Below, piece after piece: positions 1 through 64,000 of a DNA stretch of 64,000 nt. The notes under the pieces are model-generated. The model worked only from the letters and a program-made list of their open reading frames with translations. It made no database searches and was not told where the DNA came from. Position 1 is the stretch's first letter. Each line of letters starts with the position of its first letter. The stretch comes from Laetmonice hystrix (lineage: Eukaryota), in assembly GCA_965235115.1 (NCBI GenBank), contig OZ249445.1, forward strand, positions 3,596,001 through 3,660,000, in the 5' to 3' direction. A program made the translations under genes and the position numbers.

Positions 1-242
1 ATTGATGTTGCTGTCGGAGCTGTGCAGCAATCTTGCTAGGAGATCCCCGGGGAGTGAGATAAAGGAAGTGAAGGCAGAGGGTGTCCAAGAGGTCAGCAGA
101 AGTACAATCCATGGCCTTGCACGTCGGCCGTGAGCCGAGTAGGGCGGGGCAGTCATGGTATCTTGGCTGACATCAGTACACACACGTTTCTATACCTCAT
201 GGAGACCCCAGGCTCACGATACACACAGCGATATCTGCTCGG

Positions 243-872
243 CTCCCATTGTCTGTGAGCTGTGGTATTCACACGTAAAGAACAAAACATGTCGTCCCAA
301 CCTGACTCCTGCCACCCAGTCCCTCTCACCGTACCAGTTCCCATTGTCTGTGAGCTGTGGTATTCACATGTACAGAACAAAACATGTCGGCCCAACCTGA
401 CTCCTGCCACCCAGTCTTTAGTTGTTCTCTCTCACGGTACCAGCTCCCATTGTCTGTGAGCTGTGGTATTCACACGTAAAGAACAAAACATGTCGGCCCA
501 ACCTGACTCCTGCCACCCAGTCTCTAGTTGTTCTCTCTCACGGTACCAGCTCCCATTGTCTGTGAGCTGTGGTATTCACACGTAAAGAACACAACATGTC
601 GGCCCAACCTGACTCCTGCCACCCAGTCTCTGAGTTGTTTTCTCTCACGGTACCAGTTCCCTTTGTCTGTGAGCTGTGGTATTCACACGTAAAGAACAAA
701 ACATGTCGGCCCAACCTGACTCCTGCCACCCAGTCTCTGAGTTGATCTCTCTCACGGTACCAGCTCCCATTGTCTGTGAGCTGTGGTATTCACACGTAAA
801 GAACAAAACATGTCGGCCCAACCTGACTCCTGCCACCCAGTCTCGGAGTTGTCCTCTCTCACCGTACCAGTT
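243..872. repeat. Minisatellite, ~106-bp unit, ~6 copies
   Basis: CTCCCATTGTCTGTGAGCTGTGG... recurs at 243, 338, 444, 550, 657 and 764. Confidence 0.95.
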
Positions 873-2832
873 CCACGATATCTGCGTAGGGGTTACAGAC
901 AGGAGCAACTTGGGATAGCAGGGTGTCAAGTGCCACTGACCCTCAAAAAAATAGGAAAATAGGACTTTGCTGTGGCAAAAAATAGGAAATATAGGAGCTT
1001 GACATTCTGGGATAGGGATATGGTTTTTATTTGGAAGTTTGGGTTAGGTTTAGGAATAGTGATGTGGATCTATTGAGCTCACTCCTCCTCTGGGCCTGGA
1101 TGATCCCTTTTTCCGAAACATTTTCCAATTATGGCGACTCCAGGGCATAATAAATTGGCATCTCCATATCCACTTAAATACACAATTCCCTTTCGCCATA
1201 CCTGTTCCTAACCAAATTCATATATCCCATCCCCATCCCCTGCCCCACCGACCCAAATACTCCTCCCGGCCGTCCCTACGAAACCATCAATACCCACAGA
1301 GTCAGCCAGTGCCAAATGGTGTCTACACTTTGCCAATTCCATCATGAATTCCGCACTAGAATAGCTAACATGGATCGGTCGGACAGCAGAGCCAGGGCGT
1401 ATTTTGTCTAACTTCATACGACAGCAGCGCCCTGGGCCAGCGTCCTGTACGGAAACCCTGCCATGGGTGGGTTAGATCCTTTCAGTTTCAATCAGCCGAC
1501 TTTGTGACCCTCCACCTATCCCTTCAACCAAAGGTTTCATATATCGGATATCTCCATATCTGCACTGTGGAATGTATGACTGCTGGAAATGAAGTTTTTG
1601 CGCATTTTTTTTCACAAGTCAAACAGCTGTGTTTCACATGTGGTTAATGGTCTCTCAAAATCGTGTCTGCATCACCGGTGATCAAATACTTCGGTTATTT
1701 AGAAAGGTCGCCAACACCACATGCCGAGAACCATGTGCTCATTGGTCAAACCTACTGAACAGGAATTTCCCCTCAATTTTACCGACTAGACATCCCAACA
1801 GACTTCTGTAGCACAGAAATAGGATTGGTCTAATGATTAGTTATGACATCCAAATCAATAATGCGCGACCACATCAGTGATTACGCCATGCACTGAATCA
1901 AACTATCGATTGGGAATGTCCTAACAGGTCTGCGGCATACATGTACTATTACTATTCTGGTCTGTTCTCAACCTGCTTCATGATTAATATCAGGATCCAG
2001 CGTTTGTATTGATCAGTGAATCAACTCAAAATGAAAAGTGGGGAACTTTTCATGATGGAAGCGCACGGGATCGATTGTTGTCCTACAGTTGTTACCGGTA
2101 CTTACTGATATTATTTTAAAGATCAATTAATTTCTCTCTGGCATAGTTTGGGCCTAAGCCTGGCCGATGCCAGGTTATGGTAATGGACACAACGGATGAT
2201 TGGTCAAGTTTGCATGGCCCTTCCTATACATGTATCGCATATAATGATTATCTAACTTCGAACTGATCGGGCTTGCTGAAGACATTCTTGCCAAATCCAA
2301 GCCGAGGTAGCGGTTTGAGAACTGGTCTCCGTTTGCGGTGTCTGCCCCCATATCTGGGAGAGGTCAGTGCTTGGACTTACATCACAAACATCCTAGCCTG
2401 CGAATTTTTGTGTGCACTACTCTAGTGTGAACCGCCACCCACCCCCTTGATAAATCACTTGACACGATGAGCCGTTAATACTGACCATGTGGGTACAGTG
2501 TGCAGTGAGTCAGCTCGTGGGTCACAGACTTACTGAGCCGAGTTACATAACCACAACTCCACAAGTCCCTTCAACACCACTCGCAGTCCAACCTCCTCTA
2601 CACGTGGGGTTAGCTTGGGCTGGGCTGGGCTGGGTGGAGTGCTCCTTACGTCAGACCAGACCATGAGCCGCTGGTCACATACTTGGGTCATTTATAATCA
2701 GTAACCTGAACTTTGCGGTTATTTCTATGTGGAGAATGTTTGGCTCCATCAACACGCCAACCAGTGACCTCTTATTGCAGGGTCACACGGACTTGTCTGT
2801 TTTCATGTCGCCATCAATGACACGTGTCTCTA

Positions 2833-3141
2833 GGTTTCCCATATTCCCAATCATGACCATTCATTCACAGTCGGCTCTGTGGCTAAAGTTTCCCATATTC
2901 CCAATCATGACCATTCATTCACAGTCGGCTCTGTGGCTAAGGTTTCTCATATTCCCAATTATGACCATTCAATCACAGTCGGCTCTGTGGCTAAAGTTTC
3001 CCATATTCCCAATCATGACCATTCATTCACAGTTGGCTCTGTGGCTAAGGTTTCCCATATTCCCAATCAGGACCATTCAATGTTTCCCATATTCCCAATC
3101 AGGACCATTCAATCACAGTCGGCTCTGTGGCTAAGGTTTCC
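2833..3141. repeat. Minisatellite, 54-bp unit, ~5.5 copies
   Basis: Unit GGTTTCCCATATTCCCAATCATGACCATTCATTCACAGTCGGCTCTGTGGCTAA. Confidence 0.95.
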
Positions 3142-4044
3142 GATCACACGATATGGAGTCGACTATCGGTGTGTTCAACACTTGCCACATAGCCAGTTCA
3201 TTACCACATTCTTGGGGGTGGGCAACTGTCGGCAAAGAATCTCTGCAAGCGATCTTCTTGGCAGAGGGCTTCCCCGTCCAGTGTTCAGGACTGTCATCGA
3301 TCAGATAGACTTGGAGACGCCTTGCAAGGATATCTCCTTGACCCTCTGGTTCTGATATATAACTCTGCCCACCACCGAACTGAAAGCCGCCCCCACTGTG
3401 GCCAATGACTGCCCAGCACTGTACGATAATGGAGCCAGGTCGGTGGCCTGACACGTGCCACGCACATGCCCAACACATGTATGCCCTTCAGTATTGGCAG
3501 CAAAGTCGGTCGTTCCCCAGGCTCACGCAGAGAAGTCAAAAGCACCCTCCAGTGCAAATCAATGGCCAACAAAAGGCTCCAAATGTAGAGAACCCATACT
3601 CCTGAAGCCAACCGCCCATGATTACACTGTTGGACACTGGGCAAATGTTTGCTCAAATAGCCAAATATCACAGTACGCCAAGCAAATCCGAAGCTGGCTT
3701 TCACATGAAAAGCCCTTATTATATTGCTGAATTATTGTGATGCTAATTTTCAGTAATATAAAGTGCTGCCCCGAAGTAAAAATGATCTGGATATAATAAA
3801 GTTTCTGGGATTTAAGACAAGAAGCATGAGATATTGAGAATGGTGTGGTTCTCATCGCCATTCTGCTCTCCGAGTCAGACTGGGCCCAGTCGGCCCAGGC
3901 TCCACTCACGGGATGAATAATGGCTAACCCGGTCTCCCTCAAGTTTCCTGAACACAGATACTTGCCCTCCAAGGCTCAATTTATTATGCCGCAAGGCTGT
4001 ACTCATCCCGCCCACACTATCTCCCTTTGAAATTGGTAGTTGTA

Positions 4045-4170
4045 TCCCACGGCTGTTTGAACAATGGTAATTGGCATCATACTTATCCCACGGCTGTTTG
4101 AACAATGGTCATAGGAATCATACTTACCCCACGGCTGTTTGAACAATGCTAATTGGAATCATACTTGAAC
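4045..4170. repeat. Tandem repeat, 41-bp unit, ~3 copies
   Basis: CCCACGGCTGTTTGAACAATG occurs three times. Confidence 0.9.
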
Positions 4171-7097
4171 ACTGTCGGGGCGTGGGTCACTTTTGTTCAC
4201 GGATTACATAACCAAGTATTGACCATGGCCGTGTGTATTGGGTTAGAGGGAGCTCGAGATAACCCGAGGGGTTCCACACTCAGAAGTCGAGTGTGTGAGG
4301 CTGTCACCTGTGAAACCTGGTTCACATCGGCACAGCTGGGTATGGCAAATTAAGGTGGCTGTTTGTGGTCGTGTATCGATACACAGAATGAAGCTTTACC
4401 CAGCAGATCTTCTCCAGGAGGTCCTACCAGCAGCAACATCAGTTCAAACACCATTGGTGACCTCTTCAATACCTCATGCATCCCTCACCCCTCAATCATA
4501 ACATATCGTGTATTATACCTTTTAAGGTTCTCAACATCTGGCAAAATTGATAGAAATTTTATTCATAATTACTAAAATACAAACAAACAAAATAATATCC
4601 CAAATGTTTGGCAGCTCCCTTAGTTCTGAAGACGTAGCTTACCACCACCCTACACTACACTGATCCAAGCTCCTGAATATTACAGTATCCCTTACCACTC
4701 TACCATATCTCGACAGTTTACTCCACACAGACTCAGTATATTAAATGCTTTGAAATTGTAGCCGTGAGACCCACTGAAGTCTCAATTACCACGGAGACTA
4801 ACAATTCAAGGCTACCTTCCTCGGATGCAATTTAGATCTCAAGCTGAATCAAGACACATCAACAACCTGGTGGAGAACCTTCCTCCGCCGTTGCCATGGT
4901 AACCCCTGTGTATTTTCTGTTAAGGGGGAGTAGGAATCAGCCACTGTGACAAGTAAAGAATGTTTGTGTGGCCTGTTCACGTCTCACAACCACTGTCGTG
5001 ATTGGTATAGATCTTGTCCGCTTTCTCCTCAACCGTTTCCTGCTCACTGAGTGTGAAATTTCTTCTAGGTGTTCAGATACATCAATCTGAGATGATATTT
5101 CCCGGAGAAAACTTCCGGCGATTCCATGACTTATTACCAGTTCCGAGGTACGTATACAATATACATGGGTGAGTCAGGGCTAATCACCGACTACATTGTA
5201 CAGCAGAATGACCAGTTTCCCTCAGCCAGAAACTCAACCTCCCACCATGGCGAGTTCTACTGTCCTCCGTTCTAAGTAAAGGAGACACCAGATTAGCCTA
5301 ATCTATGGTCCCTTGTACTACCTCGTGATCAATAACCGAGTGGGGGATCCAGGATTTTGATGGGGGGGGGGGGGGGGGTATTAGGGGGGGGGCGGGCCCA
5401 CTGCTCCCACCATCCTATCAAATGCTGTCAAGGAAAAGGGAAAAGCTGGCGTTTCCAACAGAGCATTCAGGTCAAATATTAGCTTAACATATTTCATATT
5501 TCACCACAAAACTGACGAGACTGACTATAGCCAAATCAACGACTCTGCGAGTTTACCAATGGACAAGCTCCATTGAGTCTTCAAGCTGGCGCGGACAAGC
5601 AACTAAATACAAGACCATGAGAGTGTTCAATACTGCTCCAATGTGTGCTGAAGGACAACACCCCAAACCTACGGATTGATATCTTCACAAAGATCTGCCG
5701 TTATTACTCAGGGTTTCTATAATCAGTTTACAGTGCCGATTATTAGCCATGTGATGGCCCGGACTGGTGGCGGACATAATCCTGCTCCGGTTAGAGTCAT
5801 GATGAGGGATACAAGACCGTCTGTGTAAACACCACGCCTGTAACATGATATCATGTCAGCCAACATTATTTTATGATTCCCATAGAATCTGTAACGTGAT
5901 TCCCCCAGAGGTATTGACGTACTGTGAAATGCTGCGAGTGTTGCGCTCTTCTTTCCGCCCCATGTAGACCTCTATGATTCCATATCCCCATTAGCCTCCA
6001 ATAAGGATTTTCTTACATTGGCAAACATCCCTGAAACCAGCCACTTTATTGACTATGCCAGGAAGGACAAACAACCCAGAAGTACAGAGCAGATATATTC
6101 CCTTTGTTGAGAACACAAAATAAGCTTGACGGAGGAAAAAGCGCACATACTCAGAGAAAACATTGAATTGAGTTCTCTTTTCGAAAGGAAAGTTTGCGAG
6201 CTTTCCTCCAGTAATTTAACGTATTCGAATTATTTTGTCCTGAAGGATAATCAATTAAAGATAATTAAAGATAATCAATTAAAGACGCTCACAGCGATCT
6301 GGAACTGCAACTCCTGGCAAATTTCTCCATGACTTCTGTTTCAACTGTCAGTTTCATTATTTCTGTTTCTAGAAGATTTTCTTACTGTTCTCAATTTTAA
6401 TATTTACCATCGGGAAACGCCAGCGTTTCTATTAGATTCTAACAAAGTCTCACATTCCTAGTTTCTTTCATGAATCAATAAAGTCGATTTTTCAAAGAGG
6501 ACTTCTGCCGGAGACGGGAGCATCTTTTCGATACGCGGCCTCCAACCTATCACCCTTACCTCCCTACCCCACCCCCATGGTTACCACCAGGCCCATCACT
6601 CACCCTCCATCCTATCCAACACCATGCCCTCATTTCACCCCAATTTGTCGGCATGTGGCGTGGCTAAAGCCGCTCTTTGACATGGGTTTGGGTCGAGAGG
6701 CAGTGGGCCAAGATGTCGGCCAGCACATACCTGGTCGGCTGCCCGTCAATTCCGCCCCCCCCCCTCCACCCCCCCCCCCCCCAGCCCGCACGGAGGGGGG
6801 TCGGATTAGATCACAGCCTCATTGTTGTGGCCTCGGTGGGTCAGCTCCAGGCAAACCAGGCGCGGTCCGACACTGAATGACGGTCATGATCTTTGTGTTT
6901 GCTTCACTTGGATTTCAATGGAGGTCAATGCTTGGGTTGGTTCCTCACCTCACTCCGGCAATACAATCCGGGTCTTCTTGATGCTTTCAATACAGTTACA
7001 TTCACTTACATTTCTATGCTTCCTTGGCGGGTTTGGGCACCAAGGATGGCGTGTTATAAATGGCCGTGTATAGCGAGGGTATCAATGAGTGTATTCA

Positions 7098-7848
7098 ATA
7101 TATTATTCCCTGCTCCCATAGCCCTCAAATATATATCATTCCCTGCTCCCATAGCCCTCAAATATATCATTCCCTGCTCCCATAGCCCTCAAATATATAT
7201 CATTCCCTGCTCCCATAGCCCTCAAATATATCATTCCCTGCTCCCATAGCCCTCAAATATATATCATTCCCTGCTCCCATAGCCCTCAAATACATGTTGT
7301 ATATATCATTCCCTGCTCCCATAGCCCTTAAATATATATCATTCCCTGCTCCCATAGCCCTCAAATATATATCATTCCCTGCTCCCATAGCCCTCAAATA
7401 CATGTTGTATATATCATTCCCTGCTCCCATAGCCCTTAAATATATATCATTCCCTGCTCCCATAGCCCTCAAATATATATCATTCCCTGCTCCCATAGCC
7501 CTAAAATATATCATTCCCTGCTCCCATAGCCCTTAAATATATATCATTCCCTGCTCCCATAGCCCTCAAATATATATCATTCCCACAGCCCTCAAATATA
7601 TATCATTCCCTGCTCCCATAGCCCTCAAATATATATCATTCCCTGCTCCCACAGCCCTCAAATATATATCATTCCCTGCTCCCATAGCCCTCAAATATAT
7701 ATCATTCCCTGCTCCCATAGCCCTCAAATATACATCATTCCCTGCTCCCATAGCCCTCAAATCATTCCCTGCTCCCATAGCCCTCAAATATATATCATTC
7801 CCTGCTCCCATTGCCCTCAAATATATCATTCCCTGCTCCCATAGCCCA
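7098..7848. repeat. Minisatellite, 31-33-bp unit (42-bp variant), ~23 copies
   Basis: Unit ATATATCATTCCCTGCTCCCATAGCCCTCAAAT. Confidence 0.97.
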
Positions 7849-10800
7849 TCTTATATCCTACATCCATAGGCCTAGTGTTTCAATGCCCCTTGGTCGGTTC
7901 TTATTTTTCTGAGACCTGTGAGCATACAAATATACCATAAACTTAAAGGTAATCATAATATTTATTATGACCCCTAAATAACCCTTGGAGTGATCATGCC
8001 AGGATACTGTTAACCCAATCTAATCATCTTTAACAGGGATCACCAATTCTATTTCGATTCGTAAAGCATACAGTATCCGCGCACACTTCAATAAGTCTAA
8101 AAAGAGATCCTTCCTGAAATTTCAAAGCTAAATTCGATCGTAAACAGGGAAATACAGCGAGTACAAGTTTCCAGCAAATTCTACATTCAGTTCGCGGCTT
8201 TCAGTTCGTTGATTGACACTCCAAGTCTGATATTCTACACGGTTTCATTGATTTTCTGCAGGGAAGCCAAATGTTTAAATGATTGGCCTGACAGTTGCGG
8301 TCGTTCGTGTTCCAGTCCAGCACGTATATCGGAGGACGGACTGTGATGGGAGAGATCCCATAGGCCAGCCTGTGGTAGCCCCATATAACTAGGCCGGACA
8401 ATTTCTATCAAATACGTGAACCACATTCCTACCATAGCCTTTACAACAAAGGCTCGCAACATTTACGACGCACGTTCCCAATGAACCAGTGACATAATTT
8501 CCAATTTCAGTATAAAGTAAACATTGTCTTAGATGATAAATATTCATAATATTTATAAACGATTTTAAGACAGATGTGCCTCGAGGACGGCAGCACTTCA
8601 ATGTACTGTAGTCAAAATACAAAGAATTTTACGGCGTGATATATTAACACAGAACAGTGTAATTGACACCCAGAACATCTGTATTGGACCCAGTACTCTG
8701 CCTGGAAATAAAGTTTTGAAAGAAAGGACATGGAAGTTTGGAAAAAAATTCGAAAAAGAGTGACCCACTAAAAATACTGTCAACTATAAAAGTTGGGTTT
8801 CCATCTGCAGAAAAAACAAACTACGGTGCTAGTTTTTTCAATGCTAACGAAGTTGGTATACGTTCCCAGAAAGAGAAAAAAACACACCATAAAACTACTT
8901 AAAATTGTATACTCATGAGGTTTGGCTGGTCATGTACTGTTCTTTTATCAGTCGAGTAAACTCGGCGACTATAATATGAACACCAAGTTCTTCCTACCCC
9001 AATAATGTGTGTTTGCATACCACACCTCCCCTTCCACAGACATAGCACTCATAACTAAGGGCACGCAGCATGCAGAAATATGTATTCTTGTATATCATAA
9101 ACTGACGTCCCACACCACAGTGTATGCCGTACTTACAGCATGTTATGTGTCACCAGTGGCCTAAATATTTCCTGCCTTTGGGTCAATAGGGTGGGTGCCT
9201 TGTCGGTCTGCGTTTGTACAGCCAGCGGGCGGTGCCCTCTGGTAGCCAATCGAGGTACTATTCCACCTCCAGGTGGTGAGGTTATATACAGGGAGTATCG
9301 TCCCCACAACAATACTCTGTCGGTTTCATAGAAATATTTCTGTCTGTCTGTTTCTCTGCTAAAATAAACACATGGAAGCACTGAACCGACAGTGGCTAGT
9401 GCGCTCTTGTTGAGAAGTCACTTTGTACAACATAGCTTTTTGCACCGGGAATATATATTTTTCTTTTTTTTTTCTCCCTCAAGGGTGGAGTAGTAGTAAA
9501 TTTTTCAATAGTCATGGGGCTCACCTGGTATTGTACTTTGTTGTTTTATTAGAGTGAACTAGGCGACTATATAAATATGAAAACAGAGTGACAATATCTC
9601 GCCTTCAGGTCCCCCTGTCTGACTGACCTTCTCTAACCCACTTGCTTGGCACAGCAGACCATCATACATTATGGAAGCAGTACCTTTACTTGTCATCCGT
9701 GTGGAGTTCTACAGAACTCTCTGTGGCCATTCAATGTAAAACGAAAGGCCCTAACCAGGTGAGCAAGTCATGATTTGTATGTGACTCAATTCTGGGGTAT
9801 TCAATTGGGACGGGGTGGAGGGACGCCGGGGTGGTAGTTTCCAGTTTTTATTGCCAAAACATTCTTTACCAAGACTGGTTAGTGAGGAAAAAAGGTGCCC
9901 GTGCATTCATACAAGTTTAAACTTTCTCTGTAAATATATAGAAACATTTTTTTAACTACTGCAAGTTCGTTCTTAAAGACTCTACCTAACAACATAAACA
10001 AATCATGTGTCCTAAATTTGTAGATCTATCTCTGATTGAGCCACAGGTTAGAAAACCGTCATGTGTTGAGTGAGTTTAATTTATGGCCGACTGGGCAGAG
10101 CCAGCCGTCAGCCAGGGTTACTCAGACGGCCGCCCGTTCAGCCTTGCATGATGTCTGGGTGACTGAGACAGGTGATGTGCCAAGTGCCAGCACATAAACC
10201 AACCAGAAACGGTCCTGTGCTGGGGTTAGGGAGAAAGGAGGCTGCGCGAAGCCTACAACCCTAACCCCGCTCTTTTTATACACCCCTCCCTGTGACCGAG
10301 GTGTGGGTTGGCCGAGACCAACAGTGGTTTCTTGGATTCTTTACAATGAGATCACTGACGTCAGCTTGGAAACAACACATCCACCTCTCTCACCCACCAA
10401 GTACCAGACAGAACGATTGAGTCACTCATGTAACACGACCGTCCCACCTCCAGATCCCGCGTCTGGTGTGAATAGTTCAACAGGTGACTCAGTTCTAGGG
10501 GTTTCGATACGGCCCCCGTCCACCCCCACTGAGTTTACTTCAATCAGCTCAACTACACGGACAACGTAGAACTTCGTATCCGCCCATCTGCATACAGCTA
10601 CAGGTGCCCAAGTCTGCAGTTAAATGTCTGTTTACATATAATTCCCTGGCCCTCAATTATTTTCCTACAGGTCTTCCTTAAAGAGTTCCCCTTTAGGCTT
10701 TCCAAGGCCAGATTACATTAGAGCAACGACTCTCCAGAGGCTAAGACAAAATGAGAACTTCCTCTGGGTGCCTACAAAACCAAACAATTTGTCTGAAGGC

Positions 10801-13234
10801 GCTACATGATGCTCCAGCCACCATAGCACCATCAACAATCAGCCATCATCGAGATAACACTTCCATCAATTACCCCATACAATTCACGATAATTCGACAA
10901 GCAACTCGAGTAGGGATAACAACTGATACACGTAGGACGGACGACCACGCAGGGGCCAATACTCTCAATTAAAGGGTTAATTAACTACCCATCAAGGCCG
11001 ACTTTGATGATGGTATTGATAGCATGTGCTGCCAAGGAGCTCCCTGACCAGGGATAGAACTCCACACCAGACAAAATGTCACGCGAGATGTCGATCCCTG
11101 GATTCACTCTCTACACTGGCCGAGCTGACATACCAACTTCCATCACTGCCCTCGATCCACTTAGATTCAATCTCTTTTTTGAGATATTCATTGATCAATC
11201 GATTACACCATGCCTTTCACATTTAACACAATAACAGCCATGCCTAAATACACATTCTCCTCCCAACAGATGTGTAGATCACGTGTGCCGCATAAATCTA
11301 ACGGGGGACATTGAAACCGTTACTGCCTCCAAAGGACGAGTCTAACGATTACACATGTCATTCTAAAACACTGAAGCGTATCAAATGGTCTCTCCTGCCC
11401 ATTTGATTGCGAAAGGTGTTCAAGCAAACGTCTCCACTTATGAGGCATTAATTGGTGGTTTGATTATCTTGTATACTTCAAACGTGATACAAAAACGTCA
11501 ACATTACGTTTACAATTCGTCATGGTTGTTTCCCCTTGTTTGCAATCACAGAAGACTCAAATGAAATGCTCCAGTTGAAATACACAGCTCCTCGCCAAGA
11601 AATAACATCGTCAGTACCGGGTACAAAGGATTCAGCCGATTCCTTTTTCAATGTGATGGCAGTAAGGTTTCTATAGATGTGGGTCAGTTCGGTGCGTGGC
11701 TCTGGGACAACACACATACACTTCATGTTGTAAAGGTCAACATATGGGAAAGCCAGACGACCATAAATGCTGATACCCTAAGGGCATAAACATGAACATT
11801 CTAATAGACATAGATTCCTGTGTGGTCTGTAACAAGTTATCTCTGGGCCCTCACCACTCGGTCGCCAATTCACCAATTTGTTTTGCGATTAGTTTCTTAA
11901 ATTTAAGAACGATTATAGTTTTAGCGAATTGTACATTGAGATCTCTTCCAGCAAGGACACATGCTGGCTACCAGGGTAGAATTTTGGCTAATAAAACAAA
12001 GATTTGGCTACTTTACTGGCTAATCAGGTTTGAAAGATAGCTAGGGCCCGGAGTGGTGATGGGGAATGAATAAACTAGTCGGTACATCCAACTGTTGACT
12101 GTTCACATTCTCCATATCTGCCATACCAGATGGCAAAGAGACGTGAAACAAGCAATCAGAATCTAATTCACTTCATTCTGACCCACTTATATACCCTCAC
12201 TACCAATCCCTGATCCTGACTGACTTCATCCATATACCAGCCCCTAGTCCATCCTTCCTTCGTCTCTCCCTCCACCAATCCACTCCATCCATCCACCTGA
12301 CATGTCACAGATCCCGTTTCCGTGAAGTAACAAGAGACCCCCCCCCCCCCTCCCCGTTTTGATTCCCCTTTGTACCTAACTAATAATGTTACCCCTTCAT
12401 AACCCCTCTATCCTCCATGGGGTGACCGCAGGGGTAGCGTCCTCCGTGACCTCTGGGGTAGCGCCCCCTCAGGACAATGAACTCGGCTGATGACGCTCCG
12501 GGAAATTCCGGTGGTGGCTGAGGTTGAAACCAATGATGGATACGATTAATCCACCACTCAATGTAAAATGTGATCCACTTAATGTGGGCCTTTTCTTATG
12601 TTCACACTCTGGCTGTGAAGCTACGAATAAAGGAGAAACTTGTCGGGATTGCTTCCTTATGAAGCCCAAGGATCTATGACTCTCAGTCCTGAAGGTATCA
12701 ACGATTTAAATTAGAAGAAAAAAATATTTACTGAAATGAATTTAGAGCGTATTCTGAGTTAAGTCTGGGTCTGAATACCATCAGTAGGTCATCTTTGAAA
12801 CCGAGTCCAAACGAAGAACTGTCCTGGCGTCCTACTCCCAGCATCGTGTCGGGTACTTCCTCTTATCAAGCCTCCGATAAGTGGCTTGGCCAAACACAGA
12901 TGGACCGGGCAAGTTTCAAAGATTGCCCCTTGGAAGGTCCTTGACTTGTCCTGTGCTGTGGTAGCGGCTGGCGGGAATGGTAACCGACAGTCGGTCCAGC
13001 ACGGCGGGCCGAGAGTGTTTAGGAAATACCCGCCCTGGAGTCGGCTCTCCGGTAGGCAAGCCTCCAGGAACCAGTTCAGATCGGGCAGGGAACTTTCACC
13101 CGGAAGGTTCCAGGTGCATGGCTGGCCTCTCACCCCGGCGGCTCTGCCAGGTCTCAACCCTTGTCCCGGTATACTGGGTAAGAATGGGGTTACCCTCCGG
13201 GGGTGCTGGAGAACGGCAAGAACCTGAACCGGGT

Positions 13235-13575
13235 GGCTGACCCATCCTTCCACGACTCTGTTAAAGTTGCGAAGATCTCTATCTTCATCCCCCACGATTC
13301 TGTTAAAGTTGCGAAGATCTCTATCTTCATCCCCCACGATTCTGTTAAAGTTGTGAAGATCTCTATCTATACTGGCTGACCCATCCTCCCACGATTCTGT
13401 TAAAGTTGTGAAGATCTCTATCTATACTGGCTGACCCATCCTTCCACGATTCTGTTAAAGTTGCGAAGATCTCTATCTTCATCCCCCACGATTCTGTTAA
13501 AGTTGTGAAGATCTCTATCTATACTGGCTGACCCATCCTCCCACGATTCTGTTAAAGTTGTGAAGATCTCTATCT
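13235..13575. repeat. Minisatellite with mixed ~42- and ~55-bp units
   Basis: Shared core CCACGATTCTGTTAAAGTTGYGAAGATCTCTATCT. Confidence 0.95.
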
Positions 13576-16500
13576 AGATAGTAGATGATCAGGGAGAGTG
13601 ACTTGGAAAGGCACGTGGAAACCCAAACATAAGGACATTCTGAATCGTTGTTAGGCTAAATATCAGCCTGAGACCGTTTCCTCACCAATGTGAACGAATC
13701 TTTTAGCTATCTTCCCGTTCAATTAGCAACTTAGCAAAGACATTGTTAACTTAAACTCTACCCCGTTACTTTGTACACTGCCTCGTCAAAATAACTTTTA
13801 TCATTCCTGCCTTTGCCCTGTTTACGGTTGCACATTTCGCAGACATCATATACAAGCCAAGAGAGAAGATAGCTAAACAATAGTAACAGGAGGCTGAAAA
13901 CCTCCCCCGGCAGCCACAGCACCACCACAGCTCACACGGCATCCGTTGTTGGTGTCTAGGAAAAGCTACTCCATTCCTTGTAAGAGAACCTTGGGTATAA
14001 CATAAAAAGGCGACAAGCCGTAGCGAACAAACACACCACCAGCAGTCCGAAACACGGTGCGAGGATAGCAAGCACAAACTATAAGAATATTTTCTTAGTA
14101 AACCTATAGATTACATCCAGATGCTGACTTTGATATCCGTGGGGTTCTTTACCTTCTTATACAGTTCCTCACAACTACGTCATGTTTGTGTGCTGTTTCT
14201 CTATTACAACTCTAAGTTCGATCTGATTAATGTAAATGTTAGATCATCTGGTCTTCTCACTTTCAAATCAGTGGCGAATTGAACGAAAACGTACATACCG
14301 CAGAATAAAATTTATACAAGGATCTCACTTAAAAATATCTACTACAATACAGGTTTGGAGTTTCTCTGGAACTCTTTTTTAAATTTTTGTAACTTTACGC
14401 ATCTTTTGATTTTTGTTAACTGATGTTTTTTTAACAGCAGCACTGCCTAGGTTGCTGGATCAAACAGAGTAGGTCATACACCACGAATCCATGTTATCTT
14501 TCCTGGCCTAACTGTGACTGAGCAGCTTCCACGACGGTGCAATGTAATATTATTATACCGTCATGCCACTATAAAAACGGGTACGGTCCACAGTCAGTCT
14601 ACAAACCTTACAAGAATAGAAATATGTCGAAAAAATATTTTTAGAAATATATTTGCAGAAAAAGGACACGCATGGGTTCAAAGAGAAGAAATCTGGGAAC
14701 GAGGAAACGGGTAACTATAGCCATATCACTTTTGTCAGTCCTGCGAACTGTCACTGGGATAGTGCATGTGTTTACGAGTAGTGCCCATTCCCAAGTGCCT
14801 GGAGAAAGTCTTGGTGCTCAGACAAAACCAGGCAAAATGATGGCCCGGAGCAGCACTTCACCAGCTGCAGGGACACGGAAGATGATGTGGCTTCGAGCAC
14901 CTTGGCAGCTGAGTTGGGGGTTGGTTGGGGGCGGGGTTGGTCTATCACGGCTTGGTGTGCCAACAACTGTCTGTCTAGACCCCAGTGCAGGATATAGACA
15001 AATACCGACACCCTAGACATCATCACCGCTTGGTTGGCCGCCGGCTTGGCCGATGGCAGCGATTCAGGCAGTTTCTTACTCATGCTCACAGCTCAATAAA
15101 TCTCAATCTTCAAAGTTATAAATCTTTGGACGCAAACAACGCAAAGGCTGACTCAACCCCTCACTATGGCTTTCTTGTAAAAACCAAGTTCATTTCGAGA
15201 AGAAAGGTAAAAAGGCCCCGATTTTTCCCACCATTTTGGTAATAATAGGGACACTTTGAAAATTCAGTTTGGTGAAATCTCATGTTGATAATCTCAGCAA
15301 GTCTATCAGCCATCCCTTCCTCTTCTCAGATTCTGACATTGTTTTAACCGGGAAAATATCACCTCAAACTACAGCGGAATGGGAAGAGTTTAAGGTCAAT
15401 AGGCCATGTAGTCCTAAACAACAGTAGGGCCAGGAAAGAGTGAAGGTATAAACGATAAATATAGCGACTTGAGCCCAGCAGGGGTAGCTCGGAGTGGGCG
15501 CAGACAGTGAGGGCCTGGGGGAAACCATGCCAGCGGCTCGGGGTCTCACACCAGGTTTGTTTCTTACACTTGGTTGGATCATTGAGCTCACTGACGGACT
15601 GGGCTCAGTGTGCGCTGTAGCTTACAATCTGAATCTACGACCTGTCAGTAACACACTTGAAATCATCAGTACCCAAACTCTCCCCCTGAGGAATCATTCT
15701 CCCTTCCACAGATCAAATGTTGGGATTCCATCGGTTACAAGTAGCTGCTGGTATTGTAAACATGTTTATCGTACATATCGTCGGTGTGTCCACTCCACAT
15801 ACTTCCAGTTTTCTGTGCCCTTCAGGTCAGTATAAGGGGAGAGTCTCCCGCCGAGCCTGGCCCAGGGAAGAGGTCTAATTATAGCAGAGAGAAGATACTT
15901 CATGCTGTGTCAGCTCATCAAGTCCAGTGTACACATTACATGGTGGATTTCCTACATAATAAATAATGGAACCCATGGTAATGATGGCTAAACATGGACC
16001 AGCTATTAGTCTATGACTGCTGTTGTAACCTCATCGGCTCATATACTGACATTTCATAATGATACTGGCTATAATTATATGACAGGAATATGTATACAGT
16101 CTAGGCCTCGCTATAAAGTGAAAACTTTTCTTTAAAAAAAGTAAAATGCTACAATTTGACAATGTTCCGTTATCACCAAATGGTTAGGTAGATGCTTATC
16201 TAGCAAGTAGATCTATAAATTCATATTCTTTAAAAATTTAGGGGGCTTAAATTATTTTTCTGTCCCATGCTTTTTACTCACATGTGAATTCCTTGTAGAC
16301 TCCACTAAAATTTGGAAAATTTTGTGATACTCCAACAGTTATAGTACGGTATTAAAAGATCTTCCTGAAATCTAAAATTTCATCCCTTTATCGGAACGCT
16401 AGGATTGCTGTAAAGTTGATACCAACAGGTTACTAGATGAAACCCTGGGGACTGACGTGACATGCTGACCCAAGTACCCAGGTAAACCAAAACATAAGGG

Positions 16501-17571
16501 ATAAGCTGGCCAAAGGATCCCAGCATCATGTGTTTCCAATGTTTCATGGCCATCCAGGAATAAGGTCAATCTTTGAGCGGCTCGGCGGCTGCAGACTAAA
16601 CCGCTGAGTGTACACCTGGTACTAAAAGGTCACTCAGGTAGGATGCTGAGCTGTTAACCCTCCACGGTGGGGAGAATGGACGGTGTCAACTCAAGTAACA
16701 TTTTTATCTCCAAACGATCACTAGGTAACGGGTACTAAACCTACCCTGATGTGAACACTTAACACAAATCCGGGATATAGGAGATGTGAGTCAAAAGTAC
16801 CTAAGATACAAAATCAAGGATCCATAGCAATACTAAAAGTCTTTCAATCTGAAGAACAGAATCTGCGGTTCGAGTTAGAATAGTGTCGAGTATATATGTA
16901 TAGAAAAAGATAACATCAAGCGGTGTGAAGATATGTGCCTTGGTTCTCAGAGCCAGACCTATTACAGGTCGGGGGATGGCGTGAGGCTCTTTAATAGCAG
17001 GAGGCGTGTCAATAGCAGGAGGCCGTCCCACCGATTAGCCGCTCCACGACGTTTACAGCCTCTATTAGCCTGATTACTGTCTCTACCAACTCAACCCATT
17101 TGTCCTCCCCACAACGACCACCACACTTGGCCTTTCCGGAGCCATACGTGAGGAGACTCAAGTGTCAAAGGCCTTCTCTCCCCATAATAAGACTCTTTCC
17201 GTCAGGCTTGAGCTCTTAGAAAATACCGACTTCATCTTCAGTCCACACAATGCAGGGGTCTCCACATGATTCTACAGACCCTAGAAGGCAGTGACTGACG
17301 ACAAAACTTTACCGTCTGGTGAACATTACCACATGTAAGTTGTAACACATGGAATGACTTGTCATGATGTCCGTGGGTGTCATTCTATGTCACAAACATG
17401 GAAAGATTCTCACTGTGTCATTCCATGCCCACGCCCCTGACGTGGATCGATAGAAAATGTCACTCCGACACTGCATGCCAAAGACTCGAACAGTTCACTC
17501 TTTCACTGCATGCCTTAGCATCCCCACCCCTCCATTACGCCTTTCTCATCTTTCCTCTAAAACCCGACCAT

Positions 17572-19330
17572 TTCATAGATCTCTATCCTCTACTATAGCC
17601 CTTACCCTATCATAGATCTCTATCCTCTACTATAGCGCTTACCCTATCATAGATCTCTATCCTCTATAGCACCTACCCTATCATAGATCTATCTCTATCC
17701 TCTATAGCCCCGACCCTATCATAGATCTCTCTATCCTCTATTGCCCCTACCCTATCATAGATCTCTATCCTCTATAGCCCCTACCCTATCATAGATCTCT
17801 ATCCTCTATAGCCCCTACCCTATCATAGATCTCTATCCTCTATAGCCCCTACCCTATCATAGATCTCTATCCTCTATAGCACCTACCCTATCATAGATCT
17901 CTATCCTCTATAGCCCCTACCCTATCAGATCTCTATCCTCTATAGCCCCTACCCTATCATAGATCTCTCTATCCTCTATAGCCCCTACCCTATCATAGAT
18001 CTCTCTATCCTCTATAGCCCCTACCCTATCATAGATCTCTATCCTCTATAGCCCCTACCCTATCATAGATCTCTCTATCCTCTATAGCCCCTACCCTATC
18101 ATAGATCTCTATCCTCTATAGCCCCTACCCTATCATAGATCTCTATCCTCTATAGTCCCTACCCTATCATAGATCTCTATCCTCTATAGTCCCTACCCTA
18201 TCATATATCTCTATCCTCTATAGTCCCTACCCTATCATAGATCTCTATCCTCTATAGCACCTACCCTATCATAGACCTCTATCCTCTATAGCCCCTACCC
18301 TATCAGATCTCTATCCTCTATAGCCCCTACCCTATCATAGATCTCTCTATCCTCTATAGCCCCTACCCTATCATAGATCTCTATCCTCTATAGCCCCGAC
18401 CCTATCATAGATCTCTCTATCCTCTATAGCCCTGACCCTATCATAGATCTCTATCCTCTATATCCCCTACCCTATCATAGATCTCTCTATCCTCTGTAGC
18501 CCCCTACCCTATCATAGATCTCTATCCTCTATAGCCCTGACCCTATCATAGATCTCTATCCTCTATATCCCCTACCCTATCATAGATCTCTCTATCCTCT
18601 ATAGCCCCTACCCTATCATAGATCTCTATCCTCTATAGCCCCTACCCTACCATAGATCTCTATCCTCCATAGCCCCTACCCTATCATAGATCTCTATCCT
18701 CTATAGCCCCTACCCTACCATAGATCTCTATCCTCCATAGCCCCTACCCTAGATCTCTATCCTCTATAGCCCCTACCCTATCATAGATCTATCTCTATCC
18801 TCTATAGCCCCTACCCTATCATAGATCTCTATCCTCTATAGCCCCTACCCTATCATAGATCTCTATCCTCTATAGCCCCTACCCTATCATAGATCTCTAT
18901 CCTCTATAGCCCCTACCCTATCATAGATCTCTATCCTCTATAGCCCCTACCCTATCATAGATCTCTATCCTCTATAGCCCCTACCCTATCATAGATCTCT
19001 ATCCTCTAAAACCCCTACCCTATCATAGATCTCTATCCTCTATAGCCCCTACCCTATCATAGATCTCTATCCTCTATAGCCCCTACCCTATCATAGATCT
19101 CTATCCTCTATAGCCCCTACCCTATCATAGATCTCTATCCTCTATAGCCCCTACCTATCATAGATCTCTCTATCCTCTATAGCCCCTACCTATCATAGAT
19201 CTCTCTATCCTCTATAGCCCCTACCCTATCATAGATCTCTATCCTCTATAGCCCCTACCCTATCATAGATCTCTATCCTCTATAGCCCCTACCCTAGCAC
19301 AGATCTGTCATCTATAGCCCATACACTATC
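17572..19330. repeat. Minisatellite, ~34-bp unit, ~50 copies
   Basis: Unit CATAGATCTCTATCCTCTATAGCCCCTACCCTAT. Confidence 0.98.
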
Positions 19331-22300
19331 ATAGGCTATGATAGGGTAGGGGTTCACCTACTGCCACTAGTTATGTATAATCAATACCCCCCTTGATCCC
19401 CATCATACATGTATGCTCTTAATCTTCCTTCTGCCCTGTAGGATTATACTATAGGCTCGATCTCAATGGCCTACTCCACCCCTTCCATGCCCTACAAGAA
19501 CCCATGCCTTATAAATATACAACCCCCCCCCCCCTCCCAGGACCCCCATCCCACCAGCCCTCCCGCCTCCACCCTTGGTCCCCTCAACGAGTGGTCCCCT
19601 GCACTGAGGTTTCTGCCTGCAGGCACTACCCAGACATCCTTTTAGTTGTGGTAGGTTTGTCTGTTCCGCCTGCCTACCTCCCACTGTGGTGAATGGTGAT
19701 CCTACATCTACTTCCCGCCTACCCACCCCCATACCGACATTACAGCACCACGGCAGGCGGTACGGCACCAGTTACATGACACACAGCAGCGTGTCCACCA
19801 CACCAACTGACCTACATCACTCTCATTCTCAGACCTGGCAAAGAGGACAGTATTACTCTCATCAACGAGTATAGAATTCTATACTCGTTGCTCTCATATA
19901 AATTATCATGGGCAATAAATATAGAATCAGGTTCACAACTGCTCGAATCACACACAAATTACAAATAATATACGGGTCTGATTAAGCTGATCAAACCACT
20001 GGTACTGTGGCAGGATACTGAACTTCAATTTCTGCTAAAAGTACCAATAGGTACATCTATATTAATACACCCGTATAGGGTTCTATTTTCACCACATCCC
20101 ACAGGTCTTTAGTTTTACGACAGCAAACATCTCGGACCCTGTTTACAATGTATGGCACTGAGTTTATCCCATTTTTACCATTCACAATGCAGACCCTACA
20201 ACTGAGTGACTGAGAATGAACCGTTCCCACAACGGTTTATTGATCCTGCTCATCAAAAACAATTCATGAGATGTCTGTTCCATAAGCTGCCTCAAGTTCT
20301 GAACCGTGCTGAGACGAAATGTTCATGCGATTCCGAGTTACTCGGGCCAAGGCTGAGGCCGATAACAGATAATCTGGGTTAGATATATGCCAGACTTTTA
20401 CCGCCCTCACAGTATTGCAGCTATATTCAGATATGGTGTCAGCTGGTGGGGTATCTGGCGACCAAACAATCGGCATGCCTCACACACACACACACCGTCT
20501 CTGAGCTCTCCATTCCTTGGCTCTCCGTACACATTCACCCACCCAGGGCTATCGCTGCCTGCTCTAATATAACAAAAAAACTACCGCCAAGATTCTGGGT
20601 GGGTACCATTGCCTGGCTTAGAGTGACGAAGACACCTTACTTACATGGTCCCTGACTTCAGGAACTGACCTGAGCTCATCACTGCGACAATTAAAAAAAA
20701 AAGCTGAAATTTTTATTCCTAAAAATACCGGTAAATTCTACGTCTGGTAGAAAGTTATCCAGGGTATACAAGACTTCTACAGAACGTCCATCAAACTGTC
20801 GGACAAAACAGCAGCATGGACCTGCATCACCATGGCAACAGTGTAAAGGGGTGAGAAAAAGATGGTCTAGGAGCATGGCAGTTGTTCCGTGGTAAGATTT
20901 ACCCCTTCAACCAATCAGCACAACAGGTGTACGCTATTTATTTCCTTCAAACCCGCATGACTCAAAATAAAGTGACCTAAAAACGATTCCAAGCTGCAAC
21001 ATTTACTAACTGCTCTAAACTTACCCAAGATATTTAGAAATTTTCAGATTATTTCGAAATTCATAATGAATCTAAAGACACTTTGAAAAGTAAAATTGGT
21101 CCAGAATTCTCCTTGATTCTGACTGCTCTCGTTCAAGGTCGAGATTTACTATACATAAATGTCAAAATGGCCACCCACTGAGAGGCAGAGCTTGGATGAT
21201 GCATTAGCTTTGGACTCTTGCGAAAGGAAGCAATTATTTAAAGGTCTGACTGAGTGACTCTTGAGACTTGTGTCAGTTGACACCACAGATACCACAAACA
21301 ATATGATTCATACAGCAAGCTCAAACTAAAGGGCACTAATTTCTCACCTTTAAAAAGGTTGTCTGTATACTTACACTTACACGTGATTCACCCTAATACT
21401 GGTAGCGCTCCTCGACAAGTTGGACAATGTATTGATAATCAGAACTCTCTTAGTACGGCCAACGAGTATAGATACTCGTTGGTACGGCGAACAAAGTATT
21501 GTGTAGATCTCTGGAACATGGATCATCCTAATATTACTACCTTTACGGAGTCTAACAGAGATAACCATGGCTGTCACGGTTTTTATGGCACTTCTCTGTC
21601 TAGACACCAGATGTTATTAACCAAGGAAGCAAACCGAAAATAGGTTGCATCATCAATGGAGCATATCTCAAAGTTTTTTCTCTTGCAACCATCCATCAGA
21701 GGTACTAGTACTAGCAGCTTACCAACATGACTTAGTGTTTTATTCTGGGTTCTTAAAAATACTTGGCATCATCAACCACTTTAAAGATTAAATACAGCCC
21801 CAACTGAAAAGGAACGCTTTGAAAATCACAATGAAAAAATTCCTATTTTTCAGTTCTCCATACGGTAGTTTTTGAATAAGGATTGAACATGTACTTATGT
21901 AAACAAAAAGATCTGTGAAAGAAATCACTTCACAATATCAGGTATCACAAACACAGTAAGGAGACTGGCTTTCACGTGTTTTAGATAGATACGAAACAAA
22001 AGATACAAAGTCCTATAATTCCCAAGAACAATATTTACCCTGTAGACAGAAATCTTTGCTTTAATGAAATCTTATGGGTACTTTTATATGTTTATTCCTC
22101 GATCTGCATAATTCATGGCTTTTACTTTGAGATATTCACAAAAATCCTTACATACATGTACCAGTGCCAGGGGAAGAACGTTTTCAGTCTACTCAGCAAA
22201 CTGGCGTACATTCCTGGGTATGCCTAGCCAATGTCACCTGACCTGTATCACACTTTGGCCCAGATCTTACTGACATGTCCTGACCAAGTAAACTCTAGGG

Positions 22301-25300
22301 TTCTGTGTTAGAGGCTGAGGTTACAGTGCTGACCCACTTCCAACACTAACTCACAATACCATTCAGTTTAGCCACAGTCATTTATTGTGGCTCAAGGATT
22401 TGAAGACGGCCATAGGCTGACTAAATTGAATTGCATCATCATTTTTATTAATTACTGAGGTAATGGTGATGTGTTAATGTCAAATAGCTTGAGGGCAGCC
22501 CCGGCCCGCTTCTCATGCGAGTCTCCTTCGCAACAGTAGATTGCTTCCTTGAAAGATTTTAACCCCTTAATAAGACTTGACAGCTGCAGGTCAGAGACCC
22601 TCTCTCCTTGCAACCTGAGCGGGTGAGTTTTCCCTGTAGGAGAACCCTGGTCATCTCATGCCCGGATCCAGTGTCAATGTTTTGAAGGCCACAGATAAAG
22701 CTCAGCGGATATTTCGGACCACAAGGTGTGATTGGATTGTAGGGCAGGTAGCCCATAACATCTGAATCCGGATGCGCTCCAATCCAAATTTACTCCTCAG
22801 CCCAACATCAGGGAAGGGCCCTGGTTCACAGACTTCAGGATATGGTTCACCCACAGTCAACGTGAAATGATTTCGGTCAAAATCAATCCAGTTATACTTT
22901 GTACATGGTCGTTTCCTACTGAATGATCATGATAAATGAATAAGTTACTGCAATCTAACTTGCAGACCTAATTTTAAAGTACTGCATAGGTCTGTCTTGT
23001 TGTACATAACAATTCATGTTAGTCTTTCAGTTTTGTTCAAATTACACATTTTTGCCAATTCAGACGTTCCGTCTGACAAGTTGGAATTGCTTTTGACACC
23101 TCGGCAAATTGGCCACTTGGCGATGCAGGACATTCTATAAGATCAGGAAGTGTCTGCAGTAGATTGCTTTGCTTGTTCTTCAGACCTCCATCTCATCCCG
23201 CCCTCTCTTCTCTTTCCTGCCCAACCAACACCTCAACCCCAGAGCACTTGGTGAGAAGATAACGCCGGCTGCCTCATCTGCTCAGCCTCCCTGAACCTGA
23301 CCGAGTTCAATTTGTAGGTCACCAGCCTGCTGTGGCGGGATCTCCATTGAAATGTAGGTCACGGTAAGTCCTGAAGGCTATTGCATGTTTCTGGCGGCTA
23401 GTTTTGTACCAAGAGGTTACGTCTCGTTTGAACATCATGTATCACAGTACATGCTCAGCCCTCCTTGCTTTTATCTGGGGTCATAAACCTCATTTCTTTG
23501 TGGTGAACGCAGTACAAATACCTTTTCAATCGAGAATTCAGGATGAAACTTTGAAAGAGCAAGATATTGATGGCACCTTTTTAAATGTTAAGATTCAAGC
23601 ACGTAGATTATTTTAGGCATAGCCATAGGTGCCTGTTGTCCTGAGTTGGTTTTAACTACAGTATTTAGTTTTTTCAAATATTACCTTATTGAATTTTAAT
23701 CTCGTCACATCGATGATGGCCACACAAAACGATACAACTTACAAGACATCCTTAAATACGCTGCTGCAGCTTGATAAATCTCAGCATCTTTTATCTGATG
23801 TTTTTATCATGTCAGTAGACACTCCCTGCGTTATCACTGCCGGTCACATACCTCTGATAATGCACTCCTAAAAATCGCGTGCACGGGGCTTGCCAGTTTC
23901 TCCGCTACTTATCTGTAGGCATGTCAGGTTCACTGGCTATATACAACTATTGACATTGTTCAAATACTCTGGTAGGTCAGAATCCTTTGAATAAATCCAA
24001 ACAGTATGCTAATAGCCTGACAGGCAGACATCTAACAATATTTCATTAAATTTTACGACTTCACCAAGAACATATTTAAAGGATGGGAATAACCTATCTT
24101 AATACTGGGGTATTCTAAAAATGTAGCACTTGCCAATGATTTTCTTTAGCCACAATCCATCTTGTTCAGTTATCATGGAACGTTAACCCTTTTTACGGCT
24201 GATGAAAGGCATGTAGAGTACAGTCTACAGTATTTCAGGTATAACCATGATCATACCTTGGTTTCAAACAGGCTAACGCGATAGCTCACACTTACTGGCA
24301 ACAACATTTTTATGGCAACTGTACTGAGTCCATGTGCTCAATGAACAGGTTTTATTTTGTTCTTTTGTTTTCACATGTCAGGACATGTATCTAGACAATG
24401 ACATGTATCTAGTCCTGTATCTAGACAAGTCATTCTCCTTGTCTATGGGGAAAGCAATCAAGAACTGTTCAAATGGCAGCTCTTTCACAGAGCAAGGTTC
24501 TGTTATTAAAACCAAACAGGGACTCAAGCCAATAGCATACGGTAGTATTGGTATTGATAACAGATAAATAATGTCATGTGCAGCTAATGTCATGTGCAGC
24601 TAGGAGGTTAATTCCGCATTGCATCTACTTTCTTAATGTAAGAAACATTTCAACTACCCTCGAGTCTAATAAAAACATTTGGCCAATTAGGGTCACCATC
24701 TAAAACAAAATGATAAATTAATCTACCCTGCTAATGACCTGATTGTGCCTTCATACAATTATCAAAAGGATCAGGCACTTTGCAGATTGAAAAACATGAT
24801 CTATTGTTGATGTCACGGGTCAGCGGTTTAAAGGTTAGTAGATTATATCAGGCTGTGGTATTGTCCATCTGATAATGAATGATATTTAAAAGGTGGAGTT
24901 AGTACCGGTCAGCCTTAGCAATCCAACCCCCCCCCCCCCTCCACCTCCCAATCCTGTGGTCCACCCTTGGGTACTCAGTTTGTGGTAAGCAGTGATCCTT
25001 GTAACAAAACAAAGACTTCACTTCAACAATGGGTGGTCACCTCTTTGGTTCACTGGGTGGTCAGTGCAGGGTCACTCGAAATAGGTCAAAGCAGGGACTG
25101 CAGCCTGGGGCCAGACACGGCCTAGCTGTACTTCAGAATTCAGAATTGACTGACATAGGTAACTGGCTGAGTAATGACTAATTATGTGTCATTAACAGTC
25201 ATTTGCCTAACTGATTATAGACCACAACCTACAAATAAATTTTTATGTTTTTTAAATTTACTAGACCAATGACACTTGTTGTGGTTGAAGTTCTGTGTAT

Positions 25301-25765
25301 GTATGCCAGTGAACATGGGCCAGAATTTATATTGTCACCACGTACTGAGGTGGCTTTACTCTTACAATCATCAATGATATTCATGCATGAATTTGGATAG
25401 AAAAAAAGACGTTCAGAATTGTGGAAAAATAAGAGGGTATGGGGGAATAAGTGGAAAAAGATTCAACGGAAAAATACCCCCAAATTCAAAAGGTCTGCCC
25501 CATCAGCTGTTCAAAGCAAAGTGAAGAAAATATGCCTACTGAGATTAATGGGACCCTCGACCTCAGCTGCAGCTGTCACCTGTGTGTGACTGTAACCTAC
25601 ACCCACCATAGAACAGGAGGGGCCTGGTAATTCCTTTTAAGTGCTCAGGTCAAAATTTTCATTTCAATAGTGAGCTGTCTGGACACGTTGACAAACTACT
25701 CCAACTTGGTGTTCGCCAAAATTCAAATGATAGAATACAGACATTCTTAATAATATTCAGCTTAA

Positions 25766-26112
25766 AGGTGCTATTCGTAAAAAAAAAGTTCAATGTTTTT
25801 ATTTTTAATTTTGTTGACGTTTATGTGATCCCACCTGTCATGGAAATAGATTCACAACAAAGGAAATCAAATTTTTTCATGGATAACGGCACAATTGGGG
25901 CTTTCTCAGAAGGCCTGTGGCGACCCTGACACGCCCCACCATAGGAAATGGCTCTATCTCGGTGCGCACCGAGATAGGTTTCAAATGCTGCACACAAACT
26001 TAAACTAATAGAAGGTTTATCAGGCCAATGGTATCGGTAGGAATTTTTTCTAGTACTATGTGCACAATGTATGATAGGAGAAATGCCATTCTGTGTGAGA
26101 CGAATAGCACCT
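25766..26112. mobile_element. Non-autonomous DNA transposon (MITE), Kolobok-like
   Basis: Perfect 13-bp TIRs AGGTGCTATTCGT / ACGAATAGCACCT, flanked by TTAA on both sides. Purine-purine termini with a TTAA TSD fit Kolobok rather than piggyBac. Confidence 0.8.
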
Positions 26113-28802
26113 TTAACTGCACCCTCTGGAAAAGCGTCCTTCAATGACATTAATTATTACAAGCAGACAGGAGAGAAAAGACTGCATGCCAAGCCGACCC
26201 CCTACGCCCTCCCCCATGGAGGCAACTGATGGGGCTGGCATGTGCATGGAATTCCTGGTCAGGTTACTGGGGAATGTCACAACCATCTTCACAGCTCCGT
26301 AAATAGGTCACTCTATACTCCAGTTGTAGCAGGTTCCTCCAATCCTCATCTCCAGCGTCTCAGGTTTGTCTGGTCGTGGCTGACAACAACAGCCTCCAGC
26401 CACTTCACCATAAATATACCCTGAGCACTCAACTACATGGCATCACATCGTAAACCACCAAATATCACCACAATGATATCAACTCGAAACCAGGTATCAA
26501 TTTTAGGCGATTAAACAGGACTTGGACCAGTCTCATTTTGACCATAAACAGAGTCTAAATTAAAAGTCTGGGAGACACAGCCCTGACCCCTAAACATTTA
26601 AAACAATTTTGAGCCCTCACTGGTCAAGATTTTTTAGAAAATCAGCCTCTATAAAATGGAAAGTTTCCTTCTCTGAGTCTGAGTGAAAATCACATAACAA
26701 CCAGGATTTGTAACTGGTTACCTCACCAACATCCCACTTGACTACGGGTAATCAGACTATGTGTCACTGCAATTTGTTTTTCACATAATTGCGAAGTGAG
26801 ATGGCAATCGGGAGGTATGATATTCCTACACAAGGCATCTGAGAGGCATAGTATTCAGGACTACACAAGGCAGATGCGGGAGTGGGGGGGGGGGGGGGGG
26901 GCAGCGGCTGCCTAGCTTGCTCCGAGGTCCCAGCCCTTTAGCGGCAGAGTTATCAAGCTGCCAAAGTCTGTATGTAACCGTGTCAACAGTACTTGGTGAG
27001 TCACCTTAGACCTACCAAACTACATAAACCATTTGACAAAATGTGGGTCTATGGTCTCTGTGGTCACGTCAGAATTCAGATCATGAATGAGTCTATCAGG
27101 CATAAAAAAAAAACAGACAACTTTTTTGGCCTAGACTTTCATTTATGACCTGGATGTATAAAATAGATCTTATTAGGCTCTATTAGTCTCCGCAAACTTA
27201 TGAGTCTCATTTCACACCTCATACAAGACTGACAATGCATTACACATTTTCGCCCTACAATGTTTGCCAGTATGCAGTAACTCTTGCAGCTGGGAGTTAG
27301 CTTTCTCGCCAGCCTTTTTCTGTGTAAAGGGCCGCTACACTGTGAATTTAGGCCACCACACTGTCTTTTAGGCTGCTACACTATCTCTTGAGTTGAAGTT
27401 GAAAGTGTTGCTGCAAAAACTTGTCTAAATTCAACAAAACCCACAGAAATACGGATAATATACCTTCCTCATCTAGCTATCTAGACAGCAAGATAAGGGT
27501 ATAGGGCGATTTCTTGCAATGTTTTCTGAGTTATGAAGAAAAAACCCAGTAGGAGGGGTGCATGGTGGAGCCTGGGTGAGACACCCAAATGTTTAGCAAT
27601 ATTAGTTATATTACATAGCCAGAGAGAGGTACTCGACACAGAGAGGCTCTGACCCATCTATGATCTCAGCTCTAGGGCACCGGAGTGGGACAGAGCATTT
27701 TAATCTAGGAGTACTCCAACTAGCCAGAGTCTGATACTAGTGCCCAATCAAACAGATAGGCATGGGGCTAGGGCCTTCAGAGATCTCTCTAAAAAAATAG
27801 AAATAAAGTGCTCACCGGCTTCAGTGTGCTGTATACCACGGACATAATGACAATGCATGCATCTGTTCTAGTATTTTATTGGCCGGGGCTTCAGGGGGTG
27901 CCTAGGTCCCCAAAAGCTGGGGGGGGGGGGGGGGATAAAGATGGTCTGACTCTAAATTTTGTGCGTTTTCCTATGCCATGGTTAATGATCTCCTTTGATC
28001 CACAGCACAGGGGACAATCAATTTCAAGTTAGAAATTTTGTTTTAAACTAAACTGTCTAAAGGACTAGCGTGTCGCTGAAACAGAAGGCATGTTGGCAAA
28101 TTTAAGCGCGTCGAGCATGACATGCAAAAGCACTTTAGCAAGGTCCCACTACTAGCGTAGGCCTACATTTATAGTATACAACTTAGGCTTACCACCACTG
28201 AAACCTTACCACTACGGCCTATAACGAACCCCTATAACTTGTATAAGCACTACTACTAGTAGTAGTACTACAGACTCAGTCTCTAGTCTAGACTATCGCC
28301 AGATCCCTTCTTCTGCCCGCTAGACGATAGTCTATCGGTACTGACTGAGGCACTGAGGGACGACAGATCAAGATATACCGAGTAATTCTAGTGTACCGGC
28401 TGATAGGGGGCAGCTGACAGCGGTCGCCTCCATCATCCTGAGCTACAATCCAGGGCAGACACAGCCACAGGCCCAGGCCAGGGAGACTGAGTGAGCTAGC
28501 CTAACGCCGGGAATAGCCAGTAGGCTAGGTACATAGGCCAGTAACTTCAATTTAACACGCACTGTTCCGCAGAAGCAGACTACTAATTCAGGCATTAACT
28601 TCATTGCTAAGCTGGTGTGTGTTTCCAAGAATGAAATCGGCCGACTGCGGAAGCCAAAGCCTGGGCAAAAGGACGATGATGGGGATGAGTGTGGGCAGCG
28701 AAGGCCCGACTACTGTCAGGCTCGGCCCTTGACTGTATTCAAATATCTCTGTTCATACATGACCTCAATCAAGCAGAATTTGAATTAAAGTAAGATACTC
28801 AC

Positions 28803-28857
28803 GTGCTTTTTCATGGTCATATCCAACCACTACGAAGTAGTCAGCCAAGCGAGACAT
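28803..28857 (-). CDS. SBF2: First coding exon of an SBF/myotubularin-related (MTMR5/MTMR13, DENN-domain) gene: MSRLADYFVVVGYDHEKA
   Basis: Matches the SBF N-terminus as I recall it (MARLADYFIVVGYDHEK in human SBF2; MSRLADYFVIVGYD in fly Sbf). Followed by a GTgagt donor. Probably the pro-orthologue of SBF1/SBF2. Confidence 0.88.
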
Positions 28858-29250
28858 TTCTATATTTCCAAAGATTGTACGGCTCCGCTTTTACTCCTGA
28901 TACATGGTCGCCATTTTGACTGAAAACAAACCTGTCTGCGCACCCTGTTGCGCACGGGTTCAATCCCAAACCAAGGCGACATCTGCTTTCAACAACCTGA
29001 ACTAAACAGTGAACGCTTCGGCCCCTTGGCTGGAGGTGGCCCCACGTTACAGAGGGCACACTGCGATCGTGGCGCCGTGATGTGTGGTGTTTGTTAAGCG
29101 TGTAAAATTCTCCTGGGATCGATGATATTTTACAGGGGCGAGCGCAGTTTTATCTAACGTCAGTCTAGACTACGCGCCTTGTTTCAGCACGTGAGATGGC
29201 GCCACCTGCCAGGGCTACGTTCATTTCGGCTGTTGGCGGCCCGACGTGAG
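28858..29250 (-). promoter_or_regulatory. Putative SBF 5'UTR and core promoter
   Basis: CpG-rich. Inr-like TCAGTC (28923-28918) directly followed by AAAATGGCG (YY1/TISU-like). CACGTG E-box at 29188-29193. Confidence 0.5.
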
Positions 29251-29278
29251 CACAGCCAGCCACACAGTCGAGATGCAG

Positions 29279-29890
29279 CAGCGCCTACTGGCGGGAATTT
29301 TGATAACCATTTTGATAACCATGCCTGGCCGAGTCTGTAACACTAATGAAATGTTATGATGATTTCAAGGATTGATACCTTATCACTGCTTGATATACGA
29401 TAGTCATGTTTCTGTTCGTCGTTATTCATGTTTGAAGTGCCGAAGCGCAGAGCAAGACGGTCCGCCATTATCATGGTAGCCTACGCTTTGACAGCCGACT
29501 GTAGCGCCACAGGCAGCCACTGATTAGCCTAGTTCCACAATACCCGCTAGATGGCACTGAATAGGGTGCTGCCGTCTATCGTTTTAACTCTGAACTAATA
29601 TCGAGTTCCAAGTCAAAACGATAGATGGCAGCACCCTTTTCCGTGCCATCTAGCGGGAATTATGGAACTAACCACTATTCATCGGCAGCGGTGGAACTTC
29701 GTTCATAGGGACGAACGAAATAATGCTTATCGCGTGTCAAGAGGGATTTAAGAAGTCAAAGGTTGAAATGATGATTGGATTTCCTGCAGATTATAAGTGA
29801 ATTGTCAAAGGAATCGTGTCGAACGTGTGTTGTTGATGTAAAATAATGTCAGCTTTCAAAGTTTCATAAAAGTGCCGCCAGTAGGCGCTG
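29279..29890. mobile_element. Palindromic MITE-like element with central hairpin
   Basis: Perfect 16-bp inverted pair (29279-29294 / 29875-29890) roughly concentric with a 56-bp-arm hairpin at 29530-29670. Confidence 0.55.
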
Positions 29891-30089
29891 GTGTATATTG
29901 ACCGTTCCGAGACCAGGAACGTTGATGCTGCCGACCGGGCGCGATTGTTTCCCTATGGCTACGTTAGTTCGGGGCCAACGCGGGGGATACTGCGTCAAGG
30001 GTTTTGATTATTAAAACTCATCAACAAGAGGATACGTAGAACTGATCTGACTATATTATATTTCGTCTACAAATCCATACTAGACCAAT

Positions 30090-33000
30090 AATGTCTTACA
30101 TGAACGTTTATTGCTTCTTCTACATAGATAATCATGTACAATTATTTGTACCATTTACATTTATTATGTATAAAATAACCTCTAACGATCAATACAAATA
30201 TATTAAATTTCCCTCTATGTAAGCTTCAATTTACACTGCTGCTCTAAAGTCTGCTGGATATTGCACAATTGATGATTAAGGTTTGTTTGGGTACTATCAT
30301 GCTACAAGCATGTTCACCCTACATCCAATCCACCTTTTCTCCCGCCATTTATACATTCTAAACCTTAGAGGTAACAAAAGTTTCATTACAACAGCCACCG
30401 GGGATTATATCTTAGTCGACCTGGGAATGACAATCAGGGTTGGGGTGGTTTTCTACGATTATACTCTCTTGGAATAAATGGCACTGAAAGGTGGACTGGG
30501 TGTAAACCAAAATGCCAAACCGCGTTTACATTTACCATACATGATCTTTGTACAAGTGTTGCAATATGCCTTGTCTTCGTTTCCTGTATCGGGTAAGCTA
30601 TAAAAATATACACAGACCGAGAGGCCAACTTTGCTGAACTGTAGATACACGACGTACACGATACAAGGGTACTGACAGCACGTGGTACGTGCAGAGCACG
30701 GGCAGGGCACATCATACACAAAGCTCTGAAAGGCACTAACGATGCTGAATAGCCATGGGTGTGACGTCACTGTTACGTCATTACTCACCAGAGACAGTGA
30801 TGATGTCATCGGATATAATGATTACAACAAAGTCGCATGGCAGCCAACCGTGTACATCACTCTCGATAATGTTTTTACTCCTCACCAGGCAGCAGAGTTG
30901 AACACATTGGAGAGCAGGAAACGAGAAAAAACCCAAACAAGAAACTAACAAACATGGGTGTTCTCTACTGCTAGAGATATAAATAAAACACTGCAGACTC
31001 ACAGCGTTGATGACATCACAAATTATTCTAGAACTTTGTGGTTGTTTTTGTTAGGTATGAGGTACATGAACTACACTTTTTCTCCGTTTGGATGACCCAT
31101 CATTGTAATACAAACCCCCCTCCCTGTTGATGGACCCAGATGATCTGTCACAATGCAAAATGACCTGTCACAATGCATGATGCTGATAAGTCACAATGCA
31201 TAATGATGATCAGTCACAATGCACAATGATGACTTGTACAATGCACAAATATGTCACAATGCATGATGTCGTCACAATACAAACTGATGACTTGTGGCAT
31301 ATCAATGATCCGTCAGAATGTACGGTGGAAAATTCGCAAAGCAATTAACACTGGATATAAATCTTTGTCACACTCTGATTAGATAGGGAACATTTAATTG
31401 CGAGATGCCATCGGCAAGAGCTGACTAGACCTCGTGCTATCATCATAAACTCTGTAATAATACCTCACCTTGACCCGAACAATGAGGTCGGCGATCTGAG
31501 CCGTCATCAGTCCGAGTTCATTATTTCTATGATATTAATTCCGAGGTTTTACCTTCGGTTCAGCCAACCTGCAAACCGATGGCAGACATTCGCACAGTTG
31601 GGGTGGGAACCATGGGTGATATGAAATATTTCCACCCTGCTGAAGGCACAGATGGGATACACCTCGGACCAAAGGTGCTTTATTAGTCCAGTTGGTTTGT
31701 GTATACATAGACAGGGGCTGCCGCGTGATCGCCATGGCATACTTAACCAATCAAATATGCTACTAAGAAACGTCCAAACATTCTTTTAAATCTCAGTCTT
31801 AATCCTTACAAATAAAATTAAGAAACTTTATCAAAACAATATTTCATTTCAAACATAACCCTGGGGTTGCCACCCGAAAATATAAAATAATAATTGTTTA
31901 AAATGTCTAGTTATTGCGGGCTTTTGTCCACAAATGCACAGAAAGGGTTCATGTCTAAAAGTAACACAATTGTACATAACGGTACAAAGAATATCCCCTA
32001 TGAAAGGGTTAGCTCCCGATAACTGGTGAATGCACTAAATACAGATCAGTATAAGACGATTGCTCTCCTCATCGTTTCTCACACCCACCCACACATTCCT
32101 GTTGTCAACACTCTCCCTGGCACCTTGAGGTAGCTAACTTCAAACTACAACTTTAGTTTATGTGGGTCGTGGTCAATACAGTCTTTCACAGTCATATTCT
32201 GGGGCGGTTACTGTTAGGGTCGCAACCATTTTGGGAAACTAACAAATATTGACGTTACCTAAGCTGTAGATATAAACTTGGATTCTCTAGGAATTTATTC
32301 GCAGACCAACCTGTAAACACTTCCAAGTCAATGTAAAGATTGAAGAGTTTAATCCTATGGTCAGTCCAAATCGTTATTATCTGATCTAGGAAACCCGTGG
32401 TGACCACTCAAGGTCAAAAGAAAAAAAAAACAGAAGAAGACAGTTCACACCTGTGACCTGTACATCAAGAATTAACTCAGTTTAATTTGTCGCTAACGGT
32501 CTATCCTATGTGTACGGTCACCTGTCAGCAATATTGTGTTGTTACCGTAATTATTGCAGGCAGGTTGGGCGAGCGTTTACTGGCTACCAGTAACAGCATG
32601 AAGAGGTGGGTCACGTATCTAACACAGGCAATATGAGGTATCAATTCTGTGTGCCAATCAACCCACTGGGATCAATCTATTACAGGATCCCAAGCTGCAT
32701 TAGTTCATATCCTAACACCCCAAATGGCGACTTTCAAAAAGGTTATACAAACTTGTAAGGTTCAGACTGAACTAGCCTGTTACGAGCACCATAGTAGGCC
32801 AAGGTAAGACACACTGGGATCTCTGCTCCACAAGTATTTCTACACAACTCTTTCTTCTCATACAACAGCTCTCTTTGCAAGTTTCAATAATTCCTGCAGA
32901 CAAGTCTAAATAAATACACAAGTCGGTAATAAATAAGGCCAAATTGTTTTTCACACACACTAGACTGCTTGGAGCGCAGAAAGGCGTGCCCGGAAGAGAC

Positions 33001-35734
33001 TTTGCGCAAGAGATAATAGTGATGAAGAGAAAGAGAACGAAAGAAGAAAGAAAGAAAGAAAAAAAAAAAAAAAAAAAAAAGAAGGTTGGGTGAGCATGCT
33101 GTTCGCCGTGTATTTATCGTCAGTATATTTCTCACGCCCGCGCAGCGTCCTCGTGACCTACTTTAGTCATGATCCTATTTGCATAACAAGATAATGAACC
33201 ACACTGTAAATAGTAATGACATGTATTTACACAATTCAACTCCATAGAGTTTCGTACAAACACACATTTTGGCATCTACTCATGTTAATCTTCTCTAACG
33301 TCTTGAACAACACACATATAAAATTATTTTTGTGCAATGCAATAAAAGTTGAGGTGGGTGGGGTGTTAAAATGTCGATGAGGGTGCTGATGAAAGTTGGC
33401 GTATGTATGATTTACGTGACTCTGGTGGTGAGCTATAAACGATGTTGGTGGGACACCTGGTGGTTGGCCATGAAACTAACACTATTTACAAAACCTAAAC
33501 CTGTAATTTAGAAAAGTCTCATCATTTTGTAGCACGATTCTACAACACTACCTTGATGAAGTCTCTAGATAAACGAGCCGCTGCCATTTGCAGGGAGACT
33601 ATGCCGGTCTACTGCTGGACCTAACTCCCCGTCCCGGCAAGTACCCGGTGATGGTAACAGAGCGATGTTTTCTTCCACAGAGCTTGGGGGGGGGGGGGGT
33701 GCACTCACTCAAACATTATTCCCTACGTTTCCTCTACACTTCAATAAGTGACGGCCATGACCTTAACTGATGCGAGAGATTCTTATTTGCTGACTGGAAT
33801 CTACACGTTTTAAAATATGGTGAACGGGAGGCGGGGGGGGGGGGCTGATGCTTAACTGTGATGTCAGTTAAATTTAAACTTTGGACAGAAAGGTGCTGGG
33901 TTCTTATTGGTCAAGAGCTCGTTATCACAGTAGTATGTGGCATCATTCCCTGTAGAACACATTGGGATACTCTGTCTCCTATGATGGCCCATGTTTGTTG
34001 GACGCCAGTGCTGCACTCTAGCGGCTGGTAGCAGAACCAGTCGGTTGGCGGGAAGTTTCGCCAGGATCACAAGGTCTGAGACTAGGTCGTGCAAGTCGTC
34101 GCCGTCCTGCCCGTACATCTCGGCATGTACTCGCACTGTAATATCTATTCTAGCTCACATAATATGTATATCACAATCCCTACTTGCTACATGAATACCG
34201 CCCTTCTTTTTTGTAATGCCTGAACTCTCAACTGCGTCAAGCAAAATTCTAAAGCTAGATTTGTCTGTTCCGTTACCGTTAAAGAAACTTTTTAAAGAAG
34301 CATGCACAAGAAAACTTATTTTACAAAGAAAAGTTATAATTTCGTTTCCAAATGGTCTGCGATGGCATGTTCAGCAAAGAAGGTCAGACTGCAGCACTGA
34401 CTGGGAGCAAGGTCTGCCCCATAGAGGGCGCCACGAGAGTGGTGCGTGCGGTGGCCGGTGGTGGTGGTGACAACCCCCCCAGACCCACAGCCCCCACCGT
34501 GCCCCAACACGTATACACCCCCCCCCCCCCTACACTGAGGTCAGGGGAACTCATGTCTTACTAACGACACGTAAACTTGTTACTTCTTTATCAACCGGTG
34601 GTCTCACGACTGATACTCTTAAATTATCAACATGATCATTCAATTGTTCGAGCTCCCGCGCCATATACTCACATAGACATAGATATTTACATACAAAATT
34701 TGTTTTGAAACGACAGAACACCATACCCTTGTATGAACACTTCTGTAACTAACAAATATCAATGAAAAACAAACGGGAAGAAAAAAAGTGCAACTATTAC
34801 TCACATGATTCTTTTACTGTTATGCTGCATTTGACAGAAGCTGAATCTCCCTGAATCGGTGGGTGGGTCCATTACAGTAATATAAAAAATATGGAAAAAA
34901 ATGAAAAAAACCAAACCTACGGTTGCAATAAGTCTTGTGTGTTCACAAATGGTAACAGGTCCACATATAATGCTGATGCCATTCTCTCCATGACAAACAT
35001 GAAGACAGTGTTAGCGATACTATACAAATTGACATACTACGTCACCATAGAAAAAGATGACGGGGAAAATATCTTTACCTACTGCATTGAAATCACAACT
35101 CCTCTTTTCTGTGTGACTGGTACACAAGGCGCCCAGACCAGCTCAACTGGGTAGTTACAATATTTTTGGCGACTCCTACAAACCTAAATAGAGTCGTCCT
35201 TGTCTGCATATCAGATCTCTATCCGAGCTGTTGTCGCTGGGTTAGAAGTCTGTACGGTGAGCGAGTTCAGGAACTGAGAGCCCACCTCACCAGTCCAAAC
35301 GGCCCAGACACCAACTCACTCTTCATGGCATCCATCCTGGCACCCAATTTACATATTCAGGGCACACAGTGCTGACGTCACAGGTCTTGGGTACATGAAG
35401 TGATGACATCATCAAGTCGGCCACTGGCTCATCATGGAGTGGCACTTCGGTTGGGGCCATCGGGCGGCAAAAACAAGTTCTGTTGTGCTAGTGAGCAATA
35501 AATAAAGTACACCTCAACGGGAACGACAAACTTGTGTCCGTCTGACTGGGAGAATAATAGAATAAGATCACGATTAGGTGGGGGAAAGATTAGATCCCCT
35601 GCACACACCCAAATTATGAGGACATTGTTGGCTGTGATAACCTGTCTTTTCCCAGCATGCCATGAGAGCGCCGTGAACGACTGTCACTGTCCGTAAGCTT
35701 TGGCCACACATCCTCCCCCGTCGCCGGCCCCTAG
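30090..35734 (-). other. RBPJ: Probable long 3'UTR of the CSL gene; distal end uncertain
   Basis: Directly follows the stop codon and has no recognisable ORF. Sense-strand Pumilio elements, a K box, a Brd box, a U-rich tract (33041-33082) and several AATAAA candidates. Confidence 0.55.
30107..30112 (-). terminator. Candidate distal polyadenylation signal AATAAA
   Basis: TTTATT on plus, with several UGUA motifs just upstream on the minus strand. Alternatives at 30160, 31679 and 32294. Confidence 0.35.
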
Positions 35735-36055
<321 letters not shown>

Positions 36056-36122
36056 TCACACAGTCAAAAATAACATACCTCTCACCTACCGACACAAGTA
36101 CAAACAAATTAAAACACTTTTA

Positions 36123-36320
36123 ACCTACCAACAACAAAATGACACCCCATAAACACTGTTCATCTACTGACAATAACAAAATGACACCCCATAAACACTG
36201 TTCATCTACTGACAATAACAAAATGACACCCAATAAACACTGTTCTAATCTACTGACAATAACAAAATGACACCCAATAAACACTGTTCCAATCTACTGA
36301 CAATAACAAAATGACAGTCA
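36123..36320. repeat. Tandem repeat, ~42-44-bp unit, ~5 copies, resembling the last-exon acceptor
   Basis: Unit ATCTACTGACAATAACAAAATGACACCCCATAAACACTGTTC. Confidence 0.9.
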
Positions 36321-36894
36321 ATTAACACAGCTCTTCTCTATACTAAGTTGTGTTAAACAACACTTTTGCCAGTATCGGGGACGAGTTTTTCAATACCACA
36401 GACACTGTTGAATGATACCTCTACAGTCAATAAAGGCCAAGTCCAGAGAGTCCATTTACGCAATTTCATAAACAGATGACATGACGAGACTAATTAGATA
36501 TTGAGGGGGAGGTGAGTTGACAAGGCCGATATCAATCATACCGACGAGATATTGAAGGCCACAGATAAAGACTGCCTTAGGGTTGTTTTCCAGACTGTGC
36601 TAGGATCACTGTGATCTCCGTGGACATCATAAGGTTGGTAGCAGTCACTGACGCGGCAGGGAGGAATACCTATCTCGGATACCGTCTGGGTCCTAGGATC
36701 GCTGTCCTTTCAACAGTCACAGCTCGGATCAAATTTCTGTCCCCACTAAAGCAGAATACCCTCTGATCTCACTTCATCTGATTACTAGTAGCAATGGAGG
36801 AAGGCAAACAATTGTGACCGACACTAGGAGATGTCTGCATGTAGGAGCTATCCTTTCACCTGAGCTGCATTCAAAGGTCAATTTTACACGAATA

Positions 36895-39007
36895 CCTCGG
36901 CGCTGAGGGGAGGCAAGCGGCTAAATACCAAGCGCCGAGGCATGTTTGTGACGTCATTCGCTATGTAGGTCGGGGAATACCCGCGAGTTTGCGAAAATAG
37001 GAATTCTAGCATAGTGTATACGGAACGGAACGGAACGGTAAACCCCGGTCCGAGACGACTCCAAGGTCTCGGGAGTTGTTTATGAAGTGAACAGCGATAA
37101 AATAAGTGATTTTATTTGGTGTAATATAATGGTTTTTCTCATATTAGAAAACACTCTGATATCATGGATAGTATACGAATGGTCAGCATGCCTCGAGTGT
37201 TTGGAGGCTCTGAATCGGGTAAACCTGCTTATAGCTATGATGTACCTTAGTGCAGTTTAATTGTCTTTTTTCTTTAACGTTATGCCACTTGTTATATTCT
37301 CCCTCTGGGAATTAACCAGAAATATATGTATAAAATATGTATAAAATATGTTTAAATATAAAATATTAGGCCTATCTAACCTATAGGCCTGGATTCTATG
37401 TTAGAAAACTCTCATATGCTTGGACAACATGCCCTGAGTATTGGTCAGCATGCCTCGAGTGTTGGTAGGCTCTCTATCAGGTAAAGTCTGTGCAGTTTAA
37501 TTATTAGTCTGTGGTCTTTAACGTTATGAATAAAATATGTATACATTTCATTTATATATTTGCCATGTGACATTTCTACAACCAATCCAATGAAACCAGT
37601 GAAGATTTAATGTGGGGAAATGTTACACCATAGGCAACATGCCCCGAGTATTGGTCAGAATGCCTCGAGTGTTGGTAGACACTCAATCAGGCAAAATCTA
37701 TGCAGTTTAACTATTAGTCGTTTTTTAACGTTATACGTATATGCCACTTGTTATTTATACCATACAAATAGTACACTTGCATTTCTAATGCTTATATATA
37801 TAGAAACCAATGTGGGCATGGACCACATGCCCTGAGTATTGGTCAGCATGCCTCGAGTGTTGGTAGGTTTTCTGTGTTTTTTGAACGTGGGGGCTGGTGG
37901 AATATTCAGGTGGGAAACCGTTGGAGTGGAAACTACGGGGATAAGGGACGAACCACAAAAAGAAAATACAGGTGTAGAAATGCTCAATATTAATTTTTAT
38001 TCAACACGCTGCTTAAGGAAAGATGTGGTGACTCATACTGATACAAAACAGCCATAGTTCAATTCATACACCCGATGTACATGTATGCACATATTATGGG
38101 TAACATGCCCTGAGTATTAGTCGTGATATGCTGGGGGTTAGGGTAGGCCTATATGGGTAACATGCCCTGGGTATTAGTCGTGATATGCTGGGGGTTAGGG
38201 TAGGCCTATATGGGTAACATGCCCTGGGTATTAGTCGTGATATGCTGGGGGTTAGGGTAGGCCTATGGGTAACATGCCCTGGGTATTAGTCGTGATATGC
38301 TGGGGTTTGGGTAGGCATATAGATCTATGGGTAACATGCCCTGGGTATTAGTCGTGATATGCTGGGGGTTTGGGTAGGCATATATATGGGTAACATGCCC
38401 TGAGTATCAGTCGATCGTGATATGCTGGGGGTTTGGGTAGGCCCACAGGTAACATGCCCTGAGTATTAGTCAGGATATGCTTGGAGTTTGGGTAGGCATA
38501 TATGGGTAACATGCCCTATATAGGCCTATAATGTCATGTGGGCCTGTAAGGCAACATGCCCCGAGTATTAATAGGCCTAAGCATGCCTCAAGTGTTGGTA
38601 TGGGGGGTAGAGTCTATGCTGGGGTAGCATGGGCGGCTGAAGGTAGGAATACGTGTAAGTCGCCACACCCTATACATGGGAATGAGCCGAGTGTTGCGGC
38701 CAGTTAAATCGTTAAAAAGAATGCACGTTTTATTTTTTTCTGAAATGCCAGTAGGAATATTGCAACAAAGCGGTAGGCTACCGTAAATGTGGTTCGCAAG
38801 TGGTCTACTCTATACCCGCCAGCACCACTGCGATGGGCCGGCTGTGGCCAGTGTGGGTAAGTCCGCCGGGTGCCGCGAGGTGTCGTTTCGTGTGTTTCCC
38901 GAATGGCAGATTTTGTGTTTTCCTGCAACCGGGAAACCCCCGATGACGTCACGAGGATGCCTCGGCGCTTAGTTTTTAGCCTCTTCCTGAGGGGAGGGCT
39001 GCTCAGG
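36895..39007. mobile_element. ~2.1-kb non-autonomous element with inverted ends and internal tandem repeats (HINE/Helentron- or MITE-like)
   Basis: 36931-36957 is the inverted complement of 38943-38969 (24/27 nt). Hairpins at both ends. Internal dispersed and 57-bp tandem repeats. Confidence 0.55.
38097..38520. repeat. Minisatellite, ~57-bp unit, ~8 copies
   Basis: Unit ATGGGTAACATGCCCTGGGTATTAGTCGTGATATGCTGGGGGTTAGGGTAGGCCTAT. Confidence 0.93.
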
Positions 39008-39476
39008 TGGCGACGGAAGAAGGCACCTTTTGAGGAACAACTAAGGAAACCACGCGGCTCTATGGCCCTTAGCGTGGCACAAATCTAAAAGAATTGTTAA
39101 TAAGAAAATGGTGACCTGATCTGACTGACTGCAATCGGAGAATAACGATAGACTGACACACCTATTATAATACAGCCTGGCACCGATTACTGTATGTCAG
39201 AGGAAGAAGAACCTGCTGTCAGATCCCCAGACAATATGTATGTTGGGATTTTTTTTGCGTGCGCGAAATTTTCACGTTTTGCCAGAGATGGAAATTAAAA
39301 AAAAAGTTTTTTTGTGAAAATTTCACACAGGAGGTGGGGAGGGGGGGGGGGGTGCAAGATGATTAATGCACAAGGATTGTCCAAAATGATAGTTTTGCGA
39401 AAATTATGGTACCGTGAAAGAAACGCCAAAATAAGTGAATTGATTACAAACGTATCCTATGTGACATGTGTACTTA

Positions 39477-39689
<213 letters not shown>

Positions 39690-40167
39690 CTAATAAAAAG
39701 TGTTATAAGTTGGTACATTGAAGTTTCTGAGAGTAAAAGTGAGCGGTAGTGGGGGGGGGGGGGGGGGGGTTAGAGGTGCTGGGAAAGTATGGGGCAACTG
39801 AACACGCGCTCATCCTTAGTTATTCCTAACCGCTGAACAATTCCAGGAATAACCAAGGTTTTCCTGTTACACCATAATTATTAACTTATTTCAAAAGAAA
39901 TACAAAGAAAAACAAGGACATAACGCTTGCTTACAAATGACTGAGCTATAACCTACTTGAATAAAAGATCTGCCTACAGTGATCTGATGAGAAAGTCCCA
40001 AAAGGTTAAAAAAAAAAAACAATGCGCATGGTGCTAAAGTTGACTCATAAATTTCTAGCCAACTGCTGGGAATAATGATTATTACCAAAGAACCTAGACA
40101 GTCTACGCTCTTTATTACTGTGATTCCTTTTGAATGAAAATACTGGTCGTATCAAGAGAACCGACAA

Positions 40168-40372
40168 CAGTGGAGGATCCAGGATTTCAGGAAAGGAGGT
40201 CGGGGGGGTTGGGCACCTTTTAGTGGATAATCCATGACCGCCCAAGGCAGCCCATTTACAGGGGGGGGGGGGGGGTAGAGGCCCTCCCAAGGCATTTTGA
40301 TTTTGCAGGTACGGAAATAGAGGGCCCCGGGTCGGCCTCCCGTCCCCCCCCCCCCGCCCGAATCCACCATTG
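40168..40372. mobile_element. Short G/C-tract MITE-like element
   Basis: Imperfect TIRs CAGTGGAGGATCC / GAATCCACCATTG; flanks GACAA / GACAT (4/5 match); internal poly-G and poly-C. Confidence 0.55.
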
Positions 40373-40446
40373 GACATGGCCTTCTTTCTCCTGACCTCAC
40401 AAGTAGATCAGTGTAGTGCGGAATCTAAACTTGACCCTTGAATTCA

Positions 40447-43237
<2,791 letters not shown>

Positions 43238-44030
43238 CTGCTTGTAGGTTCAAAGACACACAACACTGAATAGAAAGTGGGATTTTGAGAATCGTTGCAG
43301 CCAAACATCAAACATTCAATATCATTTTAATGTTATTACTTTTAGAGGCGAGGTTCTCCCAGCATGGGAAACTACTGGTAATCTGCCATTATGACAGAGA
43401 TGGGTGATATATTAGGTCCGTTTCGGACAAAAACATCAACTTTTTCGTGGTGATATATTTGGATGATATTGAGTTGTATTGTAACCGAGCGCAGAGAATG
43501 AAGGAAGGAGAGAGTGTTTGGCACGGCGCCTCGTTCCCACGCCCATGTCAATGGTGGCCACAGACTCACTGTTATCACAGAGCCTGACTCATCTTTTGTT
43601 TGAATCGGTAAGGGTTAACACGGGGTAGGATGGGATCACACGCCTAGCCTTCATTTACTCAAACCTAACACGATGGGAACCCTTCTAGCTGTAGCAAGGT
43701 TATTCTAACACCACTATCTCTATACTGGCTGATCATGACCGGCTATCTTGTTTACTCGTTAGTTGACTGGCTATCTCCCTGGCTGGTCAGCTAAACTACC
43801 AGTAATAGACAGCCGTGGAGAAACACTTTGAAAAGACAAGGAGTGTCCGTTTGCCTGTGACCACACAGGAGCGTTGGTTGTAATCCCATCACTACATGCA
43901 CTAGTCTGTGTTCCCATGTTCTGACTCAGCAGATGTGGTAAAGTTTAAACTTCTCACCCTCACCTTCCCATTCAATGGACCGTGAACTCCACCTCCACAG
44001 TTATCATTGGCTCACAGTTAATCACAATCA

Positions 44031-44305
<275 letters not shown>

Positions 44306-44479
44306 TAATTTTTTTAACCATACAGCCAAAACTTATTAACCTTACTGGCAGTATCATAAAAAGTCTTATTTGCATGTCAATTTTCCTTCCAAATTACACA
44401 CATCAAAGTTAAATATACCAACTTCTTGACAGTACCATTTCCATATATGTTTTCTTCCAAATTATGGAAATCAAAGTTA

Positions 44480-44656
<177 letters not shown>

Positions 44657-44903
44657 CTAAAAACGGCAAACTTTCACACCATTTTCAATGGTTGAACTGT
44701 CACACTTCCAAACTAAAACACCTGTAAAGTCAAGCTACAGTAAACTTCATGAATAACAGTCATAACGTCAGTGTTGCATCTCTCAGAAATTTTCCGCTTT
44801 TAAGAATTCATTCCAAGCCGCTAGCTCCTCCGTTTGAATATGGTTACCTCACAAGGACACGTGCAGGAGAAGCCTATATATTTGGCATGTGTCCATGTCA
44901 TCA

Positions 44904-45092
<189 letters not shown>

Positions 45093-45419
45093 TCAATCAG
45101 TCAGTCATAATGAGATTATCCAGTATTTGTCTCGGAGTTATGGAAGAAACGTTTCAAAGATGATGTTCCGTTTAGAAGACCGCAGTTTATAACATGACTG
45201 GTGTTCTGTGCAGCTCTCTCCCTGTCTACTCTCAACCCCTCATGGCAAGGTTAGGGAGAGCGATTTGCCTCATTACTTATTCCCATTTCGAGTTGAAAGG
45301 ATGAAACCAATTTACAGAATTAAGTGTAAACAGCAAGAAAATACTACAGCGTAGATTCTTTTTTACGTTCAAAATCACAGGGGCGTGGCAATGCAAGCCG
45401 TATGGACGAGACCCTGAGC

Positions 45420-45529
45420 ACACCTTCACACATAGGGGAACATAAAACCAATCTGAACACCTCCACACATACAGGAACATAAAACCAATCTCAACACCTC
45501 CACACATAGGGGAACATAAAACCAATCTC
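45420..45529. repeat. Tandem repeat, 36-bp unit, 3 copies
   Basis: CACACATA(G/C)(G/A)GGAACATAAAACCAATCT occurs three times. Confidence 0.9.
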
Positions 45530-45583
45530 AGAGAGACGAGGGAAGAACAGGGAAAAGTTAAAAGCACATTTTGAAAGTGTGCT

Positions 45584-46354
45584 CTATCCATTATTCCTTT
45601 AATCTCAAAATTTTTTGAGAAATTAATCTACAATCGATTAGTTACTGGTAGTGGTAAGTTAGACCATACAACTCCTCTTTTTAAATCTTTAGGTATTCTA
45701 CCTTTAAATTTACTGTATAAATATAGTATCCTAATCTTAATTTATAAAATTAGAAATGATTTTTTGCCCTCTACATTTCCAGTTCTATTTCAGAAAAATA
45801 AACAAATGAAACTTCGAGAAACTAGGCAGGATAACGATTGGCATATACCTAAATTTAGAACCTTATATATGGAGAAATCAATATTTGTACAGCTTCCTCA
45901 TCTAGGTAATGAATACTCTGAACTTTTTGAGAATAACTTGTATTGAGGTTTTTAAAAGACAGGTAAAGCATGTTCTACTTTCTGAAGAGTCCTGATTGGC
46001 AACCGTTATATATTCGCATTTTTTCTTATAATTATTTTTCTACTGTTTTCTACTGTTGCCTATGCCGTTGTTAATTCTATAATATTATCCATACATACTA
46101 CTTTATTTCAGTGATATGGTTTATTTAGATTTGTGTTTCATACATTTTCCACACCAATTTATTTGAATACTCAGCTTTTTCTATATAGATCTCATCGCTT
46201 AAAAAAACTATTTTTGTAAACCAGAATGAGATGTAGACTCCGACATAGGCCATATAGGCCTGAGGTTGTCACCCAGCTCTAAAAAATTGTATCGACTATG
46301 TAATTATAAGATGATTTATTTGAATAAAAAAAAATAAAATAAAATAAAATTAAA
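45584..46354 (+). mobile_element. Internally deleted 3' fragment of a CR1/L2-group LINE
   Basis: One frame reads LSIIPLISKFFEKLIYNRL, then HTTPLFKSLGILPL...YKIRNDFLP...ETRQDNDWHIPKFRT, then FKRQVKHVLL in a shifted frame. Ends in an A-rich (AATAA)n tail. Confidence 0.8.
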
Positions 46355-46607
46355 TTAATCTTACTTCCACTCTCTGCTTTGCTCTTTATAGACTTGATTA
46401 ATGAGGTTCGATGGAGTCCCATCTGAATGTAAATTACCTTCAACTGATAAGCTCTGAATATAATCTGATATGTGAAAAACCAAACCCATTCACCTGCAGG
46501 TTTTTGTGCACACCTGCAGCATATCTTGCTCTCACAATCTTGACCCAACATTTTATATATATATACATGTTTATATTCTGATTATAATACAAGGTGACTT
46601 TGGTTTA

Positions 46608-46802
<195 letters not shown>

Positions 46803-48852
46803 TTATAGAAATGAAAATTAATGATGATATCATTCAGATGCCTTCAGTTATATGCCTTGCCGGATTTCATACCCATAATATATCAGGACTTTCTCGTGAC
46901 CAGATTACCAAGGCACATACAACCCCTTGCTGCGTTCTCTGTGAGAGGCAGGAGGAACCATGTGTATGCCCGGAACACGCGGAACATAACTGATCCACTA
47001 AGGAACCCTGGGATGGGAAACTATACTTCTGAAACAAAACACTTGAAATTTTGCCCGTAGTGCTGGGATCGCTGAGCTGTCCATTCCGTGTGGGGCCGTC
47101 AAAGTTAGGCGTTGTATTTGGCCAACAACAGTAAACCGAGATCCCTGAGAAACAAATCCCAATGACGACTGGCGAAACCCCCACAAAGGAACCTGCTGAC
47201 ATGAATCTTCCATTCTTTGAAATAAACATTACACCAAACTAAAAACCTACAAGTTCTATTTGCCCAAGCATGGTTTTCATGCTGAAACAATAGTCAATAT
47301 GTAGTGGTCAGCAGTGTGCTTCTCTCCATTGATCAGGTACATTTAAAGTATATATTTGGTATGTGATATGGCGATATGATAGAACAGACCCTCCGGACTA
47401 TTAAAGCTATGGGGTAACTAACTCATCACTCACCCCACATTGGGGAAATATCTCATCACTCACTCCAGGTATGGGAATTAACCTATAAGTCACACCAAAC
47501 CTCTGCACTAAACCACCAGTCAGCTAGTTTGTTAGGGTTTTTTTTTTAGGGGGGGGGGGGGATTTCCAGAGGGTTGCCTGCAGCAAGACTCCGGTTCTTA
47601 GTCCCAAATCAATCAGCCATTAGCATTAGCCAGACAAACCAGCATGGCAGATGGAAAGATTAGCGGGAAACCCACGTGGGAGCGAACATGTGGCCACGAC
47701 CTCGCCACCATCAGTCAACACCAAAATCAGGGAAGCCACAAAGCCAGTCATTCACAGTTGATGGCTTCCACAATATCACGGTGGCTTCCTAAAAGATTGA
47801 CTTGGCCAGGATGAATTCTTGTCAATGTATAATCGGGAGACAAGGACTGAGTGGACAATATTGTTGTGGTGGATACAGCGCGCTCCAAACACAGCCCGGT
47901 GTCCACACACTAACCCTGGCCCACAACAATGGTGGCGGGTCGGAGAGGGTGGTGGGTGTACCACTGTCTGTGCCATGAGCGTGGGAACGGTCAGTACTGT
48001 CTCCTAATGGATCTATTGGACACTGGATGGAATGATGTCAGGGCCCACCGACCTCAACTCAATGTTCTGTCATGACTGTCACTCACACAGACCACAGTCC
48101 AAATGGGCAGAATGAGCTTCCTGTACTGGCCCGGTGGCAACACTAACTTCGTAACAACAATAATCTCTCGTACAGGGATAGACCACTGTAACATATTTGA
48201 AAACCTCTCCTCTCTACAATATGTGGTCAGTTGTTTAAATGTCGCTTTGGGCGGTTAGTCAATATAGGCAGAGTTTTGTGTGTCATACATCAATAGGTAG
48301 TTTCCCAAATCTATTTCTTTCTTACTCCATCAATGCCCATGTTAGAAGTTAAAATCGGAATCATATGTATCCACCCCCCCCCCCACCCCTCCCCTGTATT
48401 GCCACACATGCCATCCTCTCGTCCACACAATATGTAATCTGGGAGGAGTATATTCTGCTGAGCCAGTTGTTTGACACTGAGTGCTGTGTGACAATATCTG
48501 CCGTTCACATGGGCCTTGAGCAGCAGTGCTGGCGAACGTACAGGATCAGAAATAGGTCACACCATCTCACCCCACACAGGACCCTAACCCAACCCAAACT
48601 TTCCCACGGCCTCGCTTTGATCTGTCTCCCCCAACCTTCCCAACCTAAAAAAGAATTGCCATATATATTGTCATTTCTCTGGCAGAGGTAATGGCCCACA
48701 GTAACAGCCAGCGCTGTTTGAGGGAGCATCTCATAATCGGTACGCCCCCATAGTAACACCCACGAAATTTGAGGGCGGGAACTAGAAGACTATTCCTAGC
48801 TCGAAACCTGGTCCCAGTCCCTAGCCTCACCAAAAATGATCTCTAGCCCTTC

Positions 48853-49008
48853 CAGTAGCGTACCCGGGGGGGGGGGGGGGCTTGCCAATTTGCCAATTTT
48901 TGTTGTTGTTTTTTGTGCGCTTGCTGCCTCGTAAAAGCCGTAAAAATAAGACTACGACGTTGGTTATTTCCAGCACCCCCCTGGGTCCAGTTTCTGGGTA
49001 CGCCACTG
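48853..49008. mobile_element. Short G-tract MITE with 5-bp TSD
   Basis: TIRs CAGTAGCGTACCC / GGGTACGCCACTG (12/13). CCTTC duplicated at 48848-48852 and 49009-49013. Confidence 0.75.
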
Positions 49009-49144
49009 CCTTCCCCATCCTAACCCCACTTTCATAGCAATATTACCGGGGGAATATACGGCGAACCCCAGAGACTAACTCATTGGTCGGCGGCTGGGGG
49101 TCGGTGGGAAGGACGTAGGGGGCGGGGCGGTCCCTCTGTACACC

Positions 49145-52100
49145 ACCATAAACATGTCCACCACCTCCCGGGCCTTCTCTTCTACCTCAGGACGGCTAGG
49201 GTTCTCACCGCTTACTGGGCACCATAAACATGTCCACCACCTCCCTGGCCTTCCCTCCTACCTCAGGACGGCTAGGGGTTCTCACCGCTTACTGGGCACC
49301 ATAAACATGTCCACCACCTCCCTGGCCTTCCCTCCTACCTCAGGACGGCTAGGGTTCTCACCGCTTACTGGGCACCATAAACATGTCCACCACCTCCCTG
49401 GCCTTCCCTCCTACCTCAGGACGGCTAGGGTTCTCACCGCTTACTGGGCACCATAAACATGTCCACCACCTCCCGGGCCTTCCCTCCTACCTCAGGACGG
49501 CTAGGGGTTCTCACCGCTTACTGGGCACCATAAACATGTCCACCACCTCCCTGGCCTTCCCTCCTACCTCAGGACGGCTAGGGGTTCTCACCGCTTACTG
49601 GGCACCATAAACATGTCCACCACCTCCCGGGCCTTCCCTCCTACCTCAGGACGGCTAGGGGTTCTCACCGCTTACTGGGCACCATAAACATGTCCACCAC
49701 CTCCCTGGCCTTCCCTCCTACCTCAGGACGGCTAGGGGTTCTCACCGCTTACTGGGCACCATAAACATGTCCACCACCTCCCGGGCCTTCCCTCCTACCT
49801 CAGGACGGCTAGGGGTTCTCACCGCTTACTGGGCACCATAAACATGTCCACCACCTCCCGGGCCTTCCCTCCTACCTCAGGACGGCTAGGGGTTCTCACC
49901 GCTTACTGGGCACCATAAACATGTCCACCACCTCCCGGGCCTTCCCTCCTACCTCACGACTGCTAGGGGTTCTCACCGCTTACTGGGCACCATAAACATG
50001 TCCACCACCTCCCGGGCCTTCCCTCCTACCTCAGGACGGCTAGGGGTTCTCACCGCTTACTGGGCACCATAAACATGTCCACCACCTCCCGGGCCTTCCC
50101 TCCTACCTCAGGACGGCTAGGGGTTCTCACCGCTTACTGGGCACCATAAACATGTCCACCACCTCCCGGGCCTTCCCTCCTACCTCAGGACGGCTAGGGG
50201 TTCTCACCGCTTACTGGGCACCATAAACATGTCCACCACCTCCCGGGCCTTCCCTCCTACCTCAGGACGGCTAGGGGTTCTCACCGCTTACTGGGCACCA
50301 TAAACATGTCCACCACCTCCCGGGCCTTCCCTCCTACCTCAGGACGGCTAGGGGTTCTCACCGCTTACTGGGCACCATAAACATGTCCACCACCTCCCGG
50401 GCCTTCCCTCCTACCTCACGACTGCTAGGGGTTCTCACCGCTTACTGGGCACCATAAACATGTCCACCACCTCCCGGGCCTTCCCTCCTACCTCACGACT
50501 GCTAGGGGTTCTCACCGCTTACTGGGCACCATAAACATGTCCACCACCTCCCGGGCCTTCCCTCCTACCTCAGGACGGCTAGGGGTTCTCACCGCTTACT
50601 GGGCACCATAAACATGTCCACCACCTCCCGGGCCTTCCCTCCTACCTCACGACGGCTAGGGGTTCTCACCGCTTACTGGGCACCATAAACATGTCCACCA
50701 CCTCCCGGGCCTTCCCTCCTACCTCACGACTGCTAGGGGTTCTCACCGCTTACTGGGCACCATAAACATGTCCACCACCTCCCGGGCCTTCCCTCCTACC
50801 TCAGGACGGCTAGGGGTTCTCACCGCTTACTGGGCACCATAAACATGTCCACCACCTCCCGGGCCTTCCCTCCTACCTCACGACGGCTAGGGGTTCTCAC
50901 CGCTTACTGGGCACCATAAACATGTCCATGCACCACCTCCCGGGCCTTCCCTCCTACCTCATGACGGCTAGGGGTTCTCACCGCTTACTGGGCACCATAA
51001 ACATGTCCACCACCTCCCGGGCCTTCCCTCCTACCTCAGGACGGCTGGGGGTTCTCACCGCTTACTGGGCATCATAAACATGTCCACCACCTCCCTGGCC
51101 TTCCCCCCTACCTCAGGACGGCTAGGGGTTCTCACCGCTTACTGGGCACCATAAACATGTCCACCACCTCCCGGGCCTTCCCTCCTACCTCAGGACGGCT
51201 AGGGGTTCTCACCGCTTACTGGGCACCATAAACATGTCCACCACCTCCCGGGCCTTGCCTCCTACCTCAGGACGGCTAGGGGTTCTCACCGCTTACTGGG
51301 CACCATAAACATGTCCACCACCTCCCGGGCCTTGCCTCCTACCTCAGGACGGCTAGGGGTTCTCATCGCTTACTGGGCACGATAAACATGTCCACCACCT
51401 CCCGGGCCTTCCCTCCTACCTCAGGACGGCTAGGGGTTCTCACCGCTTACTGGGCACCATAAACATGTCCACCACCTCCCGGGCCTTCCCTCCTACCTCA
51501 GGACGGCTAGGGGTTCTCACCGCTTACTGGGCACCATAAACATGTCCACCACCTCCCGGGCCTTCCCTCCTACCTCAGGACGGCTAGGGGTTCTCACCGC
51601 TTACTGGGCACCATAAACATGTCCACCACCTCCCTGGCCTTCCCTCCTACCTCACGACGGCTAGGGGTTCTCACCGCTTACTGGGCACCATAAACATGTC
51701 CACCACCTCCCTGGCCTTCCCCCCTACCTCAGGACGGCTAGGGGTTCTCACCGCTTACTGGGCACCATAAACATGTCCACCACCTCCCGGGCCTTCCCTC
51801 CTACCTCACGACTGCTAGGGGTTCTCACCGCTTACTGGGCACCATAAACATGTCCACCACCTCCCGGGCCTTCCCTCCTACCTCAGGACGGCTAGGGGTT
51901 CTCACCGCTTACTGGGCACCATAAACATGTCCACCACCTCCCGGGCCTTCCCCCCTACCTCAGGACGGCTAGGGGTTCTCACCGCTTACTGGGCACCATA
52001 AACATGTCCACCACCTCCCGGGCCTTCCCCCCTACCTCAGGACGGCTAGGGGTTCTCACCGCTTACTGGGCATCATAAACATGTCCACCACCTCCCGGGC

Positions 52101-52302
52101 CTTGCCTCCTACCTCAGGACGGCTAGGGGTTCTCATCGCTTACTGGGCACCATAAACATGTCCACCACCTCCCGGGCCTTCCCTCCTACCTCAGGACGGC
52201 TAGGGGTTCTCACCGCTTACTGGGCACCATAAACATGTCCACCACCTCCCGGGCCTTCCCTCCTACCTCAGGACGGCTAGGGGTTCTCACCGCTTACTGG
52301 GC
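49145..52302. repeat. 77-bp tandem array, ~41 copies, in the large CSL intron
   Basis: Unit ACCATAAACATGTCCACCACCTCCCGGGCCTTCCCTCCTACCTCAGGACGGCTAGGGGTTCTCACCGCTTACTGGGC. Confidence 0.98.
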
Positions 52303-52576
52303 AGACAATCAGGTCAGCCCGCAATCATTCCCACACTAACCGACACCACCTGGCTACATGGGTACCTCTTACTTAACCCTGCCCCTTCACCTTACACGTC
52401 ATCTGACCTCCAGCTTTTTGATCTCGGCGGATTCCTCAAAACCTTGGTCCTAAGTCCCCCAGAGGGCAGCAGGATTTCAGGAGTGGGTCTTCACATAGTC
52501 CTGCTGATCCCGGGACTGAGACGTCAGACATGAATTCAGTTTACAACCCCATTGTTGTAGATCGTTTGAGCAGGGA

Positions 52577-54368
52577 CATATATCCCCGTCTCCCAGACCC
52601 CAGCCCTAACAACATACATACCTGTCTCCCAGACGCCAGCCCTAACAACATACATACATGTCTCCCAGACCCCAGCCCTAACAACATACATACCTGTCTC
52701 CCAGACGCCAGCCCTAACAACATACATACATGTCTCCCAGACCCCAGCCCTAACAACATACATACCTGTCTCCCAGACCCCAGCCCTAACAACATACATA
52801 CCTGTCTCACAGACCCCAACCCTAACAACATTCATACCTGTCTCCCAGACCCCAGCCCTAACAACATACATACCTGTCTCCCAGACCCCAGCCCTAACAA
52901 CATACATACCTGTCTCCCAGACCCCAGCCCTAACAACATACATACCTGTCTCCCAGACCCCAGCCCTAACAACATACATACCTGTCTCCCAGACCCCAGC
53001 CCTAACAACATACATACCTGTCTCCCAGACCCCAGCCCTAACAACATTCATACCTGTCTCCCAGACCCCAGCCCTAACAACATTCATACCTGTCTCCCAG
53101 ACCCCAGCCCTAACAACATACATACCTGTCTCCCTGACCCCAACCCTAACAACATTCATACCTGTCTCCCTGACCCCAGCCCTAACAACATACATACCTG
53201 TCTCCCAGACCCCAGCCCTAACAACATACATACCTGTCTCCCAGACCCCAACCCTAACAACATTCATACCTGTCTCCCTGACCCCAACCCTAACAACATA
53301 CATACCTGTCACCCAGACCCCAACCCTAACAACATACATACCTGTCTCCCAGACCCCAGCCCTAACAACATACATACCTGTCTCCCAGACCCCAGCCCTA
53401 ACAACATTCATACCTATCTCCCAGACCCCAGCCCTAACAACATACATACCTGTCTCCCAGACCCCAACCCTAACAACATACATACCTGTCTCCCTGACCC
53501 CAACCCTAACAACATTCATACCTGTCTCCCTGACCCCAGCCCTAACAACATACATACCTGTCTCCCAGACCCCAGCCCTAACAACATACATACCTGTCTC
53601 CCAGACCCCAACCCTAACAACATTCATACCTGTCTCCCTGACCCCAACCCTAACAACATACATACCTGTCTCCCAGACCCCAACCCTAACAACATACATA
53701 CCTGTCACCCAGACCCCAACCCTAACAACATACATACCTGTCTCCCAGACCCCAGCCCTAACAACATACATACCTGTCTCCCAGACCCCAGCCCTAACAA
53801 CATACATACCTGTCTCCCAGACCCCAGCCCTAACAACATACATACCTGTCTCACAGACCCCAGCCCTAACAACATACATACCTGTCTCCCAGACCCCAGC
53901 CCTGAACAACATACATACCTGTCTCCCAGACCCCAGCCCTGAACAACATACATACCTGTCTCCCAGACCCCAGCCCTGAACAACATACATACCTGTCTCC
54001 CAGACCCCAACCCTAACAACATACATACCTGTCACCCAGACCCCAACCCTAACAACATACATACCTGTCTCCCAGACCCCAGCCCTAACAACATACATAC
54101 CTGTCTCCCAGACCCCAACCCTAACAACATACATACCTGTCTCCCTGACCCCAGCCCTGACAACATACATACCTGTCTCCCAGACCCCAGCCCTAACAAC
54201 ATACATACCTGTCTCCCTGACCCCAGCCCTGACAACATACATACCTGTCTCCCTGACCCCAGCCCTAACAACATACATACCTGTCTCCCAGACCCCAGCC
54301 CTAACAACATTCATACCTGTCTCCCTGACCCCAGCCCTAACAACATACACACCTGTCTCCCAGACCCT
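52577..54368. repeat. 36-bp tandem array, ~50 copies
   Basis: Unit CCTGTCTCCCAGACCCCAGCCCTAACAACATACATA. Confidence 0.98.
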
Positions 54369-56485
54369 AGCTCGGATCATCATACATCCCCGACTCCCAG
54401 ACCCCAGCCCTGAACAACATCTGAGATGTCTCAGGACCCCATATACCTGTTACTCTTGAGTTTTGTCATTCCTATCAATCCGGGGGGGGGGGGTTGTTAA
54501 AAAATTAAAAAATACATATTCTGAAGTGATAGCCGATCATTTAGGTGGAGAATGAAATTCTGGTATACATTTCTCTGTCTACAAGTTGCACTGTCTGGTT
54601 ACCAGGCCGAGGTGGGTGTTCAGAGGGTTGGGGTGGGTTGGGGTGGGGTGGGGCTGACTGGCGGGGATCAAACGGTGAGGCTAATGGAGGGTTACGAGTG
54701 TGGGAAAAATCTGGAGTTTCTGGGGTGGCCACCAGGTGGAGCCAGCCGCCACTCAGACAGATCAATTAATAGAGGGGGGACAGCGGGTAGGAGGGGCGGC
54801 CGTGCTGTGGGAAAAGCAGACACTCAGTCATGGGAACCTCTCTACAATGACCCGCCACCACCTCGGCCAGTAGCACCGCCAGCACCACCAGGCTGGCACC
54901 ACCAGTAGTAGCACCACCACGGCTGGCAGGCTGCTGATGGACGGACACCACAGCCAGGCCGGGTTGGACTCGGATCTGATCTAGGATCCCCACCTTACAT
55001 TGAATGACCCACCGCTGGATCCAACCGGTCACATCATCTCTCACTGTCATTTCAAGTTACCCTGGTTCACCTTGAGCTTGTCAGTCACAGACTTACGGGA
55101 GGATTAAACATCGGTTCTGCGAGAAGATACTTATATTTGGACAATTTTTCTCCGTGGTGAGTTGCCCTAATGACGACTGAACTCAATGTCCGGTTTTTCC
55201 CTGTATTTCCTTTCTAAATTTACGATAACAAAGAGTTATTGAAGTTCATATCATTATTTTTACACATCTTTAAATGCTTGCTAAAGTCACTTTCGGCTAA
55301 CTAATCCACGATTAGTTAGCGTGATAGGAAAGGTACTTTATGGCGTAGGAAGACGTCCTATACAGGTCCAAGGACGGGCACCTGTGAAGGAACCCGGGGC
55401 CAGGGGGCAAGTCAATCATCAGAAATTACGGTTAATTGGTCCAGAAGTTAAGTGTTAATTAGGCTATTTCTATAACACTAGTCCTGTAAACGACTTACTG
55501 GAACCAATACATGTATTATGGCATATAAATGCACCTTATAGATTCTATCATCGTGGGGTTTAACAAACAAACATATCTCAGAGAACATTTTTCTGTGGCT
55601 GATCCCCGATATACGCTCATCCTTTCTATAAAGATTCTAAATATGGCCTAAGTACCGTTAGGTCTTAGCACTAACCACCCCCGGCCAGCAGCAGCAGCAG
55701 CGGGAGAGGCTGGCCGCCCTCCCGGACCGTTCAATACCCTATCGGGTAGTTGTGGGAAAAGGCAGAGGTAAGCGTGAGAAGATTACCGACGACATGCAGG
55801 AGTCTGTGGCCGCGCTGGGACCCACACAACCGGCAGCGCGCACGCTCCCACCCCGCAAGCTCTTTTCTTATTCCGCTTGTCTTTTCATATGAGAAGGTAA
55901 AAATGTCAATGGGGCGGCATGGCAGGCATTTATTTTCTACAAATACCGACAACACTGACTGTGACAGGAAACATTTTACCATATGGTTGTGTACCGCCGC
56001 CGCTGGACGGCGCTGTGCTCCGAGAGAGGGCCTAACTTGAGGACGGACACCAGCGTGAGCTGTGCGCCACCTGACGTCGATTATCGACACTTTTTACACT
56101 TGACGGAACACAACCACCAGCATGTCGCACTACAAAACATGTCGTGGAAAAAACAAACAAAAGCTTGCTCTTTAATTCTACGTTTGCGATCTACTTCAAG
56201 CTGAATTTATCCCTCATACCTCTCAGTTACAATGCAAGAAATCAAATACTAAAGCAGATGATAGTATTTTTACGGCATACTGAGGGGGGGGGGGGGGGGA
56301 CCAGTAACAGGCGGATAGAAAATGCTCTGGCAGACAGTTACGTAAAATAAATACAGTAAAGATCCTTATAAGGCAAACGTAAATTAACCTGTATCAGTAA
56401 CAGAAGGACTTATTAAACATAATTGTAGACTCATACTTAAAACAATCTCCCATTTCAAAAAACTTCAAAATGAAGACATGGGGTG

Positions 56486-56560
56486 TTAGGTTAGGTTAGA
56501 TAAGGTTAGGTTAGGTTAGATAAGGTTAGGTTAGGTTAGATAAGGTTAGGTTAGGTTAGG
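56486..56560. repeat. TTAGG-based microsatellite with a 20-bp higher-order unit
   Basis: (TTAGATAAGGTTAGGTTAGG)n. Confidence 0.9.
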
Positions 56561-57539
56561 CTATATAAATCAATTACAGACAGAAATGGAGAAACCTATT
56601 GAAATTCAACATTCCAAATGTCTTGTCGCTATGAAGCGAACGTCTCATGGCTGGTTGTTGACCTGGCTGAGGTGGAATTTGCCACACTCAAGTCCGCAGG
56701 TAGTGTGGGAGGGTGGGAATGGTGAAGGTAGGTGGCTCATTACGTCGACATCCTCCGATGTTTTGCCGAGGGTAGGTTGGTGATTGACACTGCAACCCCA
56801 CACCTTCAACCTCTGTGTTGACATTTCACAGGGATCCCTGTCACCATGGCCTGCCCGCCGGCCGGCCGGCCCCGACCCGGGCTCCACGGCCGGATCACAA
56901 GTCTACCTGTACACTGTTCACCCAGGCAGTGTGCCGGTTGTCCAATGCCACACAAGGTGAACCGTTTCAAACCTGCCTGACTGTGGCGTATAATGTTACG
57001 TAACACCGCCCAGTTACCTGCCTGGTTTCACCACTTGTACGTCTATACTGACCAGCAAAACTCATAGACAAGTGAACCAGCTATGGGTTGACAGTGGCAA
57101 ATTTCAAAGAACAGCGGGAACTGTCTAAAGCCGGGTCGAGATGATAGGTTTTAACCTTCACGTCGCGCCCCACAGGAAAACTTACCGTCCGTACAGGTGC
57201 TGGGAGAAGATTTCCGAGAGGTTTGCTCGTTCGAAAGTTTTGTCTTACGGAATAGAGAGATTTTTATTTCCATCGGTAAAACTTCTGTTTGATAACATCT
57301 CTGACCAATCACCGCACGTGTGTCTGGCACGTGGCGGAAGCGAGAATATTTTTTCTTAGACCTGACGTCACGGCCATTTCCTGACAGTGACTTCCCACGG
57401 GCCCGTAGCCTGCATGGCTGGCTTCCGACCTCTTCCCCCATGATAACTTCCCCACAAAATTTTTGGGCAGGAGGTCGGGTTAAGGTATATGTTTTTGGGA
57501 GATTCGTACACAAGTACACTGTAGCCAAGATAATACTGG

Positions 57540-57547
57540 CAGCAGCA

Positions 57548-57606
<59 letters not shown>

Positions 57607-57644
57607 ACAGCAGCAGCAGCCAGCAGCAGCAGCAGCAGCAGCAG
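57540..57644. repeat. Interrupted (CAG)n/(CTG)n microsatellite, ~33 triplets
   Basis: Read directly; longest pure run about 18 CAG. Confidence 0.97.
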
Positions 57645-58832
57645 TACTTTGTTCTTTGATTTCCTCATATTTACCGCATAGGTCAATTGCCCCATCGTGA
57701 AAATCAATTGTAGAAACCTAAAGGAAATACCTATCGACCCCGCTTAAGTCGTAACACTGATCACAACCCAGTACAAATTACTTTACAATGCCTAAAACTA
57801 TAGGAATGATTACTCCGTCCTCCAGGGTGGGACTGTCAATCCAACAACAGTATTCCAATCCCCAAGAGCCCTCCGTCTCTCTGCACACCTTCCATAGTTA
57901 CACCCTGGATAACACCCCCCCGGTCGGTGTACCCCAGGTCTGATCCCAGGACCATCTCCACACCCTCTCAGATGACAGAGGGGTAAACTGTCCCACCCTC
58001 CGTACGGATCCGGAGGTGAGAGTCAGTGGGGTACGTACGGGCCCATAGGCACGCTACAGGGCTCAACTCCGGGGCCGTGACCTTGAAACAATACAGTGTT
58101 ATGTTTTTGAGTGTCGTTTCTCACCATTCAACATTGGACAAGTGTTACCAACACTAATATGTCATACTACCGTTTCCGCACACAGCCGAGGGCAAGGCCT
58201 TCATAGGGTTGCTGTAGGAACACTTAAACCACATCAATTCAGCTAAAGTCGCCATCTAGATAGCCTGCGCAGGACCAAGTTGTTGTTTTGACACAAGGAC
58301 AACATGTTAGCAGCGACTACCAGAACTTGGCCTCAGCTATGACATCGGACCAAATTTATGGGTGACAATGCCAGACTGTGTTGTTTAATGTCGAGCCTTC
58401 TTACCCACGGTTCAGCTTTTGACCCGGTAACATTTCCCAACCTCAAAACATGAGCTTCGTTCACAGAGTACTACTGGGCACGGCGACTGGGCTGGGTGTG
58501 GGAGCGGGGTGGGGCTGAGAGGGGTGAGGTTAAACGCCTAACGGGGCACAGAATACTACGTCATCTTTGATCACCGGAAACGGGGAAACCCTGGCGACGT
58601 GACATCACAGATACAGAGGGCACTGAACCGGGCACTCAATCTACGGCGACAACTGCAGCATAATCCAATAAAGAAATAAATACTCGAGTTCTTCTGCAAG
58701 AAATGATTTTGCAATGACCCTACCCTGCACGTTTACCAGTCAGGAAGGCCCTATATTTTGTTACTATCTATATATAGTCTTATTTGCCCCTGACTCAGGC
58801 ATCCATCCTTTTAAGAACCTTCACTGACCATT

Positions 58833-59030
58833 GACCGTCCACCCAATGTTTGACGACCGTCCACCCAATGTTTGACGACCGTCCACCCAATGTTTGACGA
58901 CCGTCCACCCAATGTTTGACGACCGTCCACCCAATGTTTGACGACCGTCCACCCAATGTTTGACGACCGTCCACCCAATGTTTGACGACCGTCCACCCAA
59001 TGTTTGACGACCGTCCACCCAATGTTTGAC
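58833..59030. repeat. 22-bp tandem repeat, 9 copies
   Basis: Unit GACCGTCCACCCAATGTTTGAC. Confidence 0.96.
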
Positions 59031-60706
59031 GGTCGGTATTGCCAGGCAGTTCCATTCTATCTAAGGTCTACCAAACCACCCGGGCCTGGGCGGCCCGACA
59101 CCGCCAACTCTGACCATTACCCATTTGTTTTAACTGCCCTTTTGGCCAGGGATCACTATCCAACATACAGGCTTGGCGACGGCTGGGAAGATTTCGGGGC
59201 GAGGGGGAAGCAAGAAAAAATCCGGCCACCCTCTCTACCGCAGCCACGGTCCTGGCAGGCCAAGCACTACCGTTCTCTCGGTCTGGGCCACACCAATGAT
59301 ACGCCTGGGAACCGGCGCGACCTGATCTACGGCACAGGGTTACGGGGTCAACACAGCCGTGGATCAAGGTCACACCCAAAAAGAGCTGGGAGGGGGGCTG
59401 CCCAGATCAGGGGTATTCTAAGTTTATATGTTAAAATATATATTAAGCATCAGCCGATCAAGGTATGACTTTATCTGTTAAGAGATGTTTTTTCAGCAAA
59501 AGTGTGTAATGATGAGTCTTTTCTGTCTGGTCGTGGAGCACCAAGAGAACCAGACACGTTCATAGCCTGGGCCCAGTTTGTAAAAACTTCAGATCTTGCT
59601 TAAGCTTAAGGCTTCTGATTGAAACTTAGACCGTTGTATTATAAATTAATTAGGCAATTTTTTCATAGTGAACAACCATAAAATGTGGAATAAAGTTAGA
59701 GCGCAGCCGGAGGTGGGATTGGAGATCGAGTGAGGGCAGTGGGATTGACAGCGGCATACGGTACGGCCTCTACCGCCCCCCGTGCGTGTCCCCGCCGCCC
59801 GCCCCACCGACCGCCACTCTTTGACAGACCCGCCGTCTAATGTTTTGTGGCCAGTCCACCTAATTGCCTCAATGTGCCACTGATCTCTGCTTTGGTCTTT
59901 CCTCGCCTAACCCGTTAAGGATCAGTTCAGGGAGGGTACAACACAAGGGGAGAACCCTCACTGGGGTTGTCTGAGGGTAACACGACTGCCTGCCCCAACT
60001 GGGGTGCGGGGACTCACCCTGTGTGCACCCTTTGGTCTGCCCGACACCCGCCCAGCAAGACGTGGCCGGGTTATGTACCAAAGACTGACAGCAACTGTTT
60101 ATTACATACTTTGAAGTGTTTTCAAGGCTTTTTTGAAAGATCCTGACGTGTCTTGGTCGTGTCAGTAAGTCATTGAACACAACCGAGGTCCCTATAAATT
60201 CTGGGTTCATTAACTGGAGGCGGCGACTGCTGGGCCCAGTGAAGTCTCGGTATTACAGGGTGGGAAACCCAACCCCTACACCCAGACACCCTTCTCCTTA
60301 CCGCTACACTGCTCCACACTGGGCGGGCACTATAATGGCGACATAGAGTTCGACACCAAGGTAATTAACTACAATCACGTTACGGGAAGAAGAACAGTAT
60401 AAAGGTTAAAAACTGCTGATGGAACACCTGCATACATACATTACTTCGTCTTGTGAAAAATCACACGATGTCCTGCTACGGGGAGACAAGATGCCCCACC
60501 TTTCCACATTTAGTGATTACAAAAATTAATGTGGAGATCTGATATAGGTTAGTCCATCAATACAAGAACATAAATTTCAATGATTAGGTAAGGGTAATCC
60601 CCATGGTAATCCCTACTTGAAATTTACACGTCAAACCTAAAAATTATCATTACTGCTATGCCATAACCCTAACCCTAACCGCTACTCCTGGTCTGGATAA
60701 CCTCTA

Positions 60707-60961
<255 letters not shown>

Positions 60962-62042
60962 TTAATATAATCTTTCAAAACATTCAAACACTGAGTCAAT
61001 CTGACAACAAATCCTCCATTCCTGGTCTCTCACAGTTCTTCCAAACGATTCTTGCAGAGTTGTATTCGTTTAGTAATTTAATTTTTCTGGGCGTTGACAG
61101 TATTCATTCATTTCAAAATGACAGAGAATCACAGTAACCCCTCTCTTTAATTTAGAAGAAACATTTCGTAAACGCTTTACCCAGATAAGTTTATTTCATT
61201 TGATCGATGGATGACTGCGTGAATATATTCCTGCGGATTTTTAGAATTGTTATGTTGTACAGGTCTATCACAAAAGACATATTTGAAAGGGTAAGTGAAA
61301 AAACATCAGTTTTGCTGAAAAATAAGATAAGCCAATTTCAAACATCAAATGAAAAGCGTATGACGGGCTGAGTAGATGAAAGGCGCCACCTTAGCCGTCG
61401 TGCTAGTCTTTTGTAGGCGGCACCATTTCATTCAGGCGCTGTCATTTCGTGATGCAAAAATCAATCCCCTCCATTTTGTTGCTATGGATACCTGGACTTG
61501 TGTATTTCATTTTTTTGTACTTTTCTTAAACGAAAAAAGAGCCTCGCTTTTGCTTGCATGATTTCTGGAGATGTTTTTACTGTCTTGATTGATCTACAAA
61601 ATGTTTCTGCTTAACGTTGTAAAACCATATGTAACAAGATGATGCTAAAAAACAGCCTTTGTGGAGATGGAACGCATCAATGGCATACCAGGGCCATCAT
61701 CCCCTCACAACATAAAGTCTTTAAAGTATCACTTTGTCATCTAAAACACTGCTGATAATTAACAAAAAACAATCCAAAAAACGAGGCACGAGCGATACTA
61801 CAACAATTAAGTGTTGTGCTTCCTTTTTGCGAAGATGCAAACTTTCTGTGGTCTGACTGACAGTGCTCCCATTAACGTGCTACGGGTGGAGACGATTCGT
61901 GTCACTTATTTTGTTGAATTGTTTAATTGTGTAAATAGTATGATTGAGGCTTGGGGTGCCTGACGGCGGTAATCGATGACGGGAGGGAGGGAGGGGGTGG
62001 GGGCGGCTTTCTTAGGTCAACTTTCATCTACCGACAGTTACC

Positions 62043-62490
62043 AGTACACCTACGGACAGCCACCAGTACACCGACGGACACCCACCGGTCCACCTACGGA
62101 CAGCCACCGGTCCACCTACGGACAGCCACCGGTCCACCTACGGACAGCCACCGGTACACCTACGGACAGCCACCGGTACACCTACAGACAGCCTACGGTA
62201 CACCCACGGACAGCCACCGGTACACCTACGGACAGCCACCGGTACACCTACAGACAGCCTACGGTACACCTACGGACAGCCACCGGTACACCCACGGACA
62301 GCCACCGGTACACCTACAGACAGCCTACGGTACACCTACGGACAGCCACCGGTACACCTACAGACAGCCTACGGTACACCCACGGACAGCCACCGGTACA
62401 CCTACAGACAGCCTACGGTACACCTACGGACAGCCACCGGTACACCTACAGACAGCCTACGGTACACCTACGGACAGCCTACGGTACACC
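62043..62490. repeat. 22-bp tandem repeat with two alternating variants, ~20 copies
   Basis: ACGGACAGCCACCGGTACACCT and ACAGACAGCCTACGGTACACCT. Confidence 0.95.
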
Positions 62491-63476
62491 CGATTTTATT
62501 GGTTGTTCACGTCAATGCCAGGTCAACGATTCTGTCAACAACCAGCCATAAAACGATCGCTTCATTGCGACAACAGGCATGTGGAATGTTATTATTTTTC
62601 TCAATTTCTGTGGGTAAACATTTGATTTATGTAATTTAAGGCCTTATCTAGCCTAACAGCCAACATTTTTTACCACCAAGAGCTCCGAACACACCGACAG
62701 TGTTTCCACTACTTGCCCCCCCCCCCCCCCAACCGTACCTCACGTAATACGACGACACGAGTTTAACCTGCTCCTTTCATACCAAATACTTTGGTACCGA
62801 CACGCCACACTCACTGGCTACACACTGATCATCGTAACGCGCGTTACGCTGATCCAAGATGGAGTATCCCGATGCTCGCTTCGCGTGTTTTTGTCCAAGT
62901 TACAAGTGCTACGGTGCATCAACAACATCAGACAACGTCGGAGTATCATGATAACAGTGTAGACCGCCGTTTGTCTTATTTTAGAGTCCTAGCAGGGCGT
63001 AAATTACGAGAAAATGGAGGCGGAAGATTTGGCGATGATACCCGTAACGCGTTGAGCTGATCATCGTAACGCAAGTTTAAGTTGGTGAAATGATAGACGC
63101 AACGCGGTAAATACCTATAGACAGATCATTTCAAACTTGTTTGAGTTTTGCATAAACCGGAAGGGACCTGCCTTATATTTAGGGCCTAAGACACCACCGA
63201 AGACATTCGAAACGACCCTTCTCTCGCCTATATATAGGCCCTCTTTCAATATAAAACTATGATATAACATAATGGGGCCCGGATTATCAGCGTGTATACC
63301 CCACTCGTGTTATCATAGTGCCCGTGGACAGCAAGGCAGGGTCACGCCTGACAGGCACCCTGATTAGACCAGGGGTTCGGGGGGGGGGGGTCCAGTCTAG
63401 CTGAAAAAGCTAACTAATACCTAGCCCCATCCCCCTATGCAGGCGCGGATCCAGGGGGCCCCTATATACCCCTCCT

Positions 63477-64000
63477 GACTGTATTTTTCTTTTGAAAAAT
63501 GCACGGGCATCAGGGGTAACCCAATTACTTTGATAATGTCCCTAAAGAGAAAAGTTGTATAGTCCTCTACAGGAATCGAACCCCAGCCCCAAGATTACTG
63601 CACCCATTCGCATAGCATAAGGTGTCGACACCCATGCCCACTAGGCCACCGCCACTCCCCTTAAAAAGGAGCTTTGGTGGTCGAGCAGGACAATGGACCC
63701 TCCCCCCCTACACACATCTTCCGAAATGAGACGGAATCCATATTTTCCTAGATAGAGCTACACATGATTTCTACCGAACATTGACTGTTAAGGTAATCCT
63801 GGCACTGGCGTAGACTGTATTTTTCTTTTGAAATGCACGGGCATCAGGGGTAACCCAATTACTTTGATAATGTCCCTAAAGAGAAAAGTTGTATAGTCCT
63901 CTACAGGAATCGAACCCTGGCCCCAAGATTACTGCACCCATTCGCATAGCATAAGGTGTCGACACCCATGCCCACTAGGCCACCGCCACTTCTCTTAAAA
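63477..64000 (-). mobile_element. Two tandem copies (period 336 bp) of a tRNA-derived SINE-like sequence
   Basis: A box TGGCCTAGTGG (63648-63638) and B box GGTTCGATTCC (63582-63572). Near-identical second copy starts at 63813. Confidence 0.75.

Follow-up and report, generated by a model that had tools for sequence, protein, structure and literature searches.

The CSL gene and its large intron

The window, which is the whole 64-kb stretch of Laetmonice hystrix DNA analyzed here, contains part of a CSL (Su(H)/RBPJ/LAG-1) gene. The LAG1-DNAbind, BTD and TIG_SUH exons were each found in one copy genome-wide, all at the same locus, and the genome was therefore assigned a single CSL gene. The exon-wise Pfam matches were above the curated cut-offs and collinear on the minus strand, in the CSL domain order LAG1-DNAbind, BTD, TIG_SUH. 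The eight core exons showed 82-87% identity to spiralian CSL proteins by tblastn, the nearest proteins being of nemertean, mollusc and annelid origin. Two coding exons on the minus strand, one carrying LAG1-DNAbind positions 18-88 (60767-60934) and the other positions 90-152 (46587-46787), were separated by a phase 0 intron of 13,979 bp on the same strand (46788-60766). The bounds of this intron were defined by Pfam exon matches, by open frames and GT/AG junctions in translation, and by tblastn with spiralian CSL proteins. It was not the first intron of the gene, and a search within it for a nested gene or non-coding RNA yielded ten ORFs without a Pfam match and no match in Rfam.

Two tandem arrays were present in the intron: a 77-bp minisatellite of 41 copies with 97-99% identity (49144-52303) and a 36-bp minisatellite of 51 copies without the CSL core (52576-54420). 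Together they made up 53% of the 9.4-kb span from 47980 to 57399 and contained zero perfect sites, in agreement with the original prediction that about half of the span is tandem repeat lacking such sites. The 77-bp array was absent from the rest of the genome, and the identity of its units indicates a very recent expansion. A near-consensus word, GGTGAGAAC, was found in 39 of its 41 units, always on the minus (sense) strand; this word departs from the consensus at position 1 and has the weaker core GTGAGAA. Intronic minisatellites without CSL cores were common in the genome, with at least seven in the CSL locus alone. Additionally, the intron contained two dispersed repeats with many genomic copies and no CSL site, a short one at 48845-49020 and a MITE-like one at 56445-56667.

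A rescan of the window revealed 13 perfect YGTGRGAA sites, of which eight lay in the span 47980-57399 and five elsewhere. The positions and orientations of the eight were exactly those predicted, as were the pairs at 54699/54806 and 55751/55773 (the latter 22 bp apart on the same strand) and the five further sites, and all eight were located within the large CSL intron, as had been claimed. In particular, CGTGGGAA was found at 47980-47987 (plus strand, next base C), at 48601-48608 (minus strand, next base A) and at 57392-57399 (minus strand), with GTTGGGAAG lying 36 bp from the 48601 site on the same strand, and TGTGGGAA was found at 52328-52335 (minus strand) inside the 272-bp spacer that separates both arrays. 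In the densest sub-cluster, five sites, all on the plus strand, fell within a single-copy stretch of 1,082 bp (54699-55780), namely TGTGGGAAA at 54699, 54806 and 55751, CATGGGAAC at 54829 and CGTGAGAAG at 55773; CATGGGAAC and CGTGAGAAG are weaker variants. The core GTGGGAA was also present after G rather than Y on the plus strand, at 49104-49110, 56713-56719 and 60260-60266, and after A on the minus strand at 60717-60723, the last of these about 45 bp short of the 60767-60934 exon. The site density across the intron was approximately 1.2 per kb, with a spacing of about one per 0.8-2 kb and a maximum of five in 1.08 kb, and the 54699-55780 segment is the best candidate for an enhancer core within the span.

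The site-bearing DNA was single-copy, and the region 54421-56400 was unique in the genome. An origin of the sites from a transposon or by duplication was rejected, given this single-copy region and site flanks that did not align with one another.

Site excess in the 5' half of the gene

We found that the span contained far more CSL sites than the genome-wide rate would provide. There were 83,726 YGTGRGAA sites in 627.5 Mb (1.33 per 10 kb), corresponding to an expectation of 1.26 in the span versus the eight seen, and YGTGGGAA (0.61 per 10 kb) was expected 0.58 times versus seven seen. The arithmetic of the original prediction, 1.7 sites expected in the intron at uniform base composition, was correct. 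When the 8,977 bases outside the arrays were dinucleotide-shuffled, the expected counts were 1.41 for YGTGRGAA and 0.91 for YGTGGGAA, and none of 3000 shuffles reached eight or seven, respectively. In the intron, GTGGGAA was seen 11 times versus 1.1 expected from the genome rate or 2.5 from a third-order Markov model; this model fitted the reference DNA (37.5 predicted versus 37 seen) but under-predicted the locus 3.6-fold. The motif was also permuted by column in 3360 ways, and a count of eight was reached by no words other than those of the GTTAG microsatellite and the motif's own variants.

An empirical overdispersed null was built from 16 random 10-kb windows of the genome together with the whole-genome counts. 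The maxima in the 16 pieces were five YGTGRGAA, four YGTGGGAA and six GTGGGAA, and a negative-binomial fit to them gave P = 3e-3 for at least seven YGTGGGAA and P = 9e-4 for at least 11 GTGGGAA. At a P-value of only ~1e-3 under this null, the genome would be expected to contain around a hundred 9-kb windows that are just as dense. In summary, the site excess of the intron was 6- to 12-fold above the genome rate, with P ~1e-3 under the overdispersed null and ~1e-5 under the shuffles. The intron exceeded the genome-wide rate, the shuffles and the 16 random pieces, and its homotypic excess of CSL sites is greater than chance. The 64-kb window as a whole was not enriched (13 sites versus 8.9 +/- 3.0; 12 of 100 shuffles reached 13).

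The proposal that the large intron is enriched held in itself, but the enrichment was not confined to that intron. Approximately 40 kb of upstream introns outside the window, chosen blind to their sites and not part of the DNA from which the prediction had been made, contained 16 GTGGGAA versus 7.2 expected and 12 YGTGGGAA versus 3.5. One cluster of upstream sites lies at contig positions 3687088-3688222. In contrast, the 3' half of the gene was at background (six GTGGGAA versus 7.3; three YGTGGGAA versus 3.35). The sites were spread across roughly 57 kb and several 5' introns, and the excess spans the whole 5' half of the CSL locus rather than one intron alone.

We compared the locus with those of four distant spiralians. 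The best CSL protein identities found in any species were 86.5% overall and 76-78% on the last exon. When the four loci were pooled, their 5' parts contained 24 GTGGGAA versus 12.8 expected (P = 0.003) and their 3' parts three versus 5.9. A weaker 5' excess was observed in three of the four, Lingula, Tubulanus and Elysia, whereas the Potamilus locus showed no excess anywhere along it. No counterpart of the individual sites was seen in these species: in all four, the corresponding intron was 0.3-5 kb long and contained zero sites, which suggests that the intron sites of L. hystrix are lineage-specific. From this comparison, the 14-kb site-rich intron is best described as a lineage-specific expansion, with no conservation of intron position, and caution is needed when enhancer locations are transferred between phyla. 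It is conceivable, though improbable, that CSL-site-rich 5' introns as such are ancestral to protostomes and common to Ecdysozoa and Spiralia.

Motif specificity and alternative explanations

The frequency of GTGGG was similar in the locus and outside it (3.9 versus 3.5 per kb), and the difference lay in how the word continued. Of the GTGGG words in the locus, a fraction of 0.155-0.25 continued with AA (0.25 in the intron), versus 0.054 in the reference DNA, and the share of TGGGAA words preceded by G was 0.50-0.58 versus 0.29. A pyrimidine stood directly before the core in 19 of 27 sites, and GTGGGAA ranked 6th of 8192 heptamers by enrichment in the repeat-masked 5' locus. What is enriched, specifically, is the complete CSL core.

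The excess could still be non-functional and without meaningful CSL occupancy; it would then stem both from the regional higher-order bias of a locus that is rich in G and prone to minisatellites and from post-hoc choice. Several G-rich heptamers with no relation to CSL, GGGTGGG, GGGGTGG and GGAGGAG among them, were also highly enriched in the locus, and GGGTGGG and GGGGTGG point to some regional sequence bias. Such a bias does not readily account for the lack of GTGGG enrichment apart from its AA extension, nor for a Markov model that was exact on reference DNA and too low at the locus. The overdispersed background, with up to six GTGGGAA per 10 kb and a negative-binomial P of only ~1e-3, also favors a chance origin, but the excess was replicated in the blind-picked 40 kb and was missing from the 3' half. 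The sites are sparse and scattered, their positions are not conserved in the four other species, and Potamilus lacks the excess; yet the 5'-biased pattern recurred in Lingula, Tubulanus and Elysia, and the gene concerned is exactly the one for which there was a prior expectation. The bases flanking the cores (Y at -1, A/C at +1) were not distinctive either, showing no clear difference from background sites. On balance, we consider a non-functional excess unlikely, although it is the alternative to be taken most seriously.

The sites might instead be functional for a different factor or a different gene. TGGGAA is common to several factor families, such that a Rel/NF-kB half-site or an Ikaros-like zinc finger protein could be involved, and intronic enhancers frequently act on other promoters, so CSL-bound elements here could serve a neighboring gene. 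A MINDY-type deubiquitinase gene lies head-to-head with CSL, upstream of it, in Lingula and Elysia, and the L. hystrix CSL gene may therefore have a close neighbor as well. Against this alternative stand the preference for G before TGGGAA and the frequent pyrimidine before that, with the enrichment strongest for the full CSL core, and also the enriched domain itself, which coincides with the CSL 5' introns and ends at the 3' half. With autoregulation of the orthologous gene documented in two other phyla (PMC4133882, PMC3390367), we regard both variants taken together as improbable.

That the 77-bp minisatellite is the true CSL-binding feature, a low-affinity array acting as an enhancer or local sink with the perfect sites secondary, is a remote prospect: the array carries 39 copies of GGTGAGAAC in a single orientation, is private to the locus and sits mid-way in the site-rich intron, and the base preceding TGGGAA is not critical to LAG-1 binding in C. 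elegans (PMC4133882), but its unit misses consensus position 1, has the weaker core and expanded very recently, and because intronic minisatellites are so numerous, one near-match by chance among them is unremarkable. It is likewise highly improbable that this young, private minisatellite has amplified a near-consensus site which, if bound by CSL, would make copy number a fast-evolving dial on autoregulation. If it were so, the copy number of the array would possibly be polymorphic, and the array could play a role as an enhancer amplifier or local sink.

Proposed autoregulation and comparison with known systems

CSL is the sole DNA-binding effector of Notch signaling. CSL core sites (GTGGGAA, mostly as YGTGGGAA) have accumulated in the unique non-coding DNA of the gene's 5' half, the expanded 14-kb intron included. 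On the most likely reading, CSL would bind its own locus, rendering CSL transcription Notch-responsive. When no signal is present, the CSL gene would be damped by CSL and its co-repressors; upon signaling, CSL with the Notch intracellular domain (NICD) and Mastermind would activate it, and the outcome would be positive feedback in signal-receiving cells, as already established for C. elegans lag-1 intron 1 and the Drosophila Su(H) socket enhancer. Such feedback on the CSL level would alter the sharpness of commitment to alternative cell fates. A CSL-motif excess in the 5' introns far above the genome background suggests that the gene may well regulate itself as in flies and worms, and we regard autoregulation of the CSL gene as plausible, with about an even chance of being correct. 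From the sequence we infer the CSL occupancy, the enhancer activity and CSL itself as the regulated gene. The specific, replicated 5' excess, together with its fainter equivalent in Lingula, Tubulanus and Elysia, further suggests that CSL feedback may be widespread in protostomes. To our knowledge, direct autoregulation of CSL has been demonstrated in two ecdysozoans only, Drosophila and C. elegans. A further study by Luo, Underwood and Greenwald in 2020, cited in PMC8289040, is said to be pertinent to the C. elegans lag-1 cluster.

The paired sites (SPS) of E(spl)/HES-type Notch targets consist of a head-to-head CSL pair with a spacer of ~15-17 bp, which permits dimeric Notch complexes. The L. 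hystrix intron has the same CSL core motif, but the SPS architecture was absent from it, all close pairs in the intron being head-to-tail direct repeats at 22, 23 and 36 bp. Outside the window, one head-to-head pair, the sole one observed, had a 14-nt spacer.

The original prediction had named Drosophila Su(H) as the precedent, and this precedent exists. The Su(H) Autoregulatory Socket Enhancer (ASE) maintains transcription of Su(H) itself through clustered high-affinity Su(H) sites, and its element ASE5 holds five such sites in 0.4 kb just downstream of the gene and also requires Vvl (POU-HD) and A-motif inputs (PMC3390367). The L. hystrix locus resembles the ASE in that CSL sites lie in or directly beside the CSL gene. 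Unlike those of ASE5, however, its sites are intronic, located 5' and much less dense, and when the 75 bp around each of the 27 sites were searched for a partner, or "local activator", motif, no hexamer survived multiple testing (best P 1.5e-4 among 2080 words).

Intron 1 of C. elegans lag-1 is a closer precedent still; it contains 13 LAG-1 sites in 1,758 bp, clustered at the 5' end of the intron, for which EMSA, ChIP and reporters that depend on the sites provided support (Choi, Park & Hwang 2013, PMC4133882). The density is 7 per kb in lag-1 intron 1 and 12 per kb in ASE5, and the L. hystrix intron is far sparser; known modules hold 5-13 sites in 0.4-1.8 kb, compared with five in 1,082 bp, two of them weaker variants, at best here. 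The lag-1 cluster is compact, lies in a first intron and is experimentally validated, whereas the predicted L. hystrix sites are dispersed over several 5' introns, and the large intron considered here is not the first. Nevertheless, both genes show a homotypic excess of CSL sites within their own intron, argued from site frequency, and the logic proposed for L. hystrix, repression without Notch and activation with NICD, is similar to that of lag-1.

Structure of the CSL gene and its 14-kb intron

A Pfam search of the whole 627-Mb, 35-contig genome revealed one match each for LAG1-DNAbind, BTD and TIG_SUH, collinear on the minus strand and all inside the window, which identified the locus as the genome's single CSL (Su(H)/RBPJ/LAG-1) gene. 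Eight core coding exons were located between 35819 and 60934 by tblastn with spiralian CSL proteins (best query identity 86.5%, Lineus longissimus; chiton, annelid and bivalve proteins, 82-85%). One coding exon (HSP 40656-40492) overlapped the first unit of a 79-bp x 32 tandem array in the next intron (40637-43183). As read from the minus strand, the exon ending ...LNLDGK has its boundary at 60767, with GT next, and the downstream exon begins at 46787 after CAG; the intron thus spans 46788-60766 (13,979 bp). In the 40 kb of upstream DNA, where window numbering is continued and C11 denotes the contig of which the window covers 3596001-3660000, we found further exons at 73612-73710 (C11:3669612-3669710) and 86516-86776 (C11:3682516-3682776), and a probable, putatively first coding exon at about 97986-98369 (about C11:3693986-3694369). 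The gene therefore exceeds 63 kb, running on for at least 34 kb past the window, and its first intron is not the 14-kb one.

The intron contains a 77-bp x 41 minisatellite (49144-52303; 97-99% identity among copies) that is absent from the rest of the genome, a 36-bp x 51 minisatellite (52576-54420), and two dispersed MITE-like repeats of about 120-220 bp (56445-56667 and 48845-49020), for which hundreds to thousands of first-look candidates, 80-96% identical, were obtained across the genome. The remaining DNA, about 9 kb, is otherwise single-copy. No intron ORF was recognisable by Pfam, including those overlapping a (GCA)34 microsatellite at 57539-57644, and no Rfam family was found in the intron. 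Seven more minisatellites with periods of 22-73 bp were present in the CSL introns of C11:3660001-3700000.

Excess and arrangement of CSL sites

The original prediction listed 13 perfect sites in the window for YGTGRGAA, which with a final H is the Su(H) motif definition in Drosophila genomics (bioRxiv 10.1101/055707), 8 of them within 47980-57399. We reproduced this list exactly and recovered the site pairs and orientations as stated. The stronger form YGTGGGAA accounted for seven of the eight, and 11 of the window's 17 GTGGGAA cores fell in the 9 kb of intron outside the two arrays. The densest part of that span, the 1,082 bp at 54699-55780, held five sites, of which two were weaker variants. 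The window as a whole was not enriched (13 sites versus 8.9 +/- 3.0); the excess is local.

Genome-wide, YGTGRGAA, YGTGGGAA and GTGGGAA occur 83,726, 38,401 and 76,831 times (1.33, 0.61 and 1.22 per 10 kb). At these rates the 9,420-bp span 47980-57399 should hold about 1.3 YGTGRGAA and 0.6 YGTGGGAA, versus 8 and 7 observed, and the 8,977 non-array intron bases 1.1 GTGGGAA, versus 11. Dinucleotide shuffles of the non-array intron gave expectations of 1.41 YGTGRGAA and 0.91 YGTGGGAA, and none of 3000 reached the observed counts. Among 3360 column permutations of the motif, counts of at least 8 were obtained only for GTTAG-microsatellite words and for motif variants differing in a single column. 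A third-order Markov model predicted 2.5 GTGGGAA in the repeat-masked intron versus the 11 observed; in reference DNA the same estimator predicted 37.5 versus 37. GTGGG was no commoner in the locus (3.9 versus 3.5 per kb in the reference), whereas the next two bases were AA for 25% of intronic GTGGG versus 5.4%, and G preceded TGGGAA in 58% versus 29%; the excess is therefore one of the full CSL core, not a consequence of G-rich composition. Sixteen random 10-kb genome pieces contained 0-5 YGTGRGAA, 0-4 YGTGGGAA and 0-6 GTGGGAA each. The empirical overdispersed null built on these 16 windows only, the most conservative estimate used, gave negative-binomial tails of 3e-3 and 9e-4, so that intron site density lies above the genome-matched background at P about 1e-3.

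The upstream 40 kb, outside the original prediction, contained 16 GTGGGAA versus 7.2 expected and 12 YGTGGGAA versus 3.5, including tight groups of four cores in 1.1 kb (91088-92222, about C11:3687088-3688222) and three in 0.8 kb (85306-86070, about C11:3681306-3682070). Over the 5' part of the locus, 19 YGTGGGAA were observed versus 5.3 under a first-order Markov model (P = 3.5e-6), while the 3' half of the gene and downstream DNA were unenriched (3 versus 3.35). The excess is stronger and broader than originally stated. In the masked 5' locus GTGGGAA ranked 6th of 8192 heptamers; other top-ranked heptamers were G-rich (GGGTGGG, GGGGTGG, GGAGGAG), and some regional bias therefore accompanies the specific signal.

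The 27 cores of the 5' locus were divided between strands (13 plus, 14 minus), and Y directly preceded 19 of them; flank bases beyond Y were not separable from those of background sites, and no co-occurring hexamers were found nearby. All close pairs in the intron (22, 23 and 36 bp) were head-to-tail, so the head-to-head SPS arrangement of paired Su(H) sites is absent there. One head-to-head pair, CCGTGGGAAAGTTTGCAGGCATTTTCCCAGG, was seen at C11:3695996-3696022, beyond the window and about 1.6 kb 5' of the putative first coding exon; the pair resembles an SPS, but its spacer is 14 nt long and its second half reads CTGGGAA. An identical 15-mer, CCGTGGGAAAGTTTG, occurs at CSL sites 48601-48615 and C11:3695994-3696008, about 51 kb apart. 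The match could be fortuitous, with odds of roughly 1-5% across 351 site pairs, or could point to an extended composite motif.

CSL loci of other spiralians

We compared the CSL loci of Lingula anatina, Tubulanus polymorphus, Potamilus streckersoni and Elysia chlorotica, none a close relative. The counterpart introns measured 329, 542, 4,952 and 271 bp, respectively, and none of these four distant spiralians had GTGGGAA there; the 14-kb intron with its sites thus represents a lineage-specific expansion or gain. Pooled over the four species, the 5' parts contained 24 GTGGGAA versus 12.8 expected (P = 0.003; 3rd of 105 letter permutations) and 16 YGTGGGAA versus 6.4 (P = 0.001), and the 3' parts 3 versus 5.9 and 1 versus 3.2. 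Three species carried this signal: Lingula, with five sites in the intron before the exon matching 86516-86776; Tubulanus, with eight ahead of that exon, located in the upstream flank and the first intron; and Elysia, with three perfect YGTGGGAA in 612 bp (L031:8777-9396, its CSL locus), 0.6-1.2 kb before the annotated start of CSL, which looks like a promoter-proximal cluster. Potamilus showed no excess. The cross-species 5' excess is suggestive, not conclusive. In Lingula (L008:1-7557) and Elysia (L031:1-4455) the upstream neighbour of CSL, in head-to-head orientation, is a MINDY_DUB deubiquitinase gene, a microsynteny conserved across phyla.

Candidate autoregulation

The best reading, to which we give roughly even chances, is binding of CSL to the 5' introns of its own gene, which would make CSL transcription Notch-responsive. 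The autoregulatory interpretation of these candidate sites is plausible; its restriction to the large intron was partly wrong, as the intron is enriched and so are the upstream 40 kb. The main rival, a site excess of no function, is possible but the less probable account. In its favour, the sites are dispersed at low density, their positions are not conserved in the four species compared, other G-rich words are co-enriched and the overdispersed-null P is only about 1e-3, while the base-extension frequencies assign the excess to the full core. That a different factor uses the sites, or that they serve a different gene, appears improbable. It is more improbable still that the private 77-bp minisatellite acts as a low-affinity CSL array, for which speaks GGTGAGAAC, agreeing with the CSL consensus save at its first base and present in 39 units in a single orientation, that of the gene's sense strand.

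Such autoregulation has been demonstrated for two CSL orthologues. The Su(H) autoregulatory socket enhancer ASE5, which adjoins its gene, packs five sites into 0.4 kb (PMC3390367), and intron 1 of lag-1 carries 13 within 1,758 bp, with support from EMSA, ChIP and site-dependent reporters (PMC4133882).
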